Shown: one piece after another, positions 1 through 39,869 of the stretch | How the letters are laid out: every line of letters begins with the position of its first letter | Position numbering within the stretch: the first letter of the stretch is position 1 | Notes under the pieces: generated by a model | Databases searched by the model: none | What the model was told of the DNA's origin: nothing | The model's input: the letters and a program-made list of their open reading frames with translations, nothing else | Program-made: the position numbers and the translations under genes | DNA from: Candidatus Nomurabacteria bacterium RIFCSPHIGHO2_01_FULL_36_23 | GTDB lineage: Bacteria > Patescibacteriota > Minisyncoccia > Phycocordibacterales > UBA9973 | Direction of reading: 5' to 3' | Length of the DNA: 39,869 bases | Assembly: GCA_001786745.1 (NCBI GenBank) | Contig: MFTF01000008.1 | Location: 1 to 39,869, forward strand

Positions 1-854
1 TTAAAATAATTTTTATATTGTTTAAAAACTTCGGTTAAATGAATAGCCAGAGGGGAATCAAAGAAAATAGGCATTATTGGAATACGATTATTTTTTACTA
101 AAGAATCAAGCTCAAAGAGAAGTTCTTGTGAACGTTCTAAAGAAAATGTGGGAATGATAAGTGTTCCTTTTCTTTTATAATTATCCTCAATTGTTTCTTC
201 TAGAAATTTCCTGCGATCGTCTCTGGATTCATGATTTCTATCGCCATAGACGGATTCCATAATTAAATAATCCACGTCGGTAACTTTTTCAGGGTCAGGA
301 AGTATTGGTGAAGGACTATTACCCAAATCTCCAGTGAAAAGAATTTTCTTCCCATTATAAATAAATAAAAACATGGCGGAACCTAATATATGTCCAGTAT
401 TTAAGAAAGACACTTCTAAATTGGGAGTTATTTTTAATTTCTCATGATATTCAAAACCTTGCCAGAGAGAAAACGCCAGTTTTATATTCTCAGGCGTATA
501 AATTTTATCTAGATGAAGTTCTGTATTGCTAGATAATATACCCATAGTATCCTCCAACATAGGCAGAGCGAGCGATTTAGTGGGTTTTGTAGAATAAATC
601 ATTCCACGGAAACCTTCATGAATAAGTTTTGGAACACGACCCAAGTGGTCAACATGCGCATGAGTAATAAAAAGAATATCTATTCCCTTTGAATCATAAG
701 GAAAAGGATCCCAATTGATATCGTCCGCCAATTTCATTCCTTGGGTAAGACCGCAGTCAATTAAAATTCTTTTACCGTCAGCTTCTAAAAGAAAATTGGC
801 TCCCGTTACTGTGCCCGTCCCCCCGCAAAATGTTATTTTGGCAGTCTTTTCCAT
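1..854 (-). CDS. MBL-fold metallo-hydrolase (beta-CASP/RNA-processing type), N-terminal part; 3' end runs off the window
   Basis: Not in the ORF track because it is open at the window edge. Own translation from ATG 854-852 gives MEKTAKITFCGGTGTVTGANFLLEADGKRILIDCG...FITHAHVDHLGRVPKL, which contains the HxHxDH metal motif. Confidence 0.8.
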   Translation of the reverse strand, partial: MEKTAKITFCGGTGTVTGANFLLEADGKRILIDCGLTQGMKLADDINWDPFPYDSKGIDILFITHAHVDHLGRVPKLIHEGFRGMIYSTKPTKSLALPMLEDTMGILSSNTELHLDKIYTPENIKLAFSLWQGFEYHEKLKITPNLEVSFLNTGHILGSAMFLFIYNGKKILFTGDLGNSPSPILPDPEKVTDVDYLIMESVYGDRNHESRDDRRKFLEETIEDNYKRKGTLIIPTFSLERSQELLFELDSLVKNNRIPIMPIFFDSPLAIHLTEVFKQYKNYF

Positions 855-881
855 CCCATTAAAAAATTAAATTAATAAAAC

Positions 882-1280
882 TTACTCTTTACTACCAGTC
901 CGTTGATTTTCTAACGGGACAAGTAAATAAAGAATAGCACATAACCCGCCAGAAAGGTCAAAAAATATGTCTGAAGCAGTATCTAGAACATTAAAAGGAT
1001 TTTGGGCAATAATTTCGTTGATCAAAATTTCAAACACTTCCCACAACACTCCAACAGTAAGTACTAAAAGCAATGTTATGAAAATGGCGCCAAGCGGGCT
1101 ATCTTTAGGCGGAAAAAGATAAAGGAAGGCAAGTCCAACCCAAAATCCGCCGAGAAAATGCATAATCACGTCAAAATACCAAATGGAATAATACCAGTAG
1201 AATTTATTTGCAAAAAAATTTATTATAAGAATAAAAACAATAAGATATGCTAGGGTTTTGAAAAGCTTTTTCTTGTTCAT
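882..1280 (-). CDS. small multi-pass membrane protein, function unknown
   Basis: 132-aa ORF with several hydrophobic helices (LAYLIVFILIINFF, HFLGGFWVGLAFLYLF, ITLLLVLTVGVLW). No family recognised. Confidence 0.55.
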   Translation of the reverse strand: MNKKKLFKTLAYLIVFILIINFFANKFYWYYSIWYFDVIMHFLGGFWVGLAFLYLFPPKDSPLGAIFITLLLVLTVGVLWEVFEILINEIIAQNPFNVLDTASDIFFDLSGGLCAILYLLVPLENQRTGSKE

Positions 1281-1286
1281 TCACAC

Positions 1287-1292
1287 ATTATA
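1287..1292 (-). promoter_or_regulatory. -10 box TATAAT, 6 nt upstream of ATG 1280 (leaderless geometry)
   Basis: Minus strand reads TATAAT-gtgtga-ATG. No good -35 box. Confidence 0.35.
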
Positions 1293-1310
1293 CAGTGAAA
1301 TCGCCTTTTA

Positions 1311-1337
1311 AGAAAAAATCTCCGCCTCAGGTGGAGA
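1311..1337 (-). terminator. intrinsic terminator-like hairpin plus U-run
   Basis: Minus strand reads TCTCCACC-TGA-GGCGGAGA (8-bp stem with one wobble pair, 3-nt loop) followed by TTTTTTCTT. Confidence 0.5.
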
Positions 1338-1563
1338 GTTCTTCTTAGGACTATTTCTGATGTATTACCATAGCTCATAGCTAGGTGGGTGTCAGACGCA
1401 TTTGACCAAGATCAAATCCGATCGAGATTCCCTAAAAATAGTGTTCTAGGTAATAATCGGAAATAACCCTATTTTTAGTATAGCAAGATTAGTAACCTAG
1501 GCAACTAGACAGAGACAATTTTTTGTTTCTGAATTTTTCTGCAACTAAAAACACATATAGATT

Positions 1564-2148
1564 CTATTCATCTACTCCGAAACGTTTGTAATCGTAGGTT
1601 TTATTGTCACCGAACCAGTGTTTTATTTCATGCTCCGCTTCTTCGGGAGTTTCGGAACAGTGAATAATATTCATCACCGCACGTTTTTCTTTATTAGCCA
1701 GAGCTGGAGAATCAATAGAAAAATCTCCGCGAATTGTGCCCATATCCGCTTTGTATGGCATTGTGTCGCCCGCAATTTTGCGAACGACATCAACAGCATG
1801 TACGCCCTGCAAAACTATTTTCACAAGCGGAGCAGATTTCATATAATCAACAAGCCATTTGCGAATTTCAGGTCCGATAACTGATGGGTCAGTTGTTCCG
1901 AAATCTGCCATTGTGTCATAGCCATATTTTTCGTAAGTTGTAAGGGTTTTATGGCCAAGACGAGTAATCCATTCTTCGTTCTTTGGATAATGATCATCCA
2001 GTTGTTTATGGTTCGGCTGGAACATTTCTAGCGCCACAATTTTCAAATCTCGCTGTTCAAAACGGCGAATAATTTCTCCCGTGAGACCCTTTCTTACCCC
2101 GTCTGGCTTTATCATCACATATGTTCTTTCCTCTTTTGGATGTTTCAT
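1564..2148 (-). CDS. ndk: nucleoside diphosphate kinase with internal insertion
   Basis: VMIKPDGVRKGLTGEIIRRFEQRDLKIVALEM and the active-site His context NIIHCSETPEEA. At 194 aa it is about 45 aa longer than typical NDKs. Confidence 0.9.
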   Translation of the reverse strand: MKHPKEERTYVMIKPDGVRKGLTGEIIRRFEQRDLKIVALEMFQPNHKQLDDHYPKNEEWITRLGHKTLTTYEKYGYDTMADFGTTDPSVIGPEIRKWLVDYMKSAPLVKIVLQGVHAVDVVRKIAGDTMPYKADMGTIRGDFSIDSPALANKEKRAVMNIIHCSETPEEAEHEIKHWFGDNKTYDYKRFGVDE

Positions 2149-2156
2149 ATTTATCT

Positions 2157-2184
2157 ATACTAGCAGAAAAAATAATTTTTGCAA
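2157..2184 (-). promoter_or_regulatory. sigma70-like promoter TTGCAA-16-TAGTAT, 8 nt upstream of the ndk ATG
   Basis: Minus strand reads TTGCAA aaattattttttctgc TAGTAT agataaat ATG. Confidence 0.45.
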
Positions 2185-2202
2185 AATTTAATTTTTAAAA
2201 AT

Positions 2203-4965
2203 CTACTCCATCGTTTTATACCTCGCTATGATTTCATTTTCTACTTCGACGCGGTCGCGACCGTATTTGGCGTAGGAAAGTTCTTTTAAGTTATCCACTA
2301 TATCTTTATTCCCCGCTTCAGGCGCTAAAGTTTTTATATTAAAAGGCTTCACCGGCTGACCATTCACTAGCATGCTCATGTAAGCATTATAATTATCAAG
2401 TTTCGTAATATCCTGCGCGGAAAAAATTGGTTTAAATTTCTGCTCCAAGAAATTAGCGTCTTCGACGCCGACGCGAAATACCGCCATTGAACCCACATTG
2501 CCAAAAACGGCATTTTTGATATTTTCTTCCAGTTGGGTGATGTATTGATGAGCAAGGTTGAGCGAAAGTCGATATTTCCTGGCCTCAGATAAAATAGAAG
2601 AAATAGAATCGGTGGTAACATTTTGGAATTCATCAATATAAAGATAGAAGTCATTCATCGGATGACCAAACATATCCACCCGCGAGAGCGCCGCCATTTG
2701 AATTTTGCCGACAAGCACCAAACCGATTAAATTAGCATTGATATCGCCCAATCGTCCCTTGGATAGATTCACTAAGAGAATTTTTTTCTCATCCATAATT
2801 TTTCTGAAATTAAAAACGGAATTCTGTTGCAACACTACCGGACGCATAATATCGTTGGAAATAAAGTTATCAAATTTTGATGAAATATATGGCACGAAGT
2901 TCGCCAGCGACTGATCCCCCGTCGTCTGTTCAGCCGAAACCCAAAACTGCTTGATAATCGGATTTTTGCATCTAGATAATTTCAAATCGCGAAATTCTTT
3001 ATCGGCAAGCACTCTGGTAATCTCAAGTAGGGTTGAACCGGACTCTGGATCTTCCATTACTAAAAAAGCGCTATTTCTAAAATACTGCTCAAACATCGCT
3101 CCTCCACCTATTTTCATATCAAAAAGCTTGTTGAAAATTCCCATCAGCTCATTCACTACGAAAGTTTTTTGCTCAGGATATTTTGGATCATACTCCAGCA
3201 TATTGAGTCCCATCGGTCGCGCCGTATAAGCTGGATCAAAATAAATAACGTCATCAATGCGTTCTTTTGGGATACGAGATAGAATAGTTTGAATATCAGT
3301 GCCGTGTGGGTCAATATAACAGCAACCATCCCCGTTTTTGATGTCCTGCGTTATCATATTGAGCATAATGTTTGTTTTACCTGTTCCTGTTTGACCAATA
3401 GTATAAAAATGTCTCATTCGATCTTCACGCGCCATATGAATCTCGGTATCTCTGCCTCGATAGCTATTTATTCCTAAAATTATCCCCTCTTGACCCATTT
3501 CCAAAGGAACAGGGGCAATACCCGCTTTCGCCTCTTTAAGTTGAGGCTGACTGCCTATTCCTACTGGAAAATGAAAGACTGACGCAATCTCTTTTAAATT
3601 CATAGGCAGTACTTTGTCTCCTGTGAAGGATCGATAAGAAAAATCACGAAAAAGCTTTTTTAGGTCACTTCCTGTCGCTTCTTCAAAGACAAAAGAGTTG
3701 CTGGCCGCTTCAGAAAATTGATTGAAGGAAGATTCTATTTCTTTTAATATAGTTTGCGCTCGTTCTTTGGTTTCTCCAGACGCAATAATTCGAATATTGG
3801 CTTTCATAATCGTGCTTTTTACTTTATTTCCGATCTTTTCAACCGCCCCCTCATCCACTGCGCGCCGGCCCTTCATATATTTTTCTTTATTTTCTTCTTC
3901 TTTTTTTGCGCCAAAAAGAAGTTCTTTACCTGCTTTTAAAAAAGCTTTATTGAATTTATAAAAATTATCGGCTGCATGCTTGACGGACGTTCCGTCTTTA
4001 ACATCGTCTAATATCTTGTGAAATTCATTTATGAATTTATCCCCCGCAGGCGCAACCACCAGCTGAATCGCCGCTCCCTCGCCCTTTGTTTTTAATTTAG
4101 AAAATACATTAAGTATTGTATTCATAGGATCATGCTCTATGTTGTCATAAGTTTTTATTGGCATCACAGGACGCTCTGAGAAGCTGGCATAAGCGCCAAC
4201 TGAACTCCCTGTTTCATTGAAAATATTATAATCATCTGGCATCTCGCGAATTTTTGCATTATGGTAAAAAGCTAAAATCTGTTTCTCAAAAAGTGAAAGA
4301 TGTTTATTTGGTATTGCCGCATAGACAATTACTTCATCATTTTCCATGCTGAGAGCCACTTCCAGCGTAAAATAATTTTCTTTTTCGTTGTTCTCGCCGA
4401 TAGAAATGGAATGCATGCCGGCATAAAATTGCTCCATCGCGCCGATAAATTCTTTGAAACCTTTGGACTTGTCGGCTTCATCGGTGGGGGGCGGCAATGT
4501 TATTTCAAAAAGCGTCATATTGAGAGATTTATACAATGGCGTGCCTTCTTTGAAATCAAGCGTGGCTTGACCTGTTTTTAAATATTGGATTAGAACTCGG
4601 TGAAAATCATCGTCAATGTGCGGATTCTCCATAGCAAATGCCACAGAGAGCGCATTTTTAATTCCTTTAGTGATTATAATACCCAAAAGTTCTTCCATTA
4701 TACTGTCGTGGGATTCAGGCCGAAGCTGCAACACAATTCCAGCCGCTTCTTTTTCATTCAGAAGATTGCTCTTGTGAATCGCCTGTTCAGCTGGTACTTT
4801 ATGATATTCTAAAATTACGTCTCTAGCCGCATTATTTTTTGCTTGTTCAATATGCCCTGCCTTAATAAGTTCTTGCTCACGAGCTCGCACGTGAGCGCGC
4901 AAAAAACTAAGCTCTTCTTCGGGCGTCTTGAATTTTGGCATTTCCTTAAAAAGAAATGGTTCCAT
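2203..4965 (-). CDS. VirD4/TraD-like (T4SS coupling-protein-type) P-loop ATPase with a ~500-aa N-terminal region of unknown function
   Basis: Walker A GQTGTGKTN, Walker B-like FYLYIDEFQN, and C-terminal ARKYRLSLNLAHQY. No obvious N-terminal TM helices. ATG 4965 is preferred because a TATAAT lies 7 nt upstream; the track start is 5013. Confidence 0.7.
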   Translation of the reverse strand: MEPFLFKEMPKFKTPEEELSFLRAHVRAREQELIKAGHIEQAKNNAARDVILEYHKVPAEQAIHKSNLLNEKEAAGIVLQLRPESHDSIMEELLGIIITKGIKNALSVAFAMENPHIDDDFHRVLIQYLKTGQATLDFKEGTPLYKSLNMTLFEITLPPPTDEADKSKGFKEFIGAMEQFYAGMHSISIGENNEKENYFTLEVALSMENDEVIVYAAIPNKHLSLFEKQILAFYHNAKIREMPDDYNIFNETGSSVGAYASFSERPVMPIKTYDNIEHDPMNTILNVFSKLKTKGEGAAIQLVVAPAGDKFINEFHKILDDVKDGTSVKHAADNFYKFNKAFLKAGKELLFGAKKEEENKEKYMKGRRAVDEGAVEKIGNKVKSTIMKANIRIIASGETKERAQTILKEIESSFNQFSEAASNSFVFEEATGSDLKKLFRDFSYRSFTGDKVLPMNLKEIASVFHFPVGIGSQPQLKEAKAGIAPVPLEMGQEGIILGINSYRGRDTEIHMAREDRMRHFYTIGQTGTGKTNIMLNMITQDIKNGDGCCYIDPHGTDIQTILSRIPKERIDDVIYFDPAYTARPMGLNMLEYDPKYPEQKTFVVNELMGIFNKLFDMKIGGGAMFEQYFRNSAFLVMEDPESGSTLLEITRVLADKEFRDLKLSRCKNPIIKQFWVSAEQTTGDQSLANFVPYISSKFDNFISNDIMRPVVLQQNSVFNFRKIMDEKKILLVNLSKGRLGDINANLIGLVLVGKIQMAALSRVDMFGHPMNDFYLYIDEFQNVTTDSISSILSEARKYRLSLNLAHQYITQLEENIKNAVFGNVGSMAVFRVGVEDANFLEQKFKPIFSAQDITKLDNYNAYMSMLVNGQPVKPFNIKTLAPEAGNKDIVDNLKELSYAKYGRDRVEVENEIIARYKTME

Positions 4966-4972
4966 TATTGTA

Positions 4973-4978
4973 ATTATA
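4973..4978 (-). promoter_or_regulatory. -10 box TATAAT, 7 nt upstream of ATG 4965
   Basis: Minus strand reads GGGTATATAAT-tacaata-ATG. The -35 box is weak. Confidence 0.35.
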
Positions 4979-4996
4979 TACCCAAAAAAGCGGAAA

Positions 4997-5058
4997 CGGA
5001 ATTGCTTTTTCAAATGGTCTGGGGATTTTTTCCGAGGACCTGAGAAAAAGCAATTCCG
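4997..5058. repeat. 15-bp perfect inverted repeat with 32-nt spacer between map and the ATPase gene
   Basis: CGGAATTGCTTTTTC (4997-5011) pairs with GAAAAAGCAATTCCG (5044-5058). On the minus strand it is followed by TTTCCGCTTTTTT, so it may terminate the map operon. Confidence 0.6.
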
Positions 5059-5064
5059 CTGAAG

Positions 5065-5832
5065 TTAGATTTTGGTCAAAATTTCTGGCCCATCGTTTGT
5101 AATAAGGATAGTATGCTCAAAATGCGCGCTGGGTTTCCCGTCAGCTGTGCGAAAAGTATAACCATCTTTGTCTAATGTTACATTTTTTGTGCCCGCGTTT
5201 AACATGGGTTCCAGCGCGATTACCATACCCGGAACAAGCTTCACGCCTGTTCCCTTTTTTCCAAAATTAGGAATATAAGGGTCTTCGTGGATTGTTCGCC
5301 CAACACCATGCCCCGAAAGAACTTCTACAATTCCGTATCCATGGGGACGCACGAAATTTTCAATGCTGTCACCAATATCGCCAACTGTATTGCCCGCTAC
5401 GGCTATATTGATGCCTGCCTGTAAAGCTTGTTCGGTAATTTTCAGGAGCTTGGCGGCAGAGGCGCTCACGGCGCCGACCGGCGCCGTGAGCGCCATGTCC
5501 GTAAAAAGACCCTTATGTTTCAGGCCTAAATCAAGCGCAACAATATCGCCTTCTTTTAAAATTCGCTTGGGGCTTGGAATGCCGTGCACTACTTCATCAT
5601 TGACTGAGACACATAAAGACGCAGGAAATGGCATCTTGGCTCCTTCGGGACGATAATTTAAAAATGCCGGCTCATCGCCCATTTCTCTAATCAGTTTAGT
5701 GGCATATGTATCCAAATCTTTTGTAGAAACTCCAGGCGCCACTTTTTCTTTTATTTTATGAAGTATGGTCGCCAAACGCTTTCCGCCTTCTCGTAGTATT
5801 TCTATTTCTTCCGGTGTTTTAATGACAATCAT
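5065..5832 (-). CDS. map: type I methionine aminopeptidase
   Basis: 255 aa, with VVHGIP, DIVALDLG, FTDMA, SGHGVGR and HFEHT motifs. Sits in the canonical position after adk. Confidence 0.95.
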   Translation of the reverse strand: MIVIKTPEEIEILREGGKRLATILHKIKEKVAPGVSTKDLDTYATKLIREMGDEPAFLNYRPEGAKMPFPASLCVSVNDEVVHGIPSPKRILKEGDIVALDLGLKHKGLFTDMALTAPVGAVSASAAKLLKITEQALQAGINIAVAGNTVGDIGDSIENFVRPHGYGIVEVLSGHGVGRTIHEDPYIPNFGKKGTGVKLVPGMVIALEPMLNAGTKNVTLDKDGYTFRTADGKPSAHFEHTILITNDGPEILTKI

Positions 5833-5835
5833 AGA

Positions 5836-6519
5836 TTAGGAAATTATCGTCCCTAAAAACTTTTCCCCGTTTAAATATTTTGCCAGATTATCAATCGGCT
5901 TGCCATTCATAATTATTATTTGGATACCTTCCTCTTCTGCCATTTTTGAAGCTATGGGATCAAATGGGGAATCAAGTTTTGAAGTCCATTCAGCAGGAAT
6001 AATGGCTCTATAGTCTGCCCAAGAAATCTGTTCAATCTTTTTAGCATTTGGATTTTTTTGGGGGTCTGAATCATAGACATAGTCAATATTTGATAGATTT
6101 ATTATCTTTTTTGCGCCAACTGTTTTCGCAGCTGTAACCGCATCCCAATCTGAACTTTTTCCGGGCTCGTAAGCTGAACCTATAACAATCGACTTTTCAA
6201 AAGAAAAATTATTTGAAAGATCCTCAATGACTTTACTATGGGCATGTTCTCCAAAAATAACCCTCAATAATTCTGCATTCAATTTTAAAGAAGCAATACC
6301 AATCCAGTCTAAATCTTCATTGGAAGGACTAGTAAGTTCTTTAGCTGCTTCATTATACCTTCGATTGATTTTACCTCCACCTGTAATAATCACAAATTTT
6401 TTACCTTTGACAATATGTGAAAGAATTAAGGTTTTAAAATTTTTTAAAAAATCTATATTTAGATCGTCCGGCACAATCAACGACCCGCCCAGTGAAATAA
6501 TTATTGTTTCGTCATTCAT
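5836..6519 (-). CDS. pyrH: UMP kinase, archaeal-type (amino-acid kinase fold)
   Basis: IISLGGSLIVPD...VIITGGGKINRRY...DSDPQKNPNAKK pattern, 227 aa. Confidence 0.75.
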   Translation of the reverse strand: MNDETIIISLGGSLIVPDDLNIDFLKNFKTLILSHIVKGKKFVIITGGGKINRRYNEAAKELTSPSNEDLDWIGIASLKLNAELLRVIFGEHAHSKVIEDLSNNFSFEKSIVIGSAYEPGKSSDWDAVTAAKTVGAKKIINLSNIDYVYDSDPQKNPNAKKIEQISWADYRAIIPAEWTSKLDSPFDPIASKMAEEEGIQIIIMNGKPIDNLAKYLNGEKFLGTIIS

Positions 6520-6520
6520 G

Positions 6521-7120
6521 TTAAAAATTTAATACTTTAATAATATCTTTATGCACATTTTCAACCGTTTGTTCTCCATTAATTTCAATAAAATTATAAT
6601 CCGACTTATCGCGAAAATAATCCATAGAAGGCACGACGTCCTTCTCATACCAATCTAATCTATTTTGGATTTTCTCTGGAGTATCATCGGCTCTTTTCCG
6701 TTCTATCATTCTGGCGTAAGACCAATCTTTTGAAACGTTCATTAAAATAATGTTGCGTTTTTCTATTTTGTAAAAATCAAAAGCAGAATCAAGGGCTATG
6801 GACTCCGCTTCTCTGCGACACACTCCGTCGAAAACTAAATCTTCTTTACCGAAAAAATTTTTCACTAAAGTTTGTGTCCAAAGCCAAATCGGCAAGAAGA
6901 CAGGAATAAGCGCTCCTTCTCTTAGAATATTTCCAGCTAGCATGCTGGAAGTATTATTCGTTTTTATAAATTCCCTAAATAGACTGCCTGTCTCAACATA
7001 CAAAACCTTTCTTCTTTGTGATTCTAAAAAATTAACCAGAAGTTTTGCCTGAGTGCCTTTCCCGCATCCAGATCGCCCAAAAAAGACAAAAGCTTGTGAA
7101 TTCATAGTGAAAGAATACAC
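6521..7120 (-). CDS. adk: adenylate kinase family protein
   Basis: P-loop FFGRSGCGKGTQAKLL and position between secY and map. ATG 7105 is an alternative start. Confidence 0.8.
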   Translation of the reverse strand: MYSFTMNSQAFVFFGRSGCGKGTQAKLLVNFLESQRRKVLYVETGSLFREFIKTNNTSSMLAGNILREGALIPVFLPIWLWTQTLVKNFFGKEDLVFDGVCRREAESIALDSAFDFYKIEKRNIILMNVSKDWSYARMIERKRADDTPEKIQNRLDWYEKDVVPSMDYFRDKSDYNFIEINGEQTVENVHKDIIKVLNF

Positions 7121-7143
7121 AATTTTTCAAAAAAAATCAAGGA

Positions 7144-8415
7144 TTAATACTCCCGCATGGAAATTTGCGCGTCTATTTTTTTTATCAGGTCAAGAACAAC
7201 AGAAACAACGATGAGAATAGATGTGCCTCCGATAGCCAGAGAAGCAATGCCTGTTATGTGTTGCATAATGATAGGCAAAACGGCGATAAAACCAAGAAAA
7301 ACTGCTCCGAGCAATGTAATACGGCTTAATACTTTTGAAATGTAATCGGAAGTTGATGCTCCAGGACGAATACCCGGAATGAAAGCGCCGTTTTTTTGTA
7401 AATTGGTGGAAAGCGCTTCTGGATCAAAAGTAACCGCAGTATAAAAGTAAGTAAAGAGAAAGACTAAAATAAAATACAATACCGCGTAAAGTATTGAAGT
7501 CTGTGAAAATGCAACAAGTATCTGAGAAATTTTTACCAAAATTATATTGCTGAAACGTGATAGAAAAGTGCCAATCATAACCGGAAAAAGTAAAATGGAA
7601 AGCGCAAAAATTATTGGAATTACTCCGGCTTGATTTACACGAAGGGGTAAATAAGTGGAGCCACCACCATACATTTTCATACCCCGGACACGTTTGGCAT
7701 AAGTAACTGGAATCGGACGTTCAGCTTCAGTAACAAAAACAATTCCTGCTATAATCAGCACGCCAGCTACGGCAAACATAAGAAAAAGCGGAACTTGAGA
7801 GACATCAAAAGTAAAAATAAGCTGACTGACTTCTGAAGGAAGCCTAGAAACAATACCAGCGAAAATTATAAGCGATACTCCATTACCAATGCCAAATTCA
7901 GATATAAGTTCGCCGATCCACATTAACAACACTGCTCCGGCAACCACAATTGTCAAATTTGTAATTCGATCAAAGGCTGTCAAATTAACCAAAATGTTCT
8001 GGTTTTCCAAAATCGCCAGAAGACTGAAACCTTGAATCAGCGCCAAGGGAACAGTGAGTAATCTGCCATATTGGGTAAATTTTTTTCTGCCGGCCTCGCC
8101 TTCCTCATGGTAAATTCTTTTAAGGGCTGGAACCATAATAGTTAAAAGTTGCATAATAATTGAACCAGTGATGTAAGGGCCAACACCAAGCATTATTATA
8201 GAAAGATTGGAAAGTCCGCCTCCTGAAAATATATTTAAAATACCAAAAAATTGATTATTGGAAAGAAATCGATTAAGCTCAGCTGTATCAATACCTGGAA
8301 TAGGAATAGCCGAAAGCAACCTAAATACTATTAACGAAAAAAGCACGAATAAGACTCTTTTTCTTAGAGTGATATCTGTCCAAATCAATTTCATTTTATT
8401 CAAAAAATTTTGCAT
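7144..8415 (-). CDS. secY: preprotein translocase subunit SecY
   Basis: 423 aa, 10-TM pattern, LSAIPIPGID and GGSTYLPLRVNQAGVIPIIFA motifs. Confidence 0.95.
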   Translation of the reverse strand: MQNFLNKMKLIWTDITLRKRVLFVLFSLIVFRLLSAIPIPGIDTAELNRFLSNNQFFGILNIFSGGGLSNLSIIMLGVGPYITGSIIMQLLTIMVPALKRIYHEEGEAGRKKFTQYGRLLTVPLALIQGFSLLAILENQNILVNLTAFDRITNLTIVVAGAVLLMWIGELISEFGIGNGVSLIIFAGIVSRLPSEVSQLIFTFDVSQVPLFLMFAVAGVLIIAGIVFVTEAERPIPVTYAKRVRGMKMYGGGSTYLPLRVNQAGVIPIIFALSILLFPVMIGTFLSRFSNIILVKISQILVAFSQTSILYAVLYFILVFLFTYFYTAVTFDPEALSTNLQKNGAFIPGIRPGASTSDYISKVLSRITLLGAVFLGFIAVLPIIMQHITGIASLAIGGTSILIVVSVVLDLIKKIDAQISMREY

Positions 8416-8440
8416 TGCACTTTATAAATTTTATAATTAT

Positions 8441-8752
8441 CTACTTTATAATTATCTTCCCTCCTTTAATGCCAAGACGCTTTCTGATTTCTGAGAATGT
8501 TTCTATCTTTCCATCTTTAGAAAGAATTTTATCTTTACGCAGTTCAAATGGCTTGCGAACAGATTTGAATTGATACCCGCGATTCTTCGGCAACTTCTTA
8601 ATAATATCACGAAGTTCTGGGCGACGTTTATTGCCCGCGCGAGCTGTTTGTCCTTTGCCTCCACGACCTGAAGTTTTAGCGTGCTTGCCTCCACGACCCA
8701 CCAGTCGATCTCTTTTGTTCTTATGTTGCCTTTTTAAATTATGTATCTGCAT
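8441..8752 (-). CDS. rplO: 50S ribosomal protein L15 (short form)
   Basis: VGRGGKHAKTSGRGGKGQTARAG and operon position. Only 103 aa. Confidence 0.85.
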   Translation of the reverse strand: MQIHNLKRQHKNKRDRLVGRGGKHAKTSGRGGKGQTARAGNKRRPELRDIIKKLPKNRGYQFKSVRKPFELRKDKILSKDGKIETFSEIRKRLGIKGGKIIIK

Positions 8753-8758
8753 GAAAAT

Positions 8759-9364
8759 TTATTGTTCCCCGCCTGCAACGTTATGCGTGGCATTGCGGGC
8801 AGGTTTTTCCACTTCGGGAATAACGATTTCTTGGTTGGTAATAACAATACTTTCTGGAATTATTTTTGCATACTTTTTAGAAATAACTGAAAGCGCCTTC
8901 ACAACCGCCTTAGCATTGTTTAATTTATTCTTGCTATTAGATAAAATTTTTCCCGTAATGTCTTTCATGCCGGATAATTTTACTATATCGCGGACTACTG
9001 AACCGGCTACAAGTCCACGACCTTTGTTGGGTAATAGCTTAACATGTGAGCTTGAAAATTTAGCAGAGAGCTCGTGGGGAATAGACATAGTTTTTGTGAG
9101 ATTCAATCTAATCATATTTTTCTTAGCATTTCTGACTGCTTTGTTGATTGCCAGGGCAGTATCTCCCGCTTTTCCCAAACCCAAACCAATAGATCCTTTT
9201 TTATCCCCAGCCACCAATGCAACACTAAAAGAGAATCGACGTCCTCCGGCTACGACTCTAGTAACACGACGAATATTTATAATCTTTTGGTCAAATTCCG
9301 GTTTTGATCGACCAAAAGAAGAAGATCGACGTCCACTATTCTTTTTTTCTTTTCCTTTTTCCAT
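8759..9364 (-). CDS. rpsE: 30S ribosomal protein S5
   Basis: INIRRVTRVVAGGRRFSFSVALVAGDKKGSIGLGLGKA, with N- and C-terminal extensions. Confidence 0.95.
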   Translation of the reverse strand: MEKGKEKKNSGRRSSSFGRSKPEFDQKIINIRRVTRVVAGGRRFSFSVALVAGDKKGSIGLGLGKAGDTALAINKAVRNAKKNMIRLNLTKTMSIPHELSAKFSSSHVKLLPNKGRGLVAGSVVRDIVKLSGMKDITGKILSNSKNKLNNAKAVVKALSVISKKYAKIIPESIVITNQEIVIPEVEKPARNATHNVAGGEQ

Positions 9365-9442
9365 CCCATTATAAATTTTAATTAATAATTTTTATTTACT
9401 ATACCCCCCGTTTGCTGAATTTATAACGGGAAAAGTATATTT

Positions 9443-9784
9443 CTAAAATTTAAGACCTGTGGCTCGCGCCTCATCCGCAACTGATTTTATTCGTCCGGTG
9501 TATTTAAATCCATTTCGATCAAAAACAACTTTATTAATTTTTGCCTTTAAACAAGCTTCGCCAATCAAGTGACCTACTTCTTTAGCTCTTTTCGTCTTTG
9601 TACTTTTGATTATTTTCAGGTCGCTGGCTTGCACTAAAGTTTTTCCCGTTATGTCATTAATTACTTGCGCATAAATAAATTTATTTGAACGAAAAACAGT
9701 AAGACGCGGACGCGTTTCAGTGCCTTTAACCTTTACTTTAATTTTTTTCTTCAATCTTATTCTTTTGTCTATTTTTTTAATCAT
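9443..9784 (-). CDS. rplR: 50S ribosomal protein L18
   Basis: RPRLTVFRSNKFIYAQVI...VVFDRNGFKYTGRIKSVADEAR. Confidence 0.95.
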   Translation of the reverse strand: MIKKIDKRIRLKKKIKVKVKGTETRPRLTVFRSNKFIYAQVINDITGKTLVQASDLKIIKSTKTKRAKEVGHLIGEACLKAKINKVVFDRNGFKYTGRIKSVADEARATGLKF

Positions 9785-9837
9785 TGTTTTGTGATAGAGT
9801 TTTAGCCTCTTTATAGAGTCTAAACCTCTATCTCCTT

Positions 9838-10389
9838 TTATACTGTCTTCTTTCCTTGTTTGCGTCTAATAACTTCTTTTTCATAACGCATCCCCTTGCC
9901 CTTGTAGGGCTCTGGTTTTTTTAATGCGCGCAGGCCGGCTGTAAAGCTTCCGACTAATTCTTTATCAACTCCAGTAATTGTAATATTGTTTTTCTCGGCC
10001 GTAGCGATGATTCCATCTGGAATAGGTACAATTACGGGATGAGAAAACCCTAAAATAAAATGAAATTCTTTACCTCCGCCTGCGTGAGTAGGCTTTATCT
10101 CAAATTTAAATCCTACCCCCTCTAGAATAAGTTTTTTCTGATATGGTGTAACAACACCCTTAATCATATTTTTTATATGTGAAGCATAAGTGCCCCAAAG
10201 AGATTTTGAAAATTTATCATTTCTCTTTACATTAAGAGTTACTATTTTGTCTGTGACGGTAATAATAATATCATCTCTGAAATTTTTAGTAACTGTTCCT
10301 TTTGGACCTACAACTGTCAAAACAGCGCCAACTTGACTGACCTTAACTCCCGTCGGTATTATTATTTCTTGTTTACTTATTCTACTCAT
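9838..10389 (-). CDS. rplF: 50S ribosomal protein L6
   Basis: MSRISKQEIIIPTGVKV...GKGMRY. The track start at 10446 reads through the palindromic repeat, so ATG 10389 is preferred. Confidence 0.93.
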   Translation of the reverse strand: MSRISKQEIIIPTGVKVSQVGAVLTVVGPKGTVTKNFRDDIIITVTDKIVTLNVKRNDKFSKSLWGTYASHIKNMIKGVVTPYQKKLILEGVGFKFEIKPTHAGGGKEFHFILGFSHPVIVPIPDGIIATAEKNNITITGVDKELVGSFTAGLRALKKPEPYKGKGMRYEKEVIRRKQGKKTV

Positions 10390-10397
10390 ATAATTTT

Positions 10398-10438
10398 TCA
10401 GGTGTTGGACACCCGTAAAACAGGTGTCCAACACCTGA
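10398..10438. repeat. family-A palindromic element, copy A1 (rpsH/rplF spacer)
   Basis: TCAGGTGTTGGACACC (10398-10413) pairs with GGTGTCCAACACCTGA (10423-10438) around a 9-nt loop. The element begins 1 nt after the rpsH stop and ends 8 nt before the rplF ATG. Confidence 0.9.
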
Positions 10439-10439
10439 A

Positions 10440-10856
10440 CTACCAAATTCTAAATAATGCTTCGCCCCCGACTTGTTCTTTTCGCGCTTCTTTGCCTGAT
10501 AAAATTCCTTTGGGTGTTGAAAGCACAAGAAGCCCCGATCCGTTTCTAACCGAATGAATATCTTTCATTCTAAAATAAACACGACGAGACTGTTTTGAGA
10601 TTCTCTCTACCTCTGTAATTTTTGGCTTTTTATCCATATAAATCAATCCGACCTCAAGTATTGGCTGATTTTTTTTTTCGCCCGAGGCGGATTCGCCTTT
10701 GGCGGAAATTTTTTTTGAAATAGAACCCACATATCCTTCTTTTTTCAAACATTCCGCAATGGCATTTTTTATTTTAGAATACGGAAAAAATACAGCTTCT
10801 TTACCAGCCAAGCTTCCATTCTTCATTATTATTATCATGTTTGAAATTGAATCCAT
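10440..10856 (-). CDS. rpsH: 30S ribosomal protein S8
   Basis: MDSISNMIIIMKNG...GGEALFRIW. ATG 10856 is preferred over track start 10895, which lies inside the repeat. Confidence 0.9.
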   Translation of the reverse strand: MDSISNMIIIMKNGSLAGKEAVFFPYSKIKNAIAECLKKEGYVGSISKKISAKGESASGEKKNQPILEVGLIYMDKKPKITEVERISKQSRRVYFRMKDIHSVRNGSGLLVLSTPKGILSGKEARKEQVGGEALFRIW

Positions 10857-10863
10857 AATATTT

Positions 10864-10896
10864 CGGGTGTTGGACACCCGACAGATGTCCAACACC
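10864..10896. repeat. family-A palindromic element, copy A2 (rpsN/rpsH spacer; distal unit degenerate)
   Basis: CGGGTGTTGGACACCCG (10864-10880) plus GATGTCCAACACC (10884-10896). The rpsN stop codon (10896-10898) overlaps the last base of the element. Confidence 0.85.
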
Positions 10897-11081
10897 TACC
10901 AACTTGACTTGCGAACACCTGGGAGCATCCCCTCATTCGCCAATTCTCGAAAACAGATACGACACAAACCAAAATCCCTTATAAAAGCATTACCTCGACC
11001 ACAGCGAAAACATCGGTTTTTTTGCCGAGTGCTAAACTTCGGTTTCTTTTTACTTCTTGCGACAACTGATGTTTTTGCCAT
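10896..11081 (-). CDS. rpsN: 30S ribosomal protein S14, zinc-binding type Z
   Basis: 61 aa with [20 protein letters not shown] (CxxC...CxxC). Confidence 0.9.
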
Positions 11082-11187
11082 AATTAAAATCGCCTATTTG
11101 TATAGATGATATCGTGTATCTTTTCTTAAAACTTTATTAAATAAGCCTTAAGGAGAAATACAGATCAACCTATTTTTAGACTTTTTT

Positions 11188-11216
11188 ATAATAGCAAATT
11201 TAAGAAAAATAGTCAA
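11188..11216 (-). promoter_or_regulatory. sigma70-like promoter TTGACT-17-TATTAT upstream of rpsN
   Basis: Minus strand reads TTGACT atttttcttaaatttgc TATTAT, about 105 nt before the rpsN ATG. It shares TTGACTATTT with the copies at 18343-18352 and 37337-37346. Confidence 0.45.
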
Positions 11217-11230
11217 TAAAAATCCCCGAT

Positions 11231-11273
11231 AGCAAGGACAGTCCAGAGAGAAGTAGTAAGGACTGTCTTTGCT
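11231..11273. repeat. 14-bp inverted repeat downstream of the pilin gene
   Basis: AGCAAGGACAGTCC (11231-11244) pairs with GGACTGTCTTTGCT (11260-11273) with one G:T position and a 15-nt loop. Confidence 0.6.
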
Positions 11274-11305
11274 ACATGTTGCTACATGCTACACTTCTTG
11301 CTACA
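11270..11305. repeat. four direct TGCTACA heptamers (TGTAGCA on the minus strand)
   Basis: Copies at 11270-76, 11280-86, 11287-93 and 11299-11305, just 3' of the pilin stop codon. Confidence 0.7.
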
Positions 11306-11335
11306 CTTTTCTATTACTTTTCTGGAGTCGTAAAA

Positions 11336-11839
11336 TTAATATACTCCTAAATCCCTCACATATCGGAGACTATCATTCCAACAATCTAGATATCGTGTAT
11401 AAGAACCCCCAGGAGCTTCTAGCTCGGTAAATAGTAGATAATGACCATTGAGACTGCAAGTTGCATATTGACCATAATTTACGCCACTAGTTCTGCCTGC
11501 AATATACCAATGGCCGTTGTAAACACTAGTATTTAGAGGATCTATGGGCATACTGGATATATAATTGTTAGTAATAAGATCGGATGAAAATTGTGGGGTC
11601 CAAGGTACCCCGTTATAGGTATTACCGTCACTAGGAAAAATCCCCTTATCAGTGTAATAAGATAAAATTGCTACTTCCAGGGTGTGTAGATCTGATTTTC
11701 TTCTTGCATCCCGTGCTTTAGCTCTAGCCGACCCTAAAGAAGCAAAAACGACAGACGAAAGCAAACTAATGATAGCAACTACTACAAGTAGTTCTATGAG
11801 GGTAAAACCTTTTTTAAATACATTCTTTTTTGTTTGCAT
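11336..11839 (-). CDS. type IV pilin/pseudopilin-like protein (prepilin N-terminal methylation motif)
   Basis: MQTKKNVFKKGFTLIELLVVVAIISLLSSVVFASL. ATG 11839 is preferred over track start 11941. Confidence 0.8.
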   Translation of the reverse strand: MQTKKNVFKKGFTLIELLVVVAIISLLSSVVFASLGSARAKARDARRKSDLHTLEVAILSYYTDKGIFPSDGNTYNGVPWTPQFSSDLITNNYISSMPIDPLNTSVYNGHWYIAGRTSGVNYGQYATCSLNGHYLLFTELEAPGGSYTRYLDCWNDSLRYVRDLGVY

Positions 11840-11846
11840 GTAATTT

Positions 11847-12134
11847 TTACTGTATAAACTGTGATTGATCAATATTAATCGGTATTGGTGTTGTTTTTTT
11901 TGTTCCCCCAAAAAACAAATAAGCTGAAATAAGGAAAGCAATTACAGCAAAAGCCAGAAGAAAATATTCCGCTTGTCTTTCATCTTTAATCACTCCGCCA
12001 GAATACTTTGTTACCCATCCCACGATTTTTGGAGTGGCTGTTTCGCGATAATACTTCACCGCTTTCCAACTGTTAGTGTCAGTTTCGGTGTCAGTGTCAA
12101 ATTTTACGTCTGATGCTTTATTGTTTTGATCCAT
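11847..12134 (-). CDS. small single-pass membrane protein, unknown function
   Basis: 95 aa with an acidic N-terminus and one TM helix (YFLLAFAVIAFLISAYLFF). Lies 7 nt upstream of the pilin gene. Confidence 0.5.
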   Translation of the reverse strand: MDQNNKASDVKFDTDTETDTNSWKAVKYYRETATPKIVGWVTKYSGGVIKDERQAEYFLLAFAVIAFLISAYLFFGGTKKTTPIPINIDQSQFIQ

Positions 12135-12145
12135 AGATAGTATAT

Positions 12146-12173
12146 ATTATATATCAACCTTAAAAAATTGCAA
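12146..12173 (-). promoter_or_regulatory. sigma70-like promoter TTGCAA-16-TATAAT for the membrane-protein/pilin pair
   Basis: Minus strand reads TTGCAA ttttttaaggttgata TATAAT, then 11 nt to ATG 12134. Confidence 0.5.
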
Positions 12174-12244
12174 AAAGTTATCAACACATGAAGTTATCCA
12201 TAAAAACAAAAGCTTTTATTTTTTCTTCTCCCCGCCGGCAAAAG

Positions 12245-12841
12245 CTATGCTTTGGCATTGCGGACAGGTTCTTCCTTTTTGAAAGGAATACCCAATAACT
12301 TAAAGAAGGCACTGCCTTCTTTTTTGTTCTTAGCGCTGGAAACGAGGGTAATAGACATGCCAAAAACATCTCGAATGTCTTCGTCGGCTGTTTCTGGAAA
12401 AATAGTATGCTCTTTTATGCCGATAGTTAGATTGCCCATATTATCCACTGCCTTACGAGCAATACCACGAAAATCCTTTGTACGAGGAAGAGCAACATTT
12501 ATAAGCTTCTCTAAAAAAGCATACATTCGGTTGCCTCGCAAGGTAACAACAATCCCGATCGGATCACCTTGACGAATTTTGAAGGAAGCGATTGATTGCT
12601 TGGCACCCCTTAAAGCTGATTTTTGTCCGGTAATTTTTGCTAAACGATCTCCGATAACATCATTTTTATTCTTATCTTTCTTAATAGCAGTACCAGTGCC
12701 TACATTGATCACAATTTTCTGCATCCTAGGCGTAGCCATAGTATTTTTATAATTGAAAACACTTTTCATTTTCTCAAATGCTTCCATTTCTTTTTCTTTT
12801 ACAGTTAAATGTTTCGTCATATGTTTTATTTGCATATTCAA
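12245..12841 (-). CDS. rplE: 50S ribosomal protein L5
   Basis: PRMQKIVINVGTG...SFKIRQGDPIGIVVTLRG. The start is ambiguous (12841, 12835 or 12820) and overlaps the rplX stop. Confidence 0.95.
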   Translation of the reverse strand: MNMQIKHMTKHLTVKEKEMEAFEKMKSVFNYKNTMATPRMQKIVINVGTGTAIKKDKNKNDVIGDRLAKITGQKSALRGAKQSIASFKIRQGDPIGIVVTLRGNRMYAFLEKLINVALPRTKDFRGIARKAVDNMGNLTIGIKEHTIFPETADEDIRDVFGMSITLVSSAKNKKEGSAFFKLLGIPFKKEEPVRNAKA

Positions 12842-13056
12842 TCTATTTTCTTAACATTTGAAGCATGTATCGGCATTGCAATATTTATCATTGATCCCTT
12901 TTCTCCGGACTTTCTGGGACGCTGGTGTTTTTTCATCATATTCAATCCCTCTAAAATTACTTTATTTTCACTAACCAAAACACGGATAATTTTACCCTTT
13001 TTGCCTTTATCTTTGCCTGTTATTATGATCACATTGTCTCCTTTTTTTATGTGCAT
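12838..13056 (-). CDS. rplX: 50S ribosomal protein L24 (short)
   Basis: MHIKKGDNVIIITGKDKGKKGKIIRV, a KOW motif. Confidence 0.9.
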   Translation of the reverse strand: MHIKKGDNVIIITGKDKGKKGKIIRVLVSENKVILEGLNMMKKHQRPRKSGEKGSMINIAMPIHASNVKKID

Positions 13057-13068
13057 TGTATGTATTCC

Positions 13069-13103
13069 AGGTGTTGGACACCTGTTTCAGGTGTCCAACA
13101 CCT
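13069..13103. repeat. family-A palindromic element, copy A3 (rplN/rplX spacer)
   Basis: AGGTGTTGGACACCTG - ttt - CAGGTGTCCAACACCT, with 16-bp perfect arms. Confidence 0.9.
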
Positions 13104-13112
13104 TATATTAAC

Positions 13113-13484
13113 TTAAATCACCTCTTGCGCCAAGGAAATTATTTTCTGAAAACCTTTCTCGGCGAGCTCTCTCGGAATTGGTCCAAAAACACGTCCAGCT
13201 TTTGGATCAAGTTTGTCTTTTTCTAAAATAACCACGGCATTATCATCAAAACGAATATAAGATCCGTCTTTCCTTCTGTAGGCACTTCTAGTACGCACGA
13301 CAACAGCTTGATGTATATCCTTCTTTTTAACGCCTTTTCTGGGACTCGCGACTTTTACTGAAATAACTACCAACTCACCGAGAGTCGCATATCTCTTCTT
13401 GGAACTCCCTAAAATCTTAAACACCTTTCCTAGGGTGCCTCCAGCATTGTCTGTTATTTTTACCAATGTTTCATTTTGTATCAT
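13113..13484 (-). CDS. rplN: 50S ribosomal protein L14
   Basis: MIQNETLVKITDNAGG...AVVVRT...IRFDDNAVV. Confidence 0.97.
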   Translation of the reverse strand: MIQNETLVKITDNAGGTLGKVFKILGSSKKRYATLGELVVISVKVASPRKGVKKKDIHQAVVVRTRSAYRRKDGSYIRFDDNAVVILEKDKLDPKAGRVFGPIPRELAEKGFQKIISLAQEVI

Positions 13485-13488
13485 AAAA

Positions 13489-13746
13489 TTAAATTACTTT
13501 AAATCTCTTATCTTTTGAAATCGGTTTTGTTTCCATTATTTTTACCATATCTCCTGTTTTGTGTTTATTTTCCTCATCATGCGCTTTGTATTTCTTATTA
13601 ACTTTATAAAATTTTCCATATAAAGGATGTTTAATAAATCTGGAAACGGAAACAACAACGGTCTTATCCATTTTATCTGAAACAACCATTCCCCTTAAGA
13701 TGTTTCCTTTATTTTCTATATTGTTTTGTTTTACTTTTATTTTCAT
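13489..13746 (-). CDS. rpsQ: 30S ribosomal protein S17
   Basis: [27 protein letters not shown]...YKAHDE. Confidence 0.9.
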
Positions 13747-13791
13747 TATATTTACTTTATGAACTTTATAACCCTGCCGGCAGACAGGTTT

Positions 13792-13983
13792 CTACTTTTT
13801 ATGGTTTATTTCTGTCAATATTCTAGCTATTTGTTTTTTAAAATTTCCCAATTCTTTTACATTTTTCGACTTTGACCCTTCGGATTTAAATCTTATAACT
13901 CTTATTTTCTCCTGTAAAACAGCAAGCTCTTTCTTAAGCTCGTTTATTTTTATTTCTTTTAAATTTTCTTTTTTCTTTGTCAT
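13792..13983 (-). CDS. rpmC: 50S ribosomal protein L29
   Basis: 63 aa, LKELKINELKKELAVLQEKI, between rplP and rpsQ. Confidence 0.85.
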   Translation of the reverse strand: MTKKKENLKEIKINELKKELAVLQEKIRVIRFKSEGSKSKNVKELGNFKKQIARILTEINHKK

Positions 13984-13990
13984 ACTTATT

Positions 13991-14009
13991 TCGGGTGTTG
14001 GACACCCGA
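13991..14009. repeat. family-A element, single unit, copy A4 (rplP/rpmC spacer)
   Basis: TCGGGTGT-TGG-ACACCCGA. On the mRNA strand the unit plus the spacer to the ATG nearly matches the proximal half of A2. Confidence 0.85.
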
Positions 14010-14020
14010 CGGATTTAATT

Positions 14021-14449
14021 TTACTGTTTGTGAACTCTAGAAATAATTCTAGCTTTAATCGGCAGTTTAGTGCCGGCTTTTCTTAATGCTTCATGGGCAA
14101 TTTTTTCCTCTACCCCATCCACTTCAAAAATAATACGCCCGGGCAAAACATCAAAACAATATCCCTGTGGGTCTCCTTTTCCTTTTCCCATACCCATTTC
14201 TGCGGCCTTGGAAGTATAGGGGCGATCCGGGAAAATTCGAATCCAATATTTGCCGACCTTAGTCAGCGTTCGAGATATTACTTTTCTGGCGGCTTCAAGC
14301 TGGATGGATTTCACGCGCGCTTGCGTCTCTGATTTTAGACCAAAAGAACCAAAAGCCAGCTTACTTCCCCTCGTGTCCGACGTTATTGTCTTCGGATTCG
14401 AGCGCATGGTCTGCCATTTTCTAAATTTTACTTTTTTGGGTAATAACAT
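14021..14449 (-). CDS. rplP: 50S ribosomal protein L16
   Basis: MLLPKKVKFRKWQ...MGKGKGDPQGY. Confidence 0.95.
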   Translation of the reverse strand: MLLPKKVKFRKWQTMRSNPKTITSDTRGSKLAFGSFGLKSETQARVKSIQLEAARKVISRTLTKVGKYWIRIFPDRPYTSKAAEMGMGKGKGDPQGYCFDVLPGRIIFEVDGVEEKIAHEALRKAGTKLPIKARIISRVHKQ

Positions 14450-14493
14450 GGCTAATTTTTAATGAGCGAAGCGATTATAAAAATCGCCACCCC
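14450..14493 (-). promoter_or_regulatory. motif C copy 1: conserved 44-nt block with a 6-bp hairpin immediately upstream of rplP
   Basis: Minus strand reads GGGGTG GCGATT-TTTAT-AATCGC TTCGCTCATTAAAAATTAGCC ATG. It aligns without gaps to 37150-37193, matching at 32 of 44 positions. Confidence 0.6.
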
Positions 14494-14593
14494 GCCCCAC
14501 TTTATTAATTACTTTTATATTAACATTATTCATAATTTTTTTAATTTATTTTCCTTTACCACTATAAACTAATCAATAAAGTGGGGCTGGGGT
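14489..14593. repeat. MITE-like unit: ~22-bp terminal inverted repeats flanking a 60-nt AT-rich core (rpsC/rplP spacer)
   Basis: ACCCCGCCCCACTTTATTAATT (14489-14510) pairs with AATCAATAAAGTGGGGCTGGGGT (14571-14593), with one bulge and one mismatch. Confidence 0.6.
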
Positions 14594-14607
14594 TTCAAAA
14601 AACATAG

Positions 14608-15279
14608 TCACTTCGTTCCTTGTTTTTGTGAAAAAATTTTACCGCGGTAAATCCAAACTTTTATACCCACAACGCCATATGATAGTGTGGCTCGCTCACG
14701 CTTAAAATCTATGTCCGCGCGAAAAGTCTGAAGCGGAATAGAGCCCCGTTTGAGTTCTTCTGTGCGAGCAATATCGGCCCCGCCCAACCTGCCCGAGAGA
14801 ACTATTCTGGCGCCTTCTACTTCGCGCGCTGTCATAACTTTTTCAATAATTGTTTTGATAACTCGACGGTAGGGCATTCTTTTCTCTAATCCTTCGGCAA
14901 TCATATATGCCACAATCGCGGCATCAGCTTCTGGGTTTGAAACTTCAATAATTTCAAGTTTAAAATCTTCTGGCTTTACAAGTTTCAATTTATCCATTTT
15001 CTTTAAAATATCTTCCTTAAGCTTAGTGGCGCCTTCACCATTTCGACCAATGATAAGCCCCGGTCGAGAAGTTCTAATGATAAATCTAGTGGCTTTTCTA
15101 CTTCTTTCAATTTCAATTGTAGATATATACATACCTCGTAATTTCTTTTCCAAATATTGACGTATGAGAACATCCCCTTTTAAGTAAGAAATATATTTCT
15201 TCGGGTCAGCAAACCAACGAGATTTCCAGTCTCTTAATATAATCAATCTATGGGCATATGGGTGAACTATTTTACTCAT
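14608..15279 (-). CDS. rpsC: 30S ribosomal protein S3
   Basis: MSKIVHPYAHRL...GRLGGADIARTE. 15291 is an alternative start. Confidence 0.95.
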   Translation of the reverse strand: MSKIVHPYAHRLIILRDWKSRWFADPKKYISYLKGDVLIRQYLEKKLRGMYISTIEIERSRKATRFIIRTSRPGLIIGRNGEGATKLKEDILKKMDKLKLVKPEDFKLEIIEVSNPEADAAIVAYMIAEGLEKRMPYRRVIKTIIEKVMTAREVEGARIVLSGRLGGADIARTEELKRGSIPLQTFRADIDFKRERATLSYGVVGIKVWIYRGKIFSQKQGTK

Positions 15280-15280
15280 G

Positions 15281-15649
15281 TTACTTTTCAAGAACGGTTC
15301 TTTTATTACTTTTCTTTACTGCCATTACCTTTTCTCCTAATACTAAATTTAAATGGCTTGTGCGTTTATTTATCCTGTGCCCCGTGCCCATAGCCGCTGG
15401 CATCATTCTTTTCATGGTTATGCCTTTATCCACTCGCAATTCTTTTATAAATAAATTTTCTTTTTCTATTCCCGTTTGTTTCGCATTAGCAACCGCTGAA
15501 AGTAAAAGCTTCTTAATCGGAAAACCGGCGCGCTTCGCCAAAAAATCAAGCTCGGCAATGGCTTCTTCCACATTTTTCCCCCTAATTAATCCAGCCACTA
15601 AACGAACTTTTCTGGGAGACTGTCTGTAATTTTTTAAAAATGCTCGCAT
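15281..15649 (-). CDS. rplV: 50S ribosomal protein L22
   Basis: MRAFLKNYRQSPRKVRLVAGLIRG. ATG 15649 is preferred; track start 15697 lies inside the repeat. Confidence 0.9.
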   Translation of the reverse strand: MRAFLKNYRQSPRKVRLVAGLIRGKNVEEAIAELDFLAKRAGFPIKKLLLSAVANAKQTGIEKENLFIKELRVDKGITMKRMMPAAMGTGHRINKRTSHLNLVLGEKVMAVKKSNKRTVLEK

Positions 15650-15664
15650 TGTTTTATTTATTTC

Positions 15665-15699
15665 AGGTGTTGGACACCTGAAACAGGTGTCCAACACCT
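15665..15699. repeat. family-A palindromic element, copy A5 (rpsS/rplV spacer)
   Basis: AGGTGTTGGACACCTG - aaa - CAGGTGTCCAACACCT. This is the exact reverse complement of the A3 core, yet it has the same 3' flank (TATATTA). Confidence 0.9.
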
Positions 15700-15709
15700 T
15701 ATATTATAA

Positions 15710-16060
15710 TTATTTAGTCTTTTTTGCATCAGCTGTGACCTCGGTCGCGGATTTGGCTTGAATTATTTCAGCTTCTTTTTTCTTTTGTTCCAGTTCTTTC
15801 TGCATTTTTCCACCATGTTTTGTAAATTTTCTAGTCGAAGAAAATTCCCCCAATCTATGCCCGACCATGTCTTCAGTAATTAAAACTTCTATATGAGTTT
15901 TGCCATTATGAACGGCAAAAGTAAAGCCCAGCATTTCAGGAGATATAACACAAGCTCTTTTCCAGGTCTTGATAACTGGGGTTTGTAACGGATTTTTACC
16001 AGCAATCTTTTTGAGTAGCTTTTCATCCACATATATGCCTTTTTTGATTGATCGAGTCAT
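15710..16060 (-). CDS. rpsS: 30S ribosomal protein S19 with a Lys/Glu-rich C-terminal extension
   Basis: MTRSIKKGIYVDEKLLKKI...HNGKTHIEVLITEDMVGHRLGEF. Confidence 0.95.
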   Translation of the reverse strand: MTRSIKKGIYVDEKLLKKIAGKNPLQTPVIKTWKRACVISPEMLGFTFAVHNGKTHIEVLITEDMVGHRLGEFSSTRKFTKHGGKMQKELEQKKKEAEIIQAKSATEVTADAKKTK

Positions 16061-16110
16061 ATGTGATTTTCCTGTACAAACAAAACGGCTCTCATTTGAG
16101 CCTTAAAATT

Positions 16111-16138
16111 ATAGTAGCAAATTAAGGAATAATGTCAA
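16111..16138 (-). promoter_or_regulatory. sigma70-like promoter TTGACA-16-TACTAT (or -19-TATAAT) upstream of rpsS
   Basis: Minus strand reads TTGACA ttattccttaatttgc TACTATAAT. It resembles the rpsN promoter (CTTAA(A)TTTGCTAYTATAA). Confidence 0.45.
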
Positions 16139-16202
16139 TTGTTGTTACATTAAGTAAGAATAGCGATGGGGCACCCGATATTACTCAGAGTGCCCCACTC
16201 AA

Positions 16203-16328
16203 TCATCGCCCGTTTTTCTTCTTTGGTTGCCACCTTTTTCTGGGTGGCCTTTTTTTCCCATCCCTGAAAAGCCACCTCGCTCTCACGTATGTGGGAGCCC
16301 CCAAAAAAGCTTTTGACGCCCTAGACAT
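16203..16328 (-). CDS. candidate sORF: 41-aa highly basic peptide in the rplB-rpsS spacer
   Basis: AAAGGAGGA lies 10 nt upstream of ATG 16328. Translation: MSRASKAFLGAPTYVRARWLFRDGKKRPPRKRWQPKKKNGR*. Too short for the ORF track, and no homology recognised. Confidence 0.25.
   Translation of the reverse strand: MSRASKAFLGAPTYVRARWLFRDGKKRPPRKRWQPKKKNGR
16229..16256 (+). terminator. intrinsic-terminator-like hairpin plus T7 run on the plus strand, antisense to the sORF
   Basis: GCCACC-tttttctg-GGTGGC followed by CTTTTTTT. No convincing plus-strand promoter upstream. Confidence 0.3.
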
Positions 16329-16398
16329 AGGGATTTGTCCTCCTTTTCATAATATTTATAACATTTCAACAAAATAAATCAAGTAAAAATGTGGGTAG

Positions 16399-17241
16399 TT
16401 ACTTATTCTTCCCAATTCTGCGCCTTGAGATGATAAAAACATTTGAGTATTTCTTCGGACCACGAGTTTTGCGTCCGCCAGTAACCTTGCCCCACATTGT
16501 CTTTGGGCGCTTGGTTCCGCGTCCTTGCCGACCTTCCCCGCCTCCGTATGGATGATCAACCGGGTTCATGGCAGTTCCGCGAACTGTTGGTCTTATTCCC
16601 TTCCAACGAGAGCGCCCAGCTTTACCATAATTTTCCAAATGATGCTCTTCGTTAGAAACAGTACCAATGGAAGCCCAGCAGTTTTCATTTATTTTTCTGA
16701 TTTCAGTTGAAGGCATTTTAAGATTGGCGTACCCGTCAGCATTGGCAATTACTTGGGCAAAAATTCCTGCCGAACGACCAATTTTCGCGCCACCTTGTGG
16801 TTTTATTTCAATATTATAAACAAAAGTTCCGACTGGAATATTTTTAAGGGGCAACCTATTGCCCGCCACAAGTGGAGCTTTTGGAGAAACAATAAAAGAG
16901 TCCCCGGATTTAACAGATTTTGGTAATACCACATATCTTTTTTCTCCATCTTTGTAGACAGCCAATCCGATAAAAGCTGAACGATTTGGGTCATATTCCA
17001 CAGATTTTATCTTGGCTGGAATTTCTTTTTTATCGTATAAAAAATCAATCTCGCGATACAGGCGCTTGTGTCCTCCGCCTTTGTGCCTCATAGTGATCCG
17101 TCCCTGACTGTTACGCCCAACCGAACGTTTAAAACCATAGGTTAGAGATTTTGTCGGTAAAGACTTTTTTGTTAAAACGTCACGATAGGTGACATTCGTC
17201 ATTTGTCTTCTGGATTTACTTGTGGGTTTGTAGGTTTTCAT
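16399..17241 (-). CDS. rplB: 50S ribosomal protein L2
   Basis: GRNSQGRITMRHKGGGHKR...MNPVDHPYGGGEGR. Confidence 0.97.
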   Translation of the reverse strand: MKTYKPTSKSRRQMTNVTYRDVLTKKSLPTKSLTYGFKRSVGRNSQGRITMRHKGGGHKRLYREIDFLYDKKEIPAKIKSVEYDPNRSAFIGLAVYKDGEKRYVVLPKSVKSGDSFIVSPKAPLVAGNRLPLKNIPVGTFVYNIEIKPQGGAKIGRSAGIFAQVIANADGYANLKMPSTEIRKINENCWASIGTVSNEEHHLENYGKAGRSRWKGIRPTVRGTAMNPVDHPYGGGEGRQGRGTKRPKTMWGKVTGGRKTRGPKKYSNVFIISRRRIGKNK

Positions 17242-17250
17242 AAATATGTT

Positions 17251-17287
17251 TTAGGTGTTGGACACCTATCAGGTGTCCAACACCTAA
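17251..17287. repeat. family-A palindromic element, copy A6 (rplW/rplB spacer)
   Basis: TTAGGTGTTGGACACCT - atc - AGGTGTCCAACACCTAA, with 17-bp arms. The rplW stop codon (17284-17286) lies inside the element. Confidence 0.9.
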
Positions 17288-17559
17288 ATAAATTCAATTT
17301 TGTCGCCCTTCTTTAAATAAACAAGAGCCTTTCTGCCTCCGCCCCTGACACCCATTTTTCCTTTGGAAACAATGTGTTTTCTGGGTATTGATAAAATATT
17401 TACTTTAACAGGATTTATTTTATAAAGCGTAAATACAGCTTTCTTTATTTCTGTTTTGTTGGCAGAAGAAGAGACATCAAAGGTGTAGATATTATGTTCT
17501 TGGGTAAAAGAAGCTTTTTCTGTAACTCTTGGATTTTTAATAATTGTTTTTATGGTCAT
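17284..17559 (-). CDS. rplW: 50S ribosomal protein L23
   Basis: MTIKTIIKNPRVTEKA...YTFDVSSSANKTEIKKAV. ATG 17559 is preferred over track start 17613. Confidence 0.9.
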   Translation of the reverse strand: MTIKTIIKNPRVTEKASFTQEHNIYTFDVSSSANKTEIKKAVFTLYKINPVKVNILSIPRKHIVSKGKMGVRGGGRKALVYLKKGDKIEFI

Positions 17560-17578
17560 ATAATTTCTTGCGAAGATT

Positions 17579-17618
17579 CCTAGGTGTTGGACACCTTTTA
17601 AGGTGTCCAACACCTAGG
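17579..17618. repeat. family-A palindromic element, copy A7 (rplD/rplW spacer)
   Basis: CCTAGGTGTTGGACACCTT - tt - AAGGTGTCCAACACCTAGG, with 19-bp arms. Confidence 0.9.
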
Positions 17619-17619
17619 G

Positions 17620-18282
17620 TTATCCTCTTGATTCTAAAAACTTCACGCTTTCGGTGGGATTTTCTATTAAAAGGTACTGATGATTTAATACGTCAAATGG
17701 ATTTAAATTTTTAAGAAAAACTATTTCAAGTTGAGATATATTTCTAAAACTTTTTTCTGTTTTTTCATTTCGTCCATAGAGAGCGGTAAGAACTTTGGGT
17801 TTTTTGTGTTTGTTTGTAAGTATTTTAAATCCGCCGGCTTTGACTAAATTATTCATTACCTCCACACCTGCTTTTGTTTTTATGGAAGGTAAACTAAGCA
17901 AATCAACAAAAAGTATCTCCCCGTCTTTTAATTTTTTTGAGAGCACAGAAAAGAGCGCTTGCGCGCGCATTTTCTTTGAAATTTTTCTCTTATAATTTTT
18001 CTCCGCAAGCGGACCATGAGTAACACCTCCACCAACCCAAACAGGACTTCTGGAAGATCCATGACGAGCTCTACCTGTCCCTTTTTGTTTCCAGGGTTTC
18101 CTGCCCCCACCCCTAACTTCTCCACGGTCTTTAGTGTCGGCGGTGCCGGCGCGCTTATTGCTACGCATCCCTTCTACAACTTGATGAACCAAGTCAGCGC
18201 GCCACTTAGCGGCAAAAACTTTTGCAGGAAGAGATATCGTTCTCGTTTCTTTTCCTTTTTGATTGTAAATTTTTGCTTCCAT
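17620..18282 (-). CDS. rplD: 50S ribosomal protein L4
   Basis: GGGRKPWKQKGTGRARHGSSRSPVWVGGGVTHGP. Confidence 0.95.
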   Translation of the reverse strand: MEAKIYNQKGKETRTISLPAKVFAAKWRADLVHQVVEGMRSNKRAGTADTKDRGEVRGGGRKPWKQKGTGRARHGSSRSPVWVGGGVTHGPLAEKNYKRKISKKMRAQALFSVLSKKLKDGEILFVDLLSLPSIKTKAGVEVMNNLVKAGGFKILTNKHKKPKVLTALYGRNEKTEKSFRNISQLEIVFLKNLNPFDVLNHQYLLIENPTESVKFLESRG

Positions 18283-18295
18283 TGTTAAGTTTTTT

Positions 18296-18352
18296 CAAAA
18301 AAGCCCCCTTGAAGGGCTTTCTTAATCTACTCTTTTTTGGATAAATAGTCAA
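18296..18352 (-). repeat. element B copy 1: TTGACTATTT promoter-like box plus AAAGCCC/GGGCTTT terminator-like hairpin, between hicA and rplD
   Basis: Minus strand reads TTGACT atttatccaaaaaagag TAGATT AAGAAAGCCCTTCAAGGGGGCTTTTTT. It is about 80% identical by eye to 37291-37346. Confidence 0.6.
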
Positions 18353-18359
18353 TAAAAAA

Positions 18360-18575
18360 TTACAAGCTCCGTTCTTTAATTTCTGCGTCTCTTAAGATAT
18401 TTTTTAGAATTTTGGGATGAATTATTTTTGATGCATGATTCGGAATAGTAATGCGAACTCCTTTTTTATTATAAAAAATCATATGGCTTCCACTCTGGCG
18501 GGACAGAGAAAATCCTTTAGATTCTATAATTTTCCTAATCTGTCGAGCGGTGAAACGTAAAGATTTAGGGGACAT
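18360..18575 (-). CDS. hicA: HicA-family mRNA interferase toxin
   Basis: 71 aa, ...KGFSLSRQSGSHMIFYNKKGVRITIPNHASKIIHPKILKNILRDAEI. Confidence 0.8.
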   Translation of the reverse strand: MSPKSLRFTARQIRKIIESKGFSLSRQSGSHMIFYNKKGVRITIPNHASKIIHPKILKNILRDAEIKERSL

Positions 18576-18578
18576 GAG

Positions 18579-18809
18579 CTATGCTACTGCAATCTGAAAA
18601 TTAGAAAGACTGAAAGATCTTTCCGGGGCATTTAATTTTTCTCTTCTTGCCGTTCTATCTTCCAAATTAAGCTTAATAGCGTCTTTGATATTTTTTACCA
18701 CCTCTTCATATGTCTTGCCCTGTGTATAGCAGCCCTGCAAATCCAAACACTCGGCCACAAAGCCGTTTTTATCTTGCTCTATAATGACTGAAAAATTTTG
18801 AATTTTCAT
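18579..18809 (-). CDS. hicB: HicB-family antitoxin (UPF0150 fold)
   Basis: 76 aa, FSVIIEQDKNGFVAECLDLQGCYTQGKTYEEVVKNIKDAI. Lies 3 nt upstream of hicA. Confidence 0.8.
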   Translation of the reverse strand: MKIQNFSVIIEQDKNGFVAECLDLQGCYTQGKTYEEVVKNIKDAIKLNLEDRTARREKLNAPERSFSLSNFQIAVA

Positions 18810-18815
18810 ATTTAT

Positions 18816-18821
18816 ATTCTA
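18816..18821 (-). promoter_or_regulatory. -10 box TAGAAT, 6 nt upstream of the hicB ATG 18809
   Basis: Minus strand reads TAGAAT-ataaat-ATG. The same ataaat-ATG junction precedes the second hicB at 30418. Confidence 0.4.
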
Positions 18822-18886
18822 ACAAATTCCACAAAAAAAACACAACATTGACAACCTGCGCACGATGAGGATTCGTACTTGGTGAT

Positions 18887-18997
18887 TTATTGTGATTTTG
18901 GTTGGGTTATTACGTAGACGGTTACTAAGACGACGGCCACTATAAATACTGTATTAAATGAAGGAATATTCCAGCCCAGGAAATCATTTAAAAACAT
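18887..18997 (-). CDS. candidate sORF: 36-aa hydrophobic peptide
   Basis: MFLNDFLGWNIPSFNTVFIVAVVLVTVYVITQPKSQ*. It has one TM helix and is locally GC-richer. A 21-aa ORF (19049-18984) overlaps it in another frame, so the region may be a decayed gene. Confidence 0.25.
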   Translation of the reverse strand: MFLNDFLGWNIPSFNTVFIVAVVLVTVYVITQPKSQ

Positions 18998-19055
18998 TAG
19001 TGTTTAATCCAATAATAACTCCCGTAAGTCTAAACGCTAATTTCTTCATGTTTAT

Positions 19056-19083
19056 ATTTTAGCAAATCCTAAAACGATAGCAA
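19056..19083 (-). promoter_or_regulatory. sigma70-like promoter TTGCTA-16-TAAAAT, 6 nt upstream of ATG 19049
   Basis: Minus strand reads TTGCTA tcgttttaggatttgc TAAAAT ataaac ATG. Confidence 0.35.
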
Positions 19084-19106
19084 TAATTTCATTAGCTAGA
19101 TACCGT

Positions 19107-19129
19107 AGATAGCGCCTAAGGCGCTATCT
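19107..19129. repeat. perfect 10-bp palindrome with 3-nt loop overlapping the rplC stop codon
   Basis: AGATAGCGCC-taa-GGCGCTATCT. The rplC stop codon (19124-19126) lies in the right arm. Confidence 0.8.
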
Positions 19130-19747
19130 GCTTATAACTTCCACCAAACTGCCACGCCGACCTGCAACTGCTCCTTTTATGAGCATTAAATTATTTTCTT
19201 TATCCACAAAAACAACTTGCAAATTTTTTTGTGTAACGCGTTCGCCACCCGTCCTGCCCGGCATTCTCATACCTTTAGGAACATGAGTACGCAGTCCTCC
19301 ACCGATTGACCCTGCCTCTCTTTCTGAATGCTTCTGACCATGGGTACGCGGACCACCATGAAAACCATGACGCTTTACAACACCCTGAAAACCTTTACCT
19401 TTTGAAATGCTCGAAACTTGTAATTTATCACCTGGAACAAAAACCGAAATATCAATACTGTCGCCCTTTTTTACATCTATTTTGTCTGTAGGTTTAAGTC
19501 TAAATTCTTTAAGAGTTTTAAAAAGTTCACCCGTAACTCTAGTCATAACTCCAGTTTGAGCTTTATTAATTCTTTGTTTTTTTCCTACTCCAAAACCTAC
19601 CTGTACGGCATTATAACCATCTTTGGATTTTTCAAAAACTCTTGTCACTGTCACAGGTCCCGCAGAAACTAAGGTCACTGGAATAACCAGACCTTCTTCA
19701 GAGAAATACTCCGTCATTTTTTCTTTTGTTCCCAATATAAATTTCAT
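19124..19747 (-). CDS. rplC: 50S ribosomal protein L3
   Basis: GKGFQGVVKRHGFHGGPRTHGQKHSEREAGSIG. Confidence 0.95.
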   Translation of the reverse strand: MKFILGTKEKMTEYFSEEGLVIPVTLVSAGPVTVTRVFEKSKDGYNAVQVGFGVGKKQRINKAQTGVMTRVTGELFKTLKEFRLKPTDKIDVKKGDSIDISVFVPGDKLQVSSISKGKGFQGVVKRHGFHGGPRTHGQKHSEREAGSIGGGLRTHVPKGMRMPGRTGGERVTQKNLQVVFVDKENNLMLIKGAVAGRRGSLVEVISR

Positions 19748-19809
19748 TGTTTTCTTTACAGTCCGCCAGGAGCGGATTTTGAAAATATAGTCGCTTTGCT
19801 CCTTATTTT

Positions 19810-20235
19810 CTACAACATTTTAACATCAATATCAATTCCGGAAGGAAGTGATAAATTAGTCAGCGCTTCAACTGTCTTTCCATTTGGATTTATAATATCA
19901 ATCAATCTTTTGTGCACTCTTATTTCAAATTGTTCCCGTGTATTTTTGTAAATAAATGGAGAACGATTAACTGTATATTTTTTAATTTCAGTGGGTAAAG
20001 GTACCGGGCCCACAATTACTGCATCATAGCGCACAGCGGTATCCATAATCTGTTTAACCGAGCTATCAAGAATTTTACTTTCATACGCTCGTACACGTAT
20101 GCGAAGCACTACTTTATCTTCTTTTCCAATAATATGGACAGGTTTTTTCTCTTTTTTAACAGAGACTTTTGGCAATCTTACATTAACCTTAGTCGGGGTC
20201 TTAGGTTTTTTTATTTTTACTTCTTTAGTTACCAT
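19810..20235 (-). CDS. rpsJ: 30S ribosomal protein S10 with a Lys-rich N-terminal extension
   Basis: LRIRVRAYESKILDSSVKQI...VNRSPFIYKNTREQFEIRVHKRLIDI. 141 aa. Confidence 0.9.
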   Translation of the reverse strand: MVTKEVKIKKPKTPTKVNVRLPKVSVKKEKKPVHIIGKEDKVVLRIRVRAYESKILDSSVKQIMDTAVRYDAVIVGPVPLPTEIKKYTVNRSPFIYKNTREQFEIRVHKRLIDIINPNGKTVEALTNLSLPSGIDIDVKML

Positions 20236-20249
20236 AAAATTAACGGATT

Positions 20250-21443
20250 TTATGCAAGAATTTTTATAACCACTCCAGCGCCAACGGTTTTACCTCCTTC
20301 ACGAATAGCGAATCTCTGTGCTTCCTCCAGCGCAACTGGAGTAACTAATTTAACTGTAATCTTTACCGTATCTCCGGGCATAACCATCTCTGTTCCTTCA
20401 GCTAGAGTCACATCACCAGTCACATCAGTCGTTCGAATATAAAACTGCGGCTTATAACCTTTAAAGAAAGGGGTGTGGCGTCCGCCTTCTTCTTTTTTTA
20501 AAACATATATCTCAGCGGTAAAGCTATCGTGCGGAGTAGTTGTCCCGGGTTTACAAAGCACCTGCCCGCGAGTTATGTCTTCTTTCTTTAGACCGCGTAG
20601 AAGCACACCGGCATTATCTCCCGCCATACCTTCTTGCAGATTTTTATTAAACATTTCAATTCCAGTAACTGTTGTTTTTTGAGTTGGTTTGATTCCAACG
20701 ACCTCCACATCTTCGCCAACTTTTACTATACCTCTTTCAATCTTTCCAGTCACAACTGTACCTCGGCCCTCAATAGAAAAAATGTCTTCAACCGGCATAA
20801 GAAAAGGCTTGGCTGTATCACGAACCGGAATTGGAATATAAGTATCAAGCGCATTTACAAGTTCAAGAACTTTTTTTGCCCATTCATCATCAAGTGATTT
20901 TGATTCAAGGGCCTTAAGCGCAGAACCGCGAATAACCGGAGCGCCAGCGCCATCAAAACCTTGCTTGGTTAGAAGTTCGCGTATTTCTTCTTCCACTAAA
21001 TCAATCATGTCTTTATCATCAACCATGTCGCACTTGTTTAGGAAAACTATTATCTTTGGCACACCAACTTGCTTTGCCAAGAGAACATGTTCACGAGTCT
21101 GGGGCATAGCGCCATCAGTCGCCGCAACCACCAAAACGGCGCCATCCATTTGAGCGGCACCAGTAATCATGTTTTTAATATAATCAGCATGTCCCGGAGC
21201 ATCAATATGCGCGTAGTGGCGGGCATCTGTTGAGTACTCGTTATGAGAAATGTTAATGGTAATTCCGCGAGCTTTTTCTTCAGGGGCATTATCAATCTGA
21301 TCAACTCCGCGAAGACGAACTTGCTTGCCGGCCATATTTAACACATGCAATATTGCCGCAGTCAAGGTAGTCTTGCCATGGTCAACGTGACCAATGGTTC
21401 CGACATTGATATGCGGTCTGTCTCTTTTAAATTCTTCTGCCAT
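20250..21443 (-). CDS. tuf: elongation factor Tu
   Basis: [19 protein letters not shown]...DAPGHADY...NKCD. Confidence 0.98.
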
Positions 21444-21527
21444 AAAATTTATTTTTAATAATGAGAACTCAGCGTACGAGAACCAGTCGCTAAGGCCTAA
21501 TCACTAACGATATTAATACTAATAATT

Positions 21528-21561
21528 AAAAAACAAAACAAAAACTGCCAAAAGTGCAGTT
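21528..21561 (-). terminator. intrinsic terminator-like hairpin plus U-rich run after the pyr/hypothetical genes
   Basis: Minus strand reads AACTGC-acttttg-GCAGTT followed by TTTGTTTTGTTTTTT. Confidence 0.5.
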
Positions 21562-21567
21562 CTGTTT

Positions 21568-21595
21568 ATATTATCAGATTAAAAAACATTGTCAA
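21568..21595 (-). promoter_or_regulatory. promoter-like TTGACA-16-TAATAT abutting the terminator hairpin
   Basis: Minus strand reads TTGACA atgttttttaatctga TAATAT aaacag, then the hairpin. Function is uncertain because the predicted start falls at the hairpin base. Confidence 0.3.
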
Positions 21596-21611
21596 ATAGA
21601 TTTAAAATTTT

Positions 21612-22037
21612 TTAGTTAACCTTAAGCGCATCACCTGAAAGTTGGCATCCTGCTTTGAATTGATATGTATTTGAGCATGTTACTTCAATGTATAAATCAT
21701 CTAAATTTTCTCCGGCTTGCGGTGTCCATGTTTCTTGTCCGTCATTAGCAGTATCCACGGCAATTGTTCTTACAATTTCAAATTGTCTTGGAGAATCTGA
21801 AGTTTTTCGAATCAAATTGATATTAACTCCAGTATTTGTCGGGTAGTTGCTTGTTTGCCAAATAACAGTTTTGGCTCCGGCAAGCACGGCTGAAGCTGTT
21901 GAAGTGTCGTCGGCTATGGACAGCGTAGAAACTGTTGCTGTACCAGTTATAGTTTCTTTTTTAGGTAAATAATAAACCCAGAAAACAATTCCAAGAATGA
22001 TGATTATTAAAAGCACAATGTATGTATTCTTATTCAT
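21612..22037 (-). CDS. hypothetical secreted/membrane-anchored protein
   Basis: N-terminal TM helix MNKNTYIVLLIIIILGIVFWVYY followed by a Thr/Ser-rich domain. ATG 22037 is preferred. Confidence 0.5.
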   Translation of the reverse strand: MNKNTYIVLLIIIILGIVFWVYYLPKKETITGTATVSTLSIADDTSTASAVLAGAKTVIWQTSNYPTNTGVNINLIRKTSDSPRQFEIVRTIAVDTANDGQETWTPQAGENLDDLYIEVTCSNTYQFKAGCQLSGDALKVN

Positions 22038-22107
22038 GTTTATATTATATATTATTAATAAATAACCCACAAGAGCATTATATCATATTATCATAAAAAT
22101 TGCAAGT

Positions 22108-22905
22108 TTATCTGTATTTCTTAATTTCTTTATAAAGTTTTCGAGCTTCTTCTTTTGGATTGTCATTAAAAATTATACCACGAGAAGAATTGATAATAAG
22201 ACCGAGACCTTTGCTATTCAAACCTGCTTTTAAAACAGCCCTCAAGTCCCCTTTCTGAGCGCCAATACCCGGAACAAGAAAGGTCATATCTCCTGTAAGG
22301 TTTCTGATCTTTTTCATTTCTTTTGGATAAGTCGCTCCGACAACTAACATGCAGTTTTTGTTTTTATTCCAATCTTTTGATACTTTCTCTGCCACAACCT
22401 GCCATAAGGGCTTGCCTTTCATCTTTAAATCCTGAAATTCCCCGGCGCCGGAGTTGGATGTTCGGCAAAGAATAATGCAACCCTTTTCTTTTCTATCTAA
22501 AAACGGAAGCAAGGCTTTCTTTCCTAAATATGGATGAAGAGTAATAGCATCAAAACCAAACCAATCAAAGAGTGAATCCACATATCCTTGATTGGTATTG
22601 CCTATATCCGCTCTTTTACAATCGCAAATTAAAAACACATCAGGATAATTTTTTTTGAGATAATTTATCGTCATTTTTAATTCTTTAATCCCTTTATCCC
22701 CTCGCGCTTCATAAAAAGCAATGTTTGCCTTAAAAGTAGCCGCATATTGATGTGTTTCTTTTATGATCCACTTGTTAAATTCAAATTGCGGAAATTTCAT
22801 TTTTAAAAAATGTTTTGGAATTTTCGTAAAATCCGTATCTAACCCGACACACAGAAGTGAATTAATTTTCTTAGCTCTTTTGTTGTACTTATCAATGATC
22901 GACAT
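22108..22905 (-). CDS. pyrF: orotidine 5'-phosphate decarboxylase (type 2)
   Basis: LCVGLDTDF...ICDCKRADIGNT...LCRTSN. Confidence 0.9.
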   Translation of the reverse strand: MSIIDKYNKRAKKINSLLCVGLDTDFTKIPKHFLKMKFPQFEFNKWIIKETHQYAATFKANIAFYEARGDKGIKELKMTINYLKKNYPDVFLICDCKRADIGNTNQGYVDSLFDWFGFDAITLHPYLGKKALLPFLDRKEKGCIILCRTSNSGAGEFQDLKMKGKPLWQVVAEKVSKDWNKNKNCMLVVGATYPKEMKKIRNLTGDMTFLVPGIGAQKGDLRAVLKAGLNSKGLGLIINSSRGIIFNDNPKEEARKLYKEIKKYR

Positions 22906-22906
22906 A

Positions 22907-23575
22907 TTAAGTTTCTTTTAAAACATAATCTTTAGCGAATTTTCCATATTCTAATGATTTTTTGTAATCTTGTTTGGTTATTAACTTCTTCAAGAGATAT
23001 AAATTTAAAATATCTTTGAAGCCTAAAATGTTAATCAAATCAAATTTTAGTTTTTTTAATTTCTCTTTTCCTCCTTCTTCCCGATCCACTACCACTATAA
23101 TTTTAGGTATAACTTTAAGGCCATTTTCTTTCAAAACTTTTATGGCTTTAATCTTGGTAAAAGCATAACTTGAGACAACATCATCAATAATCAAAACTTT
23201 TTGCCTGTTTTTAAAAGCGCCATTTATGCTTTGCTTGACCCCGTGATTCTTTTTAATTCCCTTGAGGGCTTCTGATCTAATTGAAATCATTGGAATCTTT
23301 GTTATGTCTGAAATAGTTGTTGTAATTGGAGAGATTGATTGCGGTAAATCGACTAAAATATCCGGTCTTAATTTTTTAACAATGGGAACAATTTGTTTAG
23401 CAATATTTTTTCTAATTCTTGGATCGCGAAAAACATCTCGAAGATTTAGGTAATTCGGACTGAGAGGTGCTTCCGGATGCTCCGCGTGAAGATTAAACTT
23501 AAACCCTTCTTTGGAAAATTTTATGGCCTTGGATTTATAGAAATCCAGCGCTATTTGTTGTAATTTTTTATCCAT
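22907..23575 (-). CDS. pyrE: orotate phosphoribosyltransferase-like (type I PRTase)
   Basis: PRPP-binding motif KVLIIDDVVSSYAFT, located between pyrD and pyrF. Confidence 0.8.
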   Translation of the reverse strand: MDKKLQQIALDFYKSKAIKFSKEGFKFNLHAEHPEAPLSPNYLNLRDVFRDPRIRKNIAKQIVPIVKKLRPDILVDLPQSISPITTTISDITKIPMISIRSEALKGIKKNHGVKQSINGAFKNRQKVLIIDDVVSSYAFTKIKAIKVLKENGLKVIPKIIVVVDREEGGKEKLKKLKFDLINILGFKDILNLYLLKKLITKQDYKKSLEYGKFAKDYVLKET

Positions 23576-23606
23576 AAATTTATCTTAACCCTCCTTCGCT
23601 AAAAAG

Positions 23607-24692
23607 CTACGGGTGGGCAAGCCTTTCTTGTATCTCCTTTGCAAGGTACGGATTCCACATAGCTCCAGTGGCCGACATTACGATATCCGCTCCGGCATTT
23701 CTATATTCAAAAAAATTATCTACTGTAGTTACTCCACCGACACCAATTATAGTATAAGAATATCCTAATTCTTCGCGAATTTTTTTTAATTTTTTTACCA
23801 TATCGATCCCTGCCCATTTGATGGCATGACCGCAAACTCCGCTTCGTAATCTACCCTCTCCCAGCAACGCCTGCTCGCCTTTTTCATCCACAATTTCCGC
23901 AGAAATTGTATTGATAGCAGAAATACCTTGAACGATCTTGCCAATTTCTTTTACAAAATTTCGCAATGCTTCGTTATCTTTAAAATAAGCAATTTTAATA
24001 ATTAAAGGAATTTCTCCAACAACTTCTTTTATCGCTCTGGCTACTTTCACGCTTCGCTTTGTATCGTAACAAAGTAAATTTGCTGTACCTTCATTTGGAC
24101 AACTAAAATTAACTTCAATTACTTTTACTCCGGTATTTCTTAGCAGTTGAGCAGTCGTTCGAAAATCATTAATAAATTCTTCAGTATTTTGCCCTTCTTT
24201 TTTTGTTCCCTGAAAAGAACCGACAACAATTTGCCCCGGACGCGTATTTTCAACCACCTTCGCCAAATCTTTTTGCCAAAATTCTGGATCAAATGATGGC
24301 ACGCCAAAGGAATTGGTAATGGAAAGAGGTTGGCTATACTCGTGATTTGCAATTAGTTTGTTCCGCGCTAAATCTTCAGTTAAATCGCCATCAACTTTTA
24401 CCGATAAAACATTCGGCCATGGATGGCAAGGATATTTCGCGCTACGAACTGTTTTATAAACACAAATATCAAAACCTTTATCTAGCGCCGCCTGCACAAA
24501 TTTTCCATTTATGAGCGGTCCAGCCGGAATACCAAAAGGCGAATTTACTTTGAACCCTAGAAAGTTATATTTTGGTCCATTTGTGTCAAGGGGCATCCTT
24601 GACACTTTTCCATCAGCGAAAGCACCAAAAGGCCCAGCCTTAAAATTTTCCTCATAGGATTTTTCGGGGTCATAGAATGGTTCAAGAAGCAT
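23607..24692 (-). CDS. pyrD: dihydroorotate dehydrogenase-like flavoenzyme (class 1-like)
   Basis: NSPFGIPAGP...NFSCPN...IIGVGGVTT. Confidence 0.85.
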   Translation of the reverse strand: MLLEPFYDPEKSYEENFKAGPFGAFADGKVSRMPLDTNGPKYNFLGFKVNSPFGIPAGPLINGKFVQAALDKGFDICVYKTVRSAKYPCHPWPNVLSVKVDGDLTEDLARNKLIANHEYSQPLSITNSFGVPSFDPEFWQKDLAKVVENTRPGQIVVGSFQGTKKEGQNTEEFINDFRTTAQLLRNTGVKVIEVNFSCPNEGTANLLCYDTKRSVKVARAIKEVVGEIPLIIKIAYFKDNEALRNFVKEIGKIVQGISAINTISAEIVDEKGEQALLGEGRLRSGVCGHAIKWAGIDMVKKLKKIREELGYSYTIIGVGGVTTVDNFFEYRNAGADIVMSATGAMWNPYLAKEIQERLAHP

Positions 24693-24724
24693 CTCACTAT
24701 TTTATCAAAAAAAGTACTAAAAAT

Positions 24725-26875
24725 CTATTTCCTTGCCGCAATGATAGTTTCGGCAACATTTTGCGGAACAATATCGTAACGGAAGAATTCCATGGTGAAA
24801 GAAGCGCGGCCTTCGGTCATAGAACGCAGACCGGTCATATATCCGAACATTTCGGAAAGAGGCACAATAGCGCGAATAACTTTATTCATTCCTCTGTCTT
24901 CCATCCCTTCAATCAGCGCGCGCTTGGAAGAAAGATTGCCGGTAACATCGCCCATAAATTTTTCCGGAATAATAACTTCAACTTTCATCATGGGCTCTAG
25001 AATTACCGGAGTGGCTCTGCGACAAGCGTCTTGCACGGCCATACTTGAGGCAATTTTGAAAGCCATTTCGTTGGAATCCACTTCATGATAACTTCCATCC
25101 CAAAGTTCTACTGAAACATTGACCATTTTAAATCCAGCCAAAATTCCACGATCTAAACCTTCCTTGAATCCCTTTTCACAAGGCGCGATATATTCCTGCG
25201 GAATCATTCCTCCTCTAATAGAATTCACAAACTCAAAACCTGGTGATCTCTTGGTGTTTTTCGGTAAGTCTTCTAATTCTTCTTTTGTTAAGACGGTCAT
25301 TGGCTTTACTTTAATTTTTACGTGTCCATAGTTTCCACGTCCGCCGGATTGTTTAATATATTTGCCTTCTGCTTCAGCTGTGCCACTGATCGTCTCACGA
25401 TAAGCCACTTGCGGTTTGCCGACATTCGCCTCCACGGTAAATTCACGCTTCATTCTATCCACAATAATTTCTAAGTGTAATTCTCCCATACCAGCGATGA
25501 TAGTTTCCCCTGTTTCTTGGTCGGTGCTGACTTTAAAAGTGGGATCTTCTTGAGCCAGTCTATTTAAAGCCATTCCCATTTTTTCTTGGTCAGCTTTTGT
25601 CTTTGGTTCAATGCGAAGTGAAATAACTGGCTCGGGAAAAACAATTCTATCTAGAATGATTGGATTATTTTCATCACAAAGAGTATCTGAGGTAATAGTA
25701 TCTTTCAGACCCACCGCAGCTGCTATTTCTCCGGCAAAAACTTGTTTTACTTCTTCTCTGTCATTAGCGTGCATTCGTAAGATTCGGCCAATACGCTCTT
25801 TGTTGCGAGTACGCGGATTATAGACATAACTTCCAGCAGAGAGAATTCCTGAATATACACGAAAGAAAATAAGCTGGCCGACAAATGGATCGGTGGCAAC
25901 TTTAAAAGCAAGCGCCGCAAAAGGTTCTGAGTCAGAAGCATTTCTCGCAATTAGCTTGTCGTCATCATTTGGATCAATGCCCGGAATAGGCGGAATATCT
26001 GTCGGAGCTGGTAAGTAGTCCACTACGCCGTCGAGCACTAGTTGAATGCCTTTGTTTTTAAGCGCGGAACCGGCAAAAACTGGGAAAATTTTATTCGCGA
26101 TAACGGCTTTACGGAGAGTTTTCTTTAAGGTGTTAAAATCTGGAATCATACCCTCTAAATATTCTGTCATCATAACTTCATCTGTCTCAACTATTTTCTC
26201 CACAAGCTCAGAGTGATACTTTTCCGCATCGACCCTTAAATTTTCGGGAATATCTTTTTCTATAACTTTGTTCCCCATTTCTCCTTCAAAATAATATGCT
26301 TTCATGCGAAGAACATCAATGACTCCCTCAAACTTTTCTTCAAGCCCAATAGGAATCTGCATTCGGACAGCTTTTTTGCTTAGCCGGTCTAAAATTGTCG
26401 CATATGAATGTTCAAAAGAAGCGCCGATTCTATCCAGTTTATTAATAAAACAAATACGAGGCACTTTGGCTTCATCCGCATAGCGCCAATTTGTTTCCGA
26501 TTGCGGTTCCACTCCGGCCACGCCATCAAAAACAACAACGGCGCCATCCAGAACACGCAGAGAACGTTTTACTTCTACGGTAAAATCAATGTGTCCGGGA
26601 GTGTCAATAATATTAAAGCGATGCTTCTTATTTTTATCAGTGAGAGCGTATGTGGGTGTCCAAAAACATGTCACTGCGGCAGAGGTGATAGTAATACCGC
26701 GCTCCCTTTCTTGCTCCATCCAATCAGTAACCGTATCACCTTCATGAACTTCACCAATTTTATGCGATACACCAGTATAAAAAAGCACGCGTTCAGTCGT
26801 GGTCGTTTTACCCGCATCAATGTGCGCGATAATTCCAATATTCCTGACTTTTTCTAGGGGGTAATCTCGTTCCAT
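24725..26875 (-). CDS. fusA: elongation factor G
   Basis: [20 protein letters not shown]...DTPGHIDF...NKLDR. 716 aa. Confidence 0.98.
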
Positions 26876-26939
26876 ATATATTTCATAAGATTAAAATAAC
26901 CACTCCTCGCCTCGTAGGAAGCTTTGCTTTCCTTCGGGG

Positions 26940-26982
26940 TTCCAATATTTCTGACTTCCTCTAGTGGATAATCCCGTTCCAT
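26940..26982 (-). pseudogene. duplicated fusA 5' fragment (first 14 codons), 107 nt upstream of the real fusA start
   Basis: ATGGAACGGGATTATCCACTAGAGGAAGTCAGAAATATTGGAA versus the real ATGGAACGAGATTACCCCCTAGAAAAAGTCAGGAATATTGGAA. They match at 37 of 43 positions, and 5 of the 6 differences are synonymous. Confidence 0.85.
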
Positions 26983-27007
26983 ATAATAAAAAGCGCCTCA
27001 TGCGCTT
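26983..27007 (-). terminator. intrinsic terminator-like hairpin after the inserted two-gene island
   Basis: Minus strand reads AAGCGC-atgag-GCGCTT followed by TTTTATTAT. Confidence 0.5.
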
Positions 27008-27044
27008 GAAACACTATATATCATAAAGCTGTTTTTTGCAATAC

Positions 27045-27078
27045 ATAACAAAAATTTCCTTTTGGAAATTTTTGTTAT
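27045..27078. repeat. perfect 15-bp AT-rich hairpin with 4-nt loop
   Basis: ATAACAAAAATTTCC-tttt-GGAAATTTTTGTTAT, 17 nt beyond the stop of the 27096 ORF. Confidence 0.8.
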
Positions 27079-27095
27079 TATTATTTTCAGCGCTG

Positions 27096-27371
27096 CTAAA
27101 CAGAGTAACCCGGAACCTTATTCCAAGAAATTATTTGTGATGATTCTGGATTTATATTGTGTATGTCAACTCCAAAATCTTTTACAACACCACCATACAC
27201 TTCAGCCATTTTTTGTGCTTTTTGTTTGTTATCTTCTCCTTCATTAAAAGTTGCCAAAAATAATCTTTCGCCTTCACCTTCTAAAAAGGTTCCTTTCAGT
27301 TGCTCCTGTCTCTCTTTAACTCCTAATCCTTGTTCCATAAAATTTATATTTAATAAATTAATAATATCCAT
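27096..27371 (-). CDS. hypothetical small acidic protein
   Basis: MDIINLLNINFMEQGLGVKERQEQLKGTFLEGEGERLFLATFNEGEDNKQKAQKMAEVYGG... No family recognised. Track start 27392 (GTG) reads through a G9 tract. Confidence 0.4.
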   Translation of the reverse strand: MDIINLLNINFMEQGLGVKERQEQLKGTFLEGEGERLFLATFNEGEDNKQKAQKMAEVYGGVVKDFGVDIHNINPESSQIISWNKVPGYSV

Positions 27372-27378
27372 AAGTGTA

Positions 27379-27387
27379 CCCCCCCCC
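27379..27387. repeat. homopolymeric C9 (G9 on the coding strand) 8 nt upstream of ATG 27371
   Basis: taCCCCCCCCCgac in an AT-rich genome. Confidence 0.9.
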
Positions 27388-27428
27388 GACACAGAAAGTC
27401 AAGCAATCCTAAAAGCGCTTAGGGCTGA

Positions 27429-27468
27429 AACTATACATATATACGCGATAGCGTATATATGTATAGTT
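27429..27468. repeat. palindrome P1: 18-bp perfect inverted repeat with 4-nt loop, downstream of the Cas2-fold gene
   Basis: AACTATACATATATACGC-gata-GCGTATATATGTATAGTT. Confidence 0.9.
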
Positions 27469-27475
27469 ATGAATC

Positions 27476-27850
27476 TTATATATTATTCCCCTTCCCTGTA
27501 TATGCTTTTGCTAATTTGAATGTCTTCAGGTGCTCCGACAATCCAATTGCCTTTACATAATCTAAAAATTCTTTTGGTAAAGGCGAAGGTCCGACCCAAA
27601 TACTTCTTTGGATCATTATGTAATCAAAATTTTTAAGTTGCCGGCGAAACCAGTCCCTTTCCTTCTTTTTTTCTTCAGTGACGTCATACATCAAAATTAA
27701 ATTCTTCGGTAAATCTTTTGTAAAAGGAGAAGAAAAAGCGGTATGATAGAAATTTCTTTTTCTGTTCTTTTTCTTTATACGATTTTGCTTTTTGTATTTC
27801 AAAACTGGCAAGCCAAAAGCATTTACTCGCATCCCTTTATAATAAGTCAT
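27476..27850 (-). CDS. small Cas2-fold / PaaX-C-like protein with a very basic N-terminus
   Basis: LILMYDVTEEKKKERDWFRRQLKNFDYIMIQRSIWVGP matches the beta-alpha-beta pattern (hydrophobic strand-YD-...R...L...-Q.S.W/F) shared by Cas2, VapD and the PaaX effector domain. Pattern recognition only. Confidence 0.5.
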   Translation of the reverse strand: MTYYKGMRVNAFGLPVLKYKKQNRIKKKNRKRNFYHTAFSSPFTKDLPKNLILMYDVTEEKKKERDWFRRQLKNFDYIMIQRSIWVGPSPLPKEFLDYVKAIGLSEHLKTFKLAKAYTGKGNNI

Positions 27851-27856
27851 TCATTA

Positions 27857-27862
27857 ATTATA
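27857..27862 (-). promoter_or_regulatory. -10 box TATAAT, 6 nt upstream of ATG 27850
   Basis: Minus strand reads TATAAT-taatga-ATG. Palindrome P2 occupies the -35 region. Confidence 0.4.
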
Positions 27863-27869
27863 CACTGAT

Positions 27870-27899
27870 TACATATATACGCTATAGCGTAAATGTGTA
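27870..27899. repeat. palindrome P2: imperfect copy of P1 over the promoter of the Cas2-fold gene
   Basis: TACATATATACGCTATAGCGTAAATGTGTA shares the ACATATATACGC..GCGTA core with P1. Confidence 0.8.
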
Positions 27900-27940
27900 T
27901 AAATGTTTTTATTACAGAAAAACAGAAAGCTGTAGCTCCC

Positions 27941-28411
27941 CTACCAAGCAAGATGAGCAAAAGCTTTATTGGCTTCGGCCATTTTGTGCGTGTCTTCTTT
28001 CTTTTTAATAGCCGAACCTTCGTTCTTGGAAGCGGCGATTAATTCATCAGCCAATTTTAAATGCATTGGTTTACCTTTTCCACCACGGGCCGCATCGCGA
28101 ATCCATCGCATAGCTAAAGCAACACGGCGCTCAGCTCTGACTTCTATGGGCACCTGATAATTTGCGCCTCCGATGCGCTTGGAACGCACTTCAGTTGAAG
28201 GCCCAGTATTTCTCATTGCTAAATCAAAAATCTCAAGCGGATTTGGATTGCCTGTTTTTTCTTTAATTACATCAAAAGCTTTATATATAACTTTTCTGGA
28301 AGTTTCTTTTTTCCCGGACCACATAATATAGTTAATAAACTTCTCTAATTTTTGAGAATTGTAGATGAAGTCTGGTTCTACTATATTTCTATTTTTAACC
28401 TTGCGTCGCAT
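27941..28411 (-). CDS. rpsG: 30S ribosomal protein S7
   Basis: MRRKVKNRNIVEPDFIYNSQ...RIGGANYQVPIEV. Confidence 0.97.
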   Translation of the reverse strand: MRRKVKNRNIVEPDFIYNSQKLEKFINYIMWSGKKETSRKVIYKAFDVIKEKTGNPNPLEIFDLAMRNTGPSTEVRSKRIGGANYQVPIEVRAERRVALAMRWIRDAARGGKGKPMHLKLADELIAASKNEGSAIKKKEDTHKMAEANKAFAHLAW

Positions 28412-28413
28412 AA

Positions 28414-28839
28414 TTATTTTTTGTTATCTTTTTTGAGTTTTTTGTTTCCATATAAAGATCTGCCTTGTCTGCGTTTTTCAACTCCTTGGGTGTCTAAAAC
28501 TCCACGCACTATGTGATACCTTACTCCAATCAAATCTTTCACCCGTCCTCCGCGAAGCATGACCACTGAGTGCTCCTGTAAATTATGACCTTCTCCGGGA
28601 ATATAGGCCGTAACTTCCATACCATTGGTCAAACGCACCCTGGCGATCTTTCGCAGAGCTGAATTGGGTTTCTTGGGGGTTGTAGTTGAAACTTTTACGC
28701 AAACGCCACGCTTGAAAGGTGCTGGGGAAAAAACCGGTCGATTTTTTAAGACGTTAAATCCTTTAGCTAGAGCAACAGTCTTGTGTTTAGAATGAACTCT
28801 TGTCCTATTTTTTTTAATTAATTGATTGATTGTTGGCAT
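28414..28839 (-). CDS. rpsL: 30S ribosomal protein S12
   Basis: [10 protein letters not shown]...[20 protein letters not shown]. Confidence 0.97.
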
Positions 28840-28855
28840 AATTTAAAACAGGCAT

Positions 28856-28904
28856 TAGGCTCTAGGCATTAACTAAAGCCTAAAACCCTAAAGCCTAGCG
28901 CCTA
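28856..28904. repeat. TAGGC-rich inverted repeat in the rpsL leader
   Basis: TAGGCTCTAGGC (28856-67) pairs with GCCTAGCGCCTA (28893-28904) at 11 of 12 positions. Several direct TAGGC/GCCTA units lie between the arms. Confidence 0.55.
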
Positions 28905-28921
28905 GCATACTATTTTAAAAA

Positions 28922-29563
28922 CTAAAACGCAAGCCCCGTAATGAGATGAAAAAGATAAGCCAAGATTGGATATAAATAATCAGAAAAGAAACCAATGAAA
29001 ATTAGTAGTAAAATCAAAGAATATTGCTCAAAAAATGAAATTGCCCTATAAAAAGATACGGGCAAAAAAGAAAAAAGTATTTTGGAACCGTCTAGGGGTG
29101 GGATTGGGATTAAATTAAATATTCCTAAGGCTAAATTCACTGCAACAATTATGAAAGTTATGACATAAAAAGGATGCGGGAAAATAGGATTATAAAAAGA
29201 CAAACCAAATGAAGAAGCAAGGCGGATAATAATTCCAAATAGAATTGCAATTGAGATATTCGCCAGAACTCCAGCCGAAGCTACGGCAATTGTCCCCCAT
29301 TTTTTATTAGTTAAATTATCCGGATTATACGGCACCGGCTTTGCCCAGCCAAATAAAAATGGAGAATGAGACAAAACAAGAAATGCCGGCAAAAGAATAG
29401 AACCAAAAAGATCTAGATGTTTCAGTGGATTAAGAGTAAGTCGTCCGGCATGTCGCGCTGTACTGTCGCCGAAATATTCCGCCATATATCCATGTGATAC
29501 TTCATGGATAACGACGGACATAACAAGTATAGCTATGTAAAAAATAGCGTCCGTTGCATTCAT
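28922..29563 (-). CDS. site-2 protease family (peptidase M50) membrane metalloprotease
   Basis: HEVSHGYMAEYFGD (HExxH) and multiple TM helices. Confidence 0.85.
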   Translation of the reverse strand: MNATDAIFYIAILVMSVVIHEVSHGYMAEYFGDSTARHAGRLTLNPLKHLDLFGSILLPAFLVLSHSPFLFGWAKPVPYNPDNLTNKKWGTIAVASAGVLANISIAILFGIIIRLASSFGLSFYNPIFPHPFYVITFIIVAVNLALGIFNLIPIPPLDGSKILFSFLPVSFYRAISFFEQYSLILLLIFIGFFSDYLYPILAYLFHLITGLAF

Positions 29564-29585
29564 ATCTTTAATTTAATAAAGGAAA

Positions 29586-29614
29586 TTGCATTTCCCTCTA
29601 GTCTATGATAGCAT
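29586..29614 (+). promoter_or_regulatory. sigma70-like promoter TTGCAT-17-TAGCAT, 7 nt upstream of the rpmB ATG
   Basis: TTGCAT ttccctctagtctatga TAGCAT gagtggg ATG. The -35 box lies inside the GGAAAT-tgc-ATTTCC palindrome (29581-29595). Confidence 0.4.
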
Positions 29615-29621
29615 GAGTGGG

Positions 29622-29870
29622 ATGAAAAAAGTATGTGCGATAACAAAAAAAGGTTCAATCGTAGGTGGCGGATATTCCAATAGAACCCGCGCCACTAAAT
29701 TTAATCCCACTGGTATGGTGCGAAAATATCCAAATCTTCAAAAGAAGAGAATTTTTATTCCTGAATTAAACAAATCTATTAACATCGAAGTTTCAACCCA
29801 AGGCATGCGCACCATGAAGAAAAACGGTGTCTACGCCACCCTCTTCAAAGCTGGGTTAATAAAGGGATAA
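29622..29870 (+). CDS. rpmB: 50S ribosomal protein L28
   Basis: MKKVCAITKKGSIVGGGYSNRTRATKFNPTGMVRKYPNLQKKR. ATG 29622 is preferred over the TTG at 29586. Confidence 0.9.
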   Translation: MKKVCAITKKGSIVGGGYSNRTRATKFNPTGMVRKYPNLQKKRIFIPELNKSINIEVSTQGMRTMKKNGVYATLFKAGLIKG

Positions 29871-29872
29871 AT

Positions 29873-29928
29873 TTACCCTGGCACAAAAGTAAGCGCTGTG
29901 CCTTTTTTGCCAGAACGACCAGTTCGAC
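29873..29928 (-). pseudogene. duplicated 3' end (last 17 codons plus stop) of the DEAD-box helicase gene
   Basis: Matches 30462-30517 at 51 of 56 positions. It still encodes RTGRSGKKGTALTFVPG*, and every difference inside complete codons is synonymous. Confidence 0.85.
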
Positions 29929-29934
29929 ACAAAA

Positions 29935-30171
29935 CTATTTTTTCTTTTTTAACAGAATCACTAATTCTTCTTTTGAAATATCTAAATCGGTCAAAATTCC
30001 CAAAAGTGTGCCCTTAGGAATTTCTTTGTTCCTGTGAATTGGAATAGTGATTTTCTTTCCGTTGGAATGTCGAAGCACGTGATGGCTGCCTTGTGTGTGA
30101 TCTAAGGCATATCCTATTCTTTGCAGAATTTTCAAAAGTTGTTTGCCTTTTACATTTGGCAGTTTAGGCAT
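29935..30171 (-). CDS. hicA: HicA-family mRNA interferase toxin (second copy)
   Basis: MPKLPNVKGKQLLKILQRIGYALDHTQGSHHVLRHSNGKKITIPIH. ATG 30171 is preferred. Confidence 0.8.
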   Translation of the reverse strand: MPKLPNVKGKQLLKILQRIGYALDHTQGSHHVLRHSNGKKITIPIHRNKEIPKGTLLGILTDLDISKEELVILLKKKK

Positions 30172-30418
30172 ACACCTTCCTGCTAGTAGAAAAAATCGGG
30201 ATCGAGACAGTTTCGATGGATTGAAGTCCATTATCGGCTGGAATTACATCCCCATGTTTAGAGCAAGAAAGAAGATAGCCCTCAATCGCTTCGTTTAGAT
30301 TCTTTTTTGTTTCTTCAATAGTTTTGCCATAAGTATGGCACCCCAAAAGGGTTGGCACAAAACCATGATATTGTTTACCGTCTTTTTCAATTATTGTACG
30401 AAATGAATAACTTTTCAT
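30164..30418 (-). CDS. hicB: HicB-family antitoxin (second copy)
   Basis: FRTIIEKDGKQYHGFVPTLLGCHTYGKTIEETKKNLNEAIEGYL. Overlaps hicA by 8 nt. Confidence 0.8.
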   Translation of the reverse strand: MKSYSFRTIIEKDGKQYHGFVPTLLGCHTYGKTIEETKKNLNEAIEGYLLSCSKHGDVIPADNGLQSIETVSIPIFSTSRKVYA

Positions 30419-30424
30419 ATTTAT

Positions 30425-30454
30425 AGTATATTAAAAATATACTACCAAAGTCAA
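30425..30454 (-). promoter_or_regulatory. sigma70-like promoter TTGACT-18-TATACT, 6 nt upstream of the hicB ATG 30418
   Basis: Minus strand reads TTGACT ttggtagtatatttttaa TATACT ataaat ATG. Confidence 0.5.
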
Positions 30455-30461
30455 CTAGAGA

Positions 30462-31517
30462 TTACCCTGGCACAAAGGTCAACGCTGTGCCTTTTTTGCC
30501 AGAACGACCAGTACGGCCGATGCGGTGAATGTAGGTGTTGTAAGTTTGTGGCACATCGTAGTTGATGACGTGCGTAACGTCTGGAATATCCAGTCCACGC
30601 GCGGCAACATCGGTCGCAATTAAAATATTTATGCGGTCTTTTTTAAAAGAATCAAGTATGCGGATGCGTTCTCGACTTCTCTTGTCGCCATGAATAGCTC
30701 CCACCTTGAATCCAAATTGAGATAATTCTTTAGCTAGAGAGTCTACGTTATGTTTCATTTCACGAAAAATCAACACTTTATCTGAGCCGTCTTTTTTTAA
30801 AACTTCATGTAATTTTTCTAATTTTTCTTCTTTGCTTCTGGTACGAATGACATCTTGATCAATATTTTTTAATGTTTCGCCTGAAATCACAGAAATAAAA
30901 ATTGGATCTTTTAAATATTGAGTTGTTAATTTTTTAATTTCCGGGGAAAGAGTCGCGGAAAAGAAGAGAGTTTGTCGTTCTTTTGAAGTTTTGCCGATTA
31001 TATAAATCATATCGTCGCGAAATCCCATATCGAGCATTCTGTCTGCTTCGTCCAGAACGACACTATGACATGTAGACAAATCCAAAATTTTTCTATCAAT
31101 CAAATCCCGCAGTCGCCCCGGTGTGCCGATAATAAAAGAGACCCCCATTTTTATTTCTCTAATTTGTTTCATAATCGGTAACCCCCCGACACATGCCACC
31201 GAAAACATTCCGAATCCAAAAGCCAGATTTTTAAAATCACTTTCTATTTGAAGCGCCAGTTCTCGAGTCGGCGCCATTATCAAAACCGTCTCTCTTTTGT
31301 TTTTTCCTTTGGTTTTGGAAATTTTTTCAATGAGAGGTAAAAGAAACGCCGCAGTTTTGCCTGTGCCGGTATTGGCCATGCCGAAAACATCCCTGCCTTC
31401 CATAACTGAAGAAATGGCTTGGTCCTGAATGGGCCTTGGATGAATGAATCCGGCTCGGGCAATATTTTTATGCAATTGCGGATTAAAAGGAAAATCCACA
31501 AAACTATGTTTGGACAC
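30462..31517 (-). CDS. DEAD-box ATP-dependent RNA helicase; the reading frame stays open 55 codons upstream to ATA 31682
   Basis: Motifs MANTGTGKT, PTRELA, VLDEADRMLDMGF, SAT and HRIGRTGR. The track start is GTG 31517, but the upstream in-frame stretch looks like part of the protein. Confidence 0.9.
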   Translation of the reverse strand: MSKHSFVDFPFNPQLHKNIARAGFIHPRPIQDQAISSVMEGRDVFGMANTGTGKTAAFLLPLIEKISKTKGKNKRETVLIMAPTRELALQIESDFKNLAFGFGMFSVACVGGLPIMKQIREIKMGVSFIIGTPGRLRDLIDRKILDLSTCHSVVLDEADRMLDMGFRDDMIYIIGKTSKERQTLFFSATLSPEIKKLTTQYLKDPIFISVISGETLKNIDQDVIRTRSKEEKLEKLHEVLKKDGSDKVLIFREMKHNVDSLAKELSQFGFKVGAIHGDKRSRERIRILDSFKKDRINILIATDVAARGLDIPDVTHVINYDVPQTYNTYIHRIGRTGRSGKKGTALTFVPG

Positions 31518-31688
31518 ATAGGGCTTTTCCTCTACAAAAATATTTTTCTTAATAAAACGTGAAAAATCTATCCGTTCGCCACGTCTTTTATTTGATTTTT
31601 TATTATTCCTATTCTTATAGTTGCCACTTTTGCCAAAACGAGAATGAGAATTGCTATGGAATTTTCTGAAAGTTTTAATTATGATTTT

Positions 31689-31717
31689 AATATAGCATTT
31701 TGATTAAAATTTGTCAA
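31689..31717 (-). promoter_or_regulatory. sigma70-like promoter TTGACA-17-TATATT, 6 nt upstream of the in-frame ATA 31682
   Basis: Minus strand reads TTGACA aattttaatcaaaatgc TATATT aaaatc ATA ATT AAA ACT TTC. Confidence 0.5.
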
Positions 31718-31739
31718 TGTTTCGTTAAATTTATATTAA
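31711..31739 (+). promoter_or_regulatory. sigma70-like promoter TTGTCA-17-TATTAA, 8 nt upstream of ATG 31748 (thyA)
   Basis: TTGTCA atgtttcgttaaattta TATTAA aagttata ATG. The heptamer TTGTCAA (31711-31717) serves as a -35 box on both strands. Confidence 0.45.
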
Positions 31740-31747
31740 AAGTTATA

Positions 31748-32629
31748 ATGAATTGCATGAGAGCTTATTTGGACATAGTAAAAAATGTTTTGGAAAATGG
31801 CGAGAAGGTCAGTACTCGCCAGGGTCTTACCGCATACACGATAGCCGGAGCTATATTTGAACACGATATGTCAAAAGGCTTTCCGTTACTCACAACTAAA
31901 AAAATGCCTTTCCGCTTAATTTCAACCGAGTTGGAATTTTTTATAAATGGCATTACCGACAAGCAGTGGCTTCTAGATCGCAATAATCATATCTGGGATG
32001 AATGGGCAAGCCCCAAAAAAGCTCCTTATGGACACGATGAAGCTTCAAAAAAAAGAATGCTCGAAGAAAGAGAGTTGGGTCCAATTTATGGATTTCAGTG
32101 GCGACATTTTAATGCAAAATATGAAAATTATGATACTGATTATACAAATAAAGGAATAGACCAGTTGAAAAAATTAGTAGAAACACTGAAGACAAACCCG
32201 CGCGACAGAAGAATGATTGTGAGTGCGTGGAATCCACCCCAGTTAGAAGAAATGGGACTTCCTCCTTGTCACTATTCTTTTCAAGTTACTACTATAAATG
32301 AAAAACTCAACCTAATGTGGAATCAACGTTCAGTAGATACAATGCTTGGTTTACCTTTTAATATAGCAAGTTATGCTCTGCTTCTTCATTTACTTGCCAA
32401 AGAAGTTGGAATGAGGGAAGGAAAATTGGCTGGCTTTTTGGGAGATGTGCATCTTTTTGAAAATCACCTAGAGGGCGCAAGGGAACAACTCTCTAGAGAT
32501 CCAAGTAAATACCCATTACCTAAAATTGAAACAAAAAAGTGGACATCGGTTTTTGATTGGAAAGCTGAAGACACAACACTTTTAGATTATGAAAGTTATC
32601 CTAGAATTCCTTTTGAAATAGCTATATAA
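31748..32629 (+). CDS. thyA: thymidylate synthase (ThyA type)
   Basis: MRAYLDIVKNVLENGE...PPCHYSFQ...RSVDTMLGLPFNIASYALL. The start is ATG 31748 or 31757; the track start at 31700 is TTG. Confidence 0.95.
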   Translation: MNCMRAYLDIVKNVLENGEKVSTRQGLTAYTIAGAIFEHDMSKGFPLLTTKKMPFRLISTELEFFINGITDKQWLLDRNNHIWDEWASPKKAPYGHDEASKKRMLEERELGPIYGFQWRHFNAKYENYDTDYTNKGIDQLKKLVETLKTNPRDRRMIVSAWNPPQLEEMGLPPCHYSFQVTTINEKLNLMWNQRSVDTMLGLPFNIASYALLLHLLAKEVGMREGKLAGFLGDVHLFENHLEGAREQLSRDPSKYPLPKIETKKWTSVFDWKAEDTTLLDYESYPRIPFEIAI

Positions 32630-32713
32630 ATACTTGTCCCGTAACGACTTCGTCTAATTTTTAAGTAAAACAAATGACCACTATTATTAATAATTTAAAA
32701 TTTTAGTACTGGG

Positions 32714-33202
32714 ATGATTTCACTTATCGCAGCAATTGGAAAAAATAACGAATTAGGTAAAAATAATACCCTGCTCTGGCATCTGTCTGCCGACATGAAA
32801 CATTTTAGAGAAACTACTTTATTACATGCAGTGATAATGGGCAAAAAAACTTTTGAAAGTATAGGCAAACCATTGCCCAATAGAAGAAATATAGTAATTA
32901 CTCGAGATGTGAAATATAAAAAAGAAGGAGTTGAAATTGCGCATTCTTTAAGTGGAGCGCTAGATTTATTCCCCGATCAAAAAGAGGAAATTTTTATAAT
33001 CGGCGGGGCAGAAATTTATAAACAATTTATGCCTATTGCCGACAAACTTTATATAACCCACATGGACGCTCAAGATAAAGAGGCTGACAGTTTTTTTCCG
33101 GAAATTATTCCAGTAGTTTGGAATGAAATATCTCACGAAGAATATCCAGCGGATGAAAAAAATATTTTCCCATACACTTTTTCCATTTACGAAAAAATCT
33201 AA
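32714..33202 (+). CDS. folA: dihydrofolate reductase
   Basis: MISLIAAIGKNNELGKNNTLLWHLSADMKHFRETT...IIGGAEIY. Confidence 0.9.
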   Translation: MISLIAAIGKNNELGKNNTLLWHLSADMKHFRETTLLHAVIMGKKTFESIGKPLPNRRNIVITRDVKYKKEGVEIAHSLSGALDLFPDQKEEIFIIGGAEIYKQFMPIADKLYITHMDAQDKEADSFFPEIIPVVWNEISHEEYPADEKNIFPYTFSIYEKI

Positions 33203-33531
33203 GGGTCTTCGAGTGTCTTGATACGAATAAAAACATCCTTACCGTCCGGAGATTTTTCTTTTCTATATTTGCGTTTTTTATTTATTTCAATTTTTCTAAT
33301 TAATTCCTTTTCCAAATCAAAACCAAATTTTTCAGATATTCCAAGAATAAAAATTATAACATCGGCAAATTCTTCAGCCACGCCACTTTGTCCTCGATTA
33401 AATTTAGAAAATGCTTCAGAGAGTTCCTCGTGTGCTCGACAAAAATCCAATGCAACGTCGGTAGTCGTAAAACCTTTTTCCAGCTTATTTCTCATCACTT
33501 CTTTTTGTAATTTTTTTAAATCTACTGACAT
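33199..33531 (-). CDS. MazG-like nucleoside triphosphate pyrophosphohydrolase (all-alpha NTP-PPase)
   Basis: HEELSEAF...VAEEFADVIIFIL (EExxD-type motifs). ATG 33531 is preferred over 33555. Confidence 0.65.
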   Translation of the reverse strand: MSVDLKKLQKEVMRNKLEKGFTTTDVALDFCRAHEELSEAFSKFNRGQSGVAEEFADVIIFILGISEKFGFDLEKELIRKIEINKKRKYRKEKSPDGKDVFIRIKTLEDP

Positions 33532-33532
33532 A

Positions 33533-34039
33533 TTATTGATCTTGATAGGACTCAATTTTTTTATTTATAATTTCTAATTTTATTCCAGCTTTTTTAAAAA
33601 TAATTTTTGATTGTTTGGTTTTGTGATAATCCTTAAAAGCAATAACTCGTTTAATTCCGGCATTTATTATCGTCTTTGCGCAAGTATAACAAGGAAGCAT
33701 TTTACAATATAGGGTTGACCCATCAATAGCAACACCAAAACGCGCGGCATTCGCAATAACATTTAGCTCCGCATGAGCTGTTCGTAGACAATGTCTGGAT
33801 ATCGTACCATCTTCTTCCGTAAGGGTATGCATTTCATGTCCAACATCATCACAATGGACAATACCAACGGGGGAACCGACATATCCAGTAGCAAGAATTC
33901 TCTTATCTTTAACTAAAATCGCACCAGAACGTCCGCGATCGCAGGTACCGCGTGAGCCAACTATATCAACTATTTTAAGAAAATATTCGTCCCAAGATAG
34001 TCTTTTATGTTTGGTAACTTTTTTAATTACCTTTTCCAC
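33533..34039 (-). CDS. dCMP deaminase
   Basis: HAELNVIANAA...PCYTCAKTIINAGIKRV zinc motifs. Confidence 0.9.
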   Translation of the reverse strand: MEKVIKKVTKHKRLSWDEYFLKIVDIVGSRGTCDRGRSGAILVKDKRILATGYVGSPVGIVHCDDVGHEMHTLTEEDGTISRHCLRTAHAELNVIANAARFGVAIDGSTLYCKMLPCYTCAKTIINAGIKRVIAFKDYHKTKQSKIIFKKAGIKLEIINKKIESYQDQ

Positions 34040-34740
34040 TTCTTTAATATACTCCCAAAAAGAGGCAGATACAAGTCCTCTTTTGGATTAATTTTTAATT
34101 CTTTTTTGTTCGATTTTTCTATAAATTCAACTGGCGCATTTGCAATTAGAGCCAATGGCTGCTGTTCCTTTCCTTCCCCCATGCATAACACCGTAGTAGT
34201 GGCCAAGCTGTCGGCAATATCAGTACGAGTCATTTTCAGCACTCTGCCGAAAATATCTTTTTTGCCGACATAATTACGCAATCCCTTAAATCCAGCATAA
34301 CCAAGCGCCACGCCGACAACTCCCGCGCGTAATGGAAAAATTCGACTGTCAGTAATAAGCACACCAAGGTTTTTAATCTTAAATATTTTTTTTAGATTTC
34401 TTCTGATTAACTCTGCTGAATGAAAACTATTTTGGGGTAAAAGTATCAGTTTACCATATGCATTTGACTCATCAATACCCGCGGAAGCCATGACCATACC
34501 ATCTTTAATAGTCAGCCAAACAAGTTTGGTTTTTATTGCAAAATCACTTTCTTTTTTTATCAGGGCAATTTTCTGTTTCTTGTTTTGAAACGGGACTGTC
34601 CTCCCTTCTGATAAAGAAATAATTTTGGAAGTTACAACCAAAATAGAGTTCTCGGAAAGTTTTTTAATATATTTAAGAATGAATGAAGTCAAGTCTTCAT
34701 TTTCCCGAAAAATTCTAGTTTTGATTGCTTTAATTTCCAT
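34027..34740 (-). CDS. CofE-like (F420-0:gamma-glutamyl ligase family) protein
   Basis: VVTSKIISLSEGR...ASAGIDESN...VLITDSRIFPLRAGVVGVALGYAG...DIADSLATTTVLCMGEG. Confidence 0.75.
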   Translation of the reverse strand: MEIKAIKTRIFRENEDLTSFILKYIKKLSENSILVVTSKIISLSEGRTVPFQNKKQKIALIKKESDFAIKTKLVWLTIKDGMVMASAGIDESNAYGKLILLPQNSFHSAELIRRNLKKIFKIKNLGVLITDSRIFPLRAGVVGVALGYAGFKGLRNYVGKKDIFGRVLKMTRTDIADSLATTTVLCMGEGKEQQPLALIANAPVEFIEKSNKKELKINPKEDLYLPLFGSILKKWKR

Positions 34741-35272
34741 ATTTGTAGTGTAATAGAATTGTGCCTTTTTTATTAAGTTTTTTTATGGATTGTAAAGAAA
34801 ATTTATATTTTTTAAATGTGTTGCTGGAAAACATTGGTATTCCATTGGTAAAAATATAAGGTTCAATCGTCACAAAAAGTTCGTCAAGCATTTTATTGGC
34901 AAGACAAAAATTATACACTTTCGGTCCGCCTAATATAGCCACCTTTTTATATCCTTTACTACTAAGAAACTTTTTTAAATTGGATTTTTCGGGATTGAAA
35001 AAAATTACTTTGTCTTTTATTTTTGCTCTGTTAATTTTAGAGGTTAATACTATCGTATTTCTTCTTCTGAGACGATCTGCGGTAATTTTGTAAGTATTGC
35101 GACCGACAATAACAGCATCCATTTTTACCAAAGACTTTTGGAAAAAATTCCAGTCTTCTTTGCTCGTCCAACCCACATTAGATTGACTGCTTTTTGATAT
35201 GCGTCCGTCAATACTGCTCGCGATATAAGCGATGTAGGTCACCTTATGCGGTAACTTACCTTTTTGTTTCAT
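34730..35272 (-). CDS. RibD C-terminal domain / DHFR-like reductase
   Basis: YIASSIDGRI...DAVIVGRNTY...ILGGPKVYNFCL...DELFVTIEPYIF. Confidence 0.7.
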   Translation of the reverse strand: MKQKGKLPHKVTYIAYIASSIDGRISKSSQSNVGWTSKEDWNFFQKSLVKMDAVIVGRNTYKITADRLRRRNTIVLTSKINRAKIKDKVIFFNPEKSNLKKFLSSKGYKKVAILGGPKVYNFCLANKMLDELFVTIEPYIFTNGIPMFSSNTFKKYKFSLQSIKKLNKKGTILLHYKYGN

Positions 35273-35963
35273 GGCGAAATACGCCTAAGAGATATTTCTG
35301 ATCAATAAAAAAACCAAGATTTAAGATATGCTTTTTTTCTAAGAAAGCTAAAATATTGTTAACCAAAATAAAAGAAATGGCAATGCCAAGGGCAAAAAAT
35401 ATACGTTCTAGCGCTACAATTGGCATCAGCGAAATCCAAATTGGCGCTGGCAAGGCAAAAACCCAAATCCATAAAGCGCCGCCGACCGCATGAGCGGTAA
35501 AAGTGGCGCCAAGCGCTCGCGCTAAAAGAAACTTGTCATAGAAAAAATAAGCAATAATTGGAATAGTCCAGAAAAGTGAAAAGTACCAAACTTCTCTGCC
35601 AATAGGATGAGCGATGAAAACTATAATTGCGATTAATGGAATAATAATATTAAATTTTCCTTTCCGAGCGAAATACAATACAGCAAAAAGCATTGGTAGA
35701 AAACGAATAATTGTCCCAGCATCTTCTATTACAGCTCCGTGCGCTAAGAAATTAAAAAATTGCATAAAAAACACAGCAATTACTCCAGGGATACTGCCGA
35801 TGAAAATTCCAGCCATGGGCGCGAAGGCATCATATATCATAAACTTCGTTTTTGATCCTTCTAATTGGGTCACTGGAATCTGCAACGTGATAAATCCCAA
35901 AACTATAAAAACAGCAATAAAAAGAACATTTTTCTTTGTAAAATATTGTTTAATGTTTGACAT
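35256..35963 (-). CDS. multi-pass membrane protein, possibly an ECF-type substrate-capture (S) component
   Basis: 235 aa with about 6 hydrophobic helices. The functional guess rests only on topology and the neighbouring cofactor genes. Confidence 0.4.
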   Translation of the reverse strand: MSNIKQYFTKKNVLFIAVFIVLGFITLQIPVTQLEGSKTKFMIYDAFAPMAGIFIGSIPGVIAVFFMQFFNFLAHGAVIEDAGTIIRFLPMLFAVLYFARKGKFNIIIPLIAIIVFIAHPIGREVWYFSLFWTIPIIAYFFYDKFLLARALGATFTAHAVGGALWIWVFALPAPIWISLMPIVALERIFFALGIAISFILVNNILAFLEKKHILNLGFFIDQKYLLGVFRHETKR

Positions 35964-35988
35964 ATCAATATTTTAGCACAACTACCCG

Positions 35989-36411
35989 CTAATCCACAAC
36001 TTCAATACCCATAGAGCGGGCAGAACCGGCAATGATATTAATCGCCCCTTCGTCATCTTTGGCATTTAAGTCTGGCATTTTCTTTTTTGCGATCTCCAAC
36101 GCTTGCGCCCTAGTTATCTTCCCAGCTTTAGTAATAATATTTTTGCCAGAGCCCTTTTCTACTCCAGCCGCCTTTAAAATCAATCCGGATACCGGGGGGG
36201 TTTTAATTATGAAATCATAACTTCGGTCTTCATAGACAGTGATTGAAACACCGACTTTATCCCCCGCCATTTTTTGCGTTGCGGCATTAAATTTAGTAAC
36301 AAAATCCCCAATATTGATTCCTGCTTGTCCTAATGCCGGCCCTAAAGGTGGCGCGGGGGTCGCTTTGGCAGCTTGTATTTGAAGTTTTATTTTTTTGGTA
36401 ATTTTTTTCAT
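35989..36411 (-). CDS. rplK: 50S ribosomal protein L11
   Basis: [34 protein letters not shown]. Confidence 0.97.
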
Positions 36412-36414
36412 ATA

Positions 36415-36957
36415 TTAAATTTTGCGGACTTGCAAGAAATCCAATTCTACTGGGGTTTCTCGACCAAATATTGAAACCAGCACTTTTATTTTTCCACGTT
36501 CTTGGTCCACAGAATTGATTTTTCCTTCCAAATCTTTAAATGGGCCGTCCGTAATCAAAACACTTTCGCCCACAACCATATCAATATTGTGTTTAATTGT
36601 GCCGGCATCTATTTTCTTAAAAAGATATTCCACTTCTTCGTTTTTAAGAGGAACAGGATTCACTCCCGCTCCGACGAAACCAGTAACTCGCGGAGTATTG
36701 CGCACAACATACCAAGAATCATCTGTTACAATCATATCTACCAATACATAACCGGGGTAAATTTTTTCTTCTATTTCCACCCGCTTACCCGCTTTTATTT
36801 TTATCTTTTTTTCAACCGGAACAATGACATTAAAAATTTTATCGTGCATTCCGAGAGAATCAATTCGCTGTTTCAAATTGCGGAGAACAACATTTTCATA
36901 CCCGGCATAAGTATGTATGGCATACCAGTTTCTTACTCCCTGTGTTTCCTGTTTCAT
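36415..36957 (-). CDS. nusG: transcription termination/antitermination factor NusG
   Basis: [14 protein letters not shown]...PGYVLVDM...[35 protein letters not shown]. Confidence 0.95.
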
Positions 36958-36966
36958 GGTATAGAC

Positions 36967-37149
36967 TTATTGTAATAACTTCCCCAAACCTTTTGAGAAA
37001 ATAAAATCAAAAATGCCTAAATAATATGCAACCAGAACAGACAATATGATAACTATTAGAGTATAGTAAAAAATTTGACTTTGGGAGGGCCATATCACAT
37101 GTTTTAATTCTGTCTTTGTTTCTTTGAAATATTCAGTAATTTTTGACAT
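36967..37149 (-). CDS. secE: preprotein translocase subunit SecE
   Basis: 60 aa, ETKTELKHVIWPSQSQ plus one TM helix, immediately upstream of nusG. Confidence 0.85.
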   Translation of the reverse strand: MSKITEYFKETKTELKHVIWPSQSQIFYYTLIVIILSVLVAYYLGIFDFIFSKGLGKLLQ

Positions 37150-37193
37150 GATTGATTTTTAAGGAATAAAATGATTATAAAAATCATCACCCT
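37150..37193 (-). promoter_or_regulatory. motif C copy 2: conserved 44-nt block with a 6-bp hairpin immediately upstream of secE
   Basis: Minus strand reads AGGGTG ATGATT-TTTAT-AATCAT TTTATTCCTTAAAAATCAATC ATG, at the same offset from the ATG as the rplP copy. Confidence 0.6.
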
Positions 37194-37216
37194 GTCAAAT
37201 AAAATCTTTTAGATTT

Positions 37217-37239
37217 TAGCTTCTGCAAAGCAGAAGCTA
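37217..37239. repeat. perfect 10-bp palindrome with 3-nt loop
   Basis: TAGCTTCTGC-aaa-GCAGAAGCTA. Confidence 0.8.
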
Positions 37240-37290
37240 TTTAACTAGGGTAAAGAAAAATATAATCGCTACGCTCTTTATTTTTCTAAA

Positions 37291-37346
37291 CAAAAGCCCC
37301 CTTTCAAGGGCTCTTTCAGTATTACTCTTTTTTCTAAAATAGTCAA
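37291..37346 (-). repeat. element B copy 2: TTGACTATTT box plus GCCC/GGGC terminator-like hairpin, between the SIMPL gene and secE
   Basis: Minus strand reads TTGACT attttagaaaaaagag TAATAC TGAAAGAGCCCTTGAAAGGGGGCTTTTG. Confidence 0.6.
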
Positions 37347-37353
37347 ATTTTTA

Positions 37354-38157
37354 TCATATCTCGTAAGTTATCGTTACATCTGAAGTTATTATATTTTCTC
37401 CCTTAGGAATTTCAGCTGGAGTAGAAGTTCCGCTTGTCACAAAATCCATCATGGCAGTTTTAGCATACATAATCGGGTAATTGCCAGATTCGCTAAAACT
37501 GGCAATCCGACCCAATTTTACGCCTAAATCTTTTGCTAGAATTTCAGCTTTTTCTTTGGCATTGTTAATTGCTTTTTTCCTTGCTTCTGTTTTTAAGGCA
37601 TCTTCATCATCTATGGCAAAATTAGGACCGTTTAAATTAGTAACATTTAAACCTCCTAGTCCTTGCATAATTTTTCCAACATTATCAGCATTCCTGATTT
37701 TCACTGTAATGCTTTCAGAGGCCTCATAACCAGAAATCACATTTTTCCCGGGACGGGACGGACAACCGTACTGAGTACATGGCATTAATGTTTGACTACT
37801 ATACACATATTCATACTTTGGATTGAAAGAGGCGCTGGAGGTCTTTATGTCTTTTTCTGCCACATTATTATTTTTTAAGAAATCTAATGACGTTTTTTCA
37901 ACAAGAGCCACGGCATCTTGCGCTTCTTTTACCGTTTTCCCTTCTTTGTTAATAGTGAAATAAATATTGGCAATATCGGGCACAGCCGAGACTTCTCCGT
38001 GTCCAGAGAGAGTAATAGTATTAGCTTCATCACTACCCATCATTCCGTAAGATTTAAATTCCGCTAGTAATTTTACAACGAAAAATAGAGAAAGAATAAC
38101 AAAAAAAACAAGCGCTATTTTATATAAATTCTTTATGTATTGATTTGGCATTTCCAT
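37354..38157 (-). CDS. SIMPL/DUF541-family periplasmic protein
   Basis: N-terminal TM helix, then TITLSGHGEVSAVPDIANIYFTI...ARKKAINNAKEKAEILAKDLG. Confidence 0.8.
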   Translation of the reverse strand: MEMPNQYIKNLYKIALVFFVILSLFFVVKLLAEFKSYGMMGSDEANTITLSGHGEVSAVPDIANIYFTINKEGKTVKEAQDAVALVEKTSLDFLKNNNVAEKDIKTSSASFNPKYEYVYSSQTLMPCTQYGCPSRPGKNVISGYEASESITVKIRNADNVGKIMQGLGGLNVTNLNGPNFAIDDEDALKTEARKKAINNAKEKAEILAKDLGVKLGRIASFSESGNYPIMYAKTAMMDFVTSGTSTPAEIPKGENIITSDVTITYEI

Positions 38158-38183
38158 ACATTTATTATACTCCTATATTTACA

Positions 38184-39275
38184 TCAAATCAAATTTACTT
38201 CGGGAACAAGTTTTAACCCGAATTTAGAGAAAACTGAAGCAGTGATTTGCTCCGCCAAATCTTCAACTTCTTTCCCCGTAGCTCCGCCATAATTCACAAG
38301 CACCAGAGCCTGTTTTTCATGCACGCCGGCATTGCCTATTCTATATCCTTTCCAGCTTGTCCCGCTTGCCCCGCCATGGCGGGGTGAAGCGGGACCGCAT
38401 TGTTCAATCAGCCAGCCGGCGGGAATTTTTACCAAAACGGAAGCCTTGCTTCCGTTTTTTCTTTTGTTTCTTTTGTTTTCCTTTTCAAAATATGGCATAT
38501 CGGGATAAATTTTCAATAATTCTTCTAGCTTTTCTTTTTCTACAAAAACATTTTTAAAAAAACTTCCAGCATTGCTTATGATGGTTGGATCTGGTAATTT
38601 ACTTTTACGTATGTGCGTAACCGCATCACTTATGTCTTTAGGATTTTTAACTTTAATTTTATTTTTTTTCAAATGCTCTTGCAATATTTTATAACTGATA
38701 TTTTTTCTCTCTATTTTGCTTAATTTTAAAGTTATAGCGAAAATAAAATATTTTCCTTTTAATTTATTCTTAAAAATACTGTCCCTGTAGCCGAGTTCGC
38801 ATTCTTCATTTTTAAAAACTCTCTTGGCGCCAGTTTCGATTTGATACGTTTCAATATTTTCTAAAACGTCCCGAAGCTCCGTTCCGTACGCTCCAATATT
38901 CTGCATGGGCGCAGCCCCGACGGTACCCGGAATCAATGATAAATTTTCAATGCCCCAATATCCTTTATTTACGGCAAAAATTACCAAGTCATGCCAAATT
39001 TCACCACTCATTGAACGAATAATAACATCTTTAGAATTCTTATTTAAAATTTTTATTCCTTTTAATTTATTTAAAATAACCATACCGTCAAAATCTTTGG
39101 TAAATAAGACATTACTGCCCCCGCCAAGAAACATTCTTTCATTATTCTTGAATTCTGGTGAGACAAAAAGTTCAACTAAGTCCTTCTCATTGCGCACTTC
39201 AATAAAAAATCTGGCGTTTACTACAATGCCAAATGTGTTTAATTTAGATAAATCATAATTTTGATAAATCTTCAT
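38184..39275 (-). CDS. murB: UDP-N-acetylenolpyruvoylglucosamine reductase carrying two short in-frame insertions
   Basis: LSKLNTFGI...FLGGGSNVLF...AGSFFKN...PAGWLIEQCG[..]KGYRIGNAGVHEKQALVLVN. Confidence 0.9.
   Translation of the reverse strand: MKIYQNYDLSKLNTFGIVVNARFFIEVRNEKDLVELFVSPEFKNNERMFLGGGSNVLFTKDFDGMVILNKLKGIKILNKNSKDVIIRSMSGEIWHDLVIFAVNKGYWGIENLSLIPGTVGAAPMQNIGAYGTELRDVLENIETYQIETGAKRVFKNEECELGYRDSIFKNKLKGKYFIFAITLKLSKIERKNISYKILQEHLKKNKIKVKNPKDISDAVTHIRKSKLPDPTIISNAGSFFKNVFVEKEKLEELLKIYPDMPYFEKENKRNKRKNGSKASVLVKIPAGWLIEQCGPASPRHGGASGTSWKGYRIGNAGVHEKQALVLVNYGGATGKEVEDLAEQITASVFSKFGLKLVPEVNLI
38359..38395. repeat. GC-rich nested palindrome inserted in frame in murB
   Basis: GTCCCGCTT g CCCCGCCATGGCGGGG tg AAGCGGGAC. 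It encodes roughly PASPRHGGASGTS, placed between the conserved QC and KGYRIG. Confidence 0.85.
38434..38458. repeat. perfect 11-bp hairpin with 3-nt loop inside murB
   Basis: AAAACGGAAGC-ctt-GCTTCCGTTTT. It encodes KNGSKASVL within a 12-aa extra segment relative to E. coli MurB as I recall it. Confidence 0.8.
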
Positions 39276-39289
39276 AGATTGTTCCTTTG

Positions 39290-39823
39290 CTATAAAATTT
39301 CCTTTTCCAGTCTTTTTTCTATTTCTTCTTCACTGACTGGACGAATCATTTTCTTTAATTCCGGGTCTTGTGATAAATTTATTCCTTGCTTTTCAAGGAG
39401 AAGCGCCATCATCTTTATAATCTTAGTAACTTCCCTTTCGGAAATGAGGTTGAGTTGCAAATGAGTTTCTTCCCGCAAATCATCCACTTTGGCGGTGCGA
39501 TTTTGAGATATAAGCACAAAGATTGCAAGAATAATGGCTTCTAAAGAAACTATATTTGTTAGAAGGTTGAAAGGAAAGGGGTCGAAAACTGGTATGGCTT
39601 TTATCTGATTAGTATTAATGAGTATCCACGCAAGAAATAAAAACACATTGAATAATAAAAAGTTGTTGCTTCCAAAATTTGAAGTCATCCAGTCTGCTAT
39701 TCTTTCCATGGCTGTTCTTTTAGCATCGGCTTTTGCTTTTATACTGCGAAATATTTTTTTGCGCGACTCTTCGTTGTTTTCGCCAAATAATGAATTTAAA
39801 AATGAAAGGTGATTTTGTGACAT
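39290..39823 (-). CDS. DUF1003-family membrane protein
   Basis: FDPFPFNLLTNIVSLEAIILAIFVLISQNR pattern with two TM helices. Confidence 0.75.
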   Translation of the reverse strand: MSQNHLSFLNSLFGENNEESRKKIFRSIKAKADAKRTAMERIADWMTSNFGSNNFLLFNVFLFLAWILINTNQIKAIPVFDPFPFNLLTNIVSLEAIILAIFVLISQNRTAKVDDLREETHLQLNLISEREVTKIIKMMALLLEKQGINLSQDPELKKMIRPVSEEEIEKRLEKEIL

Positions 39824-39869
39824 ATTTATTCTCTAATTATACTCGCAGAACCATCTTTGTGCAATTTAA

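Follow-up and report, generated by a model that had tools for sequence, protein, structure and literature searches.

We analysed a 39,869-nt stretch of DNA (the window) from a Candidatus Nomurabacteria bacterium, in which the genes of the S10-spc ribosomal protein (r-protein) cluster are separated at seven places by a palindromic repeat. A scan of these 39.9 kb for GGTGTYSRACACC with up to one mismatch found 13 units, all within positions 10401-17614, as compared with 0.03 units expected by chance (100 dinucleotide-preserving shuffles), and no further unit elsewhere in the window. The units were arranged as six inverted doublets and one singlet, distributed over seven minus-strand spacers, each lying between two successive r-protein genes, after the stop codon of the first and before the start of the second (Table 1). 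A generic hairpin scan (at least 5 bp around TTGGA/TCCAA) returned no hairpins in the 39.9 kb other than these units, the shuffle mean being 0.36. The sequence-only reading of this DNA was thus correct in counting seven copies and none elsewhere in the window, in placing them all between an r-protein stop and the next start, in describing six inverted doublets and one single-unit copy, and in noting that a TAG stop codon touches the element in two of them (the stops of S14 and L23). The window holds about 54 gene junctions, 18 of them between two r-protein genes of the S10-spc cluster; the presence of 7/7 elements at such junctions corresponds to a hypergeometric p of about 2e-4, calculated post hoc.

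Table 1. Palindromic elements in the S10-spc cluster of the window (strand "." for doublets; fold energies are predictions for the RNA).
Element	Junction	Position	Strand	Units or core	Structure and context	Predicted RNA fold (kcal/mol)
Putative REP doublet (REPIN)	rpsH(S8)/rplF(L6)	10397..10439	.	units 10401-10413 + 10423-10435	20-bp stem, one U.G pair on mRNA strand	-38.7 (z -8.4)
Putative REP doublet	rpsN(S14)/rpsH(S8)	10863..10898	.	units 10866-10878 + 10884-10896	second unit with one mismatch, giving U.G on mRNA strand; overlaps S14 stop TAG	-23.7
Putative REP doublet	rplN(L14)/rplX(L24)	13069..13103	.			-32.3
Putative single REP unit	rplP(L16)/rpmC(L29)	13991..14009	-	TCGGGTGTCCAACACCCGA on minus/mRNA strand	8-bp stem, CCA loop; central 17-mer identical to the upstream REP of the L050 RAYT gene	-12.3
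Putative REP doublet	rpsS(S19)/rplV(L22)	15660..15704	.	core 15665-15699		-29.8
Putative REP doublet	rplW(L23)/rplB(L2)	17250..17288	.		L23 stop TAG within stem; spacer 3-4 nt in relatives	-32.6
Putative REP doublet	rplD(L4)/rplW(L23)	17579..17618	.		perfect 19-nt stem; internal GTG gives false 109-aa L23 (instead of 91 aa) in public gene calls	-40.8 (z -9.1)

Each unit folds into a hairpin in which GGTGT pairs with ACACC around a loop of TGG or CCA, and across the family the stem is usually lengthened by 2-5 variable yet complementary pairs. Two inverted units 5-10 nt apart make up a near-perfect palindrome of 35-45 nt, with a centre-to-centre spacing of 18-26 bp. In the six window doublets the arms were 14-21 nt long and 90-100% complementary, and 2-4 nt separated the extended arms. 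A doublet formed by a TGG-unit followed by a CCA-unit is its own reverse complement and therefore reads alike on both strands, so that the earlier remark that the proximal unit on the mRNA strand is always GGUGUCCAACACC is uninformative as to strand. The strand information in the window elements resides only in the singlet, the loops and two G.U pairs, those of the S8/L6 and S14/S8 copies, which appear as G.U in the mRNA but as A.C on the opposite strand.

Predicted RNA hairpins of the six doublets ranged from about -24 to -41 kcal/mol, the downstream start codon was unpaired in six of the seven predicted folds, and the hairpins of the mRNA strand were followed by A-rich leaders; most genes are preceded by such leaders without Shine-Dalgarno motifs. 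The whole window gave no Rfam match at gathering thresholds, and known r-protein leader or autoregulatory motifs were likewise not matched by the curated Rfam covariance models. Intrinsic (rho-independent) terminators were rejected on account of the A-rich leaders that follow the hairpins and of the single copy of seven (L23/L2) that passed a lax T-count rule. A dedicated cis-acting RNA element of r-protein operons could account for several of these features: it would act as a processing or stability site (RNase III cleavage or protection of the 3' end of the upstream cistron) or as a translation-uncoupling switch in a host that does not use Shine-Dalgarno sequences. The very stable predicted hairpins, the free start codons, the leaders, the terminator-like look of no more than one copy of seven in the sense direction and the G.U pairs on the mRNA strand in both imperfect stems are all in its favour, although the last observation (2/2 stems) has a p of only 0.25. 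The occurrence of the element in related genomes nevertheless makes this explanation unlikely, as described below.

DNA of Nomurabacteria/Paceibacteria (Candidate Phyla Radiation, CPR) contained the doublet in about 150 stretches: the exact doublet in 39 stretches from ~20 GTDB species representatives, all of them Nomurabacteria/Paceibacteria-type CPR, and the doublet in 110 JGI metagenome stretches and in none of the viral contigs. Its copies were spread over many contigs, several per MAG, in seemingly low number (roughly 2-7 exact doublets per MAG), and ten near-identical strain contigs shared all copies, with no sign of recent movement. Sorted by context, including the re-sorting of 7 spurious antisense ORFs, the 98 unique copies comprised ~45 inside long ORFs, ~20 in S10-spc spacers, ~27 in other intergenic positions and 6 at contig edges; ~78% of unique copies lay outside r-protein operons. 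The S10-spc copies occupied 8 different junctions in several species and represented about 20 of 47 intergenic copies, a point in favour of a dedicated RNA element; the enrichment in r-protein spacers, a roughly ten-fold excess, is real in the relatives too.

In relatives with L2 proteins at least 90% identical, spacers at the seven junctions measured 1-31 nt, compared with 37-60 nt in the window, and the generic hairpin scan detected no hairpin in their operons. Where two species shared an occupied spacer, the insertion points could differ: at S14/S8 the window copy begins in the stop codon and that of L021 begins 6 nt downstream. The copies are insertions, not conserved sites. Moreover, the same spacers of relatives carry several unrelated repeat families, and so it is the spacers that look permissive rather than the element that looks special. 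Both the absence of the element from the spacers of close relatives and the presence of other families in such spacers argue against a dedicated RNA element. The sequence-only reading had considered roles within the S10-spc operon (RNase III site, coupling switch or protein operator), and had named as evidence against them an even spread through non-ribosomal intergenic regions or, alternatively, orthologous spacers of close relatives that lack the element with no change in transcript boundaries or protein output; our results largely agree with both, and dedication to this operon is not supported as the primary nature of an element that is dispersed and transposase-associated (see below) and whose spacers are empty in relatives.

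About 45 of the 92 classifiable family copies were inserted in frame inside ORFs, the hosts being housekeeping genes (gatB, gatA, mnmA, rsmH, a Mur ligase gene and the trigger factor gene). The inserts correspond to 11-16 codons (the element has 35-48 nt), and all six frames of the element are free of stop codons. In MnmA, the alignment with a solved MnmA structure showed a 10-residue gap exactly at the element-encoded peptide. At one site in GatB, homologues with an insert measured 484-518 aa and those lacking it 474-477 aa; the DNA of one empty site was compared directly with filled ones, and the site was reused by different REP types. The recurrence of in-frame insertions at hot spots is real. 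Since the element is read in all three frames, with peptides that include GVGH.., VLDT.., CWTP.., ..VSNT and ..CPTP, the conserved entity is the nucleotide sequence and not the peptide. An RNA element dedicated to r-protein operons is again difficult to reconcile with a family of which about half lies in coding sequences of unrelated genes and is read there in three frames.

The unit was also found at both sides of a gene for a ~219-aa HUH/Y1 transposase. Window-type units in inverted orientation flanked this gene in four related loci (L011, L049, L050-53 and L147), and covarying units did so in L054/55 and L056/57. The flanking is known from related genomes only, as the window's species was not among the GTDB representatives matched, and no such gene was found in the 39.9-kb window. 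The L050 locus, whose upstream REP shares the 17-mer with the window singlet (Table 1), was assembled from the Rifle aquifer in the series that also includes the window's strain. A neighbourhood of the transposase gene, a gene for 203-208 aa, a large Ig-like surface protein gene, rplJ and rplL was shared by L050-53 and L056/57; L011 and L049 presented a similar gene (~206-226 aa) downstream of the transposase gene, and more distant Y1 paralogues were present in L024, L058 and L063.

The ORFs of L049 and L011 matched Pfam Y1_Tnp with 27.5-27.9 bits (cut-off 23), and 3022 homologues were retrieved at E<=1e-10, some already named REP-associated tyrosine transposase or RayT by NCBI and JGI. The score with the NCBIfam RAYT equivalog NF047646 was 26.5 bits, far under its cut-off of 80, and PDB sequence searches gave no match; the protein therefore belongs to a distant RAYT-like lineage and does not qualify as an equivalog of the E. 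coli enzyme. H81-F82-H83 and several tyrosines were invariant. The AlphaFold model (pLDDT 86) had as its best Foldseek match in the PDB 4ER8_A (E 1.1e-4, probability 1.0, target-normalised TM 0.66), a structure of RAYT, the REP-associated tyrosine transposase of E. coli, in complex with a REP hairpin (PMC3479197); matches 2-19 were Y1 HUH fold structures, IS608 and ISDra2 TnpA.

Diverged homologues of the transposase (67-76% identity) were flanked by hairpins that keep the loop and have the stem changed by compensation: CGGACGT-TGG-ACGTCCG in L054 and GGTAGAGGT-TGG-ACCTCTACC in L056. Two-sided changes were present in 6/10 stem pairs and 93% of cells were paired among 9 units, and the observed covariation score was reached by 0/500 shuffles. 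The stem covaries with the transposase lineage. The tie of the element to a transposase gene, through both its flanking position and this covariation, is a further argument against the dedicated RNA element. In the fetched DNA, doublets outnumbered singlets 124 to 20 (singlets are undercounted, the loci having been retrieved with a doublet pattern), and the TGG...CCA order was kept in 124/125 doublets. The outer stem extension had a mean of 4.2 bp against ~0.3 bp estimated for chance. Among 104 copies the flanking dinucleotides were CG..CG in 54, CA..TG in 19 and TA..TA in 7, and the sequence beyond them was variable but complementary. No guide tetranucleotide (GTAG or CGTC) was conserved at the hairpin foot of these 104 copies, only a flanking YR, and GTAG was confined to a variant of one MAG (L020, L047 and L049).

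Our interpretation, to which we assign a probability of about 0.85, is that the seven palindromes, six REPINs and a REP singlet, belong to a CPR REP-RAYT system and are not an operon-specific operator. The partner would be a single RAYT-type HUH/Y1 transposase of ~219 aa, encoded elsewhere in the genome, outside the window, which would recognise the hairpin where DNA becomes single-stranded, either at the replication fork or under heavy transcription, and would then move or copy doublets. Copies would survive where harm is small, as in intercistronic spacers of long co-transcribed operons and in surface loops of proteins. We infer that the window copies were inserted in this way in the seven S10-spc spacers, whose transcription would give rise to very stable intercistronic hairpins. 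The hairpins probably affect the polycistronic mRNA as a secondary effect; consequences for mRNA stability, RNase III cleavage and ribosome release at the two overlapped stops might follow, as in E. coli REPs. In polycistronic mRNA, E. coli REPs protect 3' ends, and they affect translation when a stop codon is near the REP. The likeness, which consists of stable intercistronic hairpins, two of them over the upstream stop codon, is an analogy only. Note that the seemingly low copy number, the missing guide tetranucleotide, the weak NF047646 score, the empty result of PDB sequence searches, the identical copies in the ten strain contigs and the lack of a RAYT gene in the window count against a REP-RAYT system, and that a purely selfish model leaves the roughly ten-fold r-protein-spacer excess and the reuse of the GatB site unaccounted for.

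Two other explanations are less probable than a dedicated RNA element. An ordinary MITE, i.e., a DDE-type IS reduced to two terminal inverted repeats and moved by the IS transposase, would agree with two inverted 13-mers with little between them and with the DDE (rve) transposase genes in these populations (e.g., at the left ends of L005 and L006, and in L064). We consider it very unlikely: target-site duplications were absent, the flanks being inverted complements and not direct repeats (except for the self-complementary CG and TA); no parent IS with GGTGTTGGACACC termini was seen in the fetched loci; the single units are themselves hairpins; and the gene that the units flank is Y1. Least probable of all is a double-stranded DNA operator, in which GGTGT-N3-ACACC dyads would bind a dimeric repressor or nucleoid protein at two sites per spacer. 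In its favour are the 13-mer's perfect dyad symmetry, the strictness with which it is conserved between species and the 18-26 bp between site centres. Against it, the sites occur within ORFs or between genes that are transcribed together (promoter-like sites being at other junctions); the sequences outside the 13-mers are variable but complementary, with compensatory changes that keep the hairpin and not a duplex recognition sequence; and no conserved protein partner was found other than an HUH enzyme of single-stranded DNA.

The CPR REP-RAYT system as we interpret it shares several traits with the REP/REPIN-RAYT systems of Proteobacteria, such as E. coli REP/BIME with YafM/TnpA-REP and the REPINs of Pseudomonas fluorescens (Bertels & Rainey 2011, PMC3116915; Bertels et al. 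2017, PMC5581495): short palindromic units, mainly paired as inverted doublets, each of which forms a single long hairpin; dispersed copies, including those in intercistronic spacers of operons; cognate units flanking a Y1/HUH gene with a conserved neighbourhood in several relatives; and a hairpin stem that co-evolves with the transposase lineage. The differences are also clear. Doublets have 35-45 nt here versus about 70-110 nt in Proteobacterial REPINs, and there are few copies per genome versus hundreds in Pseudomonas or E. coli. A GTAG or CGTC guide tetranucleotide at the hairpin foot is a criterion for these systems (PMC3733652, PMC6006769) but is not conserved in the CPR family. The extragenic location of REPs holds for all seven window copies, whereas about half of the family is intragenic and in frame. 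The ~219-aa CPR transposase has a C-terminal helical extension and is too diverged for the NCBIfam equivalog or a PDB sequence search. The host is a CPR bacterium, and in our literature search no publication connected RAYT or REPIN with Patescibacteria. The autonomous insertion sequences of the IS200/IS605 family (IS608, ISDra2) share the Y1 HUH fold and the recognition of subterminal DNA hairpins, but their left and right ends are asymmetric and they target a defined tetranucleotide, whereas in the CPR system the transposase gene seems to stay in a single conserved neighbourhood and it is the hairpin doublets that are dispersed.

In-frame palindromic repeats in housekeeping genes are also represented by the Rickettsia palindromic elements (RPEs; PMC10969869). 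As in the CPR family, RPEs occur in unrelated housekeeping genes of a reduced genome without destroying the gene, and the peptide lies in a tolerated loop. RPEs, however, have ~100-150 bp, a conserved peptide in one frame and no known cognate transposase, whereas the CPR element contributes 11-16 codons, is read in each of the three frames and is partnered by a RAYT. An RPE was rejected as an identification for an element of 35-48 nt with three frames and differing peptides.

The elements also create false gene starts. In the ORF listing, S8, L22 and L23 were over-extended from a GTG inside the element and L6 from a TTG inside it; the false N-terminal extensions noted in the sequence-only reading are real.

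A search of the window with GGTGTYSRACACC, allowing up to one mismatch, gave 13 matches, all of them within 10401-17614, against 0.03 in shuffled sequence. These units form six inverted doublets, with arms of 14-21 nt that are 90-100% complementary, and one singlet, and they fill seven spacers of the S10-spc ribosomal-protein cluster on the minus strand: S8/L6, S14/S8, L14/L24, L16/L29 (the singlet), S19/L22, L23/L2 and L4/L23. A structure-based scan of the 39.9 kb for any hairpin closed around TTGGA/TCCAA found only the known units, which confirms the seven copies that the sequence-only reading had placed exclusively in r-protein spacers. About 54 gene junctions are present in the window, 18 of them between two r-protein genes, and all seven elements were located in this latter class (p ~2e-4, post hoc). 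Two copies had been proposed to abut or overlap the upstream stop codon; S14 and L23 indeed have their stop codons within the element, and GTG or TTG codons inside it act as false starts that yield the predicted longer ORFs for L23, L22, S8 and L6. In public gene calls L23 has 109 aa instead of 91 aa, an excess of 18 residues. The additional remark on the proximal unit, namely that it always reads CCA on the mRNA strand, has no content, since a doublet made of a TGG unit and a CCA unit is its own reverse complement and the statement holds for either strand. An Rfam scan of the entire window gave 0 matches and a tRNA/tmRNA scan gave none; G+C content was 34-41% and the GC skew steady. Identical L2 proteins were present on ten Rifle aquifer metagenome contigs that are nearly identical to the window, and the L2 cluster at 90% identity comprised proteins of Candidatus Nomurabacteria and other Parcubacteria/Patescibacteria.

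The palindromes had been regarded as possible RNase III sites, coupling switches or protein operators of the operon. Counting against an operon-dedicated element, no such hairpin was found anywhere in the S10-spc clusters of three related loci (L058, L060 and L061) whose L2 is at least 90% identical. The L23/L2 spacer measures 42 nt in the window and 3-4 nt in L058 and L060, the S8/L6 spacer 50 nt compared with 5-11 nt in the relatives, and the S19/L22 spacer 60 nt compared with 1 nt in L060 and 26 nt in L058. The L6/L18 junction, empty in the window, holds a doublet in four loci of other species (L014, L016, L021 and L024), and the S14/S8 spacer of L021 also holds one, at an insertion point different from that of the window. 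The window copies are insertions.

Related genomes carried the doublet beyond ribosomal spacers as well, in ORFs and in other intergenic DNA. Exact doublets (0-30 nt between units) were present in 39 stretches from about 20 GTDB species representatives, all belonging to the CPR and recorded as Nomurabacteria, Paceibacteria/Paceibacterota, Patescibacteria or Saccharibacteria; no stretch from these representatives had six doublets. JGI metagenomes contributed 110 stretches, and sample 3300002502, which contains the window strain, was absent among the 80 of these matches listed. The viral contigs searched gave 0 matches, leaving a phage origin without support. Sorting of 98 unique copies assigned about 45 to long ORFs, about 20 to S10-spc spacers (eight junctions), about 27 to other intergenic DNA and 6 to contig ends, after 7 copies in short antisense ORFs, over-called as lying within genes, were re-sorted by hand using r-protein matches. 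The fetched DNA had 124 doublets and 20 singlets, a ratio biased by the retrieval of loci through the doublet pattern, and 124 of 125 doublets had the order TGG...CCA. The commonest inter-unit spacer was 9 nt long, GATTC or GAATTC being frequent in it. The flanks outside the 13-mers were variable yet complementary, with a mean extension of 4.2 bp and, among 104 copies, CG..CG (54), CA..TG (19) and TA..TA (7) as flank pairs. Neither direct target duplications nor a conserved GTAG/CGTC tetranucleotide was seen at the family copies. A DDE-type MITE was rejected for want of such duplications, and a DNA uptake sequence because the density, about one doublet per 8-kb stretch in stretches selected for having one, is far too low.

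The ORFs that host the element are housekeeping genes: gatB, gatA (amidase), mnmA, rsmH and those for a Mur ligase, trigger factor and a class V aminotransferase. Stop codons are absent from every frame of the element, and all three frames are read, depending on the gene, to give peptides such as GVGH.., VLDT.., CWTP.., ..VSNT and ..CPTP; hence it is the nucleotide sequence, not a peptide, that is conserved. These insertions into genes are genuine. Alignment of the MnmA of L025 with solved MnmA showed a 10-residue gap precisely at the element. The 120 closest GatB homologues (P0137-P0256) had either 474-477 aa or 484-518 aa, the extra residues lying nearly all at one site, after EDTANNKH, and comparison of the empty DNA site of L063 with the filled sites of L026, L032 and L033 showed a net gain of 14-26 codons. 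This site is empty in many species and elsewhere holds the window-type doublet, decayed copies or doublets of other sequence types, with at least three different types across lineages; two orthologous copies differed by compensatory changes in the outer stem. Similar shared insertion sites were also noticed in MnmA, RsmH, GatA and the Mur ligase. The element misleads gene annotation through false start codons, as in L23, and the 11-16 residues it adds to GatB, MnmA, RsmH and others could pass for lineage-specific protein features.

An ORF of about 219 aa with units on either side was found in loci L049 and L011. It matched the Pfam model Y1_Tnp (IS200-like transposase) above the gathering score and, weakly, the NCBIfam RAYT model. 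Its homologues numbered 3022 at E<=1e-10, the named ones being from Patescibacteria, Paceibacterota, Nomurabacteria and Zambryskibacteria, some already labelled REP-associated tyrosine transposase or RayT by NCBI or JGI; an HFH motif and several tyrosines were invariant. Searches of PDB sequences with the protein, single and as a profile, gave no meaningful match, so a fold comparison was needed: the AlphaFold model (pLDDT 86, pTM 0.83) best matched 4ER8, a structure of E. coli RAYT in complex with a REP hairpin, followed by the IS608 and ISDra2 transposases. A tblastn search for the RAYT in the window gave noise only.

The window-type unit flanks the RAYT gene at four distinct loci (L011, L049, L050-53 and L147). 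Locus L050 belongs to the series of Rifle aquifer assemblies in which the window's strain also occurs; here the 17-mer CGGGTGTCCAACACCCG, identical to the window singlet, lies 39 nt upstream of the RAYT start codon, and an inverted unit lies 9 nt past the gene end. Next to RAYT homologues of 67-76% identity, the flanking hairpins keep the loop and differ in the stem. In a hand-picked set of nine units from six lineages, 6 of 10 stem pairs changed on both sides, 93% of cells paired and 0 of 500 shuffles reached the observed score, the paired share falling to 25-44% in slid registers. The RAYT gene is upstream of rplJ-rplL in a neighbourhood conserved in L050-53 and L056/57, which suggests vertical inheritance, if not necessarily a single copy. 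The RAYT ORF has an in-frame REP hairpin of its own at codons ~60-66, in a loop that the structure model predicts with low confidence; its sequence type is that of the REPs flanking the same gene in three lineages, and L056 and L011 have it in degenerate form. Y1 transposase paralogues of greater divergence in L058 and L063 are flanked by different hairpins of their own, and therefore several REP-RAYT lineages appear to exist in this clade.

The elements are thus mobile hairpins of the REPIN type and belong to a REP-RAYT system of CPR bacteria. The features of the family fit REP doublets (REPINs) accompanied by a RAYT, as these are defined (PMC3116915, PMC5581495, PMC6006769), with four exceptions: the element is very small, the copy number is low, a guide tetranucleotide is missing and copies are often intragenic. 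In its frequent intragenic copies it is like the Rickettsia palindromic elements (PMC10969869). An operon-specific regulatory element as the primary nature of these hairpins is not supported, given the dispersed family, the copies in ORFs, the empty spacers of relatives and the RAYT partner. Our literature search found no paper naming RAYT or REPIN together with Patescibacteria; REPIN-RAYT, hitherto described chiefly in Proteobacteria, is now extended to the CPR. Persistent repeats are unexpected in such very small, gene-dense genomes, and yet these hairpins persist among r-protein genes and inside essential genes. With an element of 35-45 nt and an enzyme of 219 aa, the system is a convenient model for target choice in single-strand hairpin transposition and for whether elements of this sort come to benefit the host.

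A purely selfish model does not explain the excess in r-protein spacers. Around 43% of the intergenic copies were in S10-spc, estimated to hold a few per cent of genome junctions, which amounts to a roughly ten-fold excess, in a count inflated by shared ancestry. The same spacers in relatives harbor at least six other small repeat families, from which we infer an unusual permissiveness or an unusual exposure of these junctions, e.g., through the single-stranded DNA of a region under heavy transcription. A bolder proposal, which we consider unlikely, is that REPIN-RAYT in reduced CPR genomes would be a domesticated site-directed system and not merely a tolerated parasite, its doublets being repeatedly delivered to, or replaced at, a few preferred sites, namely the spacers between r-protein cistrons and particular loops of essential genes (e.g., gatB, mnmA). 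The hairpin within the RAYT gene might then allow self-regulation, and the r-protein copies would have been co-opted as intercistronic RNA hairpins through which operons without Shine-Dalgarno sequences control mRNA processing, stability or decoupling. The presence of at least three REP types at one GatB codon position in different lineages, the match between internal and flanking REPs of the RAYT gene and the S10-spc excess all fit this proposal.

At the RNA level, the six doublets folded with -23.7 to -40.8 kcal/mol (z -3.2 to -9.1) and the singlet with -12.3 kcal/mol, leaving the start codon unpaired in six of the seven folds. Intrinsic terminators were rejected: A-rich leaders follow the hairpins on the mRNA strand and one hairpin alone passes a lax terminator rule. 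Promoter-like sites occur away from the hairpins, e.g., upstream of rpsS and rpsN, which places the hairpins inside transcription units; TTGAC...TATGAT-like sequences at the corresponding junctions of L058 and L016 were also seen, and such sites suggest that the cluster comprises several transcription units. The 10-25 nt ahead of most r-protein start codons are A/T-rich and without a Shine-Dalgarno-like sequence, and the AGGTG that the sequence-only reading pointed out is indeed present in the units, 20-40 nt upstream of the starts and thus too far to act as one. REP hairpins of E. coli have effects on mRNA, and by analogy those described here could shield the cistrons upstream from 3' exonucleases, serve as RNase III cleavage sites or, at S14 and L23 with their stop codons in the stem, impede termination.

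Positions and sequences of features in the window and in related loci
Feature	Locus	Position	Sequence or product
GatB-site copy	L026	3262-3297	gatB gene
GatB-site copy	L032	2156-2191	gatB gene
GatB-site copy	L033	5368-5403	gatB gene
GatB-site copy	L064	10398-10443	gatB gene
REP inside RAYT ORF	L050	10181-10199	GGTGT type
REP inside RAYT ORF	L049	~1392-1410	GGTGT type
REP inside RAYT ORF	L054	467-483	GGACGT type
Hairpin flanking RAYT	L054/55		CGGACGT-TGG-ACGTCCG
Hairpin flanking RAYT	L056/57		GGTAGAGGT-TGG-ACCTCTACC
Y1 paralogue	L058	664-1299	hairpins CCACGGAGG-N5-CCTCCGTGG
Y1 paralogue	L063	14845-15516	hairpin GCGTTAGGTCTTGCCTAACGC
Promoter-like site	window	16138-16111	TTGACA-16-TACTAT
Promoter-like site	window	11216-11188	TTGACT-17-TATTAT
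rpsC/rplP insert	window	14450-14607	CCCCAGCCCCACTTT...AAAGTGGGGCGGGGTGG
Second hairpin family, rplF/rplR	window	9785-9837	AGATAG-N-TTTAG/TAAAG-N-CTATCT
Second hairpin family, just past rplC stop	window	~19100-19125	AGATAG-N-TTTAG/TAAAG-N-CTATCT
rplR/rpsE element	window	9365-9442	TTTTCCCGTTATAAATT...ACGGGG...AAAATTATTAATTAAAATTT
Palindrome in map	window	5461-5494	GGCGCTCACGGCGCCG..CGGCGCCGTGAGCGCC
Inverted repeat upstream of fusA	window	27429-27468	AACTATACATATATACGC/GCGTATATATGTATAGTT
Palindrome near rpsG	window	27870-27899	TACATATATACGCTAT
HicB/HicA pair, rplC to rplD	window	18360-18809	toxin-antitoxin
Pilin-like gene and ORF, rplE to rpsN	window	11336-12134	N_methyl; 95 aa
Non-coding stretch, rplB to rpsS	window	16061-16398	338 nt
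ORF right after rplK (L11)	window	35256-35963	235 aa

Other repeats were noticed in the same operon, which in Nomurabacteria seems to be a refuge for small repeats in general. The rpsC/rplP spacer of the window has a 158-nt non-coding insert with an inverted repeat; five near-identical strain contigs (L001, L002, L003, L007 and L009) were without both of its diagnostic end sequences, and in L001, read directly, the spacer is 4 nt and the S3 C-terminus different and longer. An element of about 157 nt related to this insert lies in the S17/L14 spacer of L061 and L062, and the insert looks like a strain-polymorphic MITE-like element. The second hairpin family, which overlaps the L3 end ...AGATAG, was also present in L058 and L061 (L3/L4) and in L060 (L3/L4, L6/L18 and L30/SecY). 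The 78-nt rplR/rpsE element has similar copies in L021 (S17/L14), L014 (L24/L5) and L061 (L5/S14). In L061, an element of 140-210 nt, GTGAAAATTAATGAACG...TACCCTGTTAAATAA...TTTAACAGGGTGT, also occupies at least four spacers and TCCGCCGAAATTTTTCAC...TTTAGGCGGAT another three occurrences' worth of spacers is matched by three, while r-protein spacers of L014 and L030 hold other palindromic doublets and those of L024 AATTACGAATT repeats. The methionine aminopeptidase gene, map, has in its coding sequence a perfect GC-rich palindrome of 16+16 nt, against a genome G+C of 37%; given that there is no length change relative to solved MAP structures, a simple in-frame insertion of another family was rejected. 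The inverted repeat upstream of fusA is perfect, 18+18 nt and AT-rich, and the palindrome near rpsG is related to it. The toxin-antitoxin pair, the pilin-like gene with the 95-aa ORF, and the 338-nt non-coding stretch all interrupt the ribosomal-protein cluster, and the 235-aa ORF, without a Pfam match, occupies the expected place of rplA (L1).

Follow-up and report, generated by a model that had tools for sequence, protein, structure and literature searches.

The 1.06-kb island that separates rpsG from fusA in an uncultured Candidatus Nomurabacteria bacterium is read here, with moderate confidence, as a composite of three parts: a self-contained module in which the gene for a Cas2-fold protein (ORF1) is flanked by two copies of a dyad, a putative phase-variable contingency slot that carries a lineage-specific ORF (ORF2 in this genome), and a recombination scar of fusA. 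As part of the same reading, the ORF1 product would be a 'mini-PaaX' that binds nucleic acid site-specifically as a dimer, autoregulates at the upstream dyad (P2) and marks gene ends.

Organization of the island between rpsG and fusA

The rpsG-fusA junction of the str ribosomal operon is normally invariant. The window, i.e. the whole stretch of DNA that was analyzed, comprises the 39,869 nt of contig MFTF01000008.1 from Candidatus Nomurabacteria bacterium RIFCSPHIGHO2_01_FULL_36_23 (assembly GCA_001786745.1; GTDB lineage Bacteria; Patescibacteriota; Minisyncoccia; Phycocordibacterales; UBA9973), and the island occupies positions 26876-27940. All island features listed in a first-pass annotation of the sequence were recovered at their positions, including the separation of rpsG from fusA. 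A search of the window with Rfam did not match any RNA family. In the order of transcription, the features of the locus are:

27941-28411, minus strand: rpsG (ribosomal protein S7), upstream border of the island (ORF call and tblastn; Ribosomal_S7 orthologues lie at the equivalent place in other loci)
27924-27941, minus strand: terminator-like hairpin and T-run immediately 3' of the rpsG stop codon
27870-27901, no strand assigned: P2, upstream copy of the 30-bp dyad (repeat search), spanning approximately -20 to -50 of the ORF1 promoter
27857-27862, minus strand: -10 hexamer TATAAT, 6 nt 5' of the ORF1 ATG (sequence and conservation)
27476-27850, minus strand: ORF1, 124 aa, termed 'mini-PaaX' or Cas2L (Pfam, alignment and structure model)
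27429-27468, no strand assigned: P1, downstream copy of the dyad, starting 7 nt past the ORF1 stop codon (repeat search and folding)
27373-27402, minus strand: candidate sigma-70-type promoter TTGACT-N18-TACACT for the cargo ORF, with a poly-G tract inside the spacer
27379-27387, minus strand: G9 homopolymer in the spacer of the cargo promoter
27096-27338, minus strand: ORF2, acidic cargo ORF in its 80-aa version (the longest frame, to 27392, has 98 aa)
27045-27078, no strand assigned: perfect 15-bp hairpin 3' of ORF2 (-16.3 kcal/mol, z = -7.7)
26986-27041, minus strand: putative ancestral fusA promoter and leader (TTGCAA-17-TATAGT followed by a hairpin at 26991-27015); its homologous counterpart in relatives lies immediately 5' of fusA
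26940-26985, minus strand: relic of the fusA 5' end, start codon and 14 codons, which heads a 42-aa dead-end ORF
26879-26939, minus strand: 61 nt without a detectable homologue, from the relic to the functional fusA start
24725-26875, minus strand: fusA (EF-G), downstream border of the island (ORF call and tblastn)

ORF1 encodes a Cas2-fold protein related to PaaX

A fold resembling that of Cas2, VapD and PaaX had been proposed for ORF1, and both profile and structure searches agree with it. The Pfam family PaaX_M (PF20803) was matched with 49.3 bits (gathering cut-off 24, E = 5e-13), CRISPR_Cas2 (PF09827) with 26.6 bits (gathering cut-off 23.8) and TIGR01573 with 25.6 bits (cut-off 24.5); the match to the Cas2 profile is marginal and spans residues 51-97 only. 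An AlphaFold model places a beta-alpha-beta-beta-alpha-beta core at residues 49-117. When this model was compared with the PDB by Foldseek, the best matches were Cas2 proteins (TM about 0.5-0.6, normalized to the target), with VapD and PaaX lower in the list, and the structural matches include 3exc ('RNase SSO8090') and 3ui3 (VapD). The ORF1 family comprises 1,550 homologous clusters from Paceibacteria, Nomurabacteria and related groups, which are 65-88% identical including the N-terminal region with its conserved motif YYKG..GLP. Among 24 aligned sequences, the aspartate at the Cas2 catalytic position (D56 in YDV) is invariant and no histidine is.

The Cas2-like fold had also been called an orphan, and the analysis supports this description. 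CRISPR-type tandem or interspaced direct repeats were not found in the window, and neither cas1 nor the Cas1 Pfam family was found among the neighbors in the nine loci examined, and on these grounds a CRISPR remnant was rejected. PADLOC returned only weak Cas2 matches for ORF1. Cargo of a phage or mobile element was also rejected, as IMG/VR viral contigs yielded no relative of the gene and the six viral matches to the palindrome pattern have other centers (GCAC, CACG, AATT and similar) and are unrelated. The Cas2-fold gene, which is strongly conserved and in most cases present once, appears to behave like a resident gene and not like a toxin. No paper in a literature search dealt with Cas2-like proteins or PaaX in Patescibacteria, and none connected PaaX to Cas2.

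Long relatives of ORF1 combine a winged helix with the Cas2-like PaaX_M domain. One of them (P0122) was modeled with a pLDDT of 92; PaaX (8a39) is the best match of this model in the PDB, and the N-terminal domain gave matches to wHTH domains in complex with operators. Alignment with the long relatives revealed that helix 1, the recognition helix and the wing are deleted in the subfamily of the window, and a K/R-rich stretch of ORF1 sits where the relatives carry the winged helix. Pfam searches of ORF1 detected neither an HTH domain nor PaaX_C, and TIGR02277 scored 12.8 bits against a cut-off of 264. The long relatives bear flanking palindromes of their own, which differ from those of ORF1 (L032, L137, L008 and L122). 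In the favored reading, two-domain, PaaX-like regulators of Patescibacteria are the ancestors of the ORF1 protein, which has lost the winged helix.

A dyad-flanked module with a candidate leaderless promoter

On the minus strand P2 reads TACACATTTACGC-TATA-GCGTATATATGTA and forms a 30-bp dyad. P1 has perfect 18-bp arms around the 4-nt center TATC (minus strand) and folds with -24.2 kcal/mol (z = -8.9). The two palindromes had been described as related through a common core, which is borne out by four core matches in the window versus 0.00 expected from shuffles. The TATAAT-6nt-ATG arrangement that had been proposed as the ORF1 promoter was likewise recovered in the sequence.

The module recurs in more than 100 lineages with the following elements: a 30-bp dyad, a gap fixed at 10-11 nt, TATAAT, 6 nt, ATG, the gene and a second dyad that begins 3-20 nt past the stop codon. 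Dyads on both sides were found at L001, L003 and L005 and in about 25 genome loci, and the downstream dyad is present in 61 of the 68 metagenome loci that have room on both sides. In 52 of 58 distinct metagenome loci, 19-21 nt separate the end of the dyad from the ATG, and genome loci are alike. A TATAAT-like hexamer was detected in 20 of 25 genome loci and 54 of 59 metagenome loci (exactly 6 nt 5' of the ATG in 47 of the 59), and only 4 of 59 loci have a Shine-Dalgarno-like motif 5' of the gene. We infer that the ORF1 promoter is leaderless and of a -10-only type. The layout of dyad, TATAAT and ATG is specific to this gene: it was seen at 22 sides, 20 of them at Cas2L genes. The fixed spacing between the dyad and the -10 box downstream of it points to a role at the DNA level for P2. 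A role of P1 as an activator site for the next promoter was rejected because the distance from P1 to the -35 hexamer varies between 5 and 29 nt without a fixed phase. With one palindrome at the promoter and another after the gene, the module looks like a self-contained and probably self-regulated unit, in line with the first-pass annotation.

The arms of the dyad co-vary. Double changes were observed in 9 of 13 arm pairs, and the covariation score of the arms is 0.313 versus 0.117 in shuffles (none of 500 shuffles reached 0.313). The 4-nt center follows a constrained NATN pattern and in most cases is self-complementary, with CATG and TATA accounting for 64 of 109 sites. Upstream, downstream and orphan dyads of one assembly have the same variant type, and switches of the inner core from ACGC to CAAC and from ACGC to GGCC coincide with the exchange K62R at the start of helix alpha-1. 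The flanks outside the 24-nt core can often pair with each other although, unlike the core, they are not conserved in sequence, and a complementary extension of at least 6 bp was found at 30 of 109 dyad sites versus 2.4 expected; such flanks suggest the formation of a hairpin or cruciform, beyond the binding of a duplex. P1-type copies have two conserved mismatches in a fixed orientation with respect to the gene (TATC in 10 cases, GATA in 1), which is not explained by a symmetric dimer on duplex DNA.

Dispersal of the dyad and candidate functions

The module was found at the rpsG-fusA junction in 15 of approximately 29 genome loci and in 20 of 53 assessable metagenome loci (about 40%); modules outside this junction still bear both dyads, and an 'empty' rpsG-fusA junction exists in L136. 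About 90 matches to the dyad were found in Patescibacteria, with several sites per assembly on different contigs. Copies are few: the 616 kb around the gene contain about three additional sites, and no assembly has more than about eight. One assembly contains two 74%-identical paralogues, one with CATG-type and the other with TATA-type dyads, together with orphan dyads of both types. Decay of former Cas2L genes as the origin of orphan dyads was rejected, as 66 dyad sites have no Cas2L remnant nearby and a gene fragment near a dyad was found only at L071.

Within 60 nt of genes other than Cas2L, 52 dyad sites lie at the 3' end versus 16 at the 5' end. Some orphan dyads are located between convergent genes and most lie away from promoters. 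At the convergent junction of cca and the gene for a Cys-rich protein, the dyad is the sole intergenic element in L035 and L055, whereas in L060 an ordinary GC hairpin terminator takes its place; the dyad at the cca 3' end is also absent in L052. The positions of several orphan dyads are kept across genus-level divergence, for example before spoU in five genomes, and the dyad after the gene for the Cys-rich protein is conserved in at least eight genomes. In several genomes the dyad reaches up to or into the spoU start codon. Some orphan dyads (L116 and L062) are placed precisely within the loop of a GC-rich terminator stem, and most dyad copies are without a U-tract. The genes beside orphan dyads are mixed and encode UvrC, SpoU, Pif1, ThyA, the CCA-adding enzyme and a Cys-rich protein of 570 aa. 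A classical promoter-operator regulon was rejected on the grounds that the arrangement of dyad, TATAAT and ATG is found only at the Cas2L gene and that the neighbors of orphan dyads are heterogeneous.

For the ORF1 protein we infer dyad binding, DNA rather than RNA as the target, and a role at gene ends. Most likely, the protein, which keeps the K/R-rich stretch in place of the lost winged helix, would bind its own 30-bp dyad as a symmetric dimer. P2 is positioned over the -35 region, with a constant spacing to the -10 box, and binding at this site would control the gene's own promoter. At P1 and at the few copies that follow stop codons, the protein may mark or insulate gene ends, either as a roadblock or within a protein-assisted terminator. 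The unit of dyad, gene and dyad would be self-contained and persist vertically. Several observations argue against a regulator: the subfamily found in the window is without the winged helix that would normally read DNA, the orphan dyads are mostly off promoters and in part between convergent genes, which is unusual for the regulon of a transcription factor, and a perfect dyad of 30 bp is long for an operator.

The main rival, which is considered unlikely, is a system that resembles REP/RAYT but is built on a different fold. The protein would then be a domesticated nuclease or strand-transfer enzyme that recognizes the palindrome as a DNA hairpin, the flanking dyads would be the ends of an ancestral element, and the dispersed copies would be non-autonomous derivatives that are spread or maintained by the protein. 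The hallmarks of RAYTs and REPINs are a short gene, present as a single copy or as distinct paralogues, that is flanked by palindromes which also occur extragenically, as well as a pairing of each gene with its own palindrome type and A/T runs around some copies (PMC3337134). These hallmarks are matched by the present module, including the pairing of gene and palindrome that the two paralogues of one assembly display. The retention of both dyads in many genomic contexts, the A/T runs around some dyad copies, the dyads that lie in terminator loops as if inserted and the invariant D56 also favor this explanation, and the imperfect P1-type palindrome resembles the ends of IS200/IS605 elements in its conserved mismatches and fixed orientation. 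Nevertheless, ORF1 has no HUH or catalytic-Tyr signature and no Pfam match to Y1_Tnp even at E <= 10, and its nearest relatives are wHTH regulators. The dyad copies are very few, and several orphan sites are fixed in position across genera and are thus not recently mobile. The phase-locking of the upstream dyad with the promoter and the absence of the gene from viral contigs also stand against it. A more specific proposal, judged quite unlikely, is that the Cas2-fold protein and its own palindromes of approximately 30 bp form an autonomous, vertically maintained repeat-protein system, a RAYT/REP analogue that would recognize and perhaps nick hairpin or cruciform repeats at gene ends and that would here be coupled to a phase-variable cargo slot in the str operon.

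A system that acts at the RNA level is decidedly unlikely. In such a system, the palindromes would be transcribed into hairpins that sit at the 3' ends of mRNAs or, in one case, cover a start codon, and the Cas2/VapD-like protein would bind or cleave them via its Arg/Lys-rich segment, thereby controlling mRNA stability, processing or termination. Homologues of Cas2 and VapD do include endoribonucleases, with 3exc and 3ui3 among the matches of ORF1. The dyad sites just past stop codons, the folding of P1, the complementarity of the outer stem past the conserved core, the dyad in place of an ordinary terminator at one convergent junction and the sites at the spoU start codon would all be compatible with such hairpins, and G.U pairs on the sense strand are present in the palindromes that flank wHTH relatives in L136 and L137. 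However, counts over the dyads give no signal of sense-strand RNA pairing, as G.U pairs are not in excess over A.C pairs: the outer stem has 8 G.U and 7 A.C, the core 4 G.U and 23 A.C, and the A3 alignment agrees. The 4-nt 'loop' is held to NATN and is mostly self-complementary, neither of which is needed in a loop, and P2, although located 5' of the transcription start of its gene, is phase-locked with the -10 box. The scarcity of U-tracts and the negative Rfam result for the window add to these objections.

The cargo slot and the fusA relic

The acidic ORF downstream of P1 is present, although the length of 91-98 aa originally assigned to it is probably too long. The 80-aa version (27096-27338) is the most likely one, because transcripts from the predicted promoter would begin 3' of the start codons of the 91- and 98-aa versions. 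Also present is the G9 tract, which had been listed as a separate element and is now placed within the spacer of the cargo promoter. Both the perfect 15-bp hairpin and the terminator-like hairpin at 26991-27015 were found as annotated, and the former is likely to be the terminator of the cargo transcript. In contigs of the same species the G tract is G6 (L219 and L221), G9 (the window and L223) or G10 (L220 and L222), as read from assembly consensus sequences, and the islands with differing tracts are 99.6-99.9% identical over 1.16 kb. Other lineages carry G7-G10 at the same promoter position and in the same arrangement. In the composite reading, this poly-G spacer of variable length would drive a lineage-specific cargo ORF. 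A search of the literature returned no paper on phase variation or homopolymeric tracts in the Candidate Phyla Radiation (CPR).

A search of 5.8 billion proteins retrieved no homologue of ORF2 other than itself. All other lineages have either no ORF or a different one in this slot, and these ORFs are unrelated to ORF2 and to one another. Several of the cargo proteins from other lineages are membrane proteins. The first-pass annotation had proposed an addiction or defense cassette of a basic, nuclease-like ORF1 and an acidic ORF2 that is autoregulated via the common palindrome. Even though ORF1 is basic and ORF2 acidic (pI 4.8), the Cas2 fold is common to VapD toxins and a palindrome is located at the promoter, this toxin-antitoxin reading is very improbable: the pair is absent from other genomes, ORF1 stays constant while the slot changes and is 65-88% identical over a class-level clade, unlike a toxin gene, ORF2 is under its own, putatively phase-variable promoter, and neither Pfam nor PHROG nor PADLOC (nothing for ORF2, weak Cas2 matches for ORF1) supports a two-gene cassette.

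The duplicated 5' fragment of fusA that had been reported is real, with 87% identity between 26940-26985 and 26833-26878, but it does not appear to be a random copy. Together with 27041-26986, the upstream copy is taken to be the ancestral fusA promoter and leader with the first 14 codons. The 61 nt between the two fusA starts have no homologue in the window or in 138 loci. A recombination event would have left the ancestral leader and 14 codons as a scar upstream of the present fusA start.

Relation to known systems and significance

PaaX (COG3327; the phenylacetyl-CoA-responsive repressor of E. coli, PDB 8a39) and ORF1 have the PaaX_M domain in common, above the Pfam threshold. The long Patescibacteria relatives have the same two-domain layout of wHTH and Cas2-like domain, with PaaX as the best structural match, and the palindromic site at the gene's own promoter, at its fixed distance from the -10 box, is compatible with a putative operator. 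ORF1 differs from PaaX in that it is without the winged helix and the PaaX C-terminal domain. Its locus in the window has no paa operon and a predicted leaderless promoter, and the gene is bracketed by two 30-bp dyads that are also dispersed at gene 3' ends. Cas2 and VapD are similar to ORF1 in their ferredoxin-like beta-alpha-beta-beta-alpha-beta fold and the YD(V/I) motif with its invariant Asp, and the association with palindromic repeats of approximately 30 nt is reminiscent of Cas2. However, ORF1 has an extra conserved N-terminal region of 48 aa, cas1 is absent from the loci examined and CRISPR array and spacers from the window, the repeats bracket the gene itself, and there is no conserved antitoxin partner as for VapD.

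The RAYT/REP systems of Proteobacteria (PMC3337134, PMC3116915) resemble the module in their short, single-copy and vertically inherited gene, their flanking palindromes and the extragenic copies that often lie at gene 3' ends, and here, too, Cas2L paralogues pair with palindrome types. The differences are the other fold without an HUH/Tyr motif, the handful of dyads per genome instead of tens to hundreds, and the conserved position of many dyad copies between genera. Phase-variable promoters with poly-G or poly-C in the spacer are known from Neisseria and Campylobacter (PMC8355987, PMC5084427). The putatively phase-variable cargo promoter is similar in that its G tract lies between -35 and -10 and varies in length among near-identical genomes and among lineages. 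It differs in the CPR host and in the location of the tract within the str ribosomal operon, where it would drive a lineage-specific orphan ORF.

Patescibacteria (CPR) have tiny genomes, few recognizable regulators and no genetics, and to our knowledge almost nothing is known about their gene control. The analysis defines a very large conserved family, which databases now label as 'Cas2' or 'PaaX', together with a clear cognate cis-element, the 30-bp dyad, and it corrects a systematic misannotation, as Cas2L genes are not CRISPR Cas2 genes. It also defines a conserved promoter architecture, predicted to be leaderless, and identifies the rpsG-fusA junction as a preferred home of the module in many lineages. 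The cargo slot may provide the first sequence-level evidence for poly-G promoter phase variation in a CPR bacterium. If the protein acts on hairpin DNA, the module would represent a second, independently evolved system of the REP/RAYT type and a repeat-associated, free-living relative of Cas2 outside CRISPR.

Organization of the island between rpsG and fusA

All genes in this part of the window lie on the minus strand, and rpsG and fusA are separated by an island of 1.06 kb. Every element that the first-pass annotation had described there was recovered, with both palindromes found by repeat search. The features are as follows, in the order of transcription.

28414-28839, minus strand: rpsL open reading frame
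27941-28411, minus strand: rpsG open reading frame, followed by the island
27870-27901: palindrome P2
27476-27850, minus strand: ORF1, 124 aa, with a TATAAT hexamer 6 nt upstream of its ATG
27429-27468: palindrome P1, with perfect arms of 18 bp
27402-27373, minus strand: sigma-70-type promoter TTGACT-N18-TACACT, following P1, with the G9 tract in its spacer
27096-27392, minus strand: acidic ORF2, at most 98 aa
27379-27387, minus strand: G9 tract
27045-27078: perfect 15-bp hairpin
27041-26940, minus strand: fusA-like relic with a TTGCAA-17-TATAGT promoter, a hairpin, an ATG and 14 codons
26991-27015: terminator-like hairpin
26940-26985: second copy of the first 46 nt of fusA, 87% identical to 26833-26878
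24725-26875, minus strand: fusA open reading frame, 3' of the island

The core shared by P1 and P2 was matched four times in the window (two sites, both strands), compared to 0.00 matches expected from shuffled sequences. The second fusA copy exists as reported but is not a random duplication. The stretch 27041-26940 is homologous to the sequence that lies directly 5' of fusA, and runs into it, in all relatives; it is followed by 61 nt, for which no homologue was found in the window or in 138 loci, and then by the working fusA start. Because ancestral promoter and leader homology precedes these 61 nt and the working start, the upstream copy was classified as a relic, best read as a recombination scar in a variable slot. 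The relic forms the beginning of a dead-end ORF of 42 aa (26854-26982), which overlaps the true fusA start codon, and translational coupling is possible.

About 2 kb from the island, a genuine toxin-antitoxin pair is found at 29935-30418 (minus strand). It consists of a HicA toxin (98 aa, PF07927) and a HicB-like antitoxin (84 aa, PF15919/UPF0150) and adjoins the L28 gene, immediately 5' of the block formed by L28, the M50 peptidase gene and rpsL.

ORF1 is a Cas2-fold relative of PaaX

ORF1 scored above the Pfam gathering thresholds for PaaX_M ("PaaX central Cas2-like domain", 49.3 bits) and CRISPR_Cas2 (26.6 bits) and narrowly cleared the TIGR01573 cut-off. Its AlphaFold model (pLDDT 68) contains a beta-alpha-beta-beta-alpha-beta core at residues 49-117. 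The top PDB hits of the model are Cas2 proteins; VapD and PaaX rank lower. These scores, the modelled core and the structural matches bear out the Cas2/VapD/PaaX-type fold that had been proposed from the sequence alone. Homologues formed 1,550 clusters, all from Patescibacteria (Paceibacterota, Nomurabacteria, Staskawiczbacteria and others) and 65-88% identical among those listed; their database names are "CRISPR-associated endonuclease Cas2" or "PaaX". The Asp of the Cas2-like YD(V/I) motif is invariant, and the N-terminal 48 residues, which include the motif YYKGxRVNxFGLP and the stretch NRKRNFY, are also conserved. A literature search yielded no paper on this family.

An exhaustive search for relatives returned 1,042 representative proteins, most of approximately 160 aa. 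These share the YYKG..GLP motif and the Cas2-like domain with ORF1, possess an additional N-terminal helix, and carry a recognition helix and wing where ORF1 has only "KQNRIKKKNRKRN". The model of one long relative, P0122 (pLDDT 92), matched E. coli PaaX best in the PDB, and in structure matches its N-terminal domain resembles the operator-bound winged helices of CggR, MarR and IdeR. The genes of long winged-helix PaaX_M relatives adjoin their own, different palindromes of 30-42 nt.

L032:3505-3546 and 4112-4163: 42-nt palindrome on both sides of the gene
L137:2941-2990 and 3480-3517: 38-nt palindrome on both sides of the gene
L008:2410-2447: palindrome upstream of the gene
L122:396-425: palindrome downstream of the gene

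The centre GC-NATN-GC is common to these four loci, and in L032 a -10-like TACAAT lies inside the palindrome arm, 7 nt upstream of the ATG. The palindrome in L136, which encodes P0122, is of the same type as that of the window. As the long relatives own cognate flanking palindromes, these are considered a family trait; ORF1 is a derivative in which the winged helix was lost.

A conserved module of palindrome, promoter, gene and palindrome

Approximately 25 genome and 80 metagenome loci were compared. In L001, L003 and L005, the ORF1-type gene (Cas2L) again lies between rpsG and fusA with the same palindrome of about 30 nt on both sides, and this dyad was present on both sides in 61 of the 68 loci with room for it. 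In 52 of 58 distinct loci, 19-21 nt separate the end of the upstream dyad from the ATG. A TATAAT-like hexamer (at least 5 of 6 positions) was detected in 54 of 59 loci, exactly 6 nt upstream of the ATG in 47, and a Shine-Dalgarno-like motif in only four of the 59. The distance from the dyad to the -10 box is constant while the intervening bases vary, a -35 hexamer is absent and the dyad centre is located at about -34.5. From this layout we infer that the Cas2L transcript is leaderless and that the upstream dyad would act at the DNA level in the control of the promoter. The arrangement is gene-specific: it was seen at 22 palindrome sides, of which 20 belong to Cas2L genes. The downstream dyad begins -1 to about 36 nt past the stop codon, usually 3-20 nt.

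Of about 29 genome loci, 15 have the module between rpsG and fusA, as do 20 of 53 assessable metagenome loci. Both dyads also accompany the module at its other locations, one of which is behind a Pif1 helicase gene. In L136, rpsG and fusA are adjacent and represent an empty site, with the closest long relative, P0122, 2 kb away. No Cas2L relatives were found in the viral contigs searched. Assembly JBAZYH01 contains two Cas2L genes that are 74% identical (L050:7040-7429 and L068:1995-2378), one surrounded by CATG-centred and the other by TATA-centred dyads, with orphan dyads of both types elsewhere in the assembly. The pair may represent either true paralogues, each with its own cognate sites, or two strains that were binned together.

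Dispersed dyads, mostly at the ends of genes

A scan of 185,579 species genomes with the dyad pattern revealed at least 119 stretches. About 90 of those listed belong to Patescibacteria; the remaining 29 or so differ in their centres and probably have no relationship to the dyad. Within one assembly, sites can occur on several contigs (eight sites in JBAZYH01), and for 66 sites neither a Cas2L gene nor a remnant of one lies within 700 nt. L071 holds a pseudogene fragment, a 38-aa piece of Cas2L (84% identical, L071:7298-7411) that adjoins a P1-type dyad and is a decayed copy of the module. Only about three extra sites were found near Cas2L genes in 616 kb, which puts the number of copies per genome at a handful.

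The sites are intergenic. At a distance of up to 60 nt, 52 have the 3' end of a gene other than Cas2L and 16 have a 5' end. Some are squeezed between convergent genes with only 3-5 nt left on either side. At the convergent junction of the genes for the CCA-adding enzyme and a Cys-rich protein, the dyad is the sole intergenic element in L035 and L055, and the same junction in L060 has an ordinary GC hairpin flanked by A/T runs. Some of the positions are kept across genera: the dyad directly precedes spoU in five genomes and follows the gene for a Cys-rich protein of 570 aa in at least eight. A comparison of the flanking genes found no common function.

The Cys-rich proteins of about 570 aa (L035:3276-4982, L013, L014, L083, L103, L088, L112 and others) contain many CxxC pairs, are often encoded in tandem and are followed by the dyad 3-45 nt past the stop codon in the latter genomes; the family had no Pfam or PDB match. 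In the five spoU genomes, the dyad separates uvrC from the gene for a SpoU-family methyltransferase (L126:5579-5602, L125:1053-1076, L086:6331-6354, L100:802-825 and L058:321-344). In most of them, the dyad directly adjoins the spoU start codon or overlaps with it and could occlude the translation start or the promoter.

We propose, with moderate confidence, that the ORF1 protein binds its cognate dyad as a symmetric dimer. At P2, the dimer would autoregulate the leaderless promoter that lacks a -35 element; its role at P1 and the orphan sites would be to mark the ends of genes or to insulate them, either as a roadblock or as a protein-assisted terminator. A Cas2-fold protein with its own palindromes also agrees with the published hallmarks of REP/RAYT systems, but a system of that kind is unlikely here, as ORF1 is devoid of HUH/Tyr motifs, the dyad copy number is low and several sites were fixed anciently.

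Symmetry and co-variation of the dyad

In an alignment of 102 distinct flanking dyads, 9 of 13 arm pairs displayed changes on both sides. The arm covariation score was 0.313 compared to 0.117 in shuffles (0 of 500 reached 0.313), and slid controls were far lower. Blocks switch as wholes, from ACACAT/ATGTGT to CCCCAT/ATGGGG and, in the inner core, from ACGC/GCGT to CAAC/GTTG or GGCC/GGCC. A variant tends to be common to both copies of one locus and to the orphan copies of one assembly. The exchange K62R at the start of helix alpha-1 coincides with both independent inner-core switches, which is only a hint.

Nearly all sites have NATN as their 4-nt centre, and in 64 of 109 this centre is self-complementary (CATG or TATA), a pattern more in keeping with recognition of a dyad than with a free hairpin loop. 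In the common downstream variant, ACATWTTTACGC-TATC-GCGCATATRTGT, two mismatches are retained and the orientation relative to the gene is fixed. The flanks beyond the conserved 24-nt core are not conserved but often complementary (extension of at least 6 bp in 30 of 109 sites versus 2.4 expected) and several of the copies coincide in position with GC-rich terminator stems, both of which point towards hairpin formation. ORF1 as an RNA-hairpin binder or RNase would accommodate these stems, yet it is the more doubtful alternative, as a comparison of G.U with A.C gave no sign of sense-strand RNA pairing (8 vs 7 in the outer stem, 4 vs 23 in the core). Recognition of DNA by an ORF1 dimer is the reading that we prefer.

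A variable cargo slot downstream of P1

The adjacent ORF1 and ORF2 had been proposed to form a two-gene addiction or defence cassette. ORF2 matched only itself among 5.8 billion proteins, and profile searches (Pfam, NCBIfam, PADLOC and PHROG) gave no match. In relatives with a 70-87% identical Cas2-fold protein, the slot between P1 and fusA is empty (L001) or filled with unrelated ORFs of 75-199 aa, some encoding membrane proteins and some acidic coiled-coil-like proteins. None of these resembles ORF2 or one another, and the ORF1-ORF2 pair did not recur in relatives, which leaves a toxin-antitoxin function of the two ORFs highly improbable. The acidic frame itself is present, but the 91-98 aa assigned to it are probably too long: the predicted transcription start falls downstream of the starts of both the 98-aa and the 91-aa version, and thus an 80-aa ORF2 (27096-27338) is the plausible product.

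Five same-species contigs (L219-L223) are 99.6-99.9% identical over 1.16 kb. In these assembly consensus sequences, the tract is G6 in two contigs, G9 in one contig and the window, and G10 in two contigs, resulting in promoter spacers of 15, 18 and 19 nt, respectively. TTGAC-N9-polyG-TAYACT also follows P1 in other lineages, with G7-G10 and each time before a different orphan ORF (L005, L039, L133, L142, L147, L150 and L151). For this CPR bacterium, the length polymorphism in assembly consensus sequences is probably a signature of slipped-strand phase variation at the promoter of a hypervariable cargo gene.

ORF1 encodes an uncharacterised "mini-PaaX" of Cas2 fold that occurs throughout the clade and is accompanied by cognate dyads, both flanking its gene and dispersed. 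We place it among the PaaX-like, Cas2-fold regulators. Its module adjoins a putatively phase-variable cargo slot inside the str operon.

Follow-up and report, generated by a model that had tools for sequence, protein, structure and literature searches.

Introduction

Several mobile elements integrate in protein-coding genes and bring a substitute gene end with them, as e14 and phage 21 do in icd and SXT does at the 5′ end of prfC. Neisseria minimal mobile elements are variable cassettes that lie between conserved genes and are swapped by transformation. Restriction-modification genes, as described by Furuta, Abe and Kobayashi (2010; PMC2853133) with reference to Nobusato et al. (2000), can insert with a long target duplication of more than 30 bp, carry no mobility genes and are found mostly in competent species. 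Two further processes, homology-facilitated illegitimate recombination (HFIR) and Campbell-type single-crossover insertion-duplication, were reported by de Vries and Wackernagel (2002) and Prudhomme et al. (2002), as cited in PMC3240628 and PMC5361080. According to the account in PMC3240628, HFIR involves 3-10-bp microhomology at the illegitimate joint, single-crossover products duplicate part of the homologous locus, and such duplication was observed for single crossovers of circular molecules in E. coli. C-terminal displacement and orphan arrays have been described at Rhs, CDI and T6SS effector-immunity loci (Jackson et al. 2009; Kirchberger et al. 2017; PMC5361080), and sequential displacement of the HFIR type has been proposed for T6SS and Rhs arrays in the latter source.

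Here we describe a hicBA cassette that lies between two essential genes and is bracketed by two copies of the 3′ end of a neighbouring helicase gene. It belongs to an uncultured groundwater bacterium of the Candidatus Nomurabacteria type (CPR), and we analyzed it in the window, that is, the whole 39,869-nt stretch of DNA under study, and in related genomes.

Results

The interval between the helicase and rpmB genes contains the cassette together with a second copy of the helicase 3′ end, which we refer to as the remnant (Table 1). The preliminary description of this DNA had claimed a repeat of the last 56 nt of the helicase gene, and the alignment confirmed it: when extended by hand, the two copies are identical at 51/56 positions, and the core alignment (29873-29926 against 30462-30515) is identical at 50/54. 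Local alignment of the cassette flanks gave a score of 88, compared with a top score of 28 in 100 shuffles. Translation likewise bore out that both copies encode RTGRSGKKGTALTFVPG and a stop codon on the minus strand, and that none of the four differences in whole codons changes an amino acid (CGA/CGT, ACT/ACC and CTT/TTG, the last counted as two); the fifth mismatch lies within a partial codon. The remnant begins 2 nt past the rpmB stop codon (29868-29870). As first described, the 533 bp between the repeats hold one promoter, hicB and hicA; these are the only contents of the insert, which has no transposase, no inverted repeats or attC-like structure were found at its ends, and there is no integrase within 2.5 kb of it.

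The repeat-cassette structure showed zero differences across the NCBI record, the JGI contig, the ENA contig and Logan contigs from several runs. Furthermore, an identical L28 protein was found in three places, all independent assemblies, with the same arrangement in 3/3. Since independent assemblies and runs carry the structure unchanged, an assembly artefact can be excluded. A cassette-free or excised joint of the same strain was not found in the Logan contigs of 12 runs, which are assembled contigs from which rare variants are dropped.

Table 1. Features of the helicase-rpmB interval, with positions in the window.
Feature	Position	Strand	Remarks
rpmB (ribosomal protein L28, 82 aa)	29622..29870	+	PF00830; exact protein in three independent assemblies; convergent with helicase
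Remnant helicase 3′ end	29873..29928	-	18 codons including stop, plus 2 nt; outside any gene
Spacer between hicA stop and remnant, 6 nt	29929..29934	-	presumed recombination joint
hicA toxin gene, 78 aa as called	29935..30171	-	PF07927, E=1.2e-16; ORF open to 30231
hicB antitoxin gene, 84 aa	30164..30418	-	PF21748, PF15919
Promoter TTGACT-18-TATACT	30425..30454	-	the cassette's own
Spacer between helicase stop and -35 box, 7 nt	30455..30461	-	
Live helicase 3′ end	30462..30517	-	second repeat copy
DEAD-box RNA helicase	30462..31517	-	PF00270 and PF00271; ORF from GTG, 351 aa

The HicA domain was recognized with 61 bits (cut-off 27), and HicB matched PF21748 with 35.7 bits and PF15919 with 29.8 bits, the latter barely over the cut-off of 27; the 84-aa HicB has no recognizable DNA-binding domain. 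The two features by which HicAB membership is judged, a toxin domain and an adjacent HicB-type antitoxin in one operon, are both present, and by its domains hicBA is a type II toxin-antitoxin pair in which HicA is predicted to be toxic and HicB to neutralise it. The hicB stop and hicA start overlap by 8 nt (ATGCCTAA). The cassette promoter has 10/12 matches, and the layout of its boxes is conserved in homologous cassettes found in other contexts. The hicB transcript is probably leaderless because the ATG lies only 6 nt past the -10 box. Homologues at this junction and at other loci are 59-78% identical for HicA, and HicB homologues show 73-90% identity. The public gene call for the helicase is longer than the ORF given in Table 1 (405 aa, extending to about 31679).

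We also considered whether the remnant has a function of its own. A role as the rpmB terminator was rejected: the sequence folds only weakly (-13.8 kcal/mol, z = -1.7), its U-run is part of the stem, and a scan for terminators was empty. An Rfam search of the region returned no known RNA at E up to 1. Translation of the remnant within another protein was also rejected: the upstream frame is closed in two relatives, L008 and L028, and since it is not consistently open in the relatives' remnants, the remnant is unlikely to be translated.

We then compared the junction across relatives. The helicase and rpmB genes are convergent in 74 related species, and the helicase protein is 84-93% identical in 80 relatives. 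In 7/74 species the two stop codons are at most 6 nt apart or overlap, and these empty sites support the preliminary reading of the repeat as an insertion scar. Relatives with an uninterrupted junction, for which that description had proposed a search, do exist, and in one species, L003, the junction reads GTGCCAGGGTAA-AT-TTA, with the same 2-nt "AT" spacer as follows the remnant in the window; the 2 nt between the remnant and the rpmB stop match this uninterrupted junction. The repeat is a single uninterrupted target in insert-free genomes, namely L003, other relatives and relatives from the same samples, and in the same-sample relatives with an uninterrupted junction the helicase end matches the window's remnant at 44/47 positions. 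In 43/74 relatives the junction is instead filled with 0.2-4.4 kb of unrelated small cassettes, whose cargo includes hicBA, ParE/RelE, BrnT/BrnA, Fic, GNAT and 11 PaaX_M (Cas2-like) genes. The helicase-rpmB junction is thus an insertion hotspot. The inserts at these 43 loci contain 69 ORFs, none of which encodes a tyrosine or serine recombinase or a DDE transposase; two of the 69 are Y1_Tnp genes.

Spare helicase or rpmB 3′ ends were present in about 20 genomes, beside differing cargo and always in direct orientation. Copies of the helicase end occur in L008, L023, L028, L032, L069, L074 and L092, and copies of the rpmB end in L006, L007, L008, L012, L016, L018, L023, L025/L082, L033, L040 and L091. 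The preliminary description had named, as an outcome that would refute it, relatives that lack hicBA and yet carry both helicase-end copies; L008, L023, L028, L032, L069 and L074 do carry both, around other cargo. A cassette-specific repeat is therefore refuted, and the insertion-scar idea stands. Helicase-end remnants sit on the rpmB side of cassettes that adjoin the helicase gene, and rpmB-end remnants sit on the helicase side of cassettes that adjoin rpmB, a rule that is predicted by successive displacement anchored in either flanking gene. Two relatives, L008 and L023, combine both kinds in the order rpmB remnant, cargo, helicase remnant. Four helicase remnants have left boundaries that cluster at -56 +/- 4 nt; for further helicase remnants the starting points are approximately -78, -45, -41 and -36. 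The rpmB-end remnants are between 32 and about 95 nt long. A PaaX_M gene lies directly upstream of 5/8 helicase remnants in relatives; L008 and L069 carry related PaaX_M cassettes with the same end sequence, which join the helicase remnant at different positions.

Scars of this kind also occur away from the junction. The window has a second one at 26940-26982, where the fusA 5′ end is repeated with 37/43 positions identical and 5/6 differences synonymous, and in L032 34 nt of the rpsG 3′ end are repeated without a mismatch around a RelE-type pair. The hicBA family itself (HicB as in the homologues above) was found in five settings: between the helicase and a helicase remnant (the window and L092), in the order helicase, rpmB remnant, hicBA and rpmB (L025/L082), as a clean insert between helicase and rpmB with no repeat (L094), at unrelated loci, and at another locus where 32 nt of the mnmA 5′ end are repeated as its flank (L086).

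An investigation of the differences between the remnants and the live gene ends showed 37 synonymous and 7 non-synonymous differing codons in the pooled helicase remnants, which gives P of about 2e-7 against duplication followed by decay. Because these remnants are mostly synonymous, the copies behave as two diverged functional alleles rather than as a decaying local duplicate, in agreement with the preliminary description. Its argument from synonymous differences was weak as long as it relied on the window (P of about 0.04 under duplication then divergence), and became strong once the relatives' remnants were pooled. In L028 all eight differences are synonymous, and no frameshifts were found in the helicase remnants. 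For rpmB-end remnants the corresponding count was 41:37, with no significant synonymous excess (P=0.14).

In three relatives the differences are unevenly distributed. The first 23 nt of the L008 remnant are identical to the live end, after which 9/10 codons differ; the L032 remnant has a 41-nt identical core, with differences only in the first two and last three codons; and the L028 remnant has a rare 14-mer (1/80 species) in common with the live end amid its synonymous differences. These patterns point to putative crossovers within the repeat. The nearest relatives are about 80% identical in DNA, with neither copy consistently closer to them, and no species pair among the relatives exceeds 91% identity. 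The GC content of the cassette is 34.9% compared to 37.1% for the window, and GC and codon usage are uninformative as to which copy is resident. The preliminary description took the live end to be the imported one and the copy on the rpmB side to be the resident one, which may be the case.

Discussion

We consider that the cassette most probably entered by an integrase-free insertion anchored by homology in a conserved flanking gene, either by HFIR or by a single crossover, and we put the probability of this reading at roughly 60%. The ancestral state in this lineage would have been a junction with the helicase and rpmB stops 2 nt apart, so that no insertion would have been possible without cutting one of the genes. 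The cassette would then have been fixed by recombination, with the conserved flanking gene as the homology anchor and an integrase being unnecessary. In the first route (HFIR), one incoming end would cross over within the gene, while the other would form an illegitimate joint some 56 nt short of the stop codon of the resident helicase. In the second, a circular fragment with a short gene-end segment would be inserted through a single crossover. Either route would yield a complete helicase, the cassette and a displaced 56-nt helicase end abutting rpmB. The two copies would derive from two related lineages, in each of which the copy was a working gene end, and this would explain why the differences between them are only synonymous. 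We infer the route of recombination, with the DNA presumably taken up through natural transformation; natural competence has been demonstrated in CPR Saccharibacteria, as reported in PMC10187176. Since scars of like kind are found at the same spot in relatives, the structure belongs to a known type of recombination scar and is not a new mobile element. Three observations nevertheless speak against this explanation: the clustering of four boundaries at -56 +/- 4 is tighter than random illegitimate joints should give, the identical central stretches with diverged flanking codons in L032, L008 and L028 are not predicted by a single end-to-end contrast between donor and recipient, and the rpmB-end remnants lack a significant synonymous excess.

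The locus resembles the HFIR and Campbell-type products described in PMC3240628 and PMC5361080 in that one junction is homologous and the other is not, and in that a dedicated recombinase is not needed. Unlike in the E. coli experiments as described there (109-950 bp), the repeats in the CPR scars are short, from 32 to about 95 nt, and a donor, a transfer route and microhomology at the illegitimate joint have to be postulated. The likeness to Rhs, CDI and T6SS loci, as these are presented in PMC5361080, lies in the entry of modules beside a conserved gene, the pushing of the old end downstream and the leftover 3′ ends in arrays. In contrast to the toxin domains of those loci, what is displaced here is the short tail, without function, of a housekeeping gene (helicase, L28, S7 or EF-G), and the new end in the CPR scar encodes the same protein rather than a new variant. 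There is a further parallel with restriction-modification inserts, as characterized in PMC2853133: a small selfish or addictive module is enclosed by direct repeats exceeding 30 bp, the repeat is a single-copy target in insert-free genomes and often overlaps a gene 3′ end, there is no transposase or integrase inside, and the copies are not always identical. Likewise, the repeats around the cassette exceed 30 bp (56 nt, 51/56), the target is uninterrupted in relatives, and the insert has no mobility gene. The cassette differs from the inserts described in that source in its cargo, a type II toxin-antitoxin pair, and its CPR host; its repeat is wholly coding, with pooled copies that are diverged functional alleles, and the two convergent core genes enclose a hotspot that takes up many kinds of cassette.

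A different origin would be a true long target duplication, in which the copies were identical at birth, through staggered breaks or a single crossover with near-identical DNA, and were later partly overwritten by allelic exchange ending inside the repeat. Partial overwriting by neighbouring alleles would make the synonymous differences secondary. The mosaic differences in L008 and L032 fit such an origin, as does the perfect rpsG-end copy flanking the toxin-antitoxin insert in L032; the L008 and L023 layout is that expected from duplication of the whole junction, and the match of the same-sample empty-junction relatives to the remnant means that suitable donors exist. It would, however, call for two or more events at each locus; staggered breaks about 50-110 nt apart would need a nuclease or transposase, of which none is evident; and the window and L025 each have only one of the two expected remnants. 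We therefore regard this origin as possible but unlikely.

Site-specific integration, which the preliminary description had offered as an alternative in the form of an att-like site in the gene end, is in our judgement decidedly unlikely. Here the 56 nt would be attL and attR at the helicase 3′ end, the element would supply the substitute end, the integrase would have been lost or act in trans, and hicBA would be an addiction module left from a decayed island. The common boundary of four remnants would suit such a site, and the L032 core and the L028 14-mer look like the core of a crossover. Classic cases of this kind, e14 and phage 21 in icd and likewise SXT, also duplicate the gene end, exchange it for a mostly synonymous substitute and leave the original end at the far side of the insert. 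Unlike those elements, the 533-bp insert has no integrase, in itself or within 2.5 kb, and apparently lacks a constant att boundary: the insert ORFs at the 43 loci contain no integrase (0/69), other helicase remnants start elsewhere, the PaaX_M cassettes of L008 and L069 meet the remnant at differing positions, and rpmB-end remnants vary in length. Furthermore, the 3′ ends of both genes are used here and 5′ ends elsewhere, and the same hicBA family is accompanied by a helicase end, an rpmB end, an mnmA 5′ end or no repeat at all. The Neisseria minimal mobile elements share with this locus a fixed conserved gene pair with alternative small cassettes per lineage, but their exchange, through a double homologous crossover, is not known to duplicate gene ends.

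A speculative and improbable extension is that small cassettes of the CPR (toxin-antitoxin, PaaX_M/Cas2-like) move without an integrase, using the carried host gene end as portable homology or a nuclease encoded in the cassette. In the former case, recombination between the repeats would free a circle consisting of the cassette and one gene end, and a crossover over a short stretch of homology would then place this circle in the same conserved gene in a different lineage; in the latter, a nuclease such as the Cas2-like PaaX_M protein would make the breaks. If true, either route would account for both the -56 boundary cluster and the identical cores in diverged repeats.

It is also conceivable, though very doubtful, that the cassette came first as a clean insert and that the remnant is foreign, DNA of an empty-junction relative having recombined via rpmB with an illegitimate join just past hicA. 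Selection would have disfavoured full replacement, since this would have cost the strain its toxin-antitoxin pair. The clean helicase-hicBA-rpmB arrangement is known in L094, empty-junction relatives with a remnant-like helicase end share samples with this strain, and the predicted product is identical to the observed structure, so that the present data do not separate this sequence of events from homology-anchored insertion. However, remnants also flank cargo other than toxin-antitoxin pairs, and killing after loss of hicBA would have to be presumed. An insertion sequence or transposon with target-site duplication was rejected, given that there are no terminal inverted repeats and no transposase and that the synonymous bias of the pooled remnants is incompatible with the decay of copies that began as identical. 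Local duplication with neutral decay, which the four synonymous differences of the window reject only weakly, or an assembly artefact, can be given almost no credence in view of the pooled codon counts, the lack of frameshifts in helicase remnants and the identity of independent assemblies and runs.

The class of mechanism favoured here, homology-anchored insertion, is already known from restriction-modification genes, Rhs/T6SS loci and transformation experiments; what the present case offers is a clean example replicated over many genomes, and it establishes no new principle. The helicase-rpmB and rpsG-fusA junctions, 2 kb apart, act as hotspots for integrase-free toxin-antitoxin and other small cassettes. 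For ultra-small, streamlined CPR genomes, this would be a route to gain accessory genes without free intergenic DNA, as the old gene end is displaced by one that the incoming DNA supplies. Displaced gene ends may therefore serve as practical markers of recent recombination between lineages in unculturable organisms.

Two alleles of the helicase 3′ end bracket the hicBA cassette

Self-comparison of the window (37% GC) returned 29873-29926 and 30462-30515 as a direct repeat identical at 50 of 54 positions. The preliminary description had reported a 56-nt repeat matching at 51 of 56 positions, with the same encoded peptide and only synonymous changes in whole codons, and re-alignment confirmed this. 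On the minus strand either copy translates to RTGRSGKKGTALTFVPG plus a stop; the four whole-codon nucleotide differences (CGA/CGT, CTT/TTG with two changes, and ACT/ACC) are all synonymous, and the fifth difference lies in a partial codon at the repeat boundary. Local alignment of the two cassette flanks scored 88, and none of 100 shuffles exceeded 28. The arrangement is identical in one contig each from a JGI metagenome and ENA, in an NCBI record, and in Logan contigs of several runs on groundwater and sediment; an assembly artefact is therefore ruled out. The public call for the helicase gene is 405 aa, while the longest ORF starting from ATG, GTG or TTG is 351 aa; the longer call thus presupposes additional N-terminal residues and an unusual start codon.

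Features of the window and of related loci
Feature	Locus	Position	Description
Left copy (remnant)	window	29873-29928	spare helicase 3′ end; begins 2 nt past the rpmB stop codon
Right copy (live end)	window	30462-30517	end of the DEAD-box helicase gene (PF00270 + PF00271)
Helicase gene	window	30462-31679	
Interval between copies	window	29929-30461	533 bp
Cassette promoter	window		TTGACT-18-TATACT, between the copies, before hicB
hicB	window		ATG 6 nt past the -10 box; PF21748/PF15919
hicA	window		start overlaps hicB stop by 8 nt; PF07927
Convergent gene tails	window	29873-29912, 29830-29870	
fusA, first 14 codons	window	26833-26875	
fusA 5′-end copy	window	26940-26982	107 nt upstream
Region with rpsG (S7) 3′-end copy	L032	10941-12162	perfect, 34 nt, 1.15 kb downstream of rpsG
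hicBA homologue (close)	L086	67-701	different locus; 32-nt copy of mnmA 5′ end alongside (30/32)
PaaX_M gene + remnant	L008	7647-8252	
PaaX_M gene + remnant	L023	7354-7710	
PaaX_M gene + remnant	L028	5214-5945	
PaaX_M gene + remnant	L032	7814-8509	
PaaX_M gene + remnant	L069	about 2095-2723	

We compared the live end and the remnant codon by codon in the window and in related loci. Pooled helicase-end remnants gave 37 synonymous and 7 non-synonymous codon differences; pooled rpmB-end remnants gave 41 and 37. Under a null model in which identical copies diverge, the live copy taking synonymous changes only and the remnant drifting freely, ~46% of differences are expected to be synonymous. The pooled helicase remnants depart strongly from this value (P ~2e-7), which argues strongly against a local duplicate under decay, and the rpmB remnants do not differ significantly from it (P=0.14). 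In one related locus (L028) all 8 differences are synonymous, and no frameshifts were found in the helicase remnants. It follows from the synonymous excess and the intact frames that the helicase remnants served as functional gene ends until recently. Recombination between lineages placed them beside another allele; they are not decaying duplicates. The two-allele origin proposed in the preliminary description was thus right, although its support comes from the pooled remnants of relatives, the window alone being insufficient (P ~0.04).

The differences are often arranged as mosaics. In the L032 repeat the central 41 nt are identical and differences are confined to two codons at the start and three at the end, in the L008 repeat 23 identical nt are followed by differences in 9 of 10 codons, and in L028 the two copies share a 14-mer, found in only one of 80 species, amid the 8 synonymous differences. 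These patterns suggest crossovers or conversion within the repeat, possibly through a Campbell-type exchange or because routine exchange of alleles at the adjacent gene later overwrote one copy. Neither the live end nor the remnant is consistently closer to relatives (~80% DNA identity), and codon usage does not separate an imported from a resident copy; either one may be the import.

A general cassette hotspot between the helicase and rpmB genes

The helicase protein as query retrieved 80 loci from Candidatus Nomurabacteria/Paceibacterota genomes (84-93% amino-acid identity). Both genes were on the contig in 74, and were convergent in all 74. The stop codons overlap or lie at most 6 nt apart in 7 loci, a spacer of 26-47 nt, typically with one hairpin, separates them in 20, a spacer of 94-149 nt in 4, and 0.2-4.4 kb of inserted DNA in 43. 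The insert content is unrelated and differs from genome to genome, consisting mostly of small genes with their own promoters directly past the helicase stop. A Pfam scan of 69 non-overlapping insert ORFs found PaaX_M (Cas2-like) proteins to be the commonest cargo (11 of 69), alongside components of toxin-antitoxin systems (ParE/RelE, BrnT/CopG and HicA), Fic, GNAT, hydrolases and one patatin; there were two IS200-like Y1 transposase homologues, and no tyrosine recombinase, serine recombinase or DDE transposase. In these bacteria the junction is a general hotspot for cassettes.

Relatives co-occurring in the same aquifer samples (Logan contigs of runs X3, X5 and X6) have an uninterrupted junction with overlapping stop codons, and their helicase end matches the window remnant (29880-29926) at 44 of 47 positions. 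The junction of relative L003, GTGCCAGGGTAA-AT-TTA, is laid out like the join of remnant and rpmB in the window, and the copy beside rpmB therefore occupies a native junction. Logan contigs, which hide rare variants, yielded no form of the window strain lacking the cassette.

Searching each insert against its own gene ends, and each locus against itself, revealed gene-end copies in direct orientation: helicase 3′ ends in L008, L023, L028, L032, L069, L074 and L092, and rpmB 3′ ends in L006, L007, L008, L012, L016, L018, L023, L025/L082, L033, L040 and L091, with lengths of 32 to ~95 nt. Where a cassette adjoins the helicase, the helicase-end remnant is found on its rpmB side, and where a cassette adjoins rpmB, the rpmB-end remnant is found on its helicase side; L008 and L023 are arrays with both types, and L032, L074 and L092 carry additional cargo past the remnant. 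This layout is expected if new cassettes enter beside one or other of the conserved genes and displace its former end inward. The preliminary description had listed both copies in relatives without hicBA among the outcomes that would refute it, and such relatives do occur; they refute a hicBA-specific repeat, while the insertion-scar idea stands.

Of the eight helicase-end remnants in relatives, five have a PaaX_M (Cas2-like, winged-helix) gene directly upstream, and ACGGCCGT-type palindromes bracket those genes. Scars of the same kind occur elsewhere. The fusA 5′-end copy in the window (37/43 identical; 5 of 6 differences synonymous) lies at the edge of an rpsG-fusA island that carries a PaaX_M/Cas2-like gene. 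Enclosed by the rpsG-end repeat in L032 are an ORF of 155 aa and a toxin-antitoxin pair of RelE/ParE type; a HicB/HicA-like pair comes after the copy.

The hicBA family occurs in several settings

A HicB metagenome scan found the window's own strain and 17 close cassette relatives (HicB identity 73-90%). The helicase-hicBA-helicase remnant order of the window recurs in L092, whereas L025/L082 has helicase-rpmB remnant-hicBA-rpmB with a 57-nt repeat (51/57), L007 has rpmB remnant-hicBA-other cargo, L091 is arranged like L007 with no hicA detected, and L094 is a clean helicase-hicBA-rpmB insert without a repeat. The family also occurs at several unrelated loci, beside rpoC, map and others; in L086 the stop codon of hicA and the start codon of mnmA overlap. 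Conservation across contexts is limited to the promoter-to-stop unit, which on its own is no proof of a discrete mobile unit because selection on working parts would give the same result at this divergence. The 6-nt distance from the -10 box to the ATG (within 30419-30454 in the window) is shared by most homologous cassettes (L007, L025, L086, L089, L092), and this points to a conserved, predicted leaderless transcript. Many other hotspot cassettes also have TGnTATAAT a few bases 5′ of the ATG. In runs X3, X6 and X8, a contig that matches the 3′ end of hicA and the 5′ end of hicB at ~88-90% has most of the interior (compared with 29936-30418) deleted, and looks like an eroded cassette copy from another organism or locus.

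Insertion probably proceeded without a recombinase

The structures match homology-anchored, recombinase-free insertion, by which the cassette would have entered. In homology-facilitated illegitimate recombination (HFIR), as described in PMC3240628, one incoming end recombines in homology and the other joins at 3-10-bp microhomology; that E. coli study also found circular molecules to insert by a single crossover, with duplication of part of the homologous locus. PMC2853133 describes "insertion with long target duplication" for restriction-modification genes, with repeats >30 bp and without mobility genes, mostly in competent species and often overlapping gene 3′ ends. For Rhs and T6SS effector-immunity arrays, in which 3′ ends are left over, sequential displacement of the HFIR type has been proposed (PMC5361080), and PMC10187176 reports natural competence in CPR Saccharibacteria. 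With the helicase and rpmB stops 2 nt apart and rpmB presumably essential, viable joints would fall only inside the helicase tail, which would explain the short displaced end.

The preliminary description had offered integration at an att-like site within the helicase gene end as an alternative. Four helicase remnants (window, L008, L028, L032) do have their boundary at -56 ± 4 nt relative to the stop, against about -78, -45, -41 and -36 for the others, and this cluster may mark either a preferred site or a hotspot of GC-rich microhomology (GGCCGNACNGG, within a gene that is AT-rich). A dedicated att site is nevertheless unlikely: no integrase occurs among the 69 insert ORFs or within 2.5 kb of the cassette, remnant lengths and the gene ends used both vary, the hicBA family occurs with different repeats or none, and the related PaaX_M cassettes of L008 and L069, which have the same terminal sequence, join the helicase remnant at different positions. 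A transposon is rejected, as the cassette has no inverted repeats and no transposase.

Other roles for the remnant were also rejected. As an rpmB terminator it folds weakly and has no terminator-like site; it has no Rfam match to a known RNA; and the upstream frame is closed in relatives, which argues against its translation. Both convergent tails encode Lys-Lys-Gly/Asn ~12-17 codons before the stop, and each therefore has an A-run beside a short, GC-rich inverted repeat. Read on the strand of the partner gene, this looks like a hairpin followed by a T-run, but the folds do not differ significantly from those of shuffled sequences.

Taken with the remnants in relatives, the data support an insertion scar built from two alleles. 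The event belongs to a known kind, of which it is a clean example replicated across genomes; the cargo and the host group are new.
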